In this document: one piece after another, positions 1 through 64,000 of the stretch
Numbering within the stretch: the stretch's first letter is position 1
How the letters are laid out: each line of letters opens with the position of its first letter
The notes under the pieces: model-generated
What the model was told of the DNA's origin: nothing
What the model saw: the letters and a program-made list of their open reading frames with translations, nothing else
Databases searched by the model: none
DNA from: Entomortierella parvispora E1425
Taxonomy: Eukaryota; Fungi; Mortierellomycota
Direction: 5' to 3'
DNA: 64,000 bases
Assembly: GCA_020891255.1 (NCBI GenBank)
Contig: BQFW01000011.1
Span: 1,302,001-1,366,000, forward strand
Position numbers and translations under genes: made by a program

Positions 1-37
1 GCGCTTGGGTTGGATTCTTTGTTGTTTGTCATCTATA

Positions 38-481
38 GAAGGATCGCTCGGATTGCCTGCTCTGCCAAAGGATGTGTCTTTGGGCGATCATATTCTGAAC
101 ACGTTGTTGGCTTTGTTGACGTTCATTGAGATTCCAACGACGGCGTTGGTGCACCCAGCCAAAAAGGGAACGAGTCTCCGGGAAACTAGGGTAAGGAAGG
201 GCCATTGCTGGAATAGAATACGAAATAGAACAGTTGGACAGGGCGTTCGCGAATGCCTTTTTTTTTTTGTCTTGATTGTTCGCGTGGCGTGTCGCTGATC
301 GGAATCTTTTTTTTTTTTTTTTTTTTTTGTGCGATAGTCGATCATCGAGAACCTGACGGCGTCATTGGCATTGACCCTTGGCGAAGGTGGTTCAACAGAA
401 TTCTCGGCTGAGAGAGCATTTGAATACCGACCCTCCAAGGGAGAGGATGAGGAAGCAGCAGATAGTATGATGTACCTTTGA
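38..481 (+). CDS. 3' end of a hypothetical gene entering from the left; last exons 38..190 and 338..481
   Basis: Acceptor-like TCTATAG at 31-37, open frame to donor AGG|GTAAGG at 191, poly-T intron ending GCGATAG at 337. The phase-0 exon 338..481 is open (SIIENLTASLALTLGEGG...ADSMMYL*). Product not recognised. Confidence 0.55.
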
Positions 482-1442
482 GTGGCATCAAAAAAAAGGA
501 AAAAGGAAAAAAATAAGAATATGAAAAAATAATGAAAGAAAGGGAGATGCGATGCAGTAGGATCCGCAATGACCCAATGCAGAAAGGATTCGCAACAGGA
601 GGAGGAGGAGGAGAAAGAAAAAGAGGAGAACGAGAGAGAGGGATGTGCGAGAACCTACTCTGATATCATCTGGTATTTCTTTAGAGTCGCAAAAGCAGGC
701 GGATCGAGATGGAGATCGAGGCTCTGTTTGAACAGCTTTGTCCGCGATCTGCGATTGTGAGCAGGAGAGAGAGAGAGAGTGGAATGAGCTGTCCAAACAA
801 CAGATCGAAACGCAAAAGAGCGAATGCGCAGGAGCGGAGAGAAAGAGACGAGAAAAGAAAGAGACGGACGACATCCACCTATGCACATGTCCCAAAAGAG
901 CGAGGGCCTCAACAGATCAGATCATCGCGCGTGTACATGTACACCCTATTTCATTTATCCTCCCATGGGAGTCTCCCACTTTGGACTCCTGCAAATCTGT
1001 TTTTGCACCCTTGCTGCTGTTGCAACAAGACGACGACGAAGGGGGTGCAGGACTGAGAATGGCAGTGGCGATGATCGCATGTGGTGACACCAGCCTGCGA
1101 CTCTGTCAGTCTGTCCCTGGTGTGCCCCTCTCGACCATGGACACCAATCAGCGCCCTCTGTTCCACACTGCTGGGTCTGTGAATGTCAATGGAGCATGCA
1201 CAGGGGATGGATGCTGTCAAGACAGACAGACAGACACACAGACACCAAAGGGAACGAAGCGACTCTTTTTTTTTTTTCTCCCTTGGTTCCTTCTCTTCCT
1301 CTCTCTCTTCCTCCCTCTCTCTCTCTCGGTTGTCGCGCTTTGCCAGAAGAGCAGATCTGTCGCAGTTCCACCCCTCTTCTTCCTCTTCCTCGCTCTCTCT
1401 CGCTCTCCACTTCGCACTTTCCATTCAAGCGCCATTCTTTTC

Positions 1443-1630
1443 CAAGTCATCAAGTCATTCAAGTCAATCAAGTCATTCAAGTCAATCCATCCATTCGCTC
1501 TCAACCATTTCGAACACGCCGACTCGCACCGCAAACGACAAAGCGCGCATTCCCATTGTGCGCCAGTCCATCGTTCGTGCCTGTCCTTCCCTTGCCTTGC
1601 CTTGCCTTGCCTTTCTTTGCCTTGCCTGCC
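1443..1630. repeat. Short tandem repeats upstream of the Spt23/Mga2-like gene: CAAGTCA(T/A)T x5 (1443-1486) and (CCTTG)n (~1590-1626)
   Basis: Read directly from the sequence. Confidence 0.85.
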
Positions 1631-1716
1631 GACCTGCCTGTCCCTCTGCCGTCCCTCTGGTGCCTGTCTGGTGGATAGCATCCTCCCTCCCTTAAACTGC
1701 TTCCTGTCGCCTCATC

Positions 1717-4700
1717 ATGTTTCCTCAAAAGCAAGGTCAACCGTCCTTCATGGCCTCCTCTTCCTCTCCTTCTGCTTCTCTCCCCACCTTTTCTCCCGCA
1801 GTCACTCTTCCGGCAGGTGAATCCTCCCTCCACCTCTTGCAACACCAGCAGCAGCAAGAGCATTACTCTCCGCAACAACTGCAACTACAGCAACCACAGT
1901 TGTCTGCCCCACCCTCCTTTCCTTCTTCCCACTCTCCATACCAAGAACCCCTCGCTGTCTCGCTTGAAGATCAACGTTCACAGCAACTTGAGCGGCAACG
2001 GTTTCTCCTCCAACAACAACAACATCAGGCGCAGATCCAGCTGCAGAATCTTCAACTGCGCCAACGAAAGGCCTTGATCGAGGAACAAACTCGTCAACTG
2101 GCCGAGAAGCAACAACAACTCCCGAGGCGAGCATCGTCTTCTACGCTTTCACCGCAGACTCGGACGCAGGTCGTATCGACAACAGCACCAGCCACGTCTG
2201 AATCTTTCTCGGGTCATTCACCTTCTTCCCCAGCATCGTCTTTATCCGTTGCGACCTTGTCACAGGCATTGTCGTCCGTTCCTTCTTTGGCAACCCCTCA
2301 AGCAAACCCGTCTTTTATCCACCCGTTCCTGAACGCTGGTCACCGACCGAGTCCTCCCAACCTCCTGAGTCCTTCCTTGGCCACAACCGCCTCAATGGAC
2401 ATCATGGCACTGGCGCCTTTCCCCTTGCACCAACATCATGGCTTTACCTCCAATTCTTCAATGATGCAACAACCCCTTCAACAGCTCACTGCCCAGTCAT
2501 TACATGATCAACAACAGAGCGTCCATCAGCTTCAACAACAACAGCAATGTCGCTGGCAGACGCATGGCGCATCCTCGGCTTCTTCCAACTACCCACTCTA
2601 CCATCCTCTCCGATACGATTCTGAACAGCAGGGGCGGGAACATCAACAAGGTAAGAGTGTCATTGTCGAGGAAGGCGTCATTGTTTCTCTGATTGACAAT
2701 GTTCTTTTTTCCGTGTCGAATCCAATAGACAGCAATAGCCATGTCCATGGACGACCGTCCCGAGGCATCAGCAACCGCGGCAGTAGCAGCAACAGCAACG
2801 GCCACAGCAAAGAGGTGAGTTGGGATCGGGCATTCGACCAATGCGCGCGCCCTTTTTTAGCTCTATTTTTTTCTCCTTCTCCGATCCCACTCCCCGATCT
2901 TGGCAGAATCGAGATCCACTATTATTTACGCGACCCACACGCCGTCTCATTGGCTCAAGCTTATTTGGTCCTGTTTTCATTGTTCAAATCTCCATCTCAC
3001 TATCTCCCCTTCTCATGCTTGCACCGACTTGCTTCTCCTTGGTCAACATAGGAACACCCGGGCCTGCTTGGCTACACCATCAACGCAAGGATCATCCAGA
3101 AGAAGGATCAGATGGAGGAACTGAGCCCCGAAGGCACCCTCGTCCCCGCCCCCGCCGTAGCAGAGGTCCGTACCGGTCAACAGTTCCTGATCAAGCTGCA
3201 GCTCTCAAGGCCCGCCACCTCTGCCTCCTCGTCTTCTTTTTCAAGATACCCAACCATGCGCGTGGATCGCCGCGAAGCCATCAACACTGCAGGCCAGCCA
3301 AGGGCCAAGGCGGAGCCGTTAACGCTGCAGATCATTGTCCGCTTGGCCAAGACTGGCTTGGTCCGGAAGGGCGCCTGTGCCAAATGTTGTCACAAGTACG
3401 GTCCATCCTCTCCCATCATTGTACTGCTCGACCCTCTTTCGCCGTCCTCTACCGACCCTTCTTCGTTTGCCCACGTGGACAGTACAACAGGGTCTGTGAC
3501 CATCTTGGCAAAAGTCATCTGCTCCTCCACGGACCATGGAGAGCGTGGCAACAAGGACCGATACCTGTTTGAATTCAAGCTGAAGCGCACCAACCTAGGC
3601 AGGAACTCGAGTCCAAGGAGTGGCGTAGACGATGAACGGGACACAATCGCATCCTGTGTCACAGCCCCGATCATGTGCTCGGGCCACCACAAAGCCAAGA
3701 GAGCCTACCCTAACCAACGGCCGACCAAAGTCACCAAGGACGGACCCTCGGCCAAGATCAAGACCATCAAACACCAAAGGAGTCTCCCCATTGTCGACTC
3801 AGCATTCCGTTCTCACGGCAACTTTCCGGATCTCCTCACCAGTCAGCCACCCTCGACTTTGTCCGCAACAGTTCGGCCAAGCTCATCCATGTCGAGCTAC
3901 TCCAACTTTCCATCGCCTCTTTCGTACATGCAGGATAACCTGGCCACCTCATCCATGACTTCGAATTTCGGAGATGAGCCTTCCAGCGACCTTGATCAGG
4001 CCAATGTGGGAACGCGTTCTCGTCAACAGTCGCTAATGAGCCTCCAAGAGACAATGTCGTCTACCTCATTGTCCCACCAATTCCAGTCCCAACCCCCACG
4101 GATATTTGAGGTTCGACCGGATCAGGGTCCCATCCGCAAACTGACAGATGTGGTTTTGCGAGGGCTGTTCTTTCAGGAGGGGATGGTGCCCTATTTTGGA
4201 TGTTTCCCTGCTGAAGATATTGTGGTCGAGACTTCCAGCCTGATCCTTTGCAAAGCTCCTCAGAGTCCCTTGCCTGGAACGGTCCCGATCACGCTGTGTG
4301 ACCAAACTGGGGCCAGCTTTGCAGATTTGGCACAGTTCACTTACACGGACGACTCGGAGACAGAGCTGTTAATCTTGCAGTTGCAGTTGCGCATGGCCCA
4401 CCGTGCGCTCGAGTACCTACACACTCAAGTGACAGGGCAAAAAGAAAACGCGAACGAGATCTTGAGGGATATCCCAGGATTGTCAACGACTACCCGCACA
4501 GGAGGATCTTCTCATAGAGGAGGAGGCGGTGGTAACATGATGACAGAAGACCGCTCTATGGAGGAGGAGGAAGATATTGAACCCAAGATATTGACACGAG
4601 ACGAAGTGGAGCAGGGCATATTGAAAACGTTGGATCAGCTTCCTGGCGCAGTGGATCTTTCAATGCAGCTGGAGAACCAAGGCAATATGTTGCATCTCAG

Positions 4701-6451
4701 CATTGTGCTGGGCTTTCACCAGCTGGCCATGCGACTGATTGAGGATGGATGCGATCTCGAGGCTCTGGATGCATGGGCGATGACGCCTCTCATGTATGCA
4801 GTGATCAAGGGTCGCGAGAGCATCGTGAAGGCTCTTGTTGTTGGTGAGTTTTCATACCTGTTGACATTTATTCAAAGGGGATGATTTTCGTCGTGATTAC
4901 TGACATATTTTTTTATTTGTTATTCTCGCATTTACAGCCGGGGCCACCTCCTCGGGTGCTCGCACACCCACCGAGTTTTATGCCTGTTTGCCACGCGTTA
5001 TAGAGCCCACGCGGGCAGTGGTGGGATATCTTTCGATTGCTTGTACGCGTCACTCGACTGTTTCTCGCACCATGATCTCCAGTACTATACGTGGAAAGCC
5101 AGACACGATCAAGGTCGAGAATGACTCTGGCTCCTTTACATCCTCGGATGAGGACTCGGATATGGCAGAGTTGGCTGATATCGAGGTCACGGATAGGGCA
5201 ATGACGATGGATACAGTCGTAAAGAAGGAAGAGCACGACGAGGCCACGGCGATGGCCAAGATTGCTGATGCAATTCGAGGCGTGTACATTAACCACGACA
5301 TGCCACCCTTGGATCTACAGGATCTGCCGCCAATGCATACTGTGGCGGAAGATGGATCGATGATAATTAACAGAAAGGTACTCAAGGGTGATGAGATCCC
5401 TCGAGGTGTCGTTCCATCGGAGGAATATGGGCCCGTCACCACCTCCAATGTAGAGTCCGGTTACTACAGCAAGGTGATGTCTGAGGTTCAGGATCGACTG
5501 AGTCATTCGAATCAGGAAGATCTGCCCTCCGAAGGAGTGGCCATGACGGTCCAATTCAAGAAGGGGCCTACGATGGGACTGCCAGCCACTCCGTCTGCGA
5601 CCAGACTTGCGACCCCAGAGTCTCTGTACAGAACAGGAGAGTCATTTGAGATTGAGATTCGACTGGCGACCGTAGAGGCGCCAACAGGATTGACCGTGCC
5701 ACCTACCACACTGGTGCCATTCCCAAAGGAGTTTGTCGGCATTCGGTTCGCACACGAGATGGTCAAGCGAGTCCATGGAAAACCAGTCTCGATCCTGAAT
5801 GAGAGGACCTACGAACTCCGGATGTCGGTTGAGTTGGGAAAGCCACGTGGGACGACCTCGACATCAACGGCACAAGCCAAGGAGGACATGGACAGCGACA
5901 ACCATAGCAGTGAACAGCCTTCCCACAGTCACCCCGGAGATGGTGTCTCCCTTCCTGGAGTATGCCTTGTTTGCTCAAAGGCTTTGCAGCAAGCCAAGAG
6001 ACCTCTAGGTGAGTCGGCGGCGGTGAATAATACAGCCGTAGTTCCAATCCTGCATTTCTACGTGCCTACTGCATCAGCCTTTGCACTTCCAACAGACGCA
6101 GACTCGACCATGGGAACCGATCTCGGGTCCAGTGTAGTGGAGCTAAGGAACGGTCAGCTTGAGGTCAAGGCGAAGGTCTCTTGCTCCAGCTTGCACCATT
6201 TGATTCGGCGCGACAAAGCCAGGATTACGACAGAACTACAGCTCCAACAACAACCGCAAACGCCCCCACCTTCCTCCTCTTCGACTGCATCCTTGAGTAC
6301 GTCTCTGAGTGAAAAGTCAAAGGCGGAATTGAAGGACTTGGATCCTGGCTTTGTCTTTACGTTCGAGTTGATCCATCCTGTCTCGAATGCAGTAGTAGCC
6401 AAGGCCGTGGTGGGTCCCATTTTCTTTCAGAGCTACTCTCTGAAGCGCTAA
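1717..6451 (+). CDS. Spt23/Mga2-like transcription factor (Gln-rich N-terminus, DNA-binding-like domain, IPT/TIG, ankyrin repeats), ~1441 aa; join(1717..2650,2729..2814,3052..4843,4938..6451)
   Basis: GT-AG introns keep the frame throughout. IPT/TIG motif PRIFEVRPDQGP...PYFG...LCKAPQSPLPGTVPITL followed by FTYTDDSETELL. Ankyrin GNMLHLSIVLG...TPLMYAVIKGRESIVKALVV|AGA spans the 4844-4937 intron. The short 2651-2728 intron is the least certain. Confidence 0.85.
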
Positions 6452-7640
6452 AAAAAAGTGTACCTTGCCATTGTAATATAGCCCATCGTGATTTTTTTTA
6501 TTGCTCATTATTCATGACAAGAGAGACCACCATCGGCCCCTTTGTGCGATTGGGCGGCGGACAAAATTATCAACGCTAGAGCAGCTGGGCACCCCGATTG
6601 GAACTCCAAATTGGCAGTGTGAAGCGGAATTGGTGGCAAAATGAGCAGACGCGACATGTGGAGTGATAAACAGACAGAGGGATGAGAGATAGTGGGTAGA
6701 GAGCGGAACCGTGATCCTTGGTTGTGTCGAGGAGAAGGAAGGTGGTGAAAGACGCCATTGCTCAGGAGGGAGTCAAGAAGGAGAAAGTGCTCGCATGGCC
6801 CCATGCTGACGGCCGATTGTCAATGTCGGCGGTCAACATGGAAAAGAGAGTGGAGAGCACGCCTCTATCATCCCTGGAGGCGGAGCAGACGCACTGATGG
6901 GTCCCCAATGAGGAACCCCGGAGGGAAAAGAAAAAAAAAAAAAAGGACAAGTGATCCTTGCTCAGCGGACAAACAGGGTTGGGAAAATGAAGGAGCGCTT
7001 GTCGTGTGGACCCTGCAAAACCCTTTTTTTTTTTTTTTTTTTTTTTCTCGCCCCGACTCTCATCCCCTTCGTCCTCATCATGTTCATGAGAAACTGCATG
7101 ACGCCATCGTCACCACCACTCGTTCAGATGGATGCACTCAAGAGCCCACCGGCTTTTTCTTCACCCAAATCCCTTTCCCCCCCTGAGAATAACGCTTTCT
7201 TTTTCTCCCATTGCCCACCATGCACTTCACTGTTTTACTTTGTTTCTCAGCTCTGCATATGGTTTGATTGCCTGTGCCTGCCTGGCCGAGTGCATCAATG
7301 CCAAGGTCCTCTTCTTCCTCTTTTCATCGACAGCCCACAGGAAACAACCCAGGAATACATCCACCGTACATAGACTGTTTGGCGCAAGCAAAAAACACCC
7401 AAGTCAAGTCTCATGAATGCCATCACAGACGTACAGGGCATTAGAAACATGGATGACATCATGCGCGACTTCTTTTGCGACGATGAGGGCCATCATTTTC
7501 GTGCAAACTGTGCTGATTCGTTTGTCTTTGTAGGCCATTCTTTTTCCTTGCTCTAGACGGACCATTGTGTGGAAGATGTCAAAGTAAGATCCGAAAGTAG
7601 GGTGCCGAATTTATCAAGTGAGAAGGCGCCACCCCATTCC

Positions 7641-7920
7641 TTAACAGTCGGGTGACTTCGATGCATTCGGTTTTTTGCATTTTGCTTAGCCATTACTTAG
7701 AGGCTAAGCTCGATGCTTAGCCATTAACTAACCAGTCAGGTGATTCGAGGATTTCGATGCATTCGGTTTTGCATTTTGCTTAGCCATTACTTAGAGGCTA
7801 AGCTCGATGCTTAGCCATTAACTAACCAGTCAGGTGATTCGAAGATTTCGATTTTGCAGTTTGCTTAGCCATTACTTAGAGGCTAAGCTCGATGTCGATT
7901 TCGGTTTCATTTTGCTTAAC
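7641..7920. repeat. Tandem array of ~94-96 bp units (about 3 copies plus partial), each with a GCTTAGCC-N10-GGCTAAGC hairpin
   Basis: TTCGAT unit starts at 7657, 7753 and 7847. GCTTAGCCATTACTTAGAGGCTAAGCTCGATG is identical in all three copies. Confidence 0.95.
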
Positions 7921-9526
7921 AATGCCAACCACACCCAAGAGCAACAGGTCGCACACGCATCGAATTTCAGAAGCGGACATGTCATAACTCTGCTTGGTTA
8001 GCGTCAGAGCGGGGAACAGCATTGGCGGGACTGGTGAAAACACCAGCTGCTGACGAAATGCTACTTTGATGTACGCGGTGCATGGGTTTTCATTGCTAGG
8101 CAACAATAATCACTTCGGAGGATGGAGACATGCCGTTGCATGACCCCTGCCATTTTTCGGATTTTTTTCACTTTGGTGGCGCCTTCGTCTTTACCTGGAT
8201 ATGTGCGCACTTGTTGTCGGCCGTGGGTCAACTAACAAACTTTCCACTGATGGCACCAACTCTTAATCCACAAGACCACAAGATGACAAACCTCTGGTTC
8301 GGTTTTGGATGATATACACTCCGGGGTTTTTTTCGTCGCGGGTGATATAGTAGATCTTGAGAATTTCTCTACGGTATTCGGAAAACGAGGGAGCAGAGTA
8401 CAATTAGGTAGCCGCCTCACCTCGAGCCGCTCAAGGGCAAAACAATCGTCCGCGACGCCAGAGACGCCGTCAAAGACGAGCACCGCCTCAGCTAGGACCC
8501 CCTCCCCTGCCACTATTGCTTCCAATCCTTCCAGAGGTCCTCCTTGCAGTGAATGTTCCCATTCTATTAGAGCATCACGATCGATGAGAGAGTACCTGAC
8601 CCCAAAGGATGGAGCTTCAATGGCTCTAGTATCTGACCGTGGCTCGTAGACGCATCCTGCGCAACTTTAGTTCTTTGATTAGAGAATGACTGAGAGCAGA
8701 GCTCTAGGTGGAAATGACGAATCAGATAAACATACAAACTGTTGAAACAATGAACCTGCTCTTAGCCCCCAGGAATGCACCCCGCCAGCAATGAGGAATA
8801 ACAACAGTGACATGAGAGTCATTGTTCATGTGGGTGAAGCCCCAATGCTTACGCATGCTCAAGTCGATAATGCATTTTCCCAACGCCATGTGAAATGAGA
8901 ACAGGTGGAAGTGCATTGCGTGGCTTCTTTTGAATGAAGACATGCCTCCAAGCTGACGCCCAAAGTTCAGGCACCTTCCGAAACAGGCCAACTTCGGACT
9001 TCGCCCAAATAATGTTGCAAAGTTGCGCTCAGACCAACCCCGCTCACGGGCAAGTAGCTTTGATTTGCACCTTTTTTTTTTCAACAGTGGGCAGCAACGA
9101 TGGTGACCAGAAGGGCCGTCCCCCTTTCCCCTGCTCATGATCAGGCTGCTGACAAGGTGATGCTGCAAATGCGAAAAAAGAAGATTACTCTTCTTCATCG
9201 CATTTGCTAATCTACTTTCATCGTATTTGCTTCAGAGTAGCAAGTACGATGAAGGTAGATTTTCGCTCATCAATTGAGATGCAGTTTTTTTCATTTCGCG
9301 ATCAAGGGAGATGCAGAAAAAAAAAAAAGATGCCAGAGAACGGTTGCTATGGTTCCACCCACGCTGAAAATGATGAAAACCGACATCGTTATCCCCCTTT
9401 TTTTTTTTTTTTTTTTTTTTCATGTTGACAAAAAGTTATATATTTTTGTATGTGGAATATGTGGGGGATTGGGGAGGTTGGCTGAATGAAGCATGACATT
9501 GGTGATCTAAATTACGGGAAAAGAAA

Positions 9527-12500
9527 TTACTGGAGGTAAGCGGCCAAGGGAGACTCGGCAATGTTGAGGGCAGGGAGCTGCTGGTTCAAGCCCTTAATGA
9601 TCTCGATCATCTCGGCGCGAGTCTGGACCTTAAGCTCATCCTCCTTGGAGAGAACATCGGCAAAGATGGGCAAGAGCAAGTTCAAGTTGCTGTAAATCCA
9701 GGCGTTCTGGGAACGAATCAACGAGAACAAAAGATCATACACAGGGACGTTCTCCTCGTAATCGAGCTTCAATGGCAAAGCCTGGACAAAGACGGGCAAG
9801 ACCTGGTCAACGGGAACGGCGTTGGGGTGACGCATGATCATACGAGCGACAGCTCCGCAGGCGTTGTCGGTAACGTTCTCAAGGCGCTGGCCCTGGAACA
9901 AGGGGTATAAGGCGGTCAAGAGAGCGGGATATTGGCTATATGAAATAAACGAAAAAAAAGCTGTTAATATCACAGTCGTGTATCAAATTTGAGCTCGTGT
10001 GTGGATGGCGACAATAAAACTTACGAGGAGATATCAAGCTGAGTGTTCTGGCAAAGAGCACCAACAGTGAAAGCAGCGTTGCTGCGCACCTCAGCCTCCT
10101 CATCAGCAAGAGCCTTCAAAGCAATAGGGTAGATCACCTCAGTGAACTCGGTGATACCGCCCTTCATGCCAGCGGCAATCTCGCCCAAGCATCCAATGGC
10201 CATGGAGCGCTCGCTAGTGGGCTTGGACTTCTTGTAGTACTTGGCAATATGGGGGATGAAGACCTTGCCGAGAGGAACAAAGCTCTCGCCCAAGGCAGCG
10301 GCGACGGCACCGACCAAATCGGAAGCAGAAGAGATCAACAAAGCATCGAACTCGGCCTGCTCATCCTCGTCCAAAAGACCCTCATCATCGGCAAGCTCCT
10401 GCTGGCAGTAAGCCTTCTTTTCGAAGATCAAGTTCAAATGCTCGCCAATCGTGCCAATGTCTAATCAGTCCAGAAACAAACATGTTAGCTCTGAGCACTA
10501 GCACACATCCATTGCTCTTTTCCTATTGTATTAGCTTACGCTCAGCAATGATGGCAGGTCCGCAAAGCTTGATAGTCTCAACCATCTCCTGGCACAACTG
10601 AACAACAACCATCCTACAGGCAAACAATAAAATCAGTCAGCTAGTTGAAGTTTTGCAGATAAACTCACAACATGTGTATGAAAAAGCACTGCCGATATGT
10701 TTTTTTCAGTTTGAATCAAAGTCATCTCATGGAGAATCGAATTGAGCTGGGTTTAAAGTAGCTGATTTGAAGTCATCATTGTAACGCAAAGGCAATAGGA
10801 GAAATGTGAAGCGCAAAAAAAAGGGAAAAACTTACTTGTCATCTTCATCCTCCCAAACAGAAAGAATGGTAGGCATGACCAATGTGTTCAACTGAGCGAC
10901 GTTGTCATGAAGGGGAATGGCCACGGGAAGACCAGCCTTCCACTCTTCGCACTTGGAGAGCTTGTAGAAAGTGCGCAAGAAGTTGAAGAGAGCTCCGCAA
11001 GAAGCCTTACGGACACCATCGGACATGTGAGTGGTCAAGTTCTTCAACTCCTCCACACTCTGCTCAACGTAGGGCAGGAAAGCGGCACCAGTGTGCTGGA
11101 AAAAGTCGCCGATGGTATCGGCAGCAACCTCCTTCTCATCGGCGATGGCGGAGCGGAAAACGTAGCTAGGGTCCTCGGCAGTGTCTTCACCATCAGCAGA
11201 CTCAATGTCCTCCTCGTTGTCAACCTGGGTGCTGTTCTCATCCAACTGGCACGAAGCAATCAACTGAGGAACAATTCCAGGCAAGTAGGGGGCGAACTCG
11301 TCCTCAAAGACCTGGGCGATTCCAGCAAAGAAGAAGTATCCGCACTCACGAAGGCGGGTGTTGTCCAAAAGAAGTCCATCCATGGCAAGGTTCATCAAAT
11401 CGTTCAAGTAGGGCTATGTAACAAGGTTTTCAAAGTATTGTTAGTTACTTGAAGAAAAAAGAAAAAAAAGAGAAAAAAAACTGTGAAATATTCCTTACTC
11501 TGAAAGCATCCTTTCCGACGGCAGCGGCAATGGCACCGAGGGCATCAGTAGAGACAGCACGGAGCATGAGCTCATCCTCGCTAGAGTGGAGGGTCATCAA
11601 GTGCTGAAGACGCTTCATGACCTCAGGGAAGTAAGGAGTGAACTCGGTTCCGGAAGCATGGGCGGCACTGCCAATGGCGGCGACAACAATGGCACGGGTC
11701 TCGCCCTGGGCGTGGTCGAGCATGTGCATCAACTTCTGCATCAGGACAGGGAGGTACTGGAGAATGTTCTCACCAAGACCCTCCAAGATAGCATCCAAGG
11801 CATTGCAAGCCTGCTTGGTGATCTCGGGGGTAGGCTCGTTCATCAAGTTGAAGACGAGAGGCAAGAGAGTGGCGTGATTCTCAGCAACCTCCTGGTCAAA
11901 CTCCTCGGCAAAGGAGCTCAAGGCCATGCAGGCAGCACGACGAACATTGGCCTCGGGATCCTGAAGACCAGCGCAGACGACCAAAAGAAGGTCGCTGAAC
12001 TTGGGGCGAATAAAGTCAACGGAGCCCTCAACCAAGACAGCCAAAGTGACCATGGCAGCCTTGCGGTAAAGGGGATCCGAGTTCTGCATGTAGGCGAGAA
12101 TACCCTCAAGAGCAACAGGGAAGACCTGCTGAGGGGGAAGGTTGGTGGCAAGGGTGTTGATGACCTTAAAGGCAAGGCGAGCGGGAGAGTCCTCATCGCT
12201 ATCCTCAGGCTCCTCCTCAGCAGCAATGGGCATCAAGGCCTGGATCATGGGGGTGACCAACTTGAGACGTTGGATCTTGGTCTTCTTGTAGACAATGGCC
12301 CACATGAGGAAAGAAAGGGCTTGGACACGCATGACGGGCTCGTAAGACTTGTTACCACCAACGCTGAGGAAGAACTGGATCAAGTTCTGGATGTGCTTGG
12401 AGAGAATAGGGAGTTCGAGCAACAAGAGGGTATCAAAGACATCAAAGCACTTGGCGGCAGACTCCTCGTCGCTATCGCTGAGGCACTGCTGAAGGACGTT

Positions 12501-13824
12501 GACCATATGGGGGACAAGCTCAGAGAACATGGCAATCTCTTCCTTTTGATCCTCCTCAATGAAATCGGCCATCTTGCCCAAAGCCAAGATAGTGGTGGTG
12601 CGAACAACCTGCGACTCGGGGTCAACGATGGTGCGGCTGAACAGCTCCAAAAGCTGGCGAAGGTTCTCAGCAAAGGCATCGGTAACCTCAAAGATGGCGT
12701 AGATGACATAGACACCGACCTCACGGTGACCAGCGTTGGCGCTGGAAGAGCACTGGAACAAGAAAGCGAGAAGTTCGTTCCAGGTGTTCTCGGGGATCTC
12801 GAGTCTTCCGACGGTGGCGATCACGCGGGAAGTCGAGTGACGAGGAAGAGGCCTGGCAATGGAAGAAAAGAAATTATCAGCTCCAATGGGAAAATGTAGG
12901 CGTCACTCTCTTGCGTCTACTTCGACATGTGGACTTACTCCTGCTCGTTCAAGATGATCTCCAAAAGCTTGGCCTTGACGGCAGTGCGGACACCCTCATC
13001 CAACTTGGTCCACCAGGACGAGATCTGCTTACGGAGCTCGACAGCGGCGAGTTGACGGATCTGAAAAGATAAAAGTAGCAAGCGAGAACAAGTCAGTATA
13101 TCGATCAGCAAGAGTGAGAGCGAGGTGTGGTAGCAGTGTGGTTATGTTAAAGTTTTCGTTTCGTTTTGTGGGTGCTCTCTGGTCGCGGGTCCAGTGAAGT
13201 CGAGAGCGCGTTGTTTTTTTCTGGTTGTTTTGTTTTTGTTATCGCGAGACTGCAAATGCTGCCGAGGCTGACTGTGCAAGCCTGCTCCTTGAGAAAAGTG
13301 AGTCGGGTTCATAGAAGGTCGTTGCACGAGTCAAGCATAAAAGTTGATTCGGATGCATCCCGTCGTTGTTCCCGCAATGAACACATATTCAACACAACCG
13401 AGATTCATCGTTCCGCGTTCGATCTCGATTCCCGCAGGTCGCGTCATTCCCGTGATTGACCATCAAGCAACAGTAGGGAGAGATCCCACGCTAATTTTAC
13501 CTCCTTCTGGGAAGAAGTCTGGATGATATGGACCAAAGCAGGGACGCAGTTGGCATCGGCAAAGTACTGGTTGCTCAAGGTCTTGGTAGCCTATGCACAA
13601 TCATGAAAAAGGAAGTAATCCAGTAATCCATACAACAGGGTCAGTTCAAATTGGTCCTTGGGACGGGTGGAATCGCATGCGTGGCCTGTGCAGTCAGTCG
13701 ATTGCAAAAGGGCCAATGTCTCAGGTACGGCCTTCAAAGTAGTTACCTCCTTGATCTGGTTGCTGTCGTTGGAGAAGAGGACCTGCTGCAGGGTCTGCTC
13801 GAGACCAGCGACGTATTGCTCCAT
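9527..13824 (-). CDS. KAP123: Importin-beta family karyopherin Kap123/importin-4, ~1046 aa; complement(join(9527..9935,10025..10460,10540..10613,10836..11413,11499..12852,12939..13060,13501..13590,13747..13824))
   Basis: Eight exons with canonical, phase-consistent splice sites. IBN_N-like IRQLAAVELRKQI, HEAT repeats, acidic insert EEEPEDSDEDSPARLA, AIADEKEVAAD, VRSNAAF, ENVTDNACGAVARMI, LPLKLDYEEN. Confidence 0.92.
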
Positions 13825-14842
13825 GGCGAAAGGATTAGAGGATGGGGGAGGGGAGGAGGGACGGAAGGAGAGGAGATGGAGAGCGGAGAAGAGAAGCAAG
13901 CAAGAAGAGGATCTCTCTTTCTTTCAAGGTCAACACAAAAAAAAATAAAAAATAAAAAAAAAGTCCGCGGTCGCACAGAGTCTCTCGTTTGCCCACGTAC
14001 ACAACAAAACGTGACAATCCACGTATGGTGGCGTAGAAACATTGATTAAGGGGCGCAGGTTGAATGAATGGCTGAGAAAAAAAAGGCGGGTAGAGACAGC
14101 GATGTCGGTTGTCAAGAGGACGGACTGGGTAAAGAGGAAGGAGGACGTTTTGTTACTGAATGGCATGCGCACCTAAACATGAGTTGGCCTTGCTGGAATA
14201 TCACCTCCTTGTTGGACTTAGTATGTTTTTTCATTTTTTTGTTTTCACAGCATGAGGTCATGGCAAAGATAACAAAAATCGCTGGGGCACCCTGTGCGCA
14301 AGTTGCAAATGAAACACAAAAAAAAGAGAGTCGAGAGCAGGGTCGTTTGGTCCAAAAGGCAGAACAAGACGAGAGAAAGGCTAGAATGGACGAAATACCC
14401 GGTGTCTTTCACAGCAGCCAATCCACCGCCTCGGCCACTCAACTTTGGCGGCACGAGGAGCAAGAGGAAAAGAGGGAGAGCTACCCAATGGCAATGGTGG
14501 TGAAGGTTAACCGCTACGATCGAAGAGGATGGAAGGCAAGGGAAAGACAGGCGGGTGTGATCATAAATGGCTCAAGGTTGCTTCTTCGCCCCACTCCTCT
14601 CCCAACCCCCTCCTTCCTTCCTTCCCTCCTGCCCTTGCTGTCAACGCCACTTTCTCTCCTCGCTGATCCTTTATCTTTTCTTTTCTTCTCTTCTCCATTC
14701 TCTTCCTCCTTCTTCCCGCCTCTGCTCACACCCTATCGGCGTATACTATTTTGTTTGTTCTCCACATTACACATCGCGTGTTTATCTCTCTGTTTGGATC
14801 TCCCTCGAAGCTTTTCGCACGTAACACCCACTGCAGTTCAAC

Positions 14843-16318
14843 ATGTCTCGTCCCCAGGGCCTCACCTTCGAAGCGCTCGGCCAACGGACTCTACCCCTGA
14901 GTCGCCCAAAGGTCTTCAGTCTTGACCCCTCCGAGAACGAGGACATGATGACGGACGCCTGCACTCCCCCTCTCGATCTTGGCTCGGATTCTGGTGAAGA
15001 CGACTATTGCACGGAAATGCGCTCACCCTCTTCTCCTCCTTCAGTGAATTCGATTCCTCACTTTCGTAAGCGAAAGGATTCGCGAGAGCATCTCTCGACC
15101 GCCCACCACCTCTTTGACCGCAACCAAGAGCTACAGTTGCAGCCGCCCAACCGAGTTGACGACCGGTTCTTTGCACCGCCTTCTTTGGGAAAGACAAACG
15201 GTGCACAGGGCCGTCGACCAACTGTGACCTTTGAAGTCGATTCGATTCCAACGGCTGGTCGTCGCTGCCACTTTCGTCATGATGATGACGATGATGATGA
15301 TGATGCATTGGACAGTGATCGAGACGAAAGCGAATGCCAAGACGATACTGACTACCGTGATAAGGATGACAAGGCAGTGCCCGACTCGCTTCTCCAGGCA
15401 GAACGAGCTCTTCGCTGCGTCTCCCTCACGCCTTTGGTGGACTTGGCTCAAGAACCAAATTGCGCTGATAACGAAAAAATTGATTCTTTAGCGGATGAGC
15501 CAACGCTAGCATGCAGCACCGACTCCACAGCCTCGATAACCTCAGCGTTGTCCAGTTCCACAACGGCAAATGCAGATGAATCATCTCTCTCCACAGAGAC
15601 GGGACCATTGACAACAACATCAACAACAAACGAAAATAGTGCCCCCAAAGAAATCATTCTGAACCACATTCTAACTGAGGCTGCCCCCCAAGACATGCTT
15701 GTGGCCTTGATCGATCGGTCTTCCGAGTTGGAGGCGCTGGCCGCCTTCCACTCTGACTTTTTCCGACTTCTTTACGCGAGCATCTCAAGCTCGAGTCGGG
15801 AAGCGTTCAAGACCTTACTGTTCTCACCTCGATCGCAGATCTGTGATAAGGAATGGATGCAGACTATTGCGTCCGAGCCGTTTCTCTTGGGCCATCCTTG
15901 TTTGCTCGAGAAATTCAAGGCTCTTGTGGGTTGGATCGGGCCTGACGGTGATGTGGACGATGAATCGGACGTCCAACTGTGGGGTGAGGACGAGTACTGC
16001 TATCGCGACTCGTCGCTTGAACAAGTCCAGATCAAGTGGCTACGCGATTTGGAAGACTTCCCCATCGAAACTTTTGAGGAATACTATCCTCAGTTCTTTA
16101 TCAACGCACGCGAGAAACTTCAAGGACGGAGGATGTCGCATGGTGGTGACAATCGAGACCACTACGTGATCTTCCGCGAAACCTTGCAGCTCTCGAGGAA
16201 AGAATTGGCGTGCGATAACGCTTGGACGCGGAGGATGAACGGATGTTTGGAGAAGCATCCCGAGTTGTTACTGCAGCTGAAAGAGATTGTGGCCTATGAA
16301 GTTGGCTATGACGACTAG
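14843..16318 (+). CDS. Hypothetical protein, 491 aa, single exon; acidic disordered N-half, C-half with two ~40-aa helical repeats
   Basis: Long ATG-initiated ORF with coding-like composition. Internal repeat FKTLLFSPRSQICDKEW...LLGHPCLLEKFKALV versus FRETLQLSRKELACDNAW...LEKHPELLLQLKEIV. Confidence 0.8.
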   Translation: MSRPQGLTFEALGQRTLPLSRPKVFSLDPSENEDMMTDACTPPLDLGSDSGEDDYCTEMRSPSSPPSVNSIPHFRKRKDSREHLSTAHHLFDRNQELQLQPPNRVDDRFFAPPSLGKTNGAQGRRPTVTFEVDSIPTAGRRCHFRHDDDDDDDDALDSDRDESECQDDTDYRDKDDKAVPDSLLQAERALRCVSLTPLVDLAQEPNCADNEKIDSLADEPTLACSTDSTASITSALSSSTTANADESSLSTETGPLTTTSTTNENSAPKEIILNHILTEAAPQDMLVALIDRSSELEALAAFHSDFFRLLYASISSSSREAFKTLLFSPRSQICDKEWMQTIASEPFLLGHPCLLEKFKALVGWIGPDGDVDDESDVQLWGEDEYCYRDSSLEQVQIKWLRDLEDFPIETFEEYYPQFFINAREKLQGRRMSHGGDNRDHYVIFRETLQLSRKELACDNAWTRRMNGCLEKHPELLLQLKEIVAYEVGYDD

Positions 16319-17232
16319 GGGGATTCCTCCCTTTGTTTCTCTCTCCGCTCTCATACCCACCTTTCATGATTTTGCTCTAACAATAGTTGTCCATACCATT
16401 AAAACAAACGTCCTCGATCCATAATAAAAAAACAAATGAAAACTCGAGAAAACCTGGTCTCCTTTGACCTTCATGTTTATCAAGGTCAGCCTGTGCTTGT
16501 GCAGTAGCTGCAACGTCGCCGCACGTGGCGCATGGTGGCCCGAGAGCAGCAAGGGTGAGAGGATCCGAGAAAAGAGGACGAGGGACATGGGTCAGGTGGG
16601 GATGGTGAGCACGACCACCTTTTTCTTTTTTTGCTGTTGGGCCGAGGCCTGCCTGACGACTCGTGGATGGTCATCACCTCACCCCACGGTTGCACCACAG
16701 CTGAAGAATAGGGGAACATGCACAACAGGACATGAACACCTTCATTTTTTTAAAGGACACGACAGGGAGATAGAAGAGAGCCCAAGGATTAATGCCCTTG
16801 AGACATTGGCCCACACGATCGCCCAGGCACCACTTTCTTTATGTCCTTTCTCCCTCTCTCTTCTAGAAAGTCCCCTTGGCCCCGTTTCTCAATCGTTAGA
16901 AATAAAGGAGAACAGCTAATTATCCAAAATAGCAAGGGCGTGTGCATAGTATGATATGATATGGCCGTTCGTTGGCCTTCAAGCCTTCCGTAATAACTTT
17001 TTTTGTCAACAAAACCGGTCCGACTGAAAAACGGGCACAAGAACGAACAGGATTGCTCCTTTAACTCCTCTTCTTTTCACTTCTTTTTACCGTTCACACA
17101 CTTCCCACTCAAGGACTAAATCACCTACCCTTGGACTGGCCTGTTTGTCCCTTCCCTCTCCCCACTTCCCCGTCTCCTCTGCGCCCACGTCTCTTCCACC
17201 CTCGGCCGCTCGTGTCTAAGACCGCTATATCA

Positions 17233-19759
17233 ATGCAGTACGAAAACAAAAAGACCATTGAGCCGAGTACTGAAATAGACTAAAAAAATTGGTTGTTTCC
17301 GTTCGTTCTCGAGTCCTTTATGTTCTCAAAGAACTAACCAAAATAACGCTGTTTGTAGGTTCCATGTCATGGATGAATCCTTTCAGACAGAGGCCGGACG
17401 GCCTCATGATTCGAGGATGAAGAACACTGCCGATGGAGACCACCTCTTGCGACGACATCAGCAACAAACTCTTTCATCGACACACATAGCACCCCCGAAT
17501 ACGCCGGCAGAGTCTTCCTCACAACAGACTTCACGACGCAAGTGGCGTCATTCTGGTTACGCCACTTCAACCTCCCGGCGGTCCTCCACTTCCACACTTC
17601 ATGGTATCCACAATTTGAGATCTCTGGATGAGGAAGCAGAAAAGGAAGAGGCGGAGGAGGAGGAGGATGGATCAACCAGGACAAGCACAGATCCAGCATT
17701 TGCAAGAATTTGCTCTCTGCTCACCCACCTCCTTACGGATGCCTCGATCGCCGTAGGTGGACCAGATGCAGAGGAGACATTAGGGTCGCAATCAAGTCTT
17801 GTTCTGTTGGACAATGATGAGACAGAGGGGTCAGAAACAATGAGCGACATGGACCAGGACGATCTGGTTGTCAAGGAGGTCAGGAACATCAAGAACAATA
17901 GCACCGACTCTGCGACACAATCGGCGTTGCCAAGGCTTAGTAATGAGGCAGAAGAAGGAGAGGGATCAAAAAAGAGGGGGCTCTACAAGGATAACCTAGG
18001 CAGAGGAGGCGCTGAGCGCCACTTTGAGCGGTGGAGTTGGGCAGCAAGTACCCACGCAGGCAACCTTGGCAGCTCCAGGAGGAGGCGATCCTGGTCAAGT
18101 AGGATGGTCAAGGGGCAGAGTTTGTTTCTAGAGTTGCAACAATCAATCCAAGCAAATGAACCACCCCCAAGCAACGATGAGGCTACTGTCCACGATATCT
18201 GGAACCACAGTGGGAACAGTAATGTTTGGGAGGATGGAGCACCCACAATGGATTCAAGATATCAACATCAGATGGAATCGGCCCCAGCCCTGGATCCCAA
18301 CTCATCATGGACGTCTCAGCGAGTGCCTTTGAAAACTCCACGACGTTGCGCAAGTTTCCCGCCTAATCCCAAAACAGAACGACTTCAAAAGCAAGAGCAG
18401 CAACAACAGCATACAGAGGAGCTCCAGAGGGTGATTGAGCGTGTAGAGTCCGAACTGAATCATACAGTGGAGACAATCGATGGACTGACAAAGGACCTGG
18501 TCGCAGTGGCAACACATCAGCAATGGGTTCACATGAATCTACAGCAGAACTACTTTCGGAGGCTTGCTCGGCATCACAATAGCGCATCGATGCCTGCAAA
18601 TCCACTCCTTCGACAGTCGTTTTATTATGATTCGCACTCAGGTTCGTTGGCTAGAACAGCCGTGGTGCCAAGATGGACCATAGGAGATGCACAGGCCCGT
18701 GAACGAGCTCGATCTATGGATAGTTGGGCCGAGCCCGCGTGCTTTGCCCTGTCTTCATATTTTCTGGATGAGGACTACAATGGGACAAACGATCGAAATG
18801 ATGACTCTATGCCATCAACGCTACAGGGACAGGGTGCGACGGAGGCAATGAATATCCTAGGGTCTATGTTTCTGGACAACGACAGCGGTACCCCTCAGGA
18901 TCATCACCAACAACCGAGTCCTGGATTCTTTTCGGGGGTGGAGCGCCATGAAGGATGCGAAGATGCCATGTCTTTAAAGCGCCAGAGCAATCGATTCTCG
19001 AAATCCTCGTCTGCTTGCACGCTTGTCGACGAGAGCATGTCCCATTCCACTCACCCATTGGCGTTTCCGACCAATTCTTCCTGTCGAGACTATGCATCCT
19101 CAAACATCTCCACCGAGAGCAAGACTGAGCAGCCCCAGGTATACCATGGGAAGAGCGAAATGGAAGGAGATACAGGACCGCGTAGGACCCTGTGCTCTCT
19201 GGACGCCGATCAAGGCTGGAACTCCGAAGAGGCGACATCAACCAATCCTGAGGATTTCTGGGTGTTTCTTTCATCGTTAATCATGTACCTTTCGCAGGCG
19301 CCTGTCAGCACAGAAACACCGATCCCGGTGCGGTCGTCCACACCATTGTCGGGCATGCCTACATGGACAACTACTCTGGCGGATTTCACAACAGTTTCTT
19401 GGAGCGAAGATCAAAAGCTTCTGTGCACGGACCTGACGCCACCAAAAACGAACAAGCTTTTGAGGGAAACAACAACAACAACACCAACACCAACAGCAGT
19501 CATGGCTATTCGAGACGATCCAGAGCACCAGGAGAAGCGACGCTTGTTGATGGCCAGAGCTGCCATGATCACGACCTTCCAACTCTTTTCTCTTCTCTTT
19601 TGGACGCTGATGTTCAGCATCGCGACAATGCTTCTCGCCCCACCTCTCACGAGAGTAGCCAGGCGAAGGATCCTTTACACGATGGATCACATCATTGTTG
19701 AGCTGACCAACATGGAAACAAAGGATGATACACAAGAGAACACAGCTCTGTACAAATAG
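17233..19759 (+). CDS. Hypothetical protein, ~800 aa, with coiled coil and C-terminal TM helix; main exon 17359..19759, probable 5-nt first exon 17233..17237
   Basis: 796-aa ORF. Coiled-coil-like TEELQRVIERVESELNHTVETIDGLTKDL and hydrophobic MITTFQLFSLLFWTLMFSIATMLLAPPL near the end. Branch ACTAAC (~17333) and TTTGTAG acceptor at 17358. The start is uncertain (ATG 17369 is the alternative). Confidence 0.75.
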
Positions 19760-20143
19760 CCAAAAAAAAAAAAAAAAAAAACAGTGAAAAACCCGCGTCC
19801 GAAAAATATACCCTATTTTCTACTCTTTCCTTTGGTTTCGAGGTTTAAAGCCATTCAAGAGAAAATGCTGGGCAAAACAGTCCAGCTTCGAGAAGAATCT
19901 TTTTTTTTTGTTGGATGTTGTCGATGTTGTTTATTGTAGTGTACAAATGGCATAGAGTGGTCTCCTTGCTCATCATAGTGGTCGCCCTGCTCGATCCGAA
20001 TGCGTGTTTTTTCCCGTCAGGGTCATGCAGATGCGCGAAATGGCTGGTATTTTTTGTTGTTGTCGTTGTTGCTGCTCCTGCTCTTGATCCAGGAGAAGTT
20101 GATTACGTTGCAAGAATGATCCTGGAATGACGCTTTTTGTCGT

Positions 20144-22156
20144 TTACTCAGACTTCAAGTGTGTGTTGTTGGTGGAGCTCTGATGGTACCATGCTTCAGG
20201 CACCACATCCAGTTGACGCCCAATGCTTCCGAAACAGACTGAAGACGAGTACAGAATACATGGGATCCAGGATCCAACCCCGAAAAAGTCGGCTCTCGTA
20301 AAACTAATAGAAAAAAAAAAAGAGAGAGAGAAAACAGGGGTACGCCGAAGCAGGTTAGCTCAGTATATCGAAAAAGCAGGTTGTGGTTTCCCAGTTCCCT
20401 GTCTTGTTCTTTTGTGTAATCATCTCTGTCCTCTTGTAACCATGAGAGCGGGAGCAGAATGAACAAGCGCAAGCACATGAAAAAAAAAATATGCGAGCAA
20501 AGCGAGAAACAACAACCGGGTCATGATTCCGCACATCGTGGAGAAGAGAGGGAATGCGTAGGCCGCAGATGGTTGTTGCGCTCGGAGGAGAGGAGAGGGG
20601 AAATCAAATGGGAACTAAAAATCCTCCGCTCGTTCTTTTTTCCACTAAACAAAAGGTGGACCTTGCAAAACATGCACTTTACCTGTACCATCCATTGAGA
20701 ACCAGGAAATAGGCCACGGTCGTCCCAAAAGACGCCACTGTCAACGAGATCATGAATCCGTGGAAGGTTCTGTCGAAAAGGAACCAAAGAGCTACAGAGA
20801 TCAACGCCAATGTGCAAGAGACCTGCAAGCTACTCGTCCATGGGAGCTTTGATGCTGCGTAGTTGACTCCAATGAATCCTCCCAAGCATCTATATGAGCA
20901 AAGCCAAGGATAGGGTGTTAATAAAAGACTCGTCCTCAGTACCACGTAGACCTTCTCTGGTATTGTTACAGTGATGCAATAAAACGTGGCAACAGCCCAT
21001 CTATTTTTCTTTACCTCATCACACTGGACCAGTCTCGGCTGGTACTCCGCCGCACTTGTCTTCCCCACCAAAGATAGTCTCCGAGTGGGTAGATTGTGCC
21101 GATCAGGACCGCAGACGCGCCACAGGTCGGAGGAAGCCACGAGGCGGTGTCCCAGAGTCGTGGCATGGTTCCTGGATACTCGACCAAATGATGCTGCGTT
21201 TGCAAGTGGTCGATGATGAGCGAGAAGACAAAGCCGAGAATAAACAAGATCATGGCCCGGATGGGGTAGTAAAGCGACAGTGTCAAGTCAAACACAAAGA
21301 GGTAGGGTCCATCCGTGGCGATTCTTGAACCTGTGCCCTGTGACTTTTGGTGTTGTGGGGATTGCCGCGTCGCAGAAGAGGACGAGGACGAGCTGGAAGT
21401 GTCGCTCTCGACACCGCTGGTTTCGATCCTGGTGGCCGTCTCTTGCACTGCTCTTCGATGCAGTTGTTGCTGATCCCGAGTCAGGGCGCGATCAAGGTGA
21501 TCGTCAATTGAGGTCATGGTCAATTCCGATGAATCTTCTTTGCCGCTGTCACTGCCACAGTCCGAGAATGTCGGCGAGTTGGAATTCGAGGAAGACGAGG
21601 AAGACGAAGAGTAGAAAAGGGACGCTGTCGGAGAAGTAGACAGGTCGTGTTGTTTTTGTTGCTGTTGCTGTTGTTGTTGAATGGTGAGACTGGAAATGAA
21701 CTTTTGGCGCTTGGAGTAGTAATTCTTTGGTCGAAGGTAGAATGAGCCTGCGGGAAGAGTCGAAGAAGTGGGCAGAGAAGAACAGGTGGAGGCCAAGGAA
21801 CTTTTGTTTAGAGGGTGGTCCAGTCTGGAGGTGGTGCAACAATAGGAGCGACAAGTCTGGGTTGCACAGGAAGCACGGTCTGAAGAATGGTGACTCTTGA
21901 ACTGCTGTTGTTGCTGTGCCGATCCTGTTGGGGAGGATAGTGAGGACGATGGTGAGGATGAAAGGAAGGGAAGATAAGAAAGCAATTGCTGCAAAGTGAA
22001 AGGGGAATCAGATGAGGACGCCTCGACGGCGACGGCGGATCGGGGTTGGATTGCAGTGGAGGAAGAGGTCGAGGAAAGAGAAGAAAGGGAGGACTTTCTG
22101 TTCAGGCCCGAGCTGGACTGGACCATGGCCGCAAAGGCTCTGCTTTCGGCCGACAT
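20144..22156 (-). CDS. INSIG: INSIG/Nsg1-family ER membrane sterol-regulatory protein, ~502 aa; complement(join(20144..20303,20683..20889,21015..22156))
   Basis: Spliced product gives ILFILGFVFSLIIDHLQ...SWLPPTCGASAVLIGTIYPLGD...DWSSVMR|CLGGFIGVNYAASKLPW...LWFLFDRTFHGF...WIPCILYSSSVCFGSIGRQL, matching INSIG family motifs. Splice phases are consistent. Confidence 0.9.
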
Positions 22157-25100
22157 ATGAAAGTGAGGGAGGTGACGAAGTTAGCTGGGAGGATAAACAG
22201 GATAAAGGGGACAGGGGCGGTAGCGATGTGTGGAAAGGGGGGTGTGGGCGGTTTTATTTGCGGGTTAGAGCTGAAAAATCCGAGGTGGATGGGAGAAAAA
22301 GGTGGAGAGTTGACAGCAGTGTTGAAGAAGAAAGGTGAAAGGGAAGAAGGAAAAGATGAAAGGGTTGCCGCGCAAAAAACAATGGAAGGTTGTGAGAAAG
22401 ACAGAGGGAGGGAGAGAGAGAGAGAAGAGAGAAAAGGATAACGAGGATTAGGTGTTTCTCCTTTGTCGGTTCTTTATATTTGTCTCCCTCCAATCTATCT
22501 GTGCATGAAAGATGGAGAAGGACGACAACAGCAGATCTTTTCTTGGGCGATGCATCGATGCAATGTTGTTGTTTGTTTCTGAGGGAACGACGGACTGGCG
22601 GACGTGTGGCCTGACACGCCATCTGTGCCTGAGCCAACACCGACCCCAGGCTGATCTTCAAATTTTCAAGTACGGTAGTTCGATTTTGCGTGTGGCCTGA
22701 TCCGTGGTCTGCTCTGGTCCCGTCTGACTGGCTGCCTGCTCTCAGGCCAGACCTTACCTCTTTTTTGTTTGTTTTTTGTTTTCATTCCTCTCTGCGTCCC
22801 TCCTTCCTTGCATTGTGGGCTGCAAATAATTGTCTGTGGAGGAGGAGAATGGGATCGGGAGGGGGACAAGGTCATGTCACCCTCCCATTCTCCAGCGGAA
22901 ATAAGGGGCCAAGCAACGGTCGCCTGCTGCTGTTGTGTATGGTGGCTCAAAGTAATAAATACTCTCCTTCCCCCTTCCCCTGTGCCTGGACCTTGTCCGA
23001 TCCTCTTCTCCACATCTTGGCATGTTGATTACTCTATGCGCAACAGGTGAGGAACAACACAGCTCACTTGATATCAAAAGACAGAGAGGGAAGCCCAGCC
23101 TGGCACTTGATTGTCAATACCACACAATGGGTCGATCCTCTGGCTCTGCAATAAACTCTCGGCTGGGAATCAGGCAAGGCGACTGCGCGTGTGTGAAACA
23201 AGCGGGAACCGGATACAAAAATATGATTATGACCACAACTGTCCATCATGTCCCGTTCATGGTAGGGCAACAATCCACGACAATAAAAAATAAAAAAAAC
23301 CTTGGTCGCAATAAGAATACGGCTGCTACGCTGAGCCCAACTAGTTGTGCTACTTTTCTTTGAAAAACGGACTGAATGTTTGGGTTCTTGGGCTAGAAAT
23401 CTCTCAGGCGATCTCTAAAGAAGTTGGGCACACCCCATACAAGCAAGGCATTGGAGCTCACTATGACTTTTCATCGCATTCGTCATTCGGAGGATCGAGT
23501 CTACCTCACGCCATCTCGTCTCGTAGAGTCCAACCCATGACCTGCTGGACTTCAACCTCAGCTTGTGCACGGTCTTACCGGCGATCTATGTCAACGGACT
23601 TCGATCCACCAACAATCATGGGCAAAACACTGCTGTCTTGCTTGGCCCAGGTTGTATCCCGAGAGCGAACAATGCAAATCCATCACGGACAATCGACTCG
23701 ATGGGAGTCAGCACTTCCTCCATACATCGCTGATGAATAAACTAAATGTAAATGTTCTCCATGTAACGACTCGCTTCAACACTTGGACTCAACGAGGCAG
23801 CAGGGTTCATGAAAAATGAAGCAGCACTCCGTTTCAATGGGTAGATTGCAGGCAATGAACAATGCAGGCTACATTTGATATGAGTATTGTAGATCCATGT
23901 CGCGACATGTGATCGTTGAAGACGACTCGCATGCGCTAGGCATCTAGGCAACATGGGACTGGTGAACGAATGGTAACTGGGAGACGGTGATATCAGATAC
24001 AGGAACCAGGTGGAATGTTTTCAGTGGCCTGATTGGGGATCTTTACACAAAAAGTTTCTTCATGTTGGTCCGACTTGGATCCTGTCGTACGATTTCCTTT
24101 GGTATGAAAGTCCACGCTAACGCATGCGGTGGACTTCCTGCGTTGACGAGGTACCGTCGCTGATCTTCCACATGAAATACCCCCTCGTTTGCTAAATTGT
24201 TTTTTTTTTGTTCAGGCACAGCACAAGGGAATTGAAGGGATCTGCTGGTCCAGTTTGTTTCAAGACATAATCTGTGCGCTACCTCCTGCCTTTTGCCGCA
24301 GCCCCACCAGCTCTGAAATGAACAGAAGGAGCGAAAACACGAAAAGGTTGCATGTTGGATGGGAGGCACAACAAAGAGAAAAAGAAAAAGGCCGTGTCTG
24401 ATTGGCTGAGAGCCATCAGGCGAGGGTTGTCCCCCTGTGCAGAGAGAATGTGCAAATAGCAGGGGATTCTTGAGTATTCTATCTCTAATCGCATGCTTGC
24501 TTTTTTCAAACGCGTTCTCTTCTCTAGGTGCAGAAAACCTTGTGAGAAAGCAAGATCGGCCATTTTTCCTTCCTTCTTCAAGGTCTCATTCATACCCCAC
24601 AAACGCTCTCTCGCATGATGCGAGTGAGAGGGGCAGGGAGGGGGGCTGATCAGCTTTGCACAACAACACAGCATGTGCGGAAGCCAAAGATGCCAATTGA
24701 AACCCAGGCATTGTGGTTGACTGCCGCTTCTGCTGAGCTTGCTGAGGCGGGTCTCACTTCATCCAGCCTGAAATGGAAGACGGCCGGTGATGCAAGCTGA
24801 GGATGCAAAAGTAGATCCGTGTGCTTTCAAAGGGCCCAATGGAACTTAGGAGTGGACCCTCGATCCCACAGCAGATCGAGGCTCCTTTTCTTCCCCCCGC
24901 CCCCTGTCGACAAAAAAAAAGTAGATAGTCAGAATCTTAGCGCTCAAATCAACGCAGCGTCTGCATGATTGTTGTCAGATCTTTCGTCATGGACGCCCAA
25001 ATCGATCGAGCCCATCCCACGCGACTTTTTGGCCGTTGTACAAAAATAAAAAGGAAAAAAAGAAGAATTCTATTGCTGTGGAGAGGGCTCATTAGCTTCC

Positions 25101-25984
25101 TCCTCCATGGCTAATCATTTATTCATTTCTGTCGGGTACCCGCTGTTTGATGAAAAAAAAGGTCGTGTGGGAGAGCGGGGTTCTATTATGATGCATGGGG
25201 GTGCCGATGTATCGTTGTATATAGCAGAGGACGGGTTCAGCGCTGCAACATTGCCAATGATGACGACGCACCCTCATCGGGAGGGGTTTGATGTGCCGCT
25301 CATGTCCGAATGGCCGTTTAGCGATAAAATTTCCTTGTTTTGAACTGGGGGTGTATGCACTCCACAGGAACACCGCTGGTGACTGACTGGTCCGTCTAGT
25401 CCCTGACATTCCAATGGTACCCTGTTGCAGGTAGCCGTTTTTGTAGACATATTTTTAACATGCAGAAGCCCCCCTTTGTGGCAAGGCGGCTGTCTTTTTG
25501 AATCGAGGGACGGTTTGAAATTCCGGTTTGTCCCCATATTGAGATGCATTTGTATTGTAGAAGCCATTATTGTTGTGCCTTTTCCTCTCCCTCCCCCAGT
25601 TGAGGGATTTGCCTGCGTCGACAATAAGTTGGACCGAACATCCCGCTCGCTGCTCTCTGACCCGGGTTTCGTATTTCCGTTCATTGATCTCATTGCCCAA
25701 CTGTCACCCGGTCTTGTCGCGTTTTCTTCTCTTGTTTCTTTTAAAAAGGGCCCTTTTTTCGTTTGCTCCTCTCTTCATTCTTCTCCTGTCCCTTTTGTTG
25801 TCACCAGTCACCTTACTACCCGATATTCCCATCCTTCCTCACCCTCTTCCTTCCCCCACATCTACCTCAAGGCACACACTCTATCTACTCTTTCATCCAT
25901 CTCCGCACATTCCCTCTCTCCCCCGCTCGCATACCTTTCCTACCTCTTTCTTTTACTCTCTCTCACCCACAACACATCACAGGC

Positions 25985-27849
25985 ATGGATTCTCGAGAAC
26001 TCGGGTTCCCTGGATATATGGTCTACGCAGGTCTTTTGGCCTCCATGACCTCACTCTCGATCGGCTATGTGATCGGTTCACCAAACGTACCAGAGTCAGC
26101 AATCCGTGGCAAGAACGGCGATTGTGGCCCAGATCCATACACTGTCCACAATGGATTTCCTAATTGCTTTGAGTTTGCAGATCTTCTTTGGGTAAGTGCA
26201 GTAACAATGGCGCAGTCCATGTTCATTTGGAATGATTTTTTTGGGCAAAGTTGGCCCTAAAATCGAAGATCGACAAGTCCGTGGGTTGAGACACTCAATA
26301 TCTGTGCCAGTGTGTTTGTTATCATGATAGCACAACAGACAAAAAAAGCCCGTTGGGAGTCAACCTTAACATGCAAAAGAGACAAGGGCCAGACGGGTGG
26401 ATGAGAGCCTATGTTTCATGAGATCTGGGGGGACCGATCGTCTTGGGAAGGGGGTTGGTTGCGGAGGTCCGTGGGGGATTAACGTTGATAGACACTCGTG
26501 CAACTGGCATTAACGTTTTTGCATGTATCTGTTTGTGTTTCTAGGGCTTCGCTGTCGGTTCCTTCTGTTTAGGTGCCTTGGTCGGAGGACTCACTGGCGG
26601 ATCAGTACAGAACATGTTTGGCCGTATCAGGACCATGTTTATCAGTAACCTGTTCTTCATTCTTGGAGCCCTCTTGCTTGGATTGACCTACCACCAAGCG
26701 CAGTTTATTGTCGGTCGTATCATCATTGGTTTCGCTTGCGGTCTTGGAGGTGTCGTCGCCCCAACCTACTTGGGCGAGATCTCAACAATCAAGGGTCGCG
26801 GCACAATGGGAACAATGTACCAGCTTTTGATCGTCACTGGAATTTTGATCTCCAACTTGATCGGTTTGGGTTTGAGCTCCCCCCCTCTCTGGCGTATCCT
26901 CTTGGCCATCAACGGTATCCCCGCCTTGATCCAGTTGTTCATGTTGCCCTCTTTGGTCGAATCCCCTCGTTACCTCGTCTCCAAGAACCGTCTTCAGGAA
27001 GCCCGTGTCTCCCTTCAAAAGTTGCGTGGAGCAGGAAACAACATTGAGCACGAGTTCTCGGATATGGTCCATTTGCTTTTGGGACGGGACGACAACACCG
27101 CAGCTGTCAACCAGGATTCTGCCTTTGACGAAGCCAACTACAAGACTGACCCCGAGGCCCCTGTCACTGCAACCGCCTCTGGAGCACCTAGTCCTTCCCA
27201 CTACAGCATTGGACGTCTCTTCACCTCCGAGTGCAAAGGATTGGCCGTTATCGGTATCTTGATCCATTTCTTCCAGCAGGCCTCTGGTATCAACGGTTTG
27301 ATCTATTACTCGACCTCTTTCCTCGGAGACGTCTTTGGTGCTGGTAACTCAAAGTACATCACCGTCGGTGTCTCGTCCTGCAATCTGTTGTCGACCTTGG
27401 CCTCAGTGTTTTTGATTGACAAGACGGGTCGTCGCACCTTGTTGTTGATCTCGCTTGGCGGTGTGGCCGCCTCCTCGATTCTTTTGGTCATTGGTGCCTA
27501 CGCTGATGTCGGTGTCCTGGTCGTGGTCGCGGTTTTCCTTTACACTGCCTTCTTTGCCATTGGATTGGGTCCCATCCCTTGGTTGCTGTTGTCAGAGCTC
27601 TTGCCCACCTATGCCCTTTCCCCTGCCTCCTCCATCGCCACGGCCGTCAACTGGGGTACCAACTTTGTGGTCGGATTGGTGTTCCCTTCCTTGAACAGGG
27701 GTCTCGGCAATGGTACCTTTATCCTTTTCGCCTCTTTGTCCGCCCTTGGGTTCTTTTACACCTGGTACTTTATCCCCGAAACTCGGGCACGTTCCATTGA
27801 GGAGATCATGGCCGAGAAGGGTGTCGCCCCTCGGTCCGACTACAACTAA
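25985..27849 (+). CDS. MFS sugar porter (GLUT-like hexose transporter), ~503 aa; join(25985..26191,26545..27849)
   Basis: Phase-0 intron TGG|GTAAGT...CTAG|GGC. Motifs GRIIIGFACG, PTYLGEIS, VESPRYL, QQASGIN, KTGRRTLLL, GLGPIPWLLLSE, FIPETR. Confidence 0.93.
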
Positions 27850-28236
27850 AAAATTAGAACGAAAAAAAATTACTGCATCATAATCATTTTGAATAAAAAC
27901 ACAACAGCAATCTACTCTACACATCCTGGCAACCATCTAGTATTACGAGAGACTTAGCCGGAAAGTCACTCAGATCTCGTGCAAATGAACATACCTGTAT
28001 AGATCTGATTCAAGTATGTTTTTTTTTTTTTTTTTTTCTTTTTTTTTTTTGGCGTCTAGTATGAAAGTGGAGAAAGGCGAACTTTTTGCTGCTTTTATTG
28101 GACAAGGATGATCAGAGGACGCGTTATGTTACAAGAGGGTGTATGACAGGGAAAAACAATCAGAAAAAAAAAGTGAGAATTGACTGGCTGCTGCACAATA
28201 AGATCAATGGTATGCTTTCTAGATGAGAAACTCGGT

Positions 28237-31408
<3,172 letters not shown>

Positions 31409-34400
31409 TGAACGCTTCTTGTTGCGGGAACTCAGGTTGGGATATAAGGTGTGGGATATGGAGAGCCTCTTGTTGAAGTATCTTTTAGGACAATTGAATC
31501 CTGAAGAGAGGTCACAAAAAAAAGAAGTGGCAGAGAAGAATAAGGCACAATAAGTAATGCAGTTCAATAGAAAATCAGGGAGTTCAAAAGGAGGAGAGGG
31601 ACAGAGAGAGAGAGAGCTCGATATATGCAGTTATAGAGTAAGAGTGGGAAAGAGTGAGAAAGTGGGCGACCCAAGCCTCTTATAGTCTAACTCGGCTGAT
31701 TGTAAATGCGCTCGTTTGCTGTGTCAGACAACGTTGCAATCGTAGAGCACAGAGGGTTGAGTGCAGGGGGTGTTGGATGGGGGTGTGACCAATACCAGAT
31801 CAAGAATCGGGAAGACCGCTGCAAAAAAAAAAAAAAAAAAAGTTGAATGTGAGGGGGGTTGGGGGTGGGGATGGGGGGTCGGAGCTGTCAGATGGTTGGG
31901 AAGAATTAGACAATGGGCAAGACAGAGCAAACGATAGAGCAGAGGACAGATAGGGAAGAAGAAAAGGAGAGGGGGGGGGGGGGAGAGAGAGAGGACGGAG
32001 AAAATGGGAAAAACAGAGGAGTGAAAGAGCAATGGAAACGGATGACAGGACGCTGAGAGCAGTAGCGTTGCAGGGGGAGAAAGGAAGACCCGAGGGAATC
32101 AAACAAAAATAAAGATGGTTGGCAGAAAAAGAACGCAAATAAGGATTCCAGGGCAACTGGACAAAGGGAACGTCAAGGCAAAAAACCCAAGGGAAGGGCA
32201 ACCAACGGTCCGATGATGAGGCGTAAAAAAGGTGAAAAAAAGGAGGGGAGTTGAGCAAAGGACGAGGAACTCGAGTGCATGGTTGGGGTGCATCATGGGC
32301 ATGCATCCGCGAAGTTGGCCAAGCAGGGCAGGCAGCAGGACAGCAGGACAGCAGGATAGACAGGACAAAACAACGGACGCCCATGGGGCGGTGCAATGCC
32401 TTGAGGCTGTGTCCTCTGTCTGCCTCTGTCCATCTATCTGCCTGACCCGTCTGCCTTTCAAGCTGATCCGATCTATCTATTCCCCGTCTGTCGCTGAAAT
32501 GTTTGTTTGTCTCAGTCCGTGGCTTACTCAGACGCACGTTGCAGCCCAGTTCAAAGAGCAATTGTATGGTCGCAGACTGCGTGGTTCGGTGATTCAGTTG
32601 ATGTGGAATGAGTCTGAAGGAATGAACAGGGAATGTAGCAGGAATGGAGTGTGAGAGCAAGAAAGAGAGAGGGAAAAAGGAAGAGAATGCAGTGGGGGCA
32701 CAGTTGTGTTTTCCTCCTCTCTCCTATGGCTCCTCGCTCGCAACTTTTTCTTTGTGGTGGCAAACAACAAACCAACCAAGGCACGGCGCAACCTACCCCC
32801 ACACAGGGTCGTAGGGTTGACCAGCAGCAGAGGAGTGCAAACGATCACCTCCGACAGAACGCAAGATAAACCAAGGAAGGGCGGCAATTGGTGCTGCCGT
32901 TTTCTTTTGTGCACCTGTGCTCTCTGATTTTTTTCTCTCTCTCTCTCTCATCTGGGTCTGGGTCAAAAAAAATGATCTGTGTTTTGTTGACGCAGACACA
33001 ACAGGAAAATCATGCAGCATGCCCCCGGGAGGCTGGGTGGTGTTCCAGGGGTAAACTGCAAACAGTTAGACGCACGTTGAAGGAAAAAAGCAATAGGAGG
33101 AAAGCGAGAAACTACAAAAAAAAAAAAAAAGAAGGAAAATATAAAATGGAGTACCACGGAGTCTGAAGGAACCAATCCAAGAAGGCGGTAGTCGTGAACA
33201 AACAAGCTGAAGCATTTGTCCGATTGGGTTGAGATCGGACAGGGGCGGAGAAGCAGGGGCAATGCAGCGAGTTGGGGTTGCCGCAGGGATTCGCTTACGT
33301 GATTTAGGTTTTTTGTCCGCCTGCCTGCTGTTGGACAACAGTGGACTTGTCTCCAGCAATTGGAGGACGAAGGATATGTCTTTGAGGTATACGAGGTGCG
33401 GATAAAATAATGGGGGTGTAAGGAAGAACGTAGTGGTAAGGGGATGGACGGTGCTGTAGGCACGTTGGTGGTGATGATGATGATGACAATGATGATGACG
33501 GATAGGATGAGTGCGGTGTAAAACAGAGGAGAGAGTGCGTCGATATTGAAAAAAGATAAAAACTAGATCGAGATTTGGGCACGACGCGGATATTTATTCA
33601 TTTTCTTCATTTTTTATTAGTTCCTGGGTGTTGCTCGTCCAGTTAGTCAATCCGGACTTTATTCAGTCGCCTGTTCATTTGTTTTGTGGTTGCTTTCCGT
33701 TCTGTGGTGACAGACAGAGTGGTCGTGCATCCAGTCATCCAGCCAGTCTTTGTTTGCAACTCAAGGTCCTTGCGCTCATCTCGATGCCAAATGGATTTCA
33801 AATGCATTAGCCCACCATTCGCTCACAACTGTCCCTCCCTCTCCCTCATCGGGACCAACAAGGTCTGACCTGTTGCACCAAAGCCACCCCATGGACAACG
33901 TTTCCTGCAACCTTTTTCCTTTTGAGTTTTGCACAAAGTCGCTCCCAATCGAACAAACGCGTCTCGCGTCCCGCATCCGATCGTTTTCTTTCCGTTGTCA
34001 TCGCATTGCAAAAAAATATCAAAAGATCAACGCATGTACCTTAGCGCATCAATTGCTTGCGTACTTTTCCTTTTATTCTTGTCAACAAAAACGTGCTCTT
34101 GGCAGTGTTGTGGCAGAGGAGAGGTCAGTTGCAAAAAAGAGCACACACAAAAACTCCACATCTGATCAGTTCCTTCTCGCACCAAAGACCGTGGATTCTC
34201 GCTCTCTGACCTTGATATGAACTGTATCTGAGTTGTGGTGGCACAGACTGTCAAAACAGCTCTCAAGAAAAAAAATCCAAAAAAAACAAAGATGCAGCCA
34301 ACCGCAGTGGTGTCATTCTTTTTGTCTTTGCAGATGTCCATGGACATCAATAGGGAGAGAGAAGGGGGAGGGACGATCTGAAAATAGCTGCCGTTTTCCA

Positions 34401-37400
34401 CGTTCACCCCTTCACATTGCTGCACAAACACCGAAACCCCAAAGGGCAGACCGTTGTTTTGTTCTTGGGATTCCTTCATTCCCCCGCGGACAAATTCAAG
34501 TTCTTTTGGACGGGACAAATCGCATGGTCCATCAACAAAAAACACAAAATTTGCGATGCGTCAGGGTGCATTGCAAAATGACTGAAATAAGCTCTGCATC
34601 TCTGAACAGACAGCCCGAGTGCATGGAGAGTGGTTCTTTGGGAACGTTGAACGTACTAGTTTTATTTCCCTTTCCATCAGACATTTGCCTCGCACCAATC
34701 ATTCGTGGGCTGCACGACAGGGTCCCATCCAATTTTCGAGGATGGACGACAAACTATGAAGAGATATGATCGACGGACCTGCAACAACGGCGCCAATTGA
34801 AGAAACACAATAGTTCGAAAGTGACATTCATTTTCAGACGGAATGACTTTCCTCCGAGGGGATCTGTCAAAAAAAAAAAAAAATGTTGTTGTGCGCACAA
34901 ACTCAGTCGCACACGGCCGCTGCACACGCTCCAAAGGACCAGCCATTCCTGAATTCGTGCTTTGGAGCGCACAAACAGCAGCACTTGAAGATGTTCCCAA
35001 ACAAACGGTCATGAACGGCAGAGGGACTATTCTTCTCGGCCCCTCTCCCCTATGGTCTCGTTGCTGGAGCTTATCTTACAATGCATCTGTGCTGTTTGGA
35101 GGATTTCCTCATCTGCTGAGGAGCGGTTGGCTGCACGTCATTGTCAGGATGCATCGCCTCACATCAGAGGCAGACAGCCCGCCGTCGCCACCTGTCGATC
35201 GTCCAAACGGGATAGGGCAGAACGCGACTCCATTCTTTGGCAATTGGAACAAAAAAAAAAAAAAAAAAAAGTCACGTTACCTTGTGATTTCTTACGCCAC
35301 CAATTGCTCGCCAGAGTCGTGCACCCCCCCTGACCCTGCACAAATCCCCCGAGAGGGACGAAGCGGACCTGTCATCTCCTCCGTCAGAGGCTAGAGCGCC
35401 CAAAACGCGTCATAGGGTCATTTCAAACCACAGCTTAGAGCGAATGAATGGGACTAAGCGTGCAGCAAGGGCCAAGGGCCAAGGTGGAGGCTCTAAGAAG
35501 GAAGAGAGGGGAGAGAAAGAATGAGAAAAAGAGAGATAGAAAGAAAACTTGGTCTTTTCACTTCTTTTCATGGTCTCTTCTCCCCCTGAAAAACTGTGCC
35601 TTCACTCCGTACCATTTTTTTTCATAAGTCAAGTAAAAAAAAATGAACCTTCTCCTTGAAATGAGGAAAGAAGCTCGACACTTGGCTTCATGGGGACTAG
35701 TCCTTTTAGCGTGGATGATGACGGTGCAGAAAGTCCTGTCATGTGTGCACACACGCACACACACACACACACACAAGTTCGCTGCGCTTCATATTTTTTT
35801 AGCAATGTCTATTTTTCAGGCAAAATACCCCTACCCACGCTAACAAATGAACTCCATGAAACCCAACCCAAGAGAACAAACAGATTTTTTTTTTTTTTTT
35901 CACTTTATTAATCTTGAAAGCGTCGGAAAAAGAGGGTTCAGTTCACTTCTCTTCAAAGGATCTGATTGCACGGCAGAACGACAAAGTGTGTGAGCATAGT
36001 TCGAAACAGCCAAGTTCCTGAAAGTTTTTATTTTGGGTGTAAACTTACTGTAATATGTTTCTTTTTCCCCTTTGCTAGATCTGCGCCCAACCTTCTTTGG
36101 CGCAACCTTGGAGATCCCAGGGGGGAGGAGAAAACTGATGGACAGGCATTTGCGCACGAGACCAAGATGAAGGGGAGGGGACACAGAACTTGTCCATCTG
36201 AAAAAATAGAGAACCCTTGCAGGGGGAGAGAAGGGACAGTAGGATGAAAGAGCACGTTTTCTCGCCGACATTATTATTAACCTCGCGATTCCCGCCAATT
36301 TTTTTTTTCCTCGAGGTGGTTAACAACGAGGGTGCTCAACTCTCTTTGTCATAATAATCTGCCGAACAATAAACCAGCCAGTGGCGTGAACCATTTCTCG
36401 TCAGTCTTCCCCACTTCCCCACGAACCATGTCATGAGCTCTCGAGCCTAGTGAAAAAAAAAAAAAAAAAAAAAAAAATCAAGAAAAATCGCCCAGTCCGT
36501 GGTTCTTTTTTACTAACGTGTCCGTTTTCAGCAGGGGAAAAAACATTCTTTGACCTTGAGGGTCCACTTTGATAAAGAAAGCAAGGAGCACCGGGTTTGG
36601 CGTCAATTGAGGGATCATAGGCTATCTTGAGCGATCGAACAATAACAACAGTCTACAACTTGTTTCAGGGCGAGTTTGGAAACCATTCATCTCGAGCGCG
36701 TGGGCGTTCAGAGAGCAAGGGGAGACAAGGAGGACAGACAGCCAAAAAGCACGCTCGGAAGCAAAAAAAAAAAAAACAAAGTTGGCATTTGAAAGGCATC
36801 TGGTTGCACAAATAACAAAAAAAAAAAAAGGTCCTGGACTAGCAACGTAACAACGTAACAACGCAACAACGAGAGCACTGTTGTTGTTCGTGGAGACAAA
36901 AGGTGTTTCTGGATATTGTTTTATGTCGCTGTTTTCTTTTTTTTTTTTTTGATCGCCGTTCGTGGATGAACTACAAACAAGAAATGATAAGAAGAGAGGG
37001 GGGGGAACCATTTCGCAGTAGGAAACAATAAGAAAAGAAGGGAGAGAAAGATAAACCTCTGCACTCTAACCCTACCCTTTTTTCCTTTTTCCCCCTTCTC
37101 TTGCTCATTGTTGAGGAGGAAATGAGAACAGACCATGTGGGCAGAACAGAAAAAAAAAAAGAGGTGGTCTTTCTTTGTGTTTTATGCAAAAAAAATTGTA
37201 AAATAAAAAAAATAAAGGGAGTTGCAAGGAGGGAGAAAGTGACAACAGATCCCCTGCATTGAGATTGTATGTTTCCCTCGGTCGGTATGGGCACAGGACA
37301 GAAGATGCATGTGTGTCCCATGCCTTGCTTGCCATGCAAGGTCCTGCTGCAAAAAGAGACAGAGAAACAGAGAGGTCCAGGAGCACAAGGTCGCACGGCG

Positions 37401-38079
37401 GATCAGCAACAGAGAAAAACTTTTTTTTGTGTTTGCCACATTGCAAAGAGGGAAAAAGAAGACAAAAGAGAGGAAACTGAAGAAAGGGAAACACACCCCT
37501 GCCGCGTCCCTTGCCATGCATTGCATTTGGCCGGGAAGAGGAACACAAGCAACGCAATCAACGCAAGCAACACAATCAACCAACACAAAGGCAAGGCAAA
37601 GAGAGAAGGGGCAGGGATAGGAAACAATGGGATCGACTCGACTCCCTCCATGGACCGACCCGCACTCTCGCACGCCTCACGCTCTCGTCCAGAAACAAAA
37701 CAGGGGGGCACAGACCCATCGCGAAAGAGAGAAGACTTAGAAGAAGAAGAGGGAAAAGGGACAGCACTCACACACGCACACACGCACGCACGCACACGCA
37801 CATACACACAACAACAACAACAACAAACACATAGACCCAGAATAAAATGAATGATAAAACTAAACTAGTCGCATCTTTCCATTATGAATAGTTTTATTCC
37901 CCCACTGCACACTTCCCCCTCCCTTCATCGACGCCATTCACACTTCTTTCCCTTCTTCTTCCTCCTCCTCCTCCTCCTCCTCCTTTACATTCACATTCAC
38001 ACCTTCATTTTCCCTTGACTCTCATTTCCTTCCTTCCTTCCTTCCTTCCTTCCTTCATTCGCTCTCTCTCTCCCTTCCG

Positions 38080-38110
<31 letters not shown>

Positions 38111-38332
38111 TCCTCACTCGTTCCTCCTCCCTCCCTTCGCCCCGCACTCTCCTTTCATCTCATTCGCTCCTCTATTTTTTCTTTTTTTCTTTTCCTCTCT
38201 CTCTTCTCCCCTTTTCCTCCTCCTCCTCCTCCTCCTCCTCCTCCCCCCTCCACCGTCCTCTTTCCCCCCCCCCCCCGCATCGCTCCATCCTCATCCCACA
38301 CCCCCTCTTCAAAAACCACTCCCTCACATCCA
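31409..38332. promoter_or_regulatory. 6.9-kb divergent intergenic region between SKN7-like and NIK1-like genes, rich in poly-A, (CA)n, (CT)n and polypyrimidine tracts
   Basis: No credible spliced CDS found; ORF-track entries here are low-complexity. Long pyrimidine tract ~37900-38330 precedes the kinase ATG. Confidence 0.6.
31853..31878 (+). other. Canonical G-quadruplex-forming motif GGGGGG-TT-GGGGG-T-GGGG-AT-GGGGGG upstream of the Skn7-like gene
   Basis: Four G-runs of 4-6 with 1-2 nt loops, read directly. Folding in vivo is not shown. Confidence 0.6.
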
Positions 38333-41300
38333 ATGTCCACATTGGCCGAGGCCTACATCTGCCATGTAGGCACCGTCCTGGACCTGCTTGTGCAGCCAAG
38401 GGAGGTCGACATCCCCACAGACTCGTTTGCATCCAAATCACCCCTGCCTCTGGACTTTGTCGATGCCTCCACGCCCGACTACATTCAAAAGGTCGATCTT
38501 ACGCTGCAGCGGGTCGTCCAGAAGGTCTTTGCGATGGAGCACGAGCTGGCCCGACACCGACAGCAACTCAAGCAGTTCCCCATCTCGTCGCTCGTGTCCG
38601 ACATCACCCTGGCGCCGCCCATCCTCACGCCTCCCGTCGACTCGCTCTCGCCCCCTGCCTCGGCCTCGTCCCGCTGGAGCGAGGGCCACTGGGAGTTTGT
38701 GAACCACGCTGCGACCTCGTCCTCGGTCCAGCTCGAGCGGCCTCTGCACCAGCTCACATCCCTGACGGCCCTGTCCCTGTCGCAGGCAAGGTCATCGATC
38801 CATACCCCCACCTCCACCACCTCCTCTGCATCCTCCTCGTATGCCTCTGCATCCTCAGACTTCGTGCCGGGCATGGATGTCGACTTGATGACTACGACCA
38901 CCTCCGCCGCAACAGAGGTAAATTGAAACCGGACAATGGTCATTGTGCGCATAACCATGGATCTAAACCCAACTTGTTTTCTTTTTTTTTGTCTTCTTTT
39001 TTACTAACAATGAACCATGGGCACCCATCCAGGCTCTCCCCTCTCCCATTACTGCGTCCTCGTCGACGGCTTCGTCTACTTCAATAGCCTCCAGAGACCT
39101 CTTTGCATCGTCTGCACTTCCCCCCTCCTATTCTTCCGCCACTAGCACCTCCATGGTTCCCGTATCAAAGACCCGCGCACTCTCACCTACATCATTATCA
39201 GTAGCAGCCCCGCCAACAATAGCCACAGCTGCTGCAGGAGAGTTCATCCCTTGCGCACAATGTATCCGCAACTGTGCATTGGTGGCTACCGCAGTGATGC
39301 GTGGAGACTTGAGTGTCAGGATCGAGTGCGATAACCCCGTCTGTCGTCAGTCCGCCTTGAATTCGTCCATTAACGAGATGGTCTCCAAGCTGTCCAATTT
39401 CACGGAGGAGGTCATCCGGGTGGCAGCACAGGGTATCGAGGGCAAGCTGGGCGTGCAGGCGACTTTGGAAGACGAGCGCGGTATCTGGAAGGAGTTTGTC
39501 ATCCACCTCAACACCATGACGGTCGGACACTCTGAGCAGGTGCGTGACATTGCGTCTGTGTGTACTGCCGTCGCGCACGGCGATCTCAGTCAAAAGATTA
39601 AGGTCGATGTCAAGGGAGAGACGCTTGTTCTCAAGAACACGATCAATACCATGGGTAAGTGCAACCTCTGCAACTGCTTCGGACCCTTGGCTGGTCACGA
39701 AGATCCTTTCACTTCTCAGTTTTCTGTTTTTTCTTTGGAGGATGCTCGATCATGGGTGCTGTTTTCCCTTTGTTCCCTTTCATCCCATTACTGGTCCCTC
39801 GTACTGACCCTCTTTTCTTCTTTTCTTTTCCTTTCTCCCTATTCCCCTGCATTCCTGCAATAACGATCAAACTCACGTCATGCTCTGGGCACGATTCTTT
39901 GGACGCTTGCTTTGCCTCGACTGTTTTGGATATATTTGTTCATTGTTCTTTTTTGCACCACAGTCGATCAACTTCGGTCCTTTTCGTTCGAGGTCACCCG
40001 TGTGGCCCATGAAGTCGGCACAGAAGGAAAGCTGGGCGGACAAGCCCATGTGAAGGGTGTCGATGGAACCTGGAAGGAGCTGACGGATAACGTCAACACT
40101 ATGGCCGAGAACCTCACAGCGCAGGTGCGAGATATTGCCAGTGTCAGTAAGGCCGTCGCCAAGGGAGACCTCAGCAAAAAGATTTCGGTCGAAGTCAAAG
40201 GAGAAATGATGGACCTGAAGCATACTATCAACACCATGGTGGACCAGCTCCAGGAGTTTGCCACAGAGGTGTCCCGTGTCAGTTTGGAAGTCGGAACTGA
40301 GGGCAAGTTGGGTGGTCAGGCTCACGTCAAGGATGTCAGCGGTACCTGGAAGGAACTCACCGACAATGTGAACTTGATGGCCTCCAATTTGACAGGACAG
40401 GTGCGTGATATTGCTACAGTCTGTAAAGCTGTCGCTTGCGGTGACTTGACCAAGAAGGTCCTCGTACCAGTACAAGGTGAAATCTTGGAGCTCAAGGAAA
40501 CGATGAACACCATGGTGGACCAACTCAGTATTTTTGCCGCCGAGGTCACCCGTGTCGCTCGTGAGGTCGGCACTGAAGGAAAGCTCGGAGGCCAGGCCGA
40601 GGTCGAAGGCGTGGACGGCACCTGGAAGGAACTCACGGACAATGTAAATACCATGGCTGCCAACTTGACTGCGCAAGTCCGAGATATCGCTAGTGTCAGT
40701 AAGGCCGTCGCCAAAGGAGATCTCAGCAAGAAGATTTCCGTCGAAGTCAAGGGAGAGATGATGGACCTCAAGCACACAATCAACATCATGGTGGACCAAC
40801 TTCAAGAATTCGCCACAGAGGTCTCTCGTGTGAGTTTAGAGGTCGGAACCGAAGGCAAACTTGGCGGTCAAGCCATAGTCAAGGACGTCAGCGGTACTTG
40901 GAAAGAGCTCACAGACAATGTCAATACCATGGCTTCAAATCTGACCACGCAGGTGCGATCGATTGCTGAGGTCACCACAGCCGTCGCCTGTGGTGATCTC
41001 AGCAAAACGATCGATGTTCAGGCCCAGGGAGAAATCTCGGAACTGAAACTCACGGTCAATTCTATGGTGGAACAACTTCGAACTTTTGCCGCTGAGGTCA
41101 CTCGTGTCGCCCGCGAGGTCGGTACAGAAGGAAAACTGGGTGGACAGGCCCACGTCAAGGGCGTGGACGGTACCTGGAAGGAGTTGACCGACAATGTCAA
41201 CACCATGGCCGAGAATCTAACGGCTCAGGTGCGAGATATCGCCAGTGTCAGTAAGGCTGTCGCCAAGGGAGACCTAAGTAAGAAGATTTCCGTCGAAGTC

Positions 41301-44300
41301 AAAGGAGAAATGATGGACCTGAAGCATACTATCAACACCATGGTGGACCAACTCCAGGAATTCGCCACTGAAGTATCCCGTGTGAGTTTGGAAGTCGGTA
41401 CTGAAGGAAAACTGGGCGGTCAAGCCGTGGTCAAGGATGTCAGTGGAACCTGGAAAGAGTTGACCGACAATGTCAACACGATGGCCTCCAATTTGACGAC
41501 CCAGGTACGATCCATTGCTGAAGTCACAACGGCTGTTGCCTGCGGTGACCTCAGTAAGACGATTGATGTCCAAGCTCAGGGAGAAATCTCTGAACTGAAG
41601 CTCACCGTCAACTCCATGGTGGAACAACTTCGAACATTCGCTGCCGAAGTCACTCGTGTCGCCCGCGAGGTCGGTACAGAAGGAAAGTTGGGTGGACAAG
41701 CTCATGTCAAGGATGTGGATGGTGTCTGGAAGGAACTTACCGGAAACGTGAACACCATGGCTGCCAACCTGACAACTCAGGTGCGATCCATTGCTGAGGT
41801 CACTACCGCCGTCGCCTGCGGTGACCTTAGTAAGACGATTGACGTTCAAGCCCAAGGAGAGATCTCAGAACTCAAATTGACTGTCAATTCCATGGTGGAG
41901 CAACTTCGAACATTCGCTGCCGAGGTTACCCGTGTCGCCCGCGAGGTCGGTACAGAAGGAAAGTTGGGTGGACAGGCTCATGTCAAGGATGTCGATGGTG
42001 TCTGGAAAGAACTTACAGGAAATGTCAACACCATGGCTGCCAACTTGACAACGCAGGTGCGATCCATTGCTGAAGTCACCACCGCCGTCGCCTGCGGTGA
42101 CCTTAGTAAGACGATTGACGTCCAAGCCCAAGGAGAAATCTCAGAACTCAAGTTGACCGTCAATTCCATGGTGGAGCAGCTCAGGACATTCGCCGCCGAG
42201 GTCACACGTGTTGCCCGCGAGGTCGGTACCGAGGGTAAACTTGGTGGTCAGGCTCAAGTTAAGGGTGTCGACGGAGTGTGGAAGGAGCTCACAGGAAACG
42301 TCAACACCATGGCTGCCAATCTAACAACCCAGGTGCGATCTATTGCTGAAGTCACAACTGCCGTCGCGTGCGGTGATTTGAGTAAGACCATTGACGTCCA
42401 AGCCCAAGGAGAGATCTCGGAGCTCAAGCTCACTGTAAACTCGATGGTGGAGCAGCTCAGGACGTTCGCCGCAGAGGTCACTCGTGTCGCTCGTGAGGTC
42501 GGAACCGAAGGTCGTCTCGGAGGACAGGCCGAAGTCAAGGGTGTCGATGGTACCTGGAAAGAGTTGACGGATAATGTCAACACCATGGCTGCCAACCTCA
42601 CCGCCCAGGTGCGAGATATCGCCAGTGTCAGTAAGGCTGTCGCCAAGGGAGACCTGAGTAAGAAGATTTCCGTTGAGGTCAAGGGTGAGATGATGGACCT
42701 CAAGCACACGATCAACATCATGGTGGACCAGCTTCAAGAGTTTGCCACTGAGGTCACACGTGTGAGTTTGGAAGTCGGAACCGAGGGTAAACTTGGCGGT
42801 CAAGCCGATGTCAAGGATGTTAGCGGAACATGGAAAGAGCTCACAGACAATGTCAACACAATGGCCGCTAATCTCACCACCCAAGTGCGATCCATCGCCG
42901 AGGTGACAACAGCTGTCGCTTGTGGTGATTTGAGTAAAACTATTGACGTCCAAGCTCAAGGAGAGATCTCGGAGCTCAAGCTCACTGTAAACTCGATGGT
43001 GGAGCAGCTCAGGACGTTCGCTGCTGAGGTCACACGTGTCGCTCGTGAGGTCGGTACCGAGGGTAAACTTGGAGGTCAAGCCGAGGTCGAGGATGTCGGA
43101 GGCACGTGGAAGGAACTCACGGAGAATGTCAACACCATGGCCTCCAATTTGACAACCCAAGTGCGAGATATCGCTGACGTCTCTAAAGCCGTCGCCAAGG
43201 GAGACTTGACCAAGAAGATCACAGTCAATGTCAAGGGCGAGATCTTGGACTTGAAGAACACAATCAACTCCATGGTGGACCAGCTTTCAACCTTTGCCGC
43301 CGAGGTCACCCGTGTCGCCCGTGAGGTCGGAACGGAAGGAAAGCTCGGTGGTCAAGCTGAGGTCGAAGACATCGGAGGTACCTGGAAGGAGCTTACAGAA
43401 AATGTCAATACCATGGCGTCCAACTTGACGACGCAGGTGCGTGATATCGCAGATGTTTCCAAGGCTGTGGCTAGAGGAGACTTGACGCAAAAGATTTCAG
43501 TCGACGCCAAGGGAGAGATTCTTGATCTGAAGAACACGATCAATATCATGGTAAGGATACAATGCTGTCAACTATGACACCTTTCGTACATGCATGTGTC
43601 CATGATTGTAATCCGCAATTGCTAACGATTTCAGCTCTTTTTTTTCAAATAACATTCTTAGGTTGATCAACTTTCCACTTTCTCTGCCGAAGTAACTCGT
43701 GTCGCCCGTGAGGTCGGTACTGAGGGTAAACTCGGTGGTCAAGCTGAAGTCGAAGATGTCGGAGGTACTTGGAAGGAACTCACGGACAATGTCAACACCA
43801 TGGCATCCAACTTGACGACGCAGGTGCGTGATATTGCCGATGTGTCCAAGGCCGTCGCCAAAGGAGACTTGACCAAGAAGATTACAGTCAACGTCAAGGG
43901 TGAGATGATGGATCTCAAACATACCATCAACACCATGGTGGACCAACTTCAAGAGTTTGCAACAGAGGTGTCTCGTGTCAGTTTGGAAGTCGGAACTGAG
44001 GGCAAGTTGGGCGGTCAAGCCAATGTTCGGAACGTTGACGGTGTCTGGAAAGAACTGACAGGAAACGTCAACACCATGGCCGCCAACTTGACGACTCAGG
44101 TGCGATCCATTGCTGAGGTTACGACTGCTGTTGCGTGTGGTGATCTTAGTAAGACCATTGATGTTCAAGCCCAGGGAGAGATTTCGGAGCTCAAGCTCAC
44201 TGTCAACTCGATGGTGGAGCAGCTACGAACTTTTGCCGCTGAGGTGACACGTGTTGCCCGTGAAGTCGGAACTGAGGGTAAACTTGGTGGTCAGGCCCAT

Positions 44301-47300
44301 GTTAAGGATGTGGACGGTGTCTGGAAAGAACTCACCGGAAACGTCAACACCATGGCCGCCAACTTGACGACTCAGGTGCGATCCATTGCTGAGGTTACGA
44401 CTGCTGTTGCGTGTGGTGATCTTAGTAAGACCATTGATGTCCAAGCCCAGGGAGAGATTTCGGAGCTCAAGCTCACTGTTAACTCGATGGTGGAGCAGCT
44501 ACGAACTTTTGCCGCTGAGGTGACACGTGTCGCGCGTGAGGTCGGCACGGAAGGAAAGCTCGGCGGACAGGCTCATGTCAAGGGCGTCGATGGAACTTGG
44601 AAGGAGCTCACGGATAACGTCAACACTATGGCCGAGAATCTAACGGCGCAAGTGCGAGACATTGCCAGCGTCAGTAAAGCTGTCGCCAAGGGCGATCTCA
44701 GCAAAAAGATTTCCGTCGAGGTCAAGGGTGAGATGATGGATCTTAAGCACACGATCAACACCATGGTGGACCAGCTTCAGGAATTTGCCACTGAGGTATC
44801 CCGTGTCAGTTTGGAAGTCGGCACGGAAGGAAAACTTGGTGGACAAGCCGTTGTCAAGGATGTCAGCGGCACCTGGAAGGAGTTGACCGACAATGTCAAC
44901 ACCATGGCCTCCAATTTGACGACCCAGGTGCGATCCATTGCTGAAGTCACAACTGCTGTCGCTTGTGGTGACCTTAGTAAGACCATTGACGTCCAGGCTC
45001 AGGGAGAGATTTCAGAGCTCAAGTTGACAGTCAATTCCATGGTGGAACAACTTCGTACATTTGCGGCCGAGGTCACTCGTGTTGCCCGTGAAGTAGGAAC
45101 AGAGGGTCGACTGGGTGGACAGGCCGAGGTCAAGGGTGTCGATGGTACTTGGAAAGAATTGACCGACAATGTCAACACCATGGCTGCCAACCTCACCGCC
45201 CAGGTGCGAGATATCGCCAGTGTCAGTAAGGCTGTCGCCAAGGGAGACCTAAGTAAGAAGATTTCCGTCGAGGTCAAGGGTGAGATGATGGACCTCAAGC
45301 ATACGATCAATACCATGGTGGACCAGCTCCAGGAATTCGCCACTGAGGTTTCCCGTGTCAGTTTGGAAGTCGGCACAGAAGGAAAACTTGGTGGACAAGC
45401 TGTGGTCAAGGATGTCAGCGGAACCTGGAAGGAATTGACTGACAACGTCAACACCATGGCCTCCAACTTGACAACTCAAGTGCGATCCATCGCCGAGGTG
45501 ACAACAGCTGTCGCTTGTGGCGACCTTAGTAAAACCATCGATGTCCAGGCTCAGGGAGAGATCTCAGAGTTGAAGCTCACTGTCAATTCCATGGTGGAGC
45601 AGCTCAGGACGTTCGCCGCTGAGGTCACACGTGTCGCTCGTGAAGTCGGTACCGAGGGTAAACTTGGTGGTCAGGCTCAGGTCAAGGGTGTTGATGGAGT
45701 GTGGAAGGAACTTACCGGAAACGTCAACACCATGGCTGCCAACCTAACGACCCAGGTGCGATCCATCGCCGAAGTTACTACAGCTGTGGCCTGCGGAGAT
45801 CTTAGCAAGACCATTGATGTTCTGGCTCAAGGTGAAATTTCAGAGCTCAAGCTGACGGTCAATTCCATGGTGGAGCAACTTCGAACCTTTGCCGCTGAGG
45901 TCACCCGTGTTGCCCGTGAAGTAGGAACCGAAGGTCGTCTCGGAGGACAGGCCGAGGTCAAGGGTGTCGATGGTACCTGGAAAGAGTTGACGGATAATGT
46001 CAACACCATGGCTGCCAACCTCACCGCCCAGGTGCGAGATATCGCCAGTGTCAGTAAGGCCGTCGCCAAGGGAGACCTGAGTAAGAAGATTTCCGTCGAG
46101 GTCAAGGGTGAGATGATGGACCTCAAGCACACGATCAACATCATGGTGGACCAGCTTCAAGAGTTTGCCACTGAGGTCACACGTGTGAGTTTGGAAGTCG
46201 GAACCGAGGGCAAACTCGGAGGTCAAGCCGTGGTCAAGGATGTCAGTGGAACATGGAAGGAGCTTACCGACAATGTCAACACCATGGCGTCGAACTTGAC
46301 AACCCAAGTGCGATCTATTGCCGAAGTTACCACTGCTGTCGCTTGTGGCGATCTCAGTAAGACGATTGACGTCCAGGCTCAGGGAGAAATCTCGGAACTG
46401 AAGCTGACTGTCAACTCGATGGTGGAGCAACTTCGAACATTTGCCGCTGAGGTCACCCGTGTCGCTCGTGAGGTCGGTACTGAGGGCAAACTTGGAGGTC
46501 AAGCCGAGGTCGAGGATGTCGGAGGCACGTGGAAGGAACTCACGGAGAATGTCAACACCATGGCTGCTAATTTGACGACCCAGGTGCGAGATATTGCCGA
46601 TGTTTCTAAAGCCGTCGCCAAGGGAGACTTGACAAAGAAGATTACAGTCAACGTCAAGGGTGAGATCTTGGATTTGAAGAACACGATCAACTCCATGGTG
46701 GACCAGCTTTCGACCTTTGCCTATGAAGTCACCCGTGTGGCTCGAGAGGTCGGAACCGAAGGAAAACTTGGAGTGCAAGCCCAGGTCCGAGATGTCCGTG
46801 GAACTTGGAAGGAGATCACCTCCAACGTGAACACGATGGCGTCCAACTTGACTGCTCAGGTGCGTGCCTTTGCCTCAATCTCGACTGCGGCGACAGATGG
46901 TGACTTCACTCAGTTCATCACGGTCGAAGCCTCGGGTGAGATGGACTCTTTGAAGACCAAGATCAACCAGATGGTCTACAACCTGCGTGAAAGTATTCAA
47001 AAGAACACTGCTGCCCGTGAGGCAGCTGAATTGGCCAACCGATCCAAGTCCGAGTTCCTTGCAAACATGTCCCATGAGATCAGGTATGGCTTTTTTTTTT
47101 GTGTTTAATCCTTAACGTGTTCATTTCTTGCTACAGCTACTTATCGACTCTCATTTCTTTTGCAAACTCCCTTAGAACTCCTATGAACGGTATTATTGGA
47201 ATGACTAGTCTGACTCTGGAGACAGAGTTGACTCGACAGCAACGAGAGAACTTGGTGATTGTTAGTCACCTTGCTCACTCGCTTTTGACCATTATTGACG

Positions 47301-48953
47301 ATATCCTGGATATTTCGAAGAGTAAGGATCTTGGATGTGCAATTGAATAGAACTGTGCATGGAACATGGAACTAACGCATTGTTTTTGTCTTTGACTTTA
47401 GTCGAAGCCGGTAAAATGACTATCGAGCAAGCACCATTCTCGCTCCGGACGCAAGCGTTTGGTGTACTTAGGACGCTTGCTGTGAAGGCGCACCAAAAGA
47501 AACTGGATCTGATCTACAATGTCCACAACGAATTCCCAGATCAACTTGTCGGTGATCCTTTGCGTCTCCGTCAAGTCATCACCAATCTCATTGGAAATGC
47601 CATCAAGTTTACGACGGAGGGAAGTGTGGTCCTGGACTGTGTCTGCAAAAACAAGACTGATGTCGGAGTGGAGCTCCAGTTCTGTGTCTCGGACACGGGT
47701 ATTGGTATCCAGAGCGACAAGATTGAGGTGGTGTTTGATACCTTCTGTCAGGCCGATGGATCGACAACACGCAAGTACGGTGGTACCGGCTTGGGTCTCT
47801 CAATCTCAAAACGTCTTGTGACGTTGATGGGAGGCGATCTCTGGGTCAACAGTACGTTCGGCAAGGGCTCGCAGTTCTTCTTTACGGTACGCTTCAACAC
47901 CGGTACGATGTCAGTGGAGCAGATCAACTTGAAGACGAAGCCGTATGTTGGACGCCATATTCTTTACATGGGCACGATGAAGGACGAGGTCATCTCGAAC
48001 TCTGTGATGCGGACGCTCGAGAACTTGAAATTCAAGGCAACTCATGTCACGTCTCTGGAACAAGCTGGCGCTTTGATGCCCAACTCTGGCAGTCAGGAAA
48101 AGTCCATGTTTGATGTGGTGATTGTGGACAATGTCAAGGACATCCGCAAGATCAAGGAGATTGCCATGCTGCGCTTCCTGCCCATTGTGTTGTTGTCGAT
48201 GACGACACCCTATATCAGCATGAAGGTGTGCCAGGAGCTCGGAATCGCCAGTTACTTTAACCCACCGGTTCAATTACCCGACTTGATGAACGCACTGCTG
48301 CCGGCGTTTGAGTCTGCGTCGGCGCTTCCCTCGGATGCAGAGCATGCGATCCCATTGCACATTCTGTTGGCCGAGGACAATGTGGTGAACCAGAAGTTGG
48401 CAGTCAGGATTTTGGAGAAGTTTGGACACAAGGTGACGATTGTGTCGAACGGCAAGATGGCGGTCGAGTGCTATGATAGCAAGCATTTCGATCTGATCCT
48501 CATGGATGTGCAGATGCCAATCATGGGAGGATTCGAGGCGACGCAGGAGATCCGAAAGCTGGAGACCTTGAAGGGCAGGAACGACCACTTGCCCATCATT
48601 GCCTTGACTGCCCACGCCATGATTGGAGATAGAGAGAAGTGTCTAGCCGCTGGCATGGTACGTGGTTTTTTTATCTTGAATTTTGTCCCTTTTTTTTTTT
48701 TTTTTTTCCGTCTTTCTGATGCCACAATGTTCCTGACTTACTCATCTGGATATCATTTCTTCATTGTTCATAGGACGAGTACATCACGAAGCCGCTGCGC
48801 GTCAACGAGTTGATTGCGACGATCAACAAGTTCCCGCCCAAGAACTGTCCTGATCTGGCCCAGCATGATCCTTACTATGAATACCCCAACATGCGGTCCA
48901 GTTACAGTCCTCCCCAAGATACCAAGTCCAATTTTTTGTTCAAGAAGTCTTAA
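38333..48953 (+). CDS. NIK1: Group III (Nik1/Os-1-type) cytosolic hybrid histidine kinase with ~26 tandem 92-aa HAMP repeats, ~3265 aa; join(38333..38917,39033..39654,39964..43550,43662..47083,47176..47321,47402..48657,48774..48953)
   Basis: Seven phase-consistent exons (9798 nt). 25 VGTEG(K/R)LG motifs plus [10 protein letters not shown]-box [11 protein letters not shown]|TPMNG, N-box [11 protein letters not shown]1 DTGIGI, G2 [10 protein letters not shown], a degenerate first receiver, and a canonical receiver ILLAEDN...LILMDVQMP...LTAH...M|DEYITKP. No TM segment seen. Confidence 0.95.
39360..46990 (+). repeat. Coding tandem array of 276-bp (92-aa) HAMP repeat units, interrupted by two introns
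   Basis: Exon 39964..43550 is 3587 nt, i.e. 13 x 276 minus 1. Units recur at a 276-bp period with mostly synonymous differences. Confidence 0.97.
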
Positions 48954-49396
48954 AAACGATATATCCCCATCGCAGCCAAGTGTAGAGTAGTTTTTTTTCT
49001 TTTTTATTTCACTTTTCTCCCGAGTCTTTCTTCTTCCTCATCATCCCGTCTTTTCTCTCTTTTTGTATCAGTATTTATTTCTTTTTTCTCGGTATAATTT
49101 CGTTCTCTTTTTTTCATTTCAATATCAATTTTTTTATCCGCACATCTTTGCTCTCTCTCCTGAGAGGCTCATGCTTTGTTCATTGAACCTGAATGTTGAC
49201 GTGTGTGTAGATTGACAGGTGAAATGCAGAAACGCGACTTTTTTCTTTTTTAATATCTGTTTTCGAGACAGGAAACTGGTGATCATGTCCAAGAGCGATC
49301 GAGCGGTTGGTCATGCCTCTAATTTACTGAGGGCAACAGTCCGGTTAACACGTTCGCGAAGTAGAGCCTGATATATGATATTGTCGTCCCCGAGTG

Positions 49397-50969
49397 ATGG
49401 TCACGCAAGGTGATCGTTCCCAACGGTCAAGGTCCACGCCGCTAGTGCCCTTTTTTTGATGATATAAAAGCAGCCTTCACTCCCACTTCTTTCTTCAACC
49501 CCAAAATAGATTTAGCGTCCTCAACTTCCATCGGCCAGCAGCCTGTAAATAGGCGACCCCACAAGGCGTCCGTACCCATCATAGATATTGGGAGCGGCCA
49601 CGATGGAGGTACATCTATTAAAATGTCGAAACGAGAACCTTCCCCTTCATGCTTTGAACAAGATTCAGCAGACAACTGTGAGACTTGTGGGAGGTCAACC
49701 ACCAAGGGATCATAAAAAATAATCAAACCTGATCATTGTTTTTGCCTTTTCCTTCTCTTCCCAGTAACAATCCAAAATGGATGCTCCGCCAACTTCGTGG
49801 AGGATGGGTCATCCTGGACTGCCACTGCTGCTGAAATACATAAAGTAAATGCTGGTCAGACGATCAACCTTTTCCTGGACCCTGGGAGTTTGAATAGGCG
49901 CATTCGATCTACCTCCAGGCAAGAAGGCGAGTTGCCTAGTAAAATGAAGTTTCCTCCAGAAGTTCACAGCTGCAAGCCCGCACTCCGAAATGGACAGCGA
50001 GCAAGGTATGAGATCTGTTGAGTCTTTTAGGAGGGAACGTCATATTCGGGCTATGTACAGTATACATGAACAACTGAACATGTGGTTGTGTCTGTATGGT
50101 CATTTGTTTTGGCTGTATTACTTGGAGAGCAGGCGGTACGCGGCATACCGTAAGTTGCAGTGTGTGTCATCAAGAATGCTTTGTGGATACACGTCAATAT
50201 CGCTTATACTAAGGTACTCAATTCTAACCTACGGTCATAGTGGCGAGCTTTCATCCCAAGCAGCAAAAGATGTCCGCTTGCACATTGAAGCCAAATATGG
50301 TGTTACAACAAAGAGCATACAAGGTCGAAAGGTGGACATCAGTGTCCGCGTGTTTGCGAATAACTCCTGGGATAACGAAATCTGTGTCTTTGAGTTCAAA
50401 AATGGCACCGCATCGGACCTCACTTGTGCAAAACAGCAGCGCAAATCAGTACGACTCAACACCGCTGTTCTACATGACTTGGAATATAAAGGAGTGGACA
50501 CGAGCACACACTTCCCCATTATCGCTGAAGGACGTGGCTTCTGCCTGAGCTTTTACACTTTAAAGAGGAATGGACATGTTATCACCGCTGGGAAATCCAC
50601 TTGCCGCTCGGTCTGGATCCCAACTAATATGGCAGAACTCATGGATTTTTTAAGATCTGATTCGATCCAGATTCTGTTGAAATTTGCAGTAAGTTCACAA
50701 GCCGAGAACTTATGGATGTTAAGAGAATGGCAGCTTCTGGCTTTGCATTAACTGACAATTCTTTTGTTCAGGATCACACATCACGATATGCAGTGCGAGT
50801 GCGACAAGCCCTTACCTTGATTCGTCGACCTCCTTTACCGTCTTCACCGCCACCCCGATTCCGGAACCCATTTGCAGCATTCACTCCACACAAACACAAC
50901 AAAAGGAAACATTCGGTAGAAACTGATGATGATCAGGAAACTGGAGAGTACCCAGATGCTGAGGAATGA
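49397..50969 (+). pseudogene. Degraded or frameshifted gene for a PD-(D/E)xK restriction-endonuclease-like protein; best exons 50241..50688 and 50772..50969
   Basis: GELSSQAAKD...IQGRKVDISVR...EICVFEFK...QQRKSVRLN resembles REase-fold motifs (D...ExK...Q). Branch CTAAC at 50224 plus TAG acceptor, and a clean intron at 50689..50771. The upstream frame from ATG 49397 is broken at the T7 run 49451-49457; middle exons do not join cleanly. Confidence 0.55.
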
Positions 50970-52430
50970 AGGCAAGGAGTGTTACACTTATACACATAAG
51001 CAAGTACCGTCGTGAGCGCACGGCCTTTATACGCAAACACTCTTACTTGACCGTTGAAGAACGCCATCTTTTGCCACCGTTACCACCTGCCCCGTGGCAC
51101 TGCCAATTGACGCTGTTTGTTGTATACTGAAGATAATTCCCACTAGCTAGCTCCTTACCTTACCTTGTGACTTGAATATAGGCCGAGCCGGAGTGGCTTT
51201 GCACGGTCTTGTCATCTAAATTTACTGTGCTGTTCTAATCATGCCTGCTTAACCACACAAATATACAACAATGGACTGAGTTCAGCCGCTTGCATCTTCA
51301 CTGAATACAGTAGTTGTCAAGCCGGTCATAGAATCTGAGTGAGACGGAAAGGTGTGTTTACTGTGAATTGCACCACAGCAATAGGTCAGGGGGGTTTATA
51401 CACTAGAAAGGAGAGGGGAGGGGGTTGAGTCAGAGAGGGTCCTGAAGAAGTAGTCCGTTATTCGAATGGGTACTCATCCTAAGTTGAACCTATGGGTTGG
51501 GTCCTAGATGGCGACGTAGGTCAAGAAGGAACTGATAGGTGTGATACATAACAATGGTAGGTAATATCCGAAGTCTAGACCCTGACTTGAGCAGCCAATG
51601 GGGTTGACTACGGATCCCAGGGACATGATTCTTGCAAGGAGGGGCTGGGTTCAGAGTTTCAAGACACCCACAGATCTGTACTCTTGTACAGAGAAGGGGT
51701 GACTGAGCAAGGAAGGGTTGGGTTCAGAGCTTCAGAGCATGCCTTGATTGGTTGGTGGCGTGTCTCGCATTGGTGGCGCATGATGCTACCTTTGCTCGGG
51801 TAAAGGTAAAAACCCTTCTCAAATGAAAGATATTCCTTTATGAAAAGCGGCCCGGGATCTATTTGGCAAGGCCATAGGCGAAGAGCTCGAGACTTTACTT
51901 TAGTGGACAGCATGTGGTTGCCAAGGGCAGACTATAGTGAATTGTTACTGTGTGCCACCTCTGATCTGCAAGCTCAGAGCCATCGCGCAATCTGGATAAC
52001 CCACACCCCTCCCCCTCGACTCCCATCCACTTTCCTGTCCGGGTCCATTTCTGTCGTGGTGTGGCTCAAGTATTGTCCACCATACAACGACATAAAAGGA
52101 GGGATAACGAGCAAAAGCTTATGAGAGAGTGGGGCATTCGGTGACTTCTGGGCGATGATGACTTGGACGAGAATTCAAGCTCTAATCTCTAGTTTCAAGT
52201 ACTGGTATTATTATAATTTTAGCTGGATTATGTTGACAATGGATTGTAACAGACCAGTTTTCGCACTTTTGTCAATGACTTTCCAGTTATGTGAAATATT
52301 TGGATGGGGAAACATGTGCAGAAGGTGAGGATCTGCTGAGAAGACAACGACTGTAAAAAAAAAAAACTGCGGGAGGACCATCGACTTTATAATCAATTTC
52401 AGAGAAATGGCTCACGAGAAACAGGGGTTC

Positions 52431-52770
52431 ATTGATCATTCTACAGGATCGCTGGTAACTTGTATTTCTTGGTACCCTTGCAAGAAAGACATCTTCTTTG
52501 TGGTCGCACTTGTATGAGTTTCGTCGATCAAATCAACGGGATCACTGGCAACTTGGTATTTCTTGGTACCTTTGAAGGAAAAAGGTTCTTCTTTTTGGTC
52601 GCGACTTCTTCTTTGCGGTCGCACCAAAATGGGTTTCTTCAGTCATTCTAGACAGTCATTGACAACTTGTATTTCCTGGTACTCTTGCAGGAAAGAAATC
52701 TTCTTTGTGATCACGATTTCTTTGTGGTCGAGCCTAAGAGGTTTTAAGTCGATCATTCTACAACTTGAAT
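52431..52770. repeat. Degenerate tandem repeat, 3 copies of a ~92-115 bp unit with core AACTTGTATTTCTTGGTACCCTTGCAAGAAAGACATCTTCTTTGTGGTCGC
   Basis: Core starts near 52458, 52550 and 52665; GATCATTCTACA recurs at 52434 and ~52750. Confidence 0.85.
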
Positions 52771-52928
52771 GTGCAGTGCAGCCCTCCCCTCTTGAACGAC
52801 ACTTTTCTGTCGTTTGGAACGAAGAACAAAAAGGCGGGCTCTCCATTTAGCCCCACTTTTTTTTTAAAAAAAAAAACGGGCGAGGTAAAAAGTGTCGACA
52901 TTTTTATGGTTGTTTCAAGGCAAGTCAA

Positions 52929-53002
52929 CGTACTCGCGACCACGTCTTCGCGTACCACATCTTCGCGTACCGTGAACTTTCTCAGAAGGTACCACGTCTT
53001 CG
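52929..53002. repeat. Short 15-bp direct repeats (GTACCAC(G/A)TCTTCGC), two near-tandem copies plus a third at 52989
   Basis: cgcgaccacgtcttcgcgtaccacatcttcgcgtaccg ... gtaccacgtcttcg read directly. Confidence 0.75.
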
Positions 53003-53848
53003 AAAGGGTGGTTTACGTCTGATATGATACTTAGACTTAAAAAATACGCACATGTTGAACTTGGGAACTGTAATTGGTGCTCGGACCCGCTTGGGCAGAG
53101 AATAGCCCAAAGCGGCCATCCGTTGGATTCTGGCAGAATACCTTTTGGATCCAGCTTTGATCCTACCAAACCTTGCGCCAAAACCTCAGCACCCAACCCA
53201 GCACACACATTCATTCGTTCGCCACTCTCTCCTTCTCCCCCCCTCTCCTTCGGTCGACTTTCACTTGCACACTGCAAGTCTTCCTATCCAATATGGGTAC
53301 CCCGCAAGTGCTCCCCCAAAGCCCCCTTTTTTTTCTTGTGAAAGCGTCCCTCGCGGTACGGGAGTCTATTGTCTGTTCATTGTAAGTACACATACGCTGT
53401 GCGCCTGCTTCACCCAAGAGAAACTGACTAAATAAAATGCTTTTGCATTGCACAACCCGTCCATGACGGCCCATGCACCCTGGTTTCGTGGTCCGCTCCA
53501 GCGGGTCTACTGCTCCACAAGGCCAAAATCCACTGTCTCAGATTTAACTCTGTACTTCTAGAAGGTCGAGACCATCGACTTTAGTCGTTCTAGATAAAGG
53601 CACTTGTGCTACAGTCCTTTTAGAAGAATCAACATTAATACAGATGGCTGCCTTTTTTTTTTCAAGAAAGTTTTTTAGTTCCCAGCGCCTTACCCATTCC
53701 ATATCTTATTTTCCCAAGAGCAAATCAACACCGTACTTCTGCATCCCCGGTAAGTTTGGAAGAGCTGAAAAAGAACGCTCCAAATTTCAGCTAACACAGT
53801 ATTTTTATTTTCACTATTGTAGACAGTCGACGAATGGAGAACAGAGCC

Positions 53849-54463
53849 ATGATCACAAATCATATACTGCTTATGGCAGTCGCCTTACTGCTTGTACTTG
53901 CCACGACGAAAGCCGCTCCAACCCCAGAGGGAATCAGGAGGATTGACAATACATTGGATGATTTCAGACTTCAGCTATGCGGAGATATGAACTCGACAAC
54001 AATCATTCACGGTACATATGTCGAAGTCGAATGTAATCGGAACAACAGCATACACACACCGGTAGACGACGAGGAGCACGAGATTCAAACATTTTTATGG
54101 ATTCACACAGACGAAGGCTCTTATGGAGTCAATGCAGGATTTGATGCTGCTAATCATGGGATGCTCCTTTCCAATGGCAAACCCTTGACATTCAACAACT
54201 ACCAATACGGCGGCGGTATCGCCACAAGCTCGGGAATGGTTAGAGGAATCTATCTTAACGCCTTTAGTGACGCCCTCGACGCCAGAGTACTTGAGACAAC
54301 CCCAAGGGTGTGCACTCATGACAGCCACTTTTGCTTCGATCTTCGGAACTACGCATGCCATTTTTATGCCGCAAGCAGACTATGGACAGAGCAGTGCTTA
54401 GGTCTACCTGTCCTCAAGAAGAAAGTGCTCCACTCAGATAGTTTCCCTGGATTTGGACTGTGA
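53849..54463 (+). CDS. Small putative secreted protein, ~204 aa, 6 Cys, intronless, family unknown
   Basis: Signal-peptide-like MITNHILLMAVALLLVLATTKA|APTP. An in-frame upstream ATG at 53834 is an alternative start. Non-repetitive, coding-like sequence. Confidence 0.7.
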   Translation: MITNHILLMAVALLLVLATTKAAPTPEGIRRIDNTLDDFRLQLCGDMNSTTIIHGTYVEVECNRNNSIHTPVDDEEHEIQTFLWIHTDEGSYGVNAGFDAANHGMLLSNGKPLTFNNYQYGGGIATSSGMVRGIYLNAFSDALDARVLETTPRVCTHDSHFCFDLRNYACHFYAASRLWTEQCLGLPVLKKKVLHSDSFPGFGL

Positions 54464-54629
54464 TATCACCAGGATATATGATGTATATATAATGGGAATA
54501 AAGATTGGGGGTATCATACCCTAAAAGTGAGGATAAATTAAACTTTTGAGCCTTTGACTTTTGTTTCCCGTTCATTCATTCTTCCGCGCTCTTTCTCTTT
54601 GCCCTGTCAGCATCAGCATCGGCAAGCAA

Positions 54630-57262
54630 ATGACATTCTCGATTGACCCACAAGAGGGAGAACCCATCGAGGGCATCTTTGTTAGCCAGGTCGAGCAGCG
54701 CCATGTCGACCACTCCATCTTTCCATCCCAACCAAGAGGGCGGCGACCCAGTGATGGCCGAGAGAGTTTACATTCCATTGCAGATTCAACCCGATCCTTT
54801 GGCACGGGGACATCTTCGAGTCAGTCCCCTCCTTCTGAACGGCGGCAGGATGCAGTACGCCGCTGGCTTGAACATGCCTGGACCTCATGGAGAAAGATAC
54901 CCGTCTATAGCACTATCCCGCATTCGAGTCGCTACATTCCTCAAGAAACCCCTTGGTGGAGGCGATCTCATATTTGGCACCGATTACCAACAGCAACAAC
55001 AACAGAGAGGATATGGCATCTACTCGACACACTTCTTCTAGTAGCAGCGGCCATGGTTGGCAATAAGAGACGAAAGGGCTGGTTCATGGGCGTCATCATG
55101 ATCTCTTTGGTCTTTACCATCTTGTCGGGAGGTTACCTCTTTTCTCAACTGCATTATTCAAAGGACGTCTCATTGGTGGCGCCCGACGACCTTTCGGGCG
55201 ATTCAAGCGACCAGAGCAAAGTCCCATTTGGACGAGGTACTGCACCCACAGGACCCAGGAGAAACCGAGGCAAAGGGAAGGGTAAAGGCGGCAAGGGTAA
55301 TGGCACGGTCAAGGATACAGCAGCTCCCGCTCCTCAAAAAGACCAGGAAGACGTGGGCAAGACAGATCACGATCCGGTTGACGATCATGGTTCAGAATTG
55401 AACCTATCCAAAGGCGGTGCTGCAACAACAGCAGATCAAGTAACAAGGATATGTGATCTGGAGGATGTTTCCAATGGCCAGTGGATCTTTACAACGACAC
55501 CATCGCACCCTTTTGCTACTGCGGAGGGAGAGGAGCAGGATATGATCTGGACTGGATATGGCAAGTCAGGATGCTCTTCCAATATTTGGAATGAGCGCTA
55601 TCTGTTGACCCCCACACCAGGATCAACCAACGGTACACTAGGAGGCTCCAGCCTGTCGATCGGTCAGAAACAATCAAAAAAAGACTGGGATTATGCGACA
55701 CGACTAAAGGCATATCATTGGCAGCTAAACCAACCCATTCCAGGAAACAAAGCACCAAAGAGCGTAAACGATCAGGAGAAATGTCAGCAACCGATAATGG
55801 ACGTTGTCGATTTTGTGGAGGTCTTGAAAAGAGCTCCCTTGGTCATGATTGGGGATCGGTTCTTGGAGCAGGAGTACCTTGCACTAGAGTGCATCATTTT
55901 GGGAATGCAAACCGAACTCATTCTGGATTACAAGAGGAAACACCCCGAGGAACAGTCTGATGTCGGCGGGAAAAACTACCCACGCGACTATAGTATCGAA
56001 TCCGAAAAGCCAGAGATCGTGGAGCTCCAGATTGGACGCGTTGGTTCAGCTGAAGGATCGGGCATGTACAGGAAAGCAAAGCCGGGGCAAATGCGCCTTG
56101 TGGATCGACTTTCTAATCTGACACTGGCGACTTTTATTCGTTCGGATGTTCTGTGGGATTCGAATATGTTGCAAAGGCAAGTGTCAAAACATGCACTAAA
56201 GTCTGCGGCAGAGCTGTCGAAGCTTGATGTTGGAGGACTGCATCCGGATTGTCAGCTTGTTGGGAAAGTGGTCCTGTGCGAGCCCGCTAATATCCGCAGC
56301 CACGATATCGAGCCTGAGCAGCCGGCACAGTCTTCATCTTGGTGGAGTTGGTGGATAGGGACTGAGAATCCAACTCAGGAACAAACACAGGATTCGGTAC
56401 TTGACAAGAATGGACCTGAAGAGGAGATGACGTACGGGTCAGATCTTGATCATGATATGATCAACCTTGAGTGGACGGAAATGCTTCCGGAGTTCCTCCC
56501 GTTGCCGCAGGGAGAACACAAGGACGAGGCTTCGGCGAGAACTCCCTTGGTGTTGATCAGCAATGGTCTCTTTTGGGAATACGATTCTTGGGACGCAATG
56601 ACGGCAGCAGAGCTCGCCCAAATGCAAGACCACAAGAAGTTGTCAAAGTCTGAGCAGGAGCATCTCCGGAGACGACAAATCCGAAGGAAAAAGATGTTGA
56701 GACAACGTTACACGATGATCTTGACCAACACGCTGGACTATCTACAGGCAGTCCATCCAGAACTCAGGGTCATGGTGCAAACCAGTGTCAAACGCCGACC
56801 TTGCGAACCACTTCAAGGGTCGATGGAGGCAGCAGACAAAGCCCTTCGGGACTCAAAAGATCAAGAGGCAGCCCTTTTAAATGCCCTTACCAAGGTAATG
56901 GATGATGACCAATGCGGGTCAAATACTGAAGCAAACTTGTGTCGAATGATTCATCGACTAACACCTTTTGCCACAACCGAACAGACTGTGGTCGCAAAAA
57001 TGCGGGATGAGCGATTTTCATTTCTGGACACAACATTTTTGCGCCTCTTCCAAGATTCTCCCACAGCGAACAAGCGGTACTGTCGCAATTTCATGATGCC
57101 AGGTGAGGGATTGTCCTTGAAGACTGACCAAAAAGTATATGTGGAGCTCTCTGAACTGTTATTCATGTTCAATTGCTCTCTCCTTCTCTTGCGCGTGTTC
57201 TAGGACCATTGGATATCCTCATCCACCACCTCTATGGTGAGTTATATAGATTGGACTTGTAG
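54630..57262 (+). CDS. Type II membrane protein with PC-esterase/TBL (SGNH-like) domain, ~813 aa; join(54630..56894,56985..57102,57204..57262)
   Basis: TM segment WFMGVIMISLVFTILSGGYLF. TBL-like CDLEDVSNGQW, YHWQ...C, FVEVLKRAPLVMIGDRF..QEYLALEC, and C-terminal YCRNFMMPG|PLDILIHHLYGEL aligning to the DCxHWCLPGxxDxWNxLL motif. Alignment is by eye. Confidence 0.75.
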
Positions 57263-57749
57263 CCACACATTACCCTAATATAGCAAGTCCATCATTCCTG
57301 TTCCCTCATTCAATATGCTCATTTGAGGAGATTGATGGATGCAATCAGACATTCATTCAAAAAAAAAAAAAAAAGGGTATTTTTGCGCGTGTTTGTGATG
57401 TGCGCAGGGCATGATCTGCCCCTTTTTCCAGGTCCACAGAAAGGGGGTCTTTGTCACCCCACGCAGAGATTGGAGACAAGACATAGACAAGCGGCGATGA
57501 ACATGTTGACAGGGGCAGCTGACACAGGGCAAGTGCAAGTGCAAGCATTGTTTGTGTTGTGCTCGTCGTCGATCGAGAAAACCAGACCTTGAGAGCAAGA
57601 AAAGCCCTGGCTCGTTCTCTTGTTCTCTTTTTCCACCCTTGCTTACACTTTCCCCATTCTCTACAGAATCCCCGTTGATTAGAACTGGCCATAACCCCCG
57701 AGGGTTTGTCGGACAAAGAGAAGCGAGAGCAAGAACGACCAAGAGCGAT

Positions 57750-60700
57750 ATGACTTCCCATGCCTCTGGCCCAGATTCAGCCCAGACGCGGGCTCGACAG
57801 TTACGACAACAGCAACCATCACAACCGCAAGCTCGGTCTTTGATCCAACAGCACCAGCCTTTTCCCTCGAGCACATCGTCCTACTCCATCCGTCATTCCA
57901 CATCTTCCTCCAGTCTCTTTGGCCCCAACGATACCGCAAAGATTGCCATTCTTCCTGGGTCCAGCGCTGGGTCCAACAATAGCTTTAATCATTTTCAGTT
58001 CCAAGCACCATACCACAACCAACCTATTTCTAGTTTTGAACGCACTCCTCTGACCTCGTCCTCCTCGGCTAAGCGACCAACTTTCAGGAGTCAGAGTGTA
58101 GTGGTCGAGTCCTCGGCTACGTTGAACTCTTCTCATTCGATATCCTCCTCCTCCTCTCATGGCGCAGGGGGCACAGGGACACGCCATGGGACCATTTCAG
58201 GGGCTATTTCAACTCTGACCGTGTCTGGTGGTGGCAACGGAGGCAGACAGGGTTCCTTTGGAGGATTTTCAAACGGCTTTACCAATGGAGGAACAGGCGG
58301 CACTGGAAACACCACCAGAGGTTCATTACAGCGGCCTATAAGAGCATCCACAGTCCAGGACGCGCTCTTGCGGGACAGCAACTCGGATCTGAACTCGCTC
58401 TATACAATCGACAACACGACCCCCAGTCGCGAAAATGGTCGTCGCCTTCGCCATCGTGGAGAGCAGGATGATGATGACGACGATGACGATGACGATGATG
58501 ACGGAGGAGCCTCGTATTTCGGAAGTTCTGGACAGGATTTCTTGCTAAAGAAGAAGCGGGCTAGGATGTCACGATGGCTGTGTTGGATGGATCAGGTGTG
58601 CCTGGTCGTCTTTACAGTCTTGGCGGGCTTGCAGATCCCAGAGGGTGCAGAGACGCCTCGAGACTGGGGCTGGAACTGGGAACTGGTACCCGTGCCCTTG
58701 ACAGCCATGGCGGTTGTGCGGATCCTTGTCATTGGGTTCACAGTGCGCTACAGCCACGGCAACTACAACGCAGCGGTCATCTTTGTCTGTCTGGTAAGGA
58801 ACGATCTTTGAGTCTGTTGTTATCATTTTGTTCTTTGCCTTTTCTCTCTCTTTCTCTTGGTTCGACTTCGTGATGGCAACAGCAACAACGCCCACTCAAA
58901 CAGTTCCCTCCCTTTCTTTCTTTCTCTTTTTCTTATAGCTGTTCACGCTCTTCATCATGTTCGAGATCAATATGGTCATCCAGCACCGCATCTCCATCAC
59001 GCCCGTCCTGATAGCCCAATACGTAGTTTCGCTTATCTTGACTCAGCTTCATTGGATCTCGTACTCAGCACACACGCCCATGTCGGCAACACTGTCCTAT
59101 GCCTACGATCCCGTCCTGGCCGAAAGCATCACCTTTTCAAGAGAATCCCGCTATATCAACAACCACTCCCCACACGGTAGAGGATCGGTGCTGAGAAGAG
59201 GCACCACCTACGGCACCATGACCAACCTGCCTTTTGACGCCGTCCAGGAACTAGACGAAGGCGAGGAAAGAGAGGACGACGATCGGGAAGGAGAAGGACG
59301 GGGAAACGGGGATATGGACGCATTCATTAAAGTCAGTCTAAACGGAAGACTAAGTTCCAGACGCCTCGCTCGCACCAGATTAACCGGACGAGGGCGACCT
59401 CTCGGAAGCGATGATGATGACGACAGGGAGAATGACGATTACGGAAACAGACGGCGTGACAGAAATCAAGGCGGCAATGAAGAGGACGAAGACGAGGAAG
59501 AACAGGATATGGCGACTCTTTTGGCCTTCCAGGACGCTAGACGACAGCAGGTTTATGCCTTCTCGCCCACAGCATCTTCGTCGATCATGCCCGATCGTCC
59601 AATCCTGTCTCCTCCATCGGCCTCTGGCGATCCAAATGACTTGCTAGGAAAATCCCCTTTATCCTGGGCTTTTCGAGGCCAGGATCTGAATGGAACCGCC
59701 AGTGGAAGTGGTGGCTTGACCGTCGGTTATACTCCTAGAAGACGACGTGCCAGATCGAATATGGATCCGAACGGGTCAGGGCGAAGGACCTGGACTGGCG
59801 GTCACAGCATCATTTATTCTGGCATCCTTGTCGAGTCTTCAGATGACGATGAGGTTGGTGCAGGACTTGAAGACGATGCAGTCGAGGTACCCAGCTTTGA
59901 TATCGAAGATGGAGCACTTCAAGAGGAAGGTTCACGTCTTGATCCATTGGATGATGAGCAGGAATTTTACCGAGGACAACAGTCTCAGCAGCAAGAAGAT
60001 GACGAGGGACAGGTTGCCATAGACGATACGATCAAAGCCGAGGTCCAAGAGGATGGAGATTTCAACGGCCGCAGGAGGTCGCATCACCACCACCAGCATC
60101 ATCAGCATCACCGACGAAGCGGAACAGAGCTCACCATTAAGGAAGGCGCAAGCAGCCATAGTCATGGCTCTGGCGTCACCGAAGGTGCTCAGGAAGGAGA
60201 AGATGGTGCTGAAGCAGCAGATGATCGACCACGGCCACAGAGATATCCTCATTTCAGAGAGTCTTCGATCGAGGGCAAGGCAATCGATACAACTAGTGAT
60301 CCCAATGGTAAATATTCGCGATGATTTCTGACATCTCAAACAATGGTAATTACCCTTGCAAGTTTTTCTATTCTAAACAGGCACGCATGTATTTCAACTG
60401 TAATAGACAACCCTGACGCCGTCACTGTAGAAGTCATCCAGAAGGACCATCACCACTTGAACTCGTCGCATGGACTCTCAACGCTGAAGTTCAATGTTGC
60501 CTCTCGGAAATCGATCACAGCTGTCCTTTGTGAGGAGGAAAACTGCGAGGAGCATCCATTCCAAGAAGGTCCCTCCTCAGAACTGGAGGCCGCCCTTGGA
60601 AAGGAGTTCAAAGGTGGCAACATTGTCGAGCTAGATATTCAGGAGAGCTCATCCTCCTCTATGGACAGGACCGGCGACGGAATCAATCCTGAATTTGAAG

Positions 60701-63700
60701 GTGGCGACGATGAAACAGAAGGAGGAAAAACTACAGGCAAACCTACCAAAGTTCTGAAGGGGACAGTGAAGCAGCACAAGGAGCCAGGTTCGAAAGGACC
60801 TCCCCAGGCTGTCCCAGTGGGTGGACAGCCTCCGCGCCATACAGATGGGCAGCGTAGCCCAGAAGGAATCCACATCAGTGGGCGAATTGAACGGACAAGT
60901 CTGGAGGAGGAGGACATCGAGGGTGAGGAAGGTGGATACCGCCGGATCCACATCAGAGAACGGATCGAAAAAGTCACTTTGACCGAAGAGGAAGAATCCA
61001 ACGACATAAATCGTCGGGATGGCGGCCATCAGCAAGATGGGGTTGGTGTAAGAGTCGGTGGGCGCATGGGTGTCACTCTCGGTGGCATTGTTGGCGGACC
61101 ATCGACCGCTGTGCCCGGTCAATGGGTCGAAGTGGACGAGTCTGAGCGGGGTGTAATTACGTGGGGCATTGTGGACGACATCCCAGAAGGGTTCGTCGAC
61201 ACGACCCTGATAGCCACAGAGCCCGAGCCGGTGTTAATAGTTCCTCCACAGCGCACAGAGATTATCGCTCCCCCGCGCGAAGCAACCCCGGTCGTCGTCT
61301 ACCGTGCCCAGCCCCGACCAGTCCTTATTGAACCGCCCCCACCTCCCCCGGAGCCAGAGCCCGTCATCATTCTTCCTCCTCCACGACCACCGCCACAGTA
61401 TCAACCTCAGCCGCGTGTTCTCGTTCAGCCCCCAGCGCAACCAGTCTATGTTCAACCTCCTCCACCCCCACCAGTGATCATCCAGGAACAGCCACCTCCA
61501 CCTCCAGTCCCTGTGTACAAGCCTCCTACCCGTATTATTCCCCCGCCACCACCGCCAGTGTTCGTACCTGTGCCACAAGTGGTAGTCGCTCCAGAGCCCG
61601 TGGTTGTGCTCCCTGAAACTGAGCCGATCGTGGCCCCTGTAGCCGTGATACCAGAATATGGGACTTATGAAACCATTGTCCCCGGCGCCGTAGGGGGTGT
61701 TGGGGGTGTTGGTGCCTATGGTGGTGTTTCTGCATACCAAGGCGGGCCCTATAGCGGTGCATACGGAGGTGGAGTCTACGCAGGAGAAGTAGGAGGTGTT
61801 TCTGCATACCAAGGCGGGCCCTATGGCGGTGCATATGGAGGTGGAGTCTACGCAGGAGAAGTAGGAGGTGTTTCTGCCTTGAACCGTGGCGATGTAGCAT
61901 CCATCTACGAGAACGAGCAAGGATATGACGTGGCCTCTATTTATGATGACCGATCCGTGGCCTCCATCCACGAGCTGGAGAATGGACCAGGTATCGTAGG
62001 CGCCGGGGCTGCTGCAGGTCCCTATGGATATGGTGGCTATGGTGGCTACGGCCCGTACGATGGAATCCCAGGTCGGGGACCCCTCATTGCAGGGGCAGGA
62101 GAACTAGGCTATGGTCGACACTTGGTATCTGCAGCACATATTGCGCGATCAGACTCTGAGGTCAGACTGCATCGTGACCATTCTACGGAAGATGACATAG
62201 CTTTGGCATCGGCAGCCTTTATCAACGACCGCCGACTGGGACGAGATAGACTACGAGAAGAACTCGGAGATCAAGCCTTGCTAAAGCGGAATCCACAACT
62301 GTACCAGGAATCTGAGGCGGGCGAGGAATCATTCGATGAGAATCCTCATCGAGGTATTACACCATCAGGAGGCGACATTCTTGAAGAAATAGACGTTTCC
62401 CATCAAAGTCGACATGCTGTCATGAATAGAGATGAGGACGAGGAGTTTACAAGCAATCGGCATGAGGCCTTCCCATCTGATTCTGCCAACACTGAAATTT
62501 CGTACCACGAGGTGCAGCTTGAAGAGGGTCCTGCTGTCATGCAAGAGTTGGCGATCGAAACCTATTTCGACACTACCAAATCTCAACTCAAAGTGCGGCA
62601 GCAACAAGGGCAGCTTCTGACAGAGATGGCGTCTCAACTGAAAATACGTCAACAGCAACAACAGGAGAAAGAGCAGGAGCAATTTCCGCAACAGCAACGG
62701 AAGTCATTGCATCCACCATCACTACCAGAATATCAGGAGGCACAAGCACAACACATCTTAGCTCCTACTCAACCTTTGGCTCGGTCTCCTAGTCCTGGAG
62801 TATCGTCTCTTTCACAGCAATTGCAACTGCTGCAGCAATCTCCCCCAACTCTGAACATACCAAAGCCGCCATCAAATCCTCCACCAGTCCGTTTGCTAGC
62901 GAATCGAGGAATACCTACGCCGTTGGTGAATGCAGCTCGAGGCGTCCCCATTGCTCTCATCGCCAAGAAGACATCCCCAACTTCAAATAGAGGAGGGCTT
63001 GATTCCTCGAACAAGAATGTTATCACCGAGAACAACATCGTGGAAGGGATTCCAGGAGAGGAGGAAAATGGGTCTGAACCAATACTCTCGACATCAGCAT
63101 CAGCCTCTGAAAATATTATGATGCAGCTCAGGAATCGGAATTCTTTCAATATTCAAGAAGGATCAGCCAAGTTGACCACGCAGCCCACCATAGTTCCAAT
63201 AGATGCTGCTGGATCGGCTGTGTTACGAGCTAAGGCGTTGATCTCGGGTTCCATTCTCATGGGAGCATCAGCCTTGTCGCCAGGGAAGGGTATTGCCACG
63301 GGTACTGCACATGCAGGGTTAACGGAAGCGCGCTCAAATCAGTCTCTAAAGCATGCTTTCAAGGACCATGGAGCTAGAGCAACTGCTGCAGCTTTGGCGA
63401 GTAAGAGGCGACGAAGGGGTGAAAAAGTGGCTGCTATGAGTCGCTCACACCTGCATCCCATCATGTTGACGGAAGGAATAATGGCATGCTGGAACAACGA
63501 GTTTGCATATGCACTTGATGTCTTTAAGGAAAACGGGGCGACCTTTCCTCGTTGGAGTCTTGCAGCTGCTGAGGTAACAACACTGCAATAGTCATGACCA
63601 GCTGGTGGCCAAGAGATCCAATGTCAAAAAAAAAAAAAAAAAAAAAACTCAATTGGCCCTTTCTTCTTGTTTCATATTTAGGTCCACATCGTGCGGCAGC

Positions 63701-64000
63701 TTATTAGTGGGCAGCTCTCGGAGCCAGACTGTGAGCTCATGGAGTCGTTGCAGCATTCAGAACAAGTTGCCTCGCGCATCCTTGATAAGAAACAAGAGTT
63801 TGTAAGTGCAAGCAAATATCGATCTGAAGAACTTGAGATTTTTTAGCTGAATCATGGATCCACTGTATCCATCGTAGGAATCGAGTTATATGAGCTACCG
63901 GTCTCTTTGCAGCGCGGACGCGAGCTTGATCACGGTGAACGAGAACACATTGCGACAGAACTACAAGTGGGATTGCGAAATGTCATTTTACGACACATTG
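57750..64000 (+). CDS. Large gene running off the right end: N-terminal IDR, 4 TM helices, acidic/Pro/Gly-Tyr low-complexity region, then the start of an Iml2/TTC39-like TPR domain; join(57750..58793,58939..60307,60407..63573,63682..63801,63878..>64000)
   Basis: All junctions are GT-AG and phase-consistent. GIMACWNNEFAYALDVF...WSLAAAE|VHIVRQLISG...ESL..E..AS...NYKWDCEMSF resembles the N-terminus of Iml2/TTC39. The 60308..60406 junction is inferred; the two halves could be separate genes. Confidence 0.65.
61723..61877 (+). repeat. 72-bp coding direct repeat (GVSAYQGGPY(S/G)GAYGGGVYAGEVG) x2 plus partial
   Basis: Copies start at 61723, 61795 and 61867; the two full copies differ at about two nucleotides. 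Confidence 0.95.

Follow-up and report, generated by a model that had tools for sequence, protein, structure and literature searches.

We have identified a seven-exon gene at positions 38333-48953 (+ strand) of the window, the 64,000-nt stretch of Entomortierella parvispora DNA that was analyzed, as encoding a hybrid histidine kinase with an array of 26 tandem 92-aa HAMP units. We think it very likely that this is the E. parvispora ortholog of the group III kinases (NIK1/Os-1/TcsC/Drk1 type), intact, transcribed, and with the architecture, mechanism and evolution proposed below. Arrays of similar length were found in most zygomycete orthologs, and array length has been shown to be a property of the clade rather than a peculiarity of the E. 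parvispora gene.

Gene structure and transcription

The window is identical to contig BQFW01000011.1 of assembly GCA_020891255.1 (locus L005). The gene has the extent given by the sequence-only reading and, when spliced at GT..AG sites, encodes 3265 aa. A single open frame of 3265 codons runs from the ATG at 38333 to the TAA at 48951-48953, with no internal stops. The spliced translation is identical to the NCBI/UniRef entry 'osomolarity two-component system, sensor histidine kinase NIK1 [Entomortierella parvispora]' (P0188 in our survey), so the kinase gene is already annotated as NIK1 of this species. A divergent Skn7-like gene is its neighbor. The features of the gene are as follows.

38333..48953, + strand: whole gene, group III hybrid histidine kinase (open spliced frame; same as the NCBI NIK1 model)
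38333..38917, + strand: exon 1 (aa 1-195), N-terminal helices and onset of the disordered linker (AlphaFold2 model)
38918..39032, + strand: intron 1, GT..AG (sequence and frame; same as the NCBI model)
39033..39654, + strand: exon 2 (aa 196-402), remaining linker, first (capping) HAMP and unit 1
39249..39395, + strand: first HAMP (aa 268-316), putative canonical D1-type (model helices, conserved Cys)
39252-39347, + strand: Cys motif C269-x2-C272...C294-x5-C300 in the first HAMP
39381..46976, + strand: array of 26 units (aa 312-2703), split by introns 2 and 3 (92-aa spacing, Tandem Repeats Finder, Pfam, 9trk match)
39655..39963, + strand: intron 2, GT..AG, between units 1 and 2 (sequence and frame)
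39964..43550, + strand: exon 3, units 2-14
43551..43661, + strand: intron 3, between units 14 and 15 (spliced X1 contig)
43662..47083, + strand: exon 4, units 15-26, kinase linker and H-box
47043..47412, + strand: HisKA/DHp (aa 2726-2791), across exons 4-6 (Pfam PF00512)
47073-47075, + strand: H-box His2736, in exon 4
47084..47175, + strand: intron 4, GT..AG, 92 nt (X1 contig)
47176-47321, + strand: exon 5
47322..47401, + strand: intron 5, GT..AG, 80 nt (X1 contig)
47402-48657, + strand: exon 6
47551..47895, + strand: HATPase_c (aa 2838-2952), with N, G1, F and G2 boxes (Pfam, box motifs)
48361..48824, + strand: receiver domain (aa 3108-3223), across intron 6 (Pfam PF00072)
48505-48507, + strand: phospho-acceptor Asp3156 of the receiver
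48658..48773, + strand: intron 6, GT..AG, 116 nt (X1 joint, weak)
48774-48953, + strand: exon 7

Contigs of public sequencing runs were mapped over positions 43000-48953, and exons 1-3 and introns 1-2 therefore rest on the open frame, the splice consensus, conservation in orthologs and the identical NCBI model. No run listed for 43000-48953 was recorded as RNA. We infer that run X1, recorded as 'DNA?', is RNA because its contigs are spliced. These contigs join exons 3 and 4, 4 and 5, and 5 and 6 as modeled, with no mismatches. Intron 3 was skipped by a mismatch-free contig of 682 nt, the shorter side of which covers 244 nt, and was retained in run X2, which is from the same sample as X1. Introns 4 and 5 were both skipped, at GT..AG, by one contig of 1852 nt. 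The joint between exons 6 and 7 is weak; it skips 116 nt at GT..AG and has 28 nt on its shorter side. X1 depth was continuous across all array bins in 43000-46976, and the gene is intact and transcribed.

There were no well supported joints that skip repeat units in the contigs over 43000-48953, at a resolution beyond which minor isoforms would lie. Run X6, from a distant relative, gave joints that leave out 2332 and 1828 nt; with a depth of 8.3 and sides 26-29 nt long, these were attributed to cross-mapping. Run X3, from a strain ~96-97% identical, covers the array; the differences in exon 3 that were examined by codon position were almost all at third positions.

The array consists of 26 di-HAMP units

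The repeats are regular in both DNA and protein. Tandem Repeats Finder reported two arrays with a period of 276 nt, one at 39989-43441 (12.5 copies, 74% matches, score 2381) and one at 43698-46864 (11.5 copies, 73%, score 2218). The motif G[TVI]WKE occurs 26 times in the protein, and all spacings are exactly 92 aa, giving an array of 26 x 92 = 2392 aa. Unit 1 is in exon 2, units 2-14 are in exon 3, and units 15-26 are in exon 4, exactly the 1, 13 and 12 units of ~92 aa that had been counted from the sequence alone. Pfam detected 1, 13 and 11-12 HAMP stretches in these exons, with matches to HAMP and HAMP_2. Matches of the repeat to other Pfam families, such as ATG17_like, IL10 and Spectrin, had no individually significant stretch and were set aside as summed coiled-coil repeat noise. 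Among units 2-25, 54 of the 92 columns are invariant. In 12 of the 26 units, the canonical HAMP carries a Cys, always at the same position.

The units are di-HAMP modules, each with a non-canonical HAMP of 46 aa followed by a canonical HAMP of 46 aa; Pfam HAMP matches only every second domain. An AlphaFold2 model of aa 1-420 (monomer, pTM 0.37; read for secondary structure and disorder only) shows, from aa 270 on, helices of ~30 residues that alternate with connectors of ~14 residues. With the capping HAMP, the 26 modules make a total of about 53 HAMP domains.

The repeating modules follow the layout described for kinase-type poly-HAMP arrays, D1 + (C-D2)n (PMC13446029), with a putative D1 in first position. 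The array matches the 6-HAMP crystal structure of Myxococcus xanthus AskA (9trk) with E=1.7e-80, and each of units 2-25 shares 70-78% identity with an AskA unit (73-78% for most of them). All 26 units have G-x-W-K-E, keeping the interface Trp and the junction Gly as in kinase-type poly-HAMP arrays. AskA (MXAN_0712; 9trj/9trk; PMC13446029) likewise has repeated non-canonical/canonical modules, there behind a capping canonical HAMP; it has 21 HAMPs (1 + 10 modules) compared to ~53 in the E. parvispora kinase, and its kinase core lies very far from that of the fungal protein. In bacterial arrays a GAF domain comes next (PMC13446029), and the modules are often nearly identical in sequence, whereas the E. 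parvispora kinase has no GAF domain and the nucleotide sequences of its units are old and diverged. The top Foldseek matches of the first three modeled HAMPs were to the poly-HAMP of Pseudomonas aeruginosa Aer2 (PDB 3LNR, 4I3M; probability 0.95-1.0, ~146 aligned columns). Aer2 shares concatenated HAMPs with continuous helices; it differs in being of the chemoreceptor type, with only 3 + 2 HAMPs, another output, and 14-17% sequence identity to the E. parvispora kinase.

Units are under strong purifying selection

Most of the divergence between units is silent. Differences between units fall at codon position 3 in 65% of cases, and protein-identical units are 81-95% identical in nucleotide sequence, differing at 14-49 synonymous sites. 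Among these, dN/dS is 0.000-0.033 and dS is 0.28-2.7. Purifying selection on the protein sequence of the array units is strong, and the earlier proposal of mainly synonymous differences under such selection is borne out (dN/dS ~0.00-0.03). Units 7 and 8 had been cited as protein-identical. This holds when units are counted within exon 3, where the pair corresponds to units 8 and 9 of the whole gene (100% identical in protein, with 18 nucleotide differences, 17 of them at third positions); units 7 and 8 of the whole gene are 87% identical.

RIP-like mutation is not supported as a source of the synonymous divergence: the synonymous differences comprise 6207 transitions and 3712 transversions, which is no extreme transition bias. 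No recombination hotspot was seen within the unit; mean pairwise nucleotide identity along it is flat, at 0.70-0.82.

The output domains are intact and of group III type

In the spliced protein (aa 2690-3265), Pfam detected HisKA (68 bits), HATPase_c (98.9 bits) and Response_reg (100.7 bits). The phospho-acceptors His2736 and Asp3156 and the H, N, G1, F and G2 boxes are all present, and a linker or pseudo-receiver region of ~155 aa lies between the ATPase and receiver domains. No convincing transmembrane helix was found: the highest Kyte-Doolittle 19-residue mean, 1.66, is within a HisKA helix, and there is no separate hydrophobic segment. Both the intact HisKA/HATPase/REC output and the lack of a convincing transmembrane helix agree with the first description. 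There was no Pfam match to a GAF domain, and unit 26 leads straight into the DHp. The bacterial poly-HAMP matches carry PF13185/PF01590, and the fungal poly-HAMP form is a known GAF-less variant.

Fungal group III kinases (Neurospora crassa Os-1/Nik-1, Candida albicans Nik1, Aspergillus fumigatus TcsC, Blastomyces dermatitidis Drk1, Botrytis cinerea Bos1) are likewise soluble, have N-terminal 92-aa HAMP repeats, and share the output order: HisKA with its H-box straight after the repeats, HATPase_c, a pseudo-receiver-like linker, and receiver. We built a tree of the H-box-to-ATPase region from 34 proteins, with one ascomycete and no other fungal histidine kinase groups. The fungal cores, including Armillaria 'related to nik-1 (Os-1p)' and Vermiconidia 'histidine kinase osmosensor', were separated from those of the bacterial poly-HAMP kinases with an SH-aLRT of 100. 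The placement of the core in the fungal nik-1-type group, together with the matching domain order, agrees with the original assignment to group III. The literature that we found contained no biochemical or genetic work on the E. parvispora kinase or any zygomycete ortholog.

The N-terminus and the first HAMP

In the AlphaFold2 model, N-terminal helices at aa 4-20 and 49-80 (pLDDT ~70-76) precede a disordered, S/T/A/P-rich linker of ~175 aa (aa 89-263, pLDDT below 50). The region of helix 49-80 is conserved in the ortholog alignment; exon 1 had no Pfam match. The first HAMP is modeled as helices 270-284 and 303-330 (pLDDT ~90), with a HAMP-like helix-connector-helix at aa 270-316. It aligns with the first HAMP of AskA in the 9trj/9trk matches, but Pfam HAMP is below threshold there.

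Among the proteins compared, the CxxC...Cx5C motif in the first HAMP is specific to zygomycetes. Across 26 zygomycete orthologs C269, C272 and C294 do not vary, and the motif was absent from all Dikarya and bacterial proteins examined.

Long arrays are common in zygomycete kinases

We counted units in all proteins with one unit HMM. Complete Mortierellomycotina orthologs have 21-30 units (median 23), Mucorales orthologs 12-26 (most 20-24), Kickxellomycotina 21-32 and Basidiobolus 18-20. Some Basidiomycota have 16-27, including Dacrymycetes with 24-27 (Dacryopinax 25, Calocera 24-27). Nik-1-type Dikarya kinases have 5-6 (Armillaria nik-1-like 6, Vermiconidia 5, Puccinia 6), and the bacterial proteins retrieved have 8-18. 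One protein survey was limited to lengths of 1289-4102 aa and would have missed short zygomycete paralogs.

Some individual arrays are longer than that of E. parvispora. Certain species carry two paralogs, among them Mortierella alpina with 30 units (3638 aa) and 23 units, and Linnemannia zychae has 28 (3308 aa). A Coemansia sp. protein of 4598 aa has 32, as does Kickxella. Actinomortierella ambigua (3295 aa) and Helicostylum pulchrum (3218 aa) each have 26, L. elongata has 22-23 in four strains, and M. claussenii has 21. A direct DNA check of the arrays of M. alpina, M. claussenii and A. ambigua located all 77 units as contiguous 264-nt coding stretches.

The zygomycete orthologs share the architecture and the 92-aa register, and their kinase cores are up to 96% identical. 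Across Mortierellaceae genera, the end and middle units (A-B-C-D ... H-I-J-K ... H-L) are positionally orthologous, and only the number and order of internal units vary. Three near-invariant unit types (E, F and G) have been gained and lost in two internal zones.

The sequence-only reading had taken the array for an exceptional, roughly four-fold elongation and very long arrays for a mostly bacterial trait. Neither view survives these counts: 21-30 units are ordinary in Mortierellomycotina and 12-26 in Mucorales, and the longest arrays retrieved are fungal (up to 32 units). As about 25 repeats is the ordinary state in related fungi, and 20-32 units are usual in zygomycete kinases, the array is not a novelty. 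In reviews, group III kinases carry "multiple" HAMPs, usually five or six (PMC13452588, PMC6324907), with six repeats in TcsC and five in DhNik1 (PMC13452588). On giant arrays in Mortierella, Mucorales or Coemansia, the literature held general statements only.

Alternative explanations

A tandem array with a 276-nt period could be inflated or mis-joined in assembly, and no single read or contig spans the whole array (the longest pieces are ≤1852 nt). Every unit has its own nucleotide sequence, however (closest pair 95% identical and none above, mean ~73%), which leaves no near-identical copies to collapse or expand. Over 9.8 kb the frame stays unbroken, the tested part is tiled by contigs of three runs from at least two samples with no mismatches (X1, X2) or strain-level differences (X3), and independent assemblies of other genera have orthologs with 21-30 units and the same end units. 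An assembly artefact is thus extremely improbable, as had been argued at the outset. It is equally hard to credit that the gene is a decaying or non-functional relic whose repeats are no longer relevant, given the 3265-codon open frame, dN/dS of 0.00-0.03 between units with saturated dS, strain differences that are mostly at third positions, spliced transcripts, and the presence of all boxes and the receiver Asp.

The contrast with TcsC (six repeats), DhNik1 (five) and the Dikarya proteins counted here (Armillaria 6, Vermiconidia 5, Puccinia 6) would favor a lineage-specific, unusually elongated sensor. With 20-32 units common in zygomycetes by the one-HMM survey, and three ortholog arrays confirmed in DNA, this seems very unlikely. 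A recently acquired bacterial poly-HAMP kinase outside true group III would account for units mostly 73-78% identical to Myxococcus AskA and for the high rank of bacterial proteins in searches. Against it are the six spliceosomal introns, a core that groups with fungi on a very long branch from all nine bacterial proteins (SH-aLRT 100), the lack of the GAF domain of bacterial kinase-type arrays (PMC13446029), and orthologs throughout the zygomycete lineages with conserved end-unit order. We consider such a transfer highly improbable.

Proposed mechanism

By analogy with relatives (PMC13452588, PMC6433957, PMC13446029), the E. parvispora group III kinase would be a soluble homodimer, a dimeric state taken from characterized relatives. 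Its HAMP array would form one continuous four-helix coiled-coil rod, which, from ~30-residue helices each spanning two HAMPs, may be ~0.1 micrometer long. The packing state of the rod would set the C-terminal core as kinase or phosphatase, and the core would act on a Ypd1 -> Ssk1/Skn7 phosphorelay that feeds into the HOG MAP-kinase pathway. Group III kinases of fungi confer osmotic responses and sensitivity to phenylpyrroles and dicarboximides. The roles suggested in the sequence-only reading, in which the array might tune gain or threshold or act as a mechanical or crowding sensor, are speculative.

Three linked readings go further and are rather doubtful. The zygomycete CxxC...Cx5C cluster, at the distal tip of the rod, might be a metal or redox/aldehyde input site that the Dikarya examined lack. 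The Cys in 12 of 26 units might be sentinel thiols, with the array integrating chemical stress cooperatively. The long array might be ancestral in fungi, and the 5-7-unit Dikarya kinases reduced.

Significance

As a discovery, the gene carries little weight, being an annotated NIK1 ortholog, and arrays of "dozens" of HAMP domains have already been described (PMC13446029). The context added here, without counterpart in the reviews (PMC13452588, PMC6324907), is that 16-32 di-HAMP units are usual in Mortierellomycotina, Mucoromycotina, Kickxellomycotina and some Basidiomycota. Also added are the fungal origin of the longest arrays retrieved and the gain and loss of E, F and G units between fixed end units. 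The natural series of 5 to 32 units on closely related cores is a comparative resource for the role of array length in HAMP signaling and in phenylpyrrole fungicide action.

Gene model and identity of the kinase

We found that seven exons spliced at GT..AG sites give a frame of 3265 codons with 0 internal stops. The exons, each on the + strand with an open frame and GT..AG splicing, are as follows.

38333-38917, + strand, exon 1
39033-39654, + strand, exon 2
39964-43550, + strand, exon 3
43662-47083, + strand, exon 4
47176-47321, + strand, exon 5
47402-48657, + strand, exon 6
48774-48953, + strand, exon 7

Tandem Repeats Finder detected two arrays with a period of 276 nt, one at 39989-43441 (12.5 copies, 74% matches, score 2381) and one at 43698-46864 (11.5 copies, 73%), and translation showed that the HAMP-like repeats are encoded by two long + strand ORFs. 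The motif G[TVI]WKE occurs 26 times in the spliced protein, with all spacings exactly 92 residues. By this count exon 2 holds one unit, exon 3 holds 13 and exon 4 holds 12, the distribution proposed in the sequence-only reading, and Pfam matched HAMP or HAMP_2 in 1 + 13 + 11-12 stretches. The same reading described an intact output module and no transmembrane helix, and both descriptions hold. Pfam identified HisKA, HATPase_c and Response_reg in the spliced C-terminus, and His2736, Asp3156 and the N, G1, F and G2 boxes were all located. There is no convincing transmembrane segment in the protein, because the peak of Kyte-Doolittle hydrophobicity over 19 residues (1.66) falls on the HisKA helix. 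Microsatellites, (TCC)n, (TTCC)n and (CT)n with a C-rich tract, lie directly upstream of the start codon (37960-38260), a stretch that is likely 5' UTR or promoter.

The spliced translation matches P0188, the public NIK1 protein of E. parvispora (NCBI/UniRef), at every residue, and the P0188 locus in GCA_020891255.1 (BQFW01000011.1) is identical to the window. The gene is therefore already annotated with this exact model in public databases, and is not new.

Integrity and transcription of the array

Nucleotide identity among units 2-25 ranges from 65 to 95%, with no pair above 95%, and each copy is unique and assemblable. We compared contigs of four public sequencing runs with positions 43000-48953. 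Contigs of one run, X1, skip intron 3 (43551-43661), intron 4 (47084-47175) and intron 5 (47322-47401) with 0 mismatches, the shorter side of the joint being 244, 148 and 148 nt, respectively; intron 6 (48658-48773) is also skipped, with weaker support (shorter side, 28 nt). The joints fall exactly on the modelled GT..AG sites. Run X2, from the same sample, keeps intron 3. None of the public runs listed for 43000-48953 is labelled RNA. Although X1 is recorded as 'DNA?', its contigs lack four GT..AG introns, and it probably represents a transcriptome. Within 43000-48953, depth in X1 is unbroken through every bin of the array, and its contigs contain no well-supported joints that skip units. The array is also covered in X3, a run from a diverged strain that is approximately 96-97% identical; of the listed differences in exon 3 that were checked by codon position, all but one were at third positions. 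The array is not an assembly artefact, as had been argued from the divergence of its units. The gene is transcribed and encodes an intact hybrid kinase in which every catalytic motif is present and the poly-HAMP sensor region is very long.

Selection on the units and turnover of the array

Codon position 3 takes 65% of all differences among units 2-25, and Nei-Gojobori estimates for the units give dS of 0.28-2.7 and dN/dS of 0.000-0.033, in support of the purifying selection proposed earlier. Several units have the same protein sequence, yet are old at the DNA level: units 6 and 18 (84% nucleotide identity), units 7, 19 and 21 (85-90%), units 8, 9 and 17 (81-93%) and units 11 and 23 (95%). The units previously singled out as protein-identical, 7 and 8 when counted within exon 3, are units 8 and 9 of the whole gene; they differ at 18 nucleotides, 17 of them at third positions. 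A RIP-like process is not indicated, because the ratio of transitions to transversions (6207:3712) is unremarkable.

Clustered at ≥95% protein identity, the units read A B C D E F E G G G F E H I J K G F E F E G F E H L. Other Mortierellaceae retain both ends and the central part of this series (B C D ... H I J K ... H L) and vary in the number of E, F and G units, in two zones. For A, C, J, K and L, the closest nucleotide relative is the unit that occupies the corresponding position in other genera (75-85% nucleotide, 89-100% amino acid identity), and B has a positional match in M. alpina only. Internal E, F and G units are closest to paralogs in the same genome (83-95% nucleotide identity, compared to 74-85% for units of other genera). 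This pattern indicates ongoing birth and death of the internal units, or else conversion among neighbours, under near-absolute protein constraint. Introns 2 (39655-39963) and 3 lie at the same point relative to the repeat unit, after ...NTM/NIM, with a one-nucleotide offset. Judging from unit spacing, which is 355 and 389 nt at the I/J junction of the M. alpina and M. claussenii loci compared to 276 nt elsewhere, the intron between I and J is in the same place in these species.

Phylogeny of the kinase core

We built a tree from the H-box-to-ATPase region of 34 proteins, including nine bacterial poly-HAMP kinases. The protein groups with six other Mortierellaceae sequences (SH-aLRT 100), and all the fungal proteins, among them Armillaria "related to nik-1 (Os-1p)" and the "histidine kinase osmosensor" of the ascomycete Vermiconidia, stand opposite the nine bacterial kinases (SH-aLRT 100). 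The tree, the domain order and the absence of a GAF domain jointly support the earlier assignment to the fungal group III kinases. The branch between fungal and bacterial cores is very long (3.9 changes per column). Units 2-25 are 70-78% identical, mostly 73-78%, to a di-HAMP unit of AskA, a poly-HAMP kinase of Myxococcus xanthus. Conservation of the array would far exceed that of the output module, unless array and output module have separate histories.

Two neighbouring genes were identified.

~28237-31044, - strand, Skn7-like response regulator gene (HSF_DNA-bind, 110 bits, and Response_reg, split over two ORFs)
26578-27849, + strand, ORF of a sugar-transporter gene fragment (Sugar_tr/MFS_1, 293 bits) flanking the Skn7-like gene

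The Skn7-like gene is divergent from the kinase and ~7 kb upstream. M. alpina shares this arrangement. In Linnemannia elongata no Skn7-like neighbour was seen within 10 kb, and in Circinella none within 6 kb.

Architecture and candidate cysteine sites

The array matches 9trk, a crystal structure that covers HAMPs 1-6 of AskA, at E=1.7e-80. An AlphaFold2 model of aa 1-420, made from 26 orthologs, has helices at aa 4-20 and 49-80, disorder at aa 89-263 (pLDDT <50), and, from aa 270 onward, regular helices of ~30 residues with connectors of ~14 residues (pLDDT ~90); in the PDB, the model most resembles the Aer2 poly-HAMP structures. From the 9trk match and this helix series, the architecture is one putative canonical HAMP as a cap, followed by 26 modules (non-canonical + canonical), for ~53 HAMPs. 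AskA has the same plan with 1 + 10 modules, extended here to 1 + 26. Because each ~30-residue helix spans two HAMPs, helix geometry alone would predict a rod ~110-130 nm long.

The capping HAMP contains the motif C269-x2-C272...C294-x5-C300 (aa 269-300, exon 2, 39252-39347). C269, C272 and C294 are shared by all of 26 zygomycete orthologs. Every member of the Mortierellaceae examined has the full motif, as do most Mucorales and Coemansia; it is absent from every Dikarya and bacterial poly-HAMP kinase examined. In a HAMP, helix 1 begins close to where the connector ends, and the four cysteines could therefore form a candidate site for metal binding or redox sensing at the distal end of the rod. 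In 12 of the 26 units, the canonical HAMP also has a cysteine, always at the same position ('AVACGDLS').

By analogy with characterised relatives, the protein would be a soluble dimer in which the HAMP rod sets the kinase/phosphatase switch on Ypd1, upstream of HOG (PMC13452588), and adjacent HAMPs may alternate in packing state, as in the "gearbox" model (PMC13446029). The HAMP cysteines may confer sensitivity to thiol-reactive aldehydes, for which C392 of Drk1 is a precedent (PMC6433957). These results speak neither for nor against the earlier proposal that the extra length may tune gain or threshold, or act mechanically.

Array length across fungi and bacteria

We counted full units in database proteins with an HMM built from the 26 units. 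Proteins came from an exhaustive HMMER search, a cluster look-up and a word-indexed search, the last limited to proteins of 1289-4102 aa, a range that short paralogs would escape.

Full units per protein

Mortierella alpina: 30 and 23
Linnemannia zychae: 28
Actinomortierella ambigua: 26
M. hygrophila, L. hyalina: 23
L. elongata (four strains): 22-23
M. claussenii: 21
Mucorales: 12-26 (Helicostylum 26; most 20-24)
Kickxellomycotina: Coemansia (4598 aa) 32; Kickxella 32; Dimargaris 23; Dispira (partial) 21
Basidiobolus: 18-20
Spizellomyces: 11
Dacrymycetes: 24-27
Mycena: 17-20
Dikarya, nik-1-type: 5-6 (Armillaria 6, Puccinia 6, Vermiconidia 5)
Bacteria: 8-18

The two M. alpina counts are from group III paralogs (P0179 and P0226, respectively). 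A check of gene models in M. alpina, M. claussenii and A. ambigua found 77 of 77 units as uninterrupted coding DNA. The kinase tree pairs Armillaria (6 units) with Mycena (20 units) as sister taxa, so length is labile in Dikarya too.

The array had been put forward as exceptional in length. For the clade it is not: the median in Mortierellomycotina, the first six entries above, is 23 units (range 21-30), and long arrays are ordinary in related fungi, which removes the claim to novelty. Five or six HAMPs are described as typical of group III kinases (PMC13452588), or their number is given simply as "a variable number" (PMC6324907), and none of the texts found in our literature search states unit numbers for zygomycetes. 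The remaining value of the finding lies in the clade-wide series of array lengths and in the Cys-rich capping HAMP.
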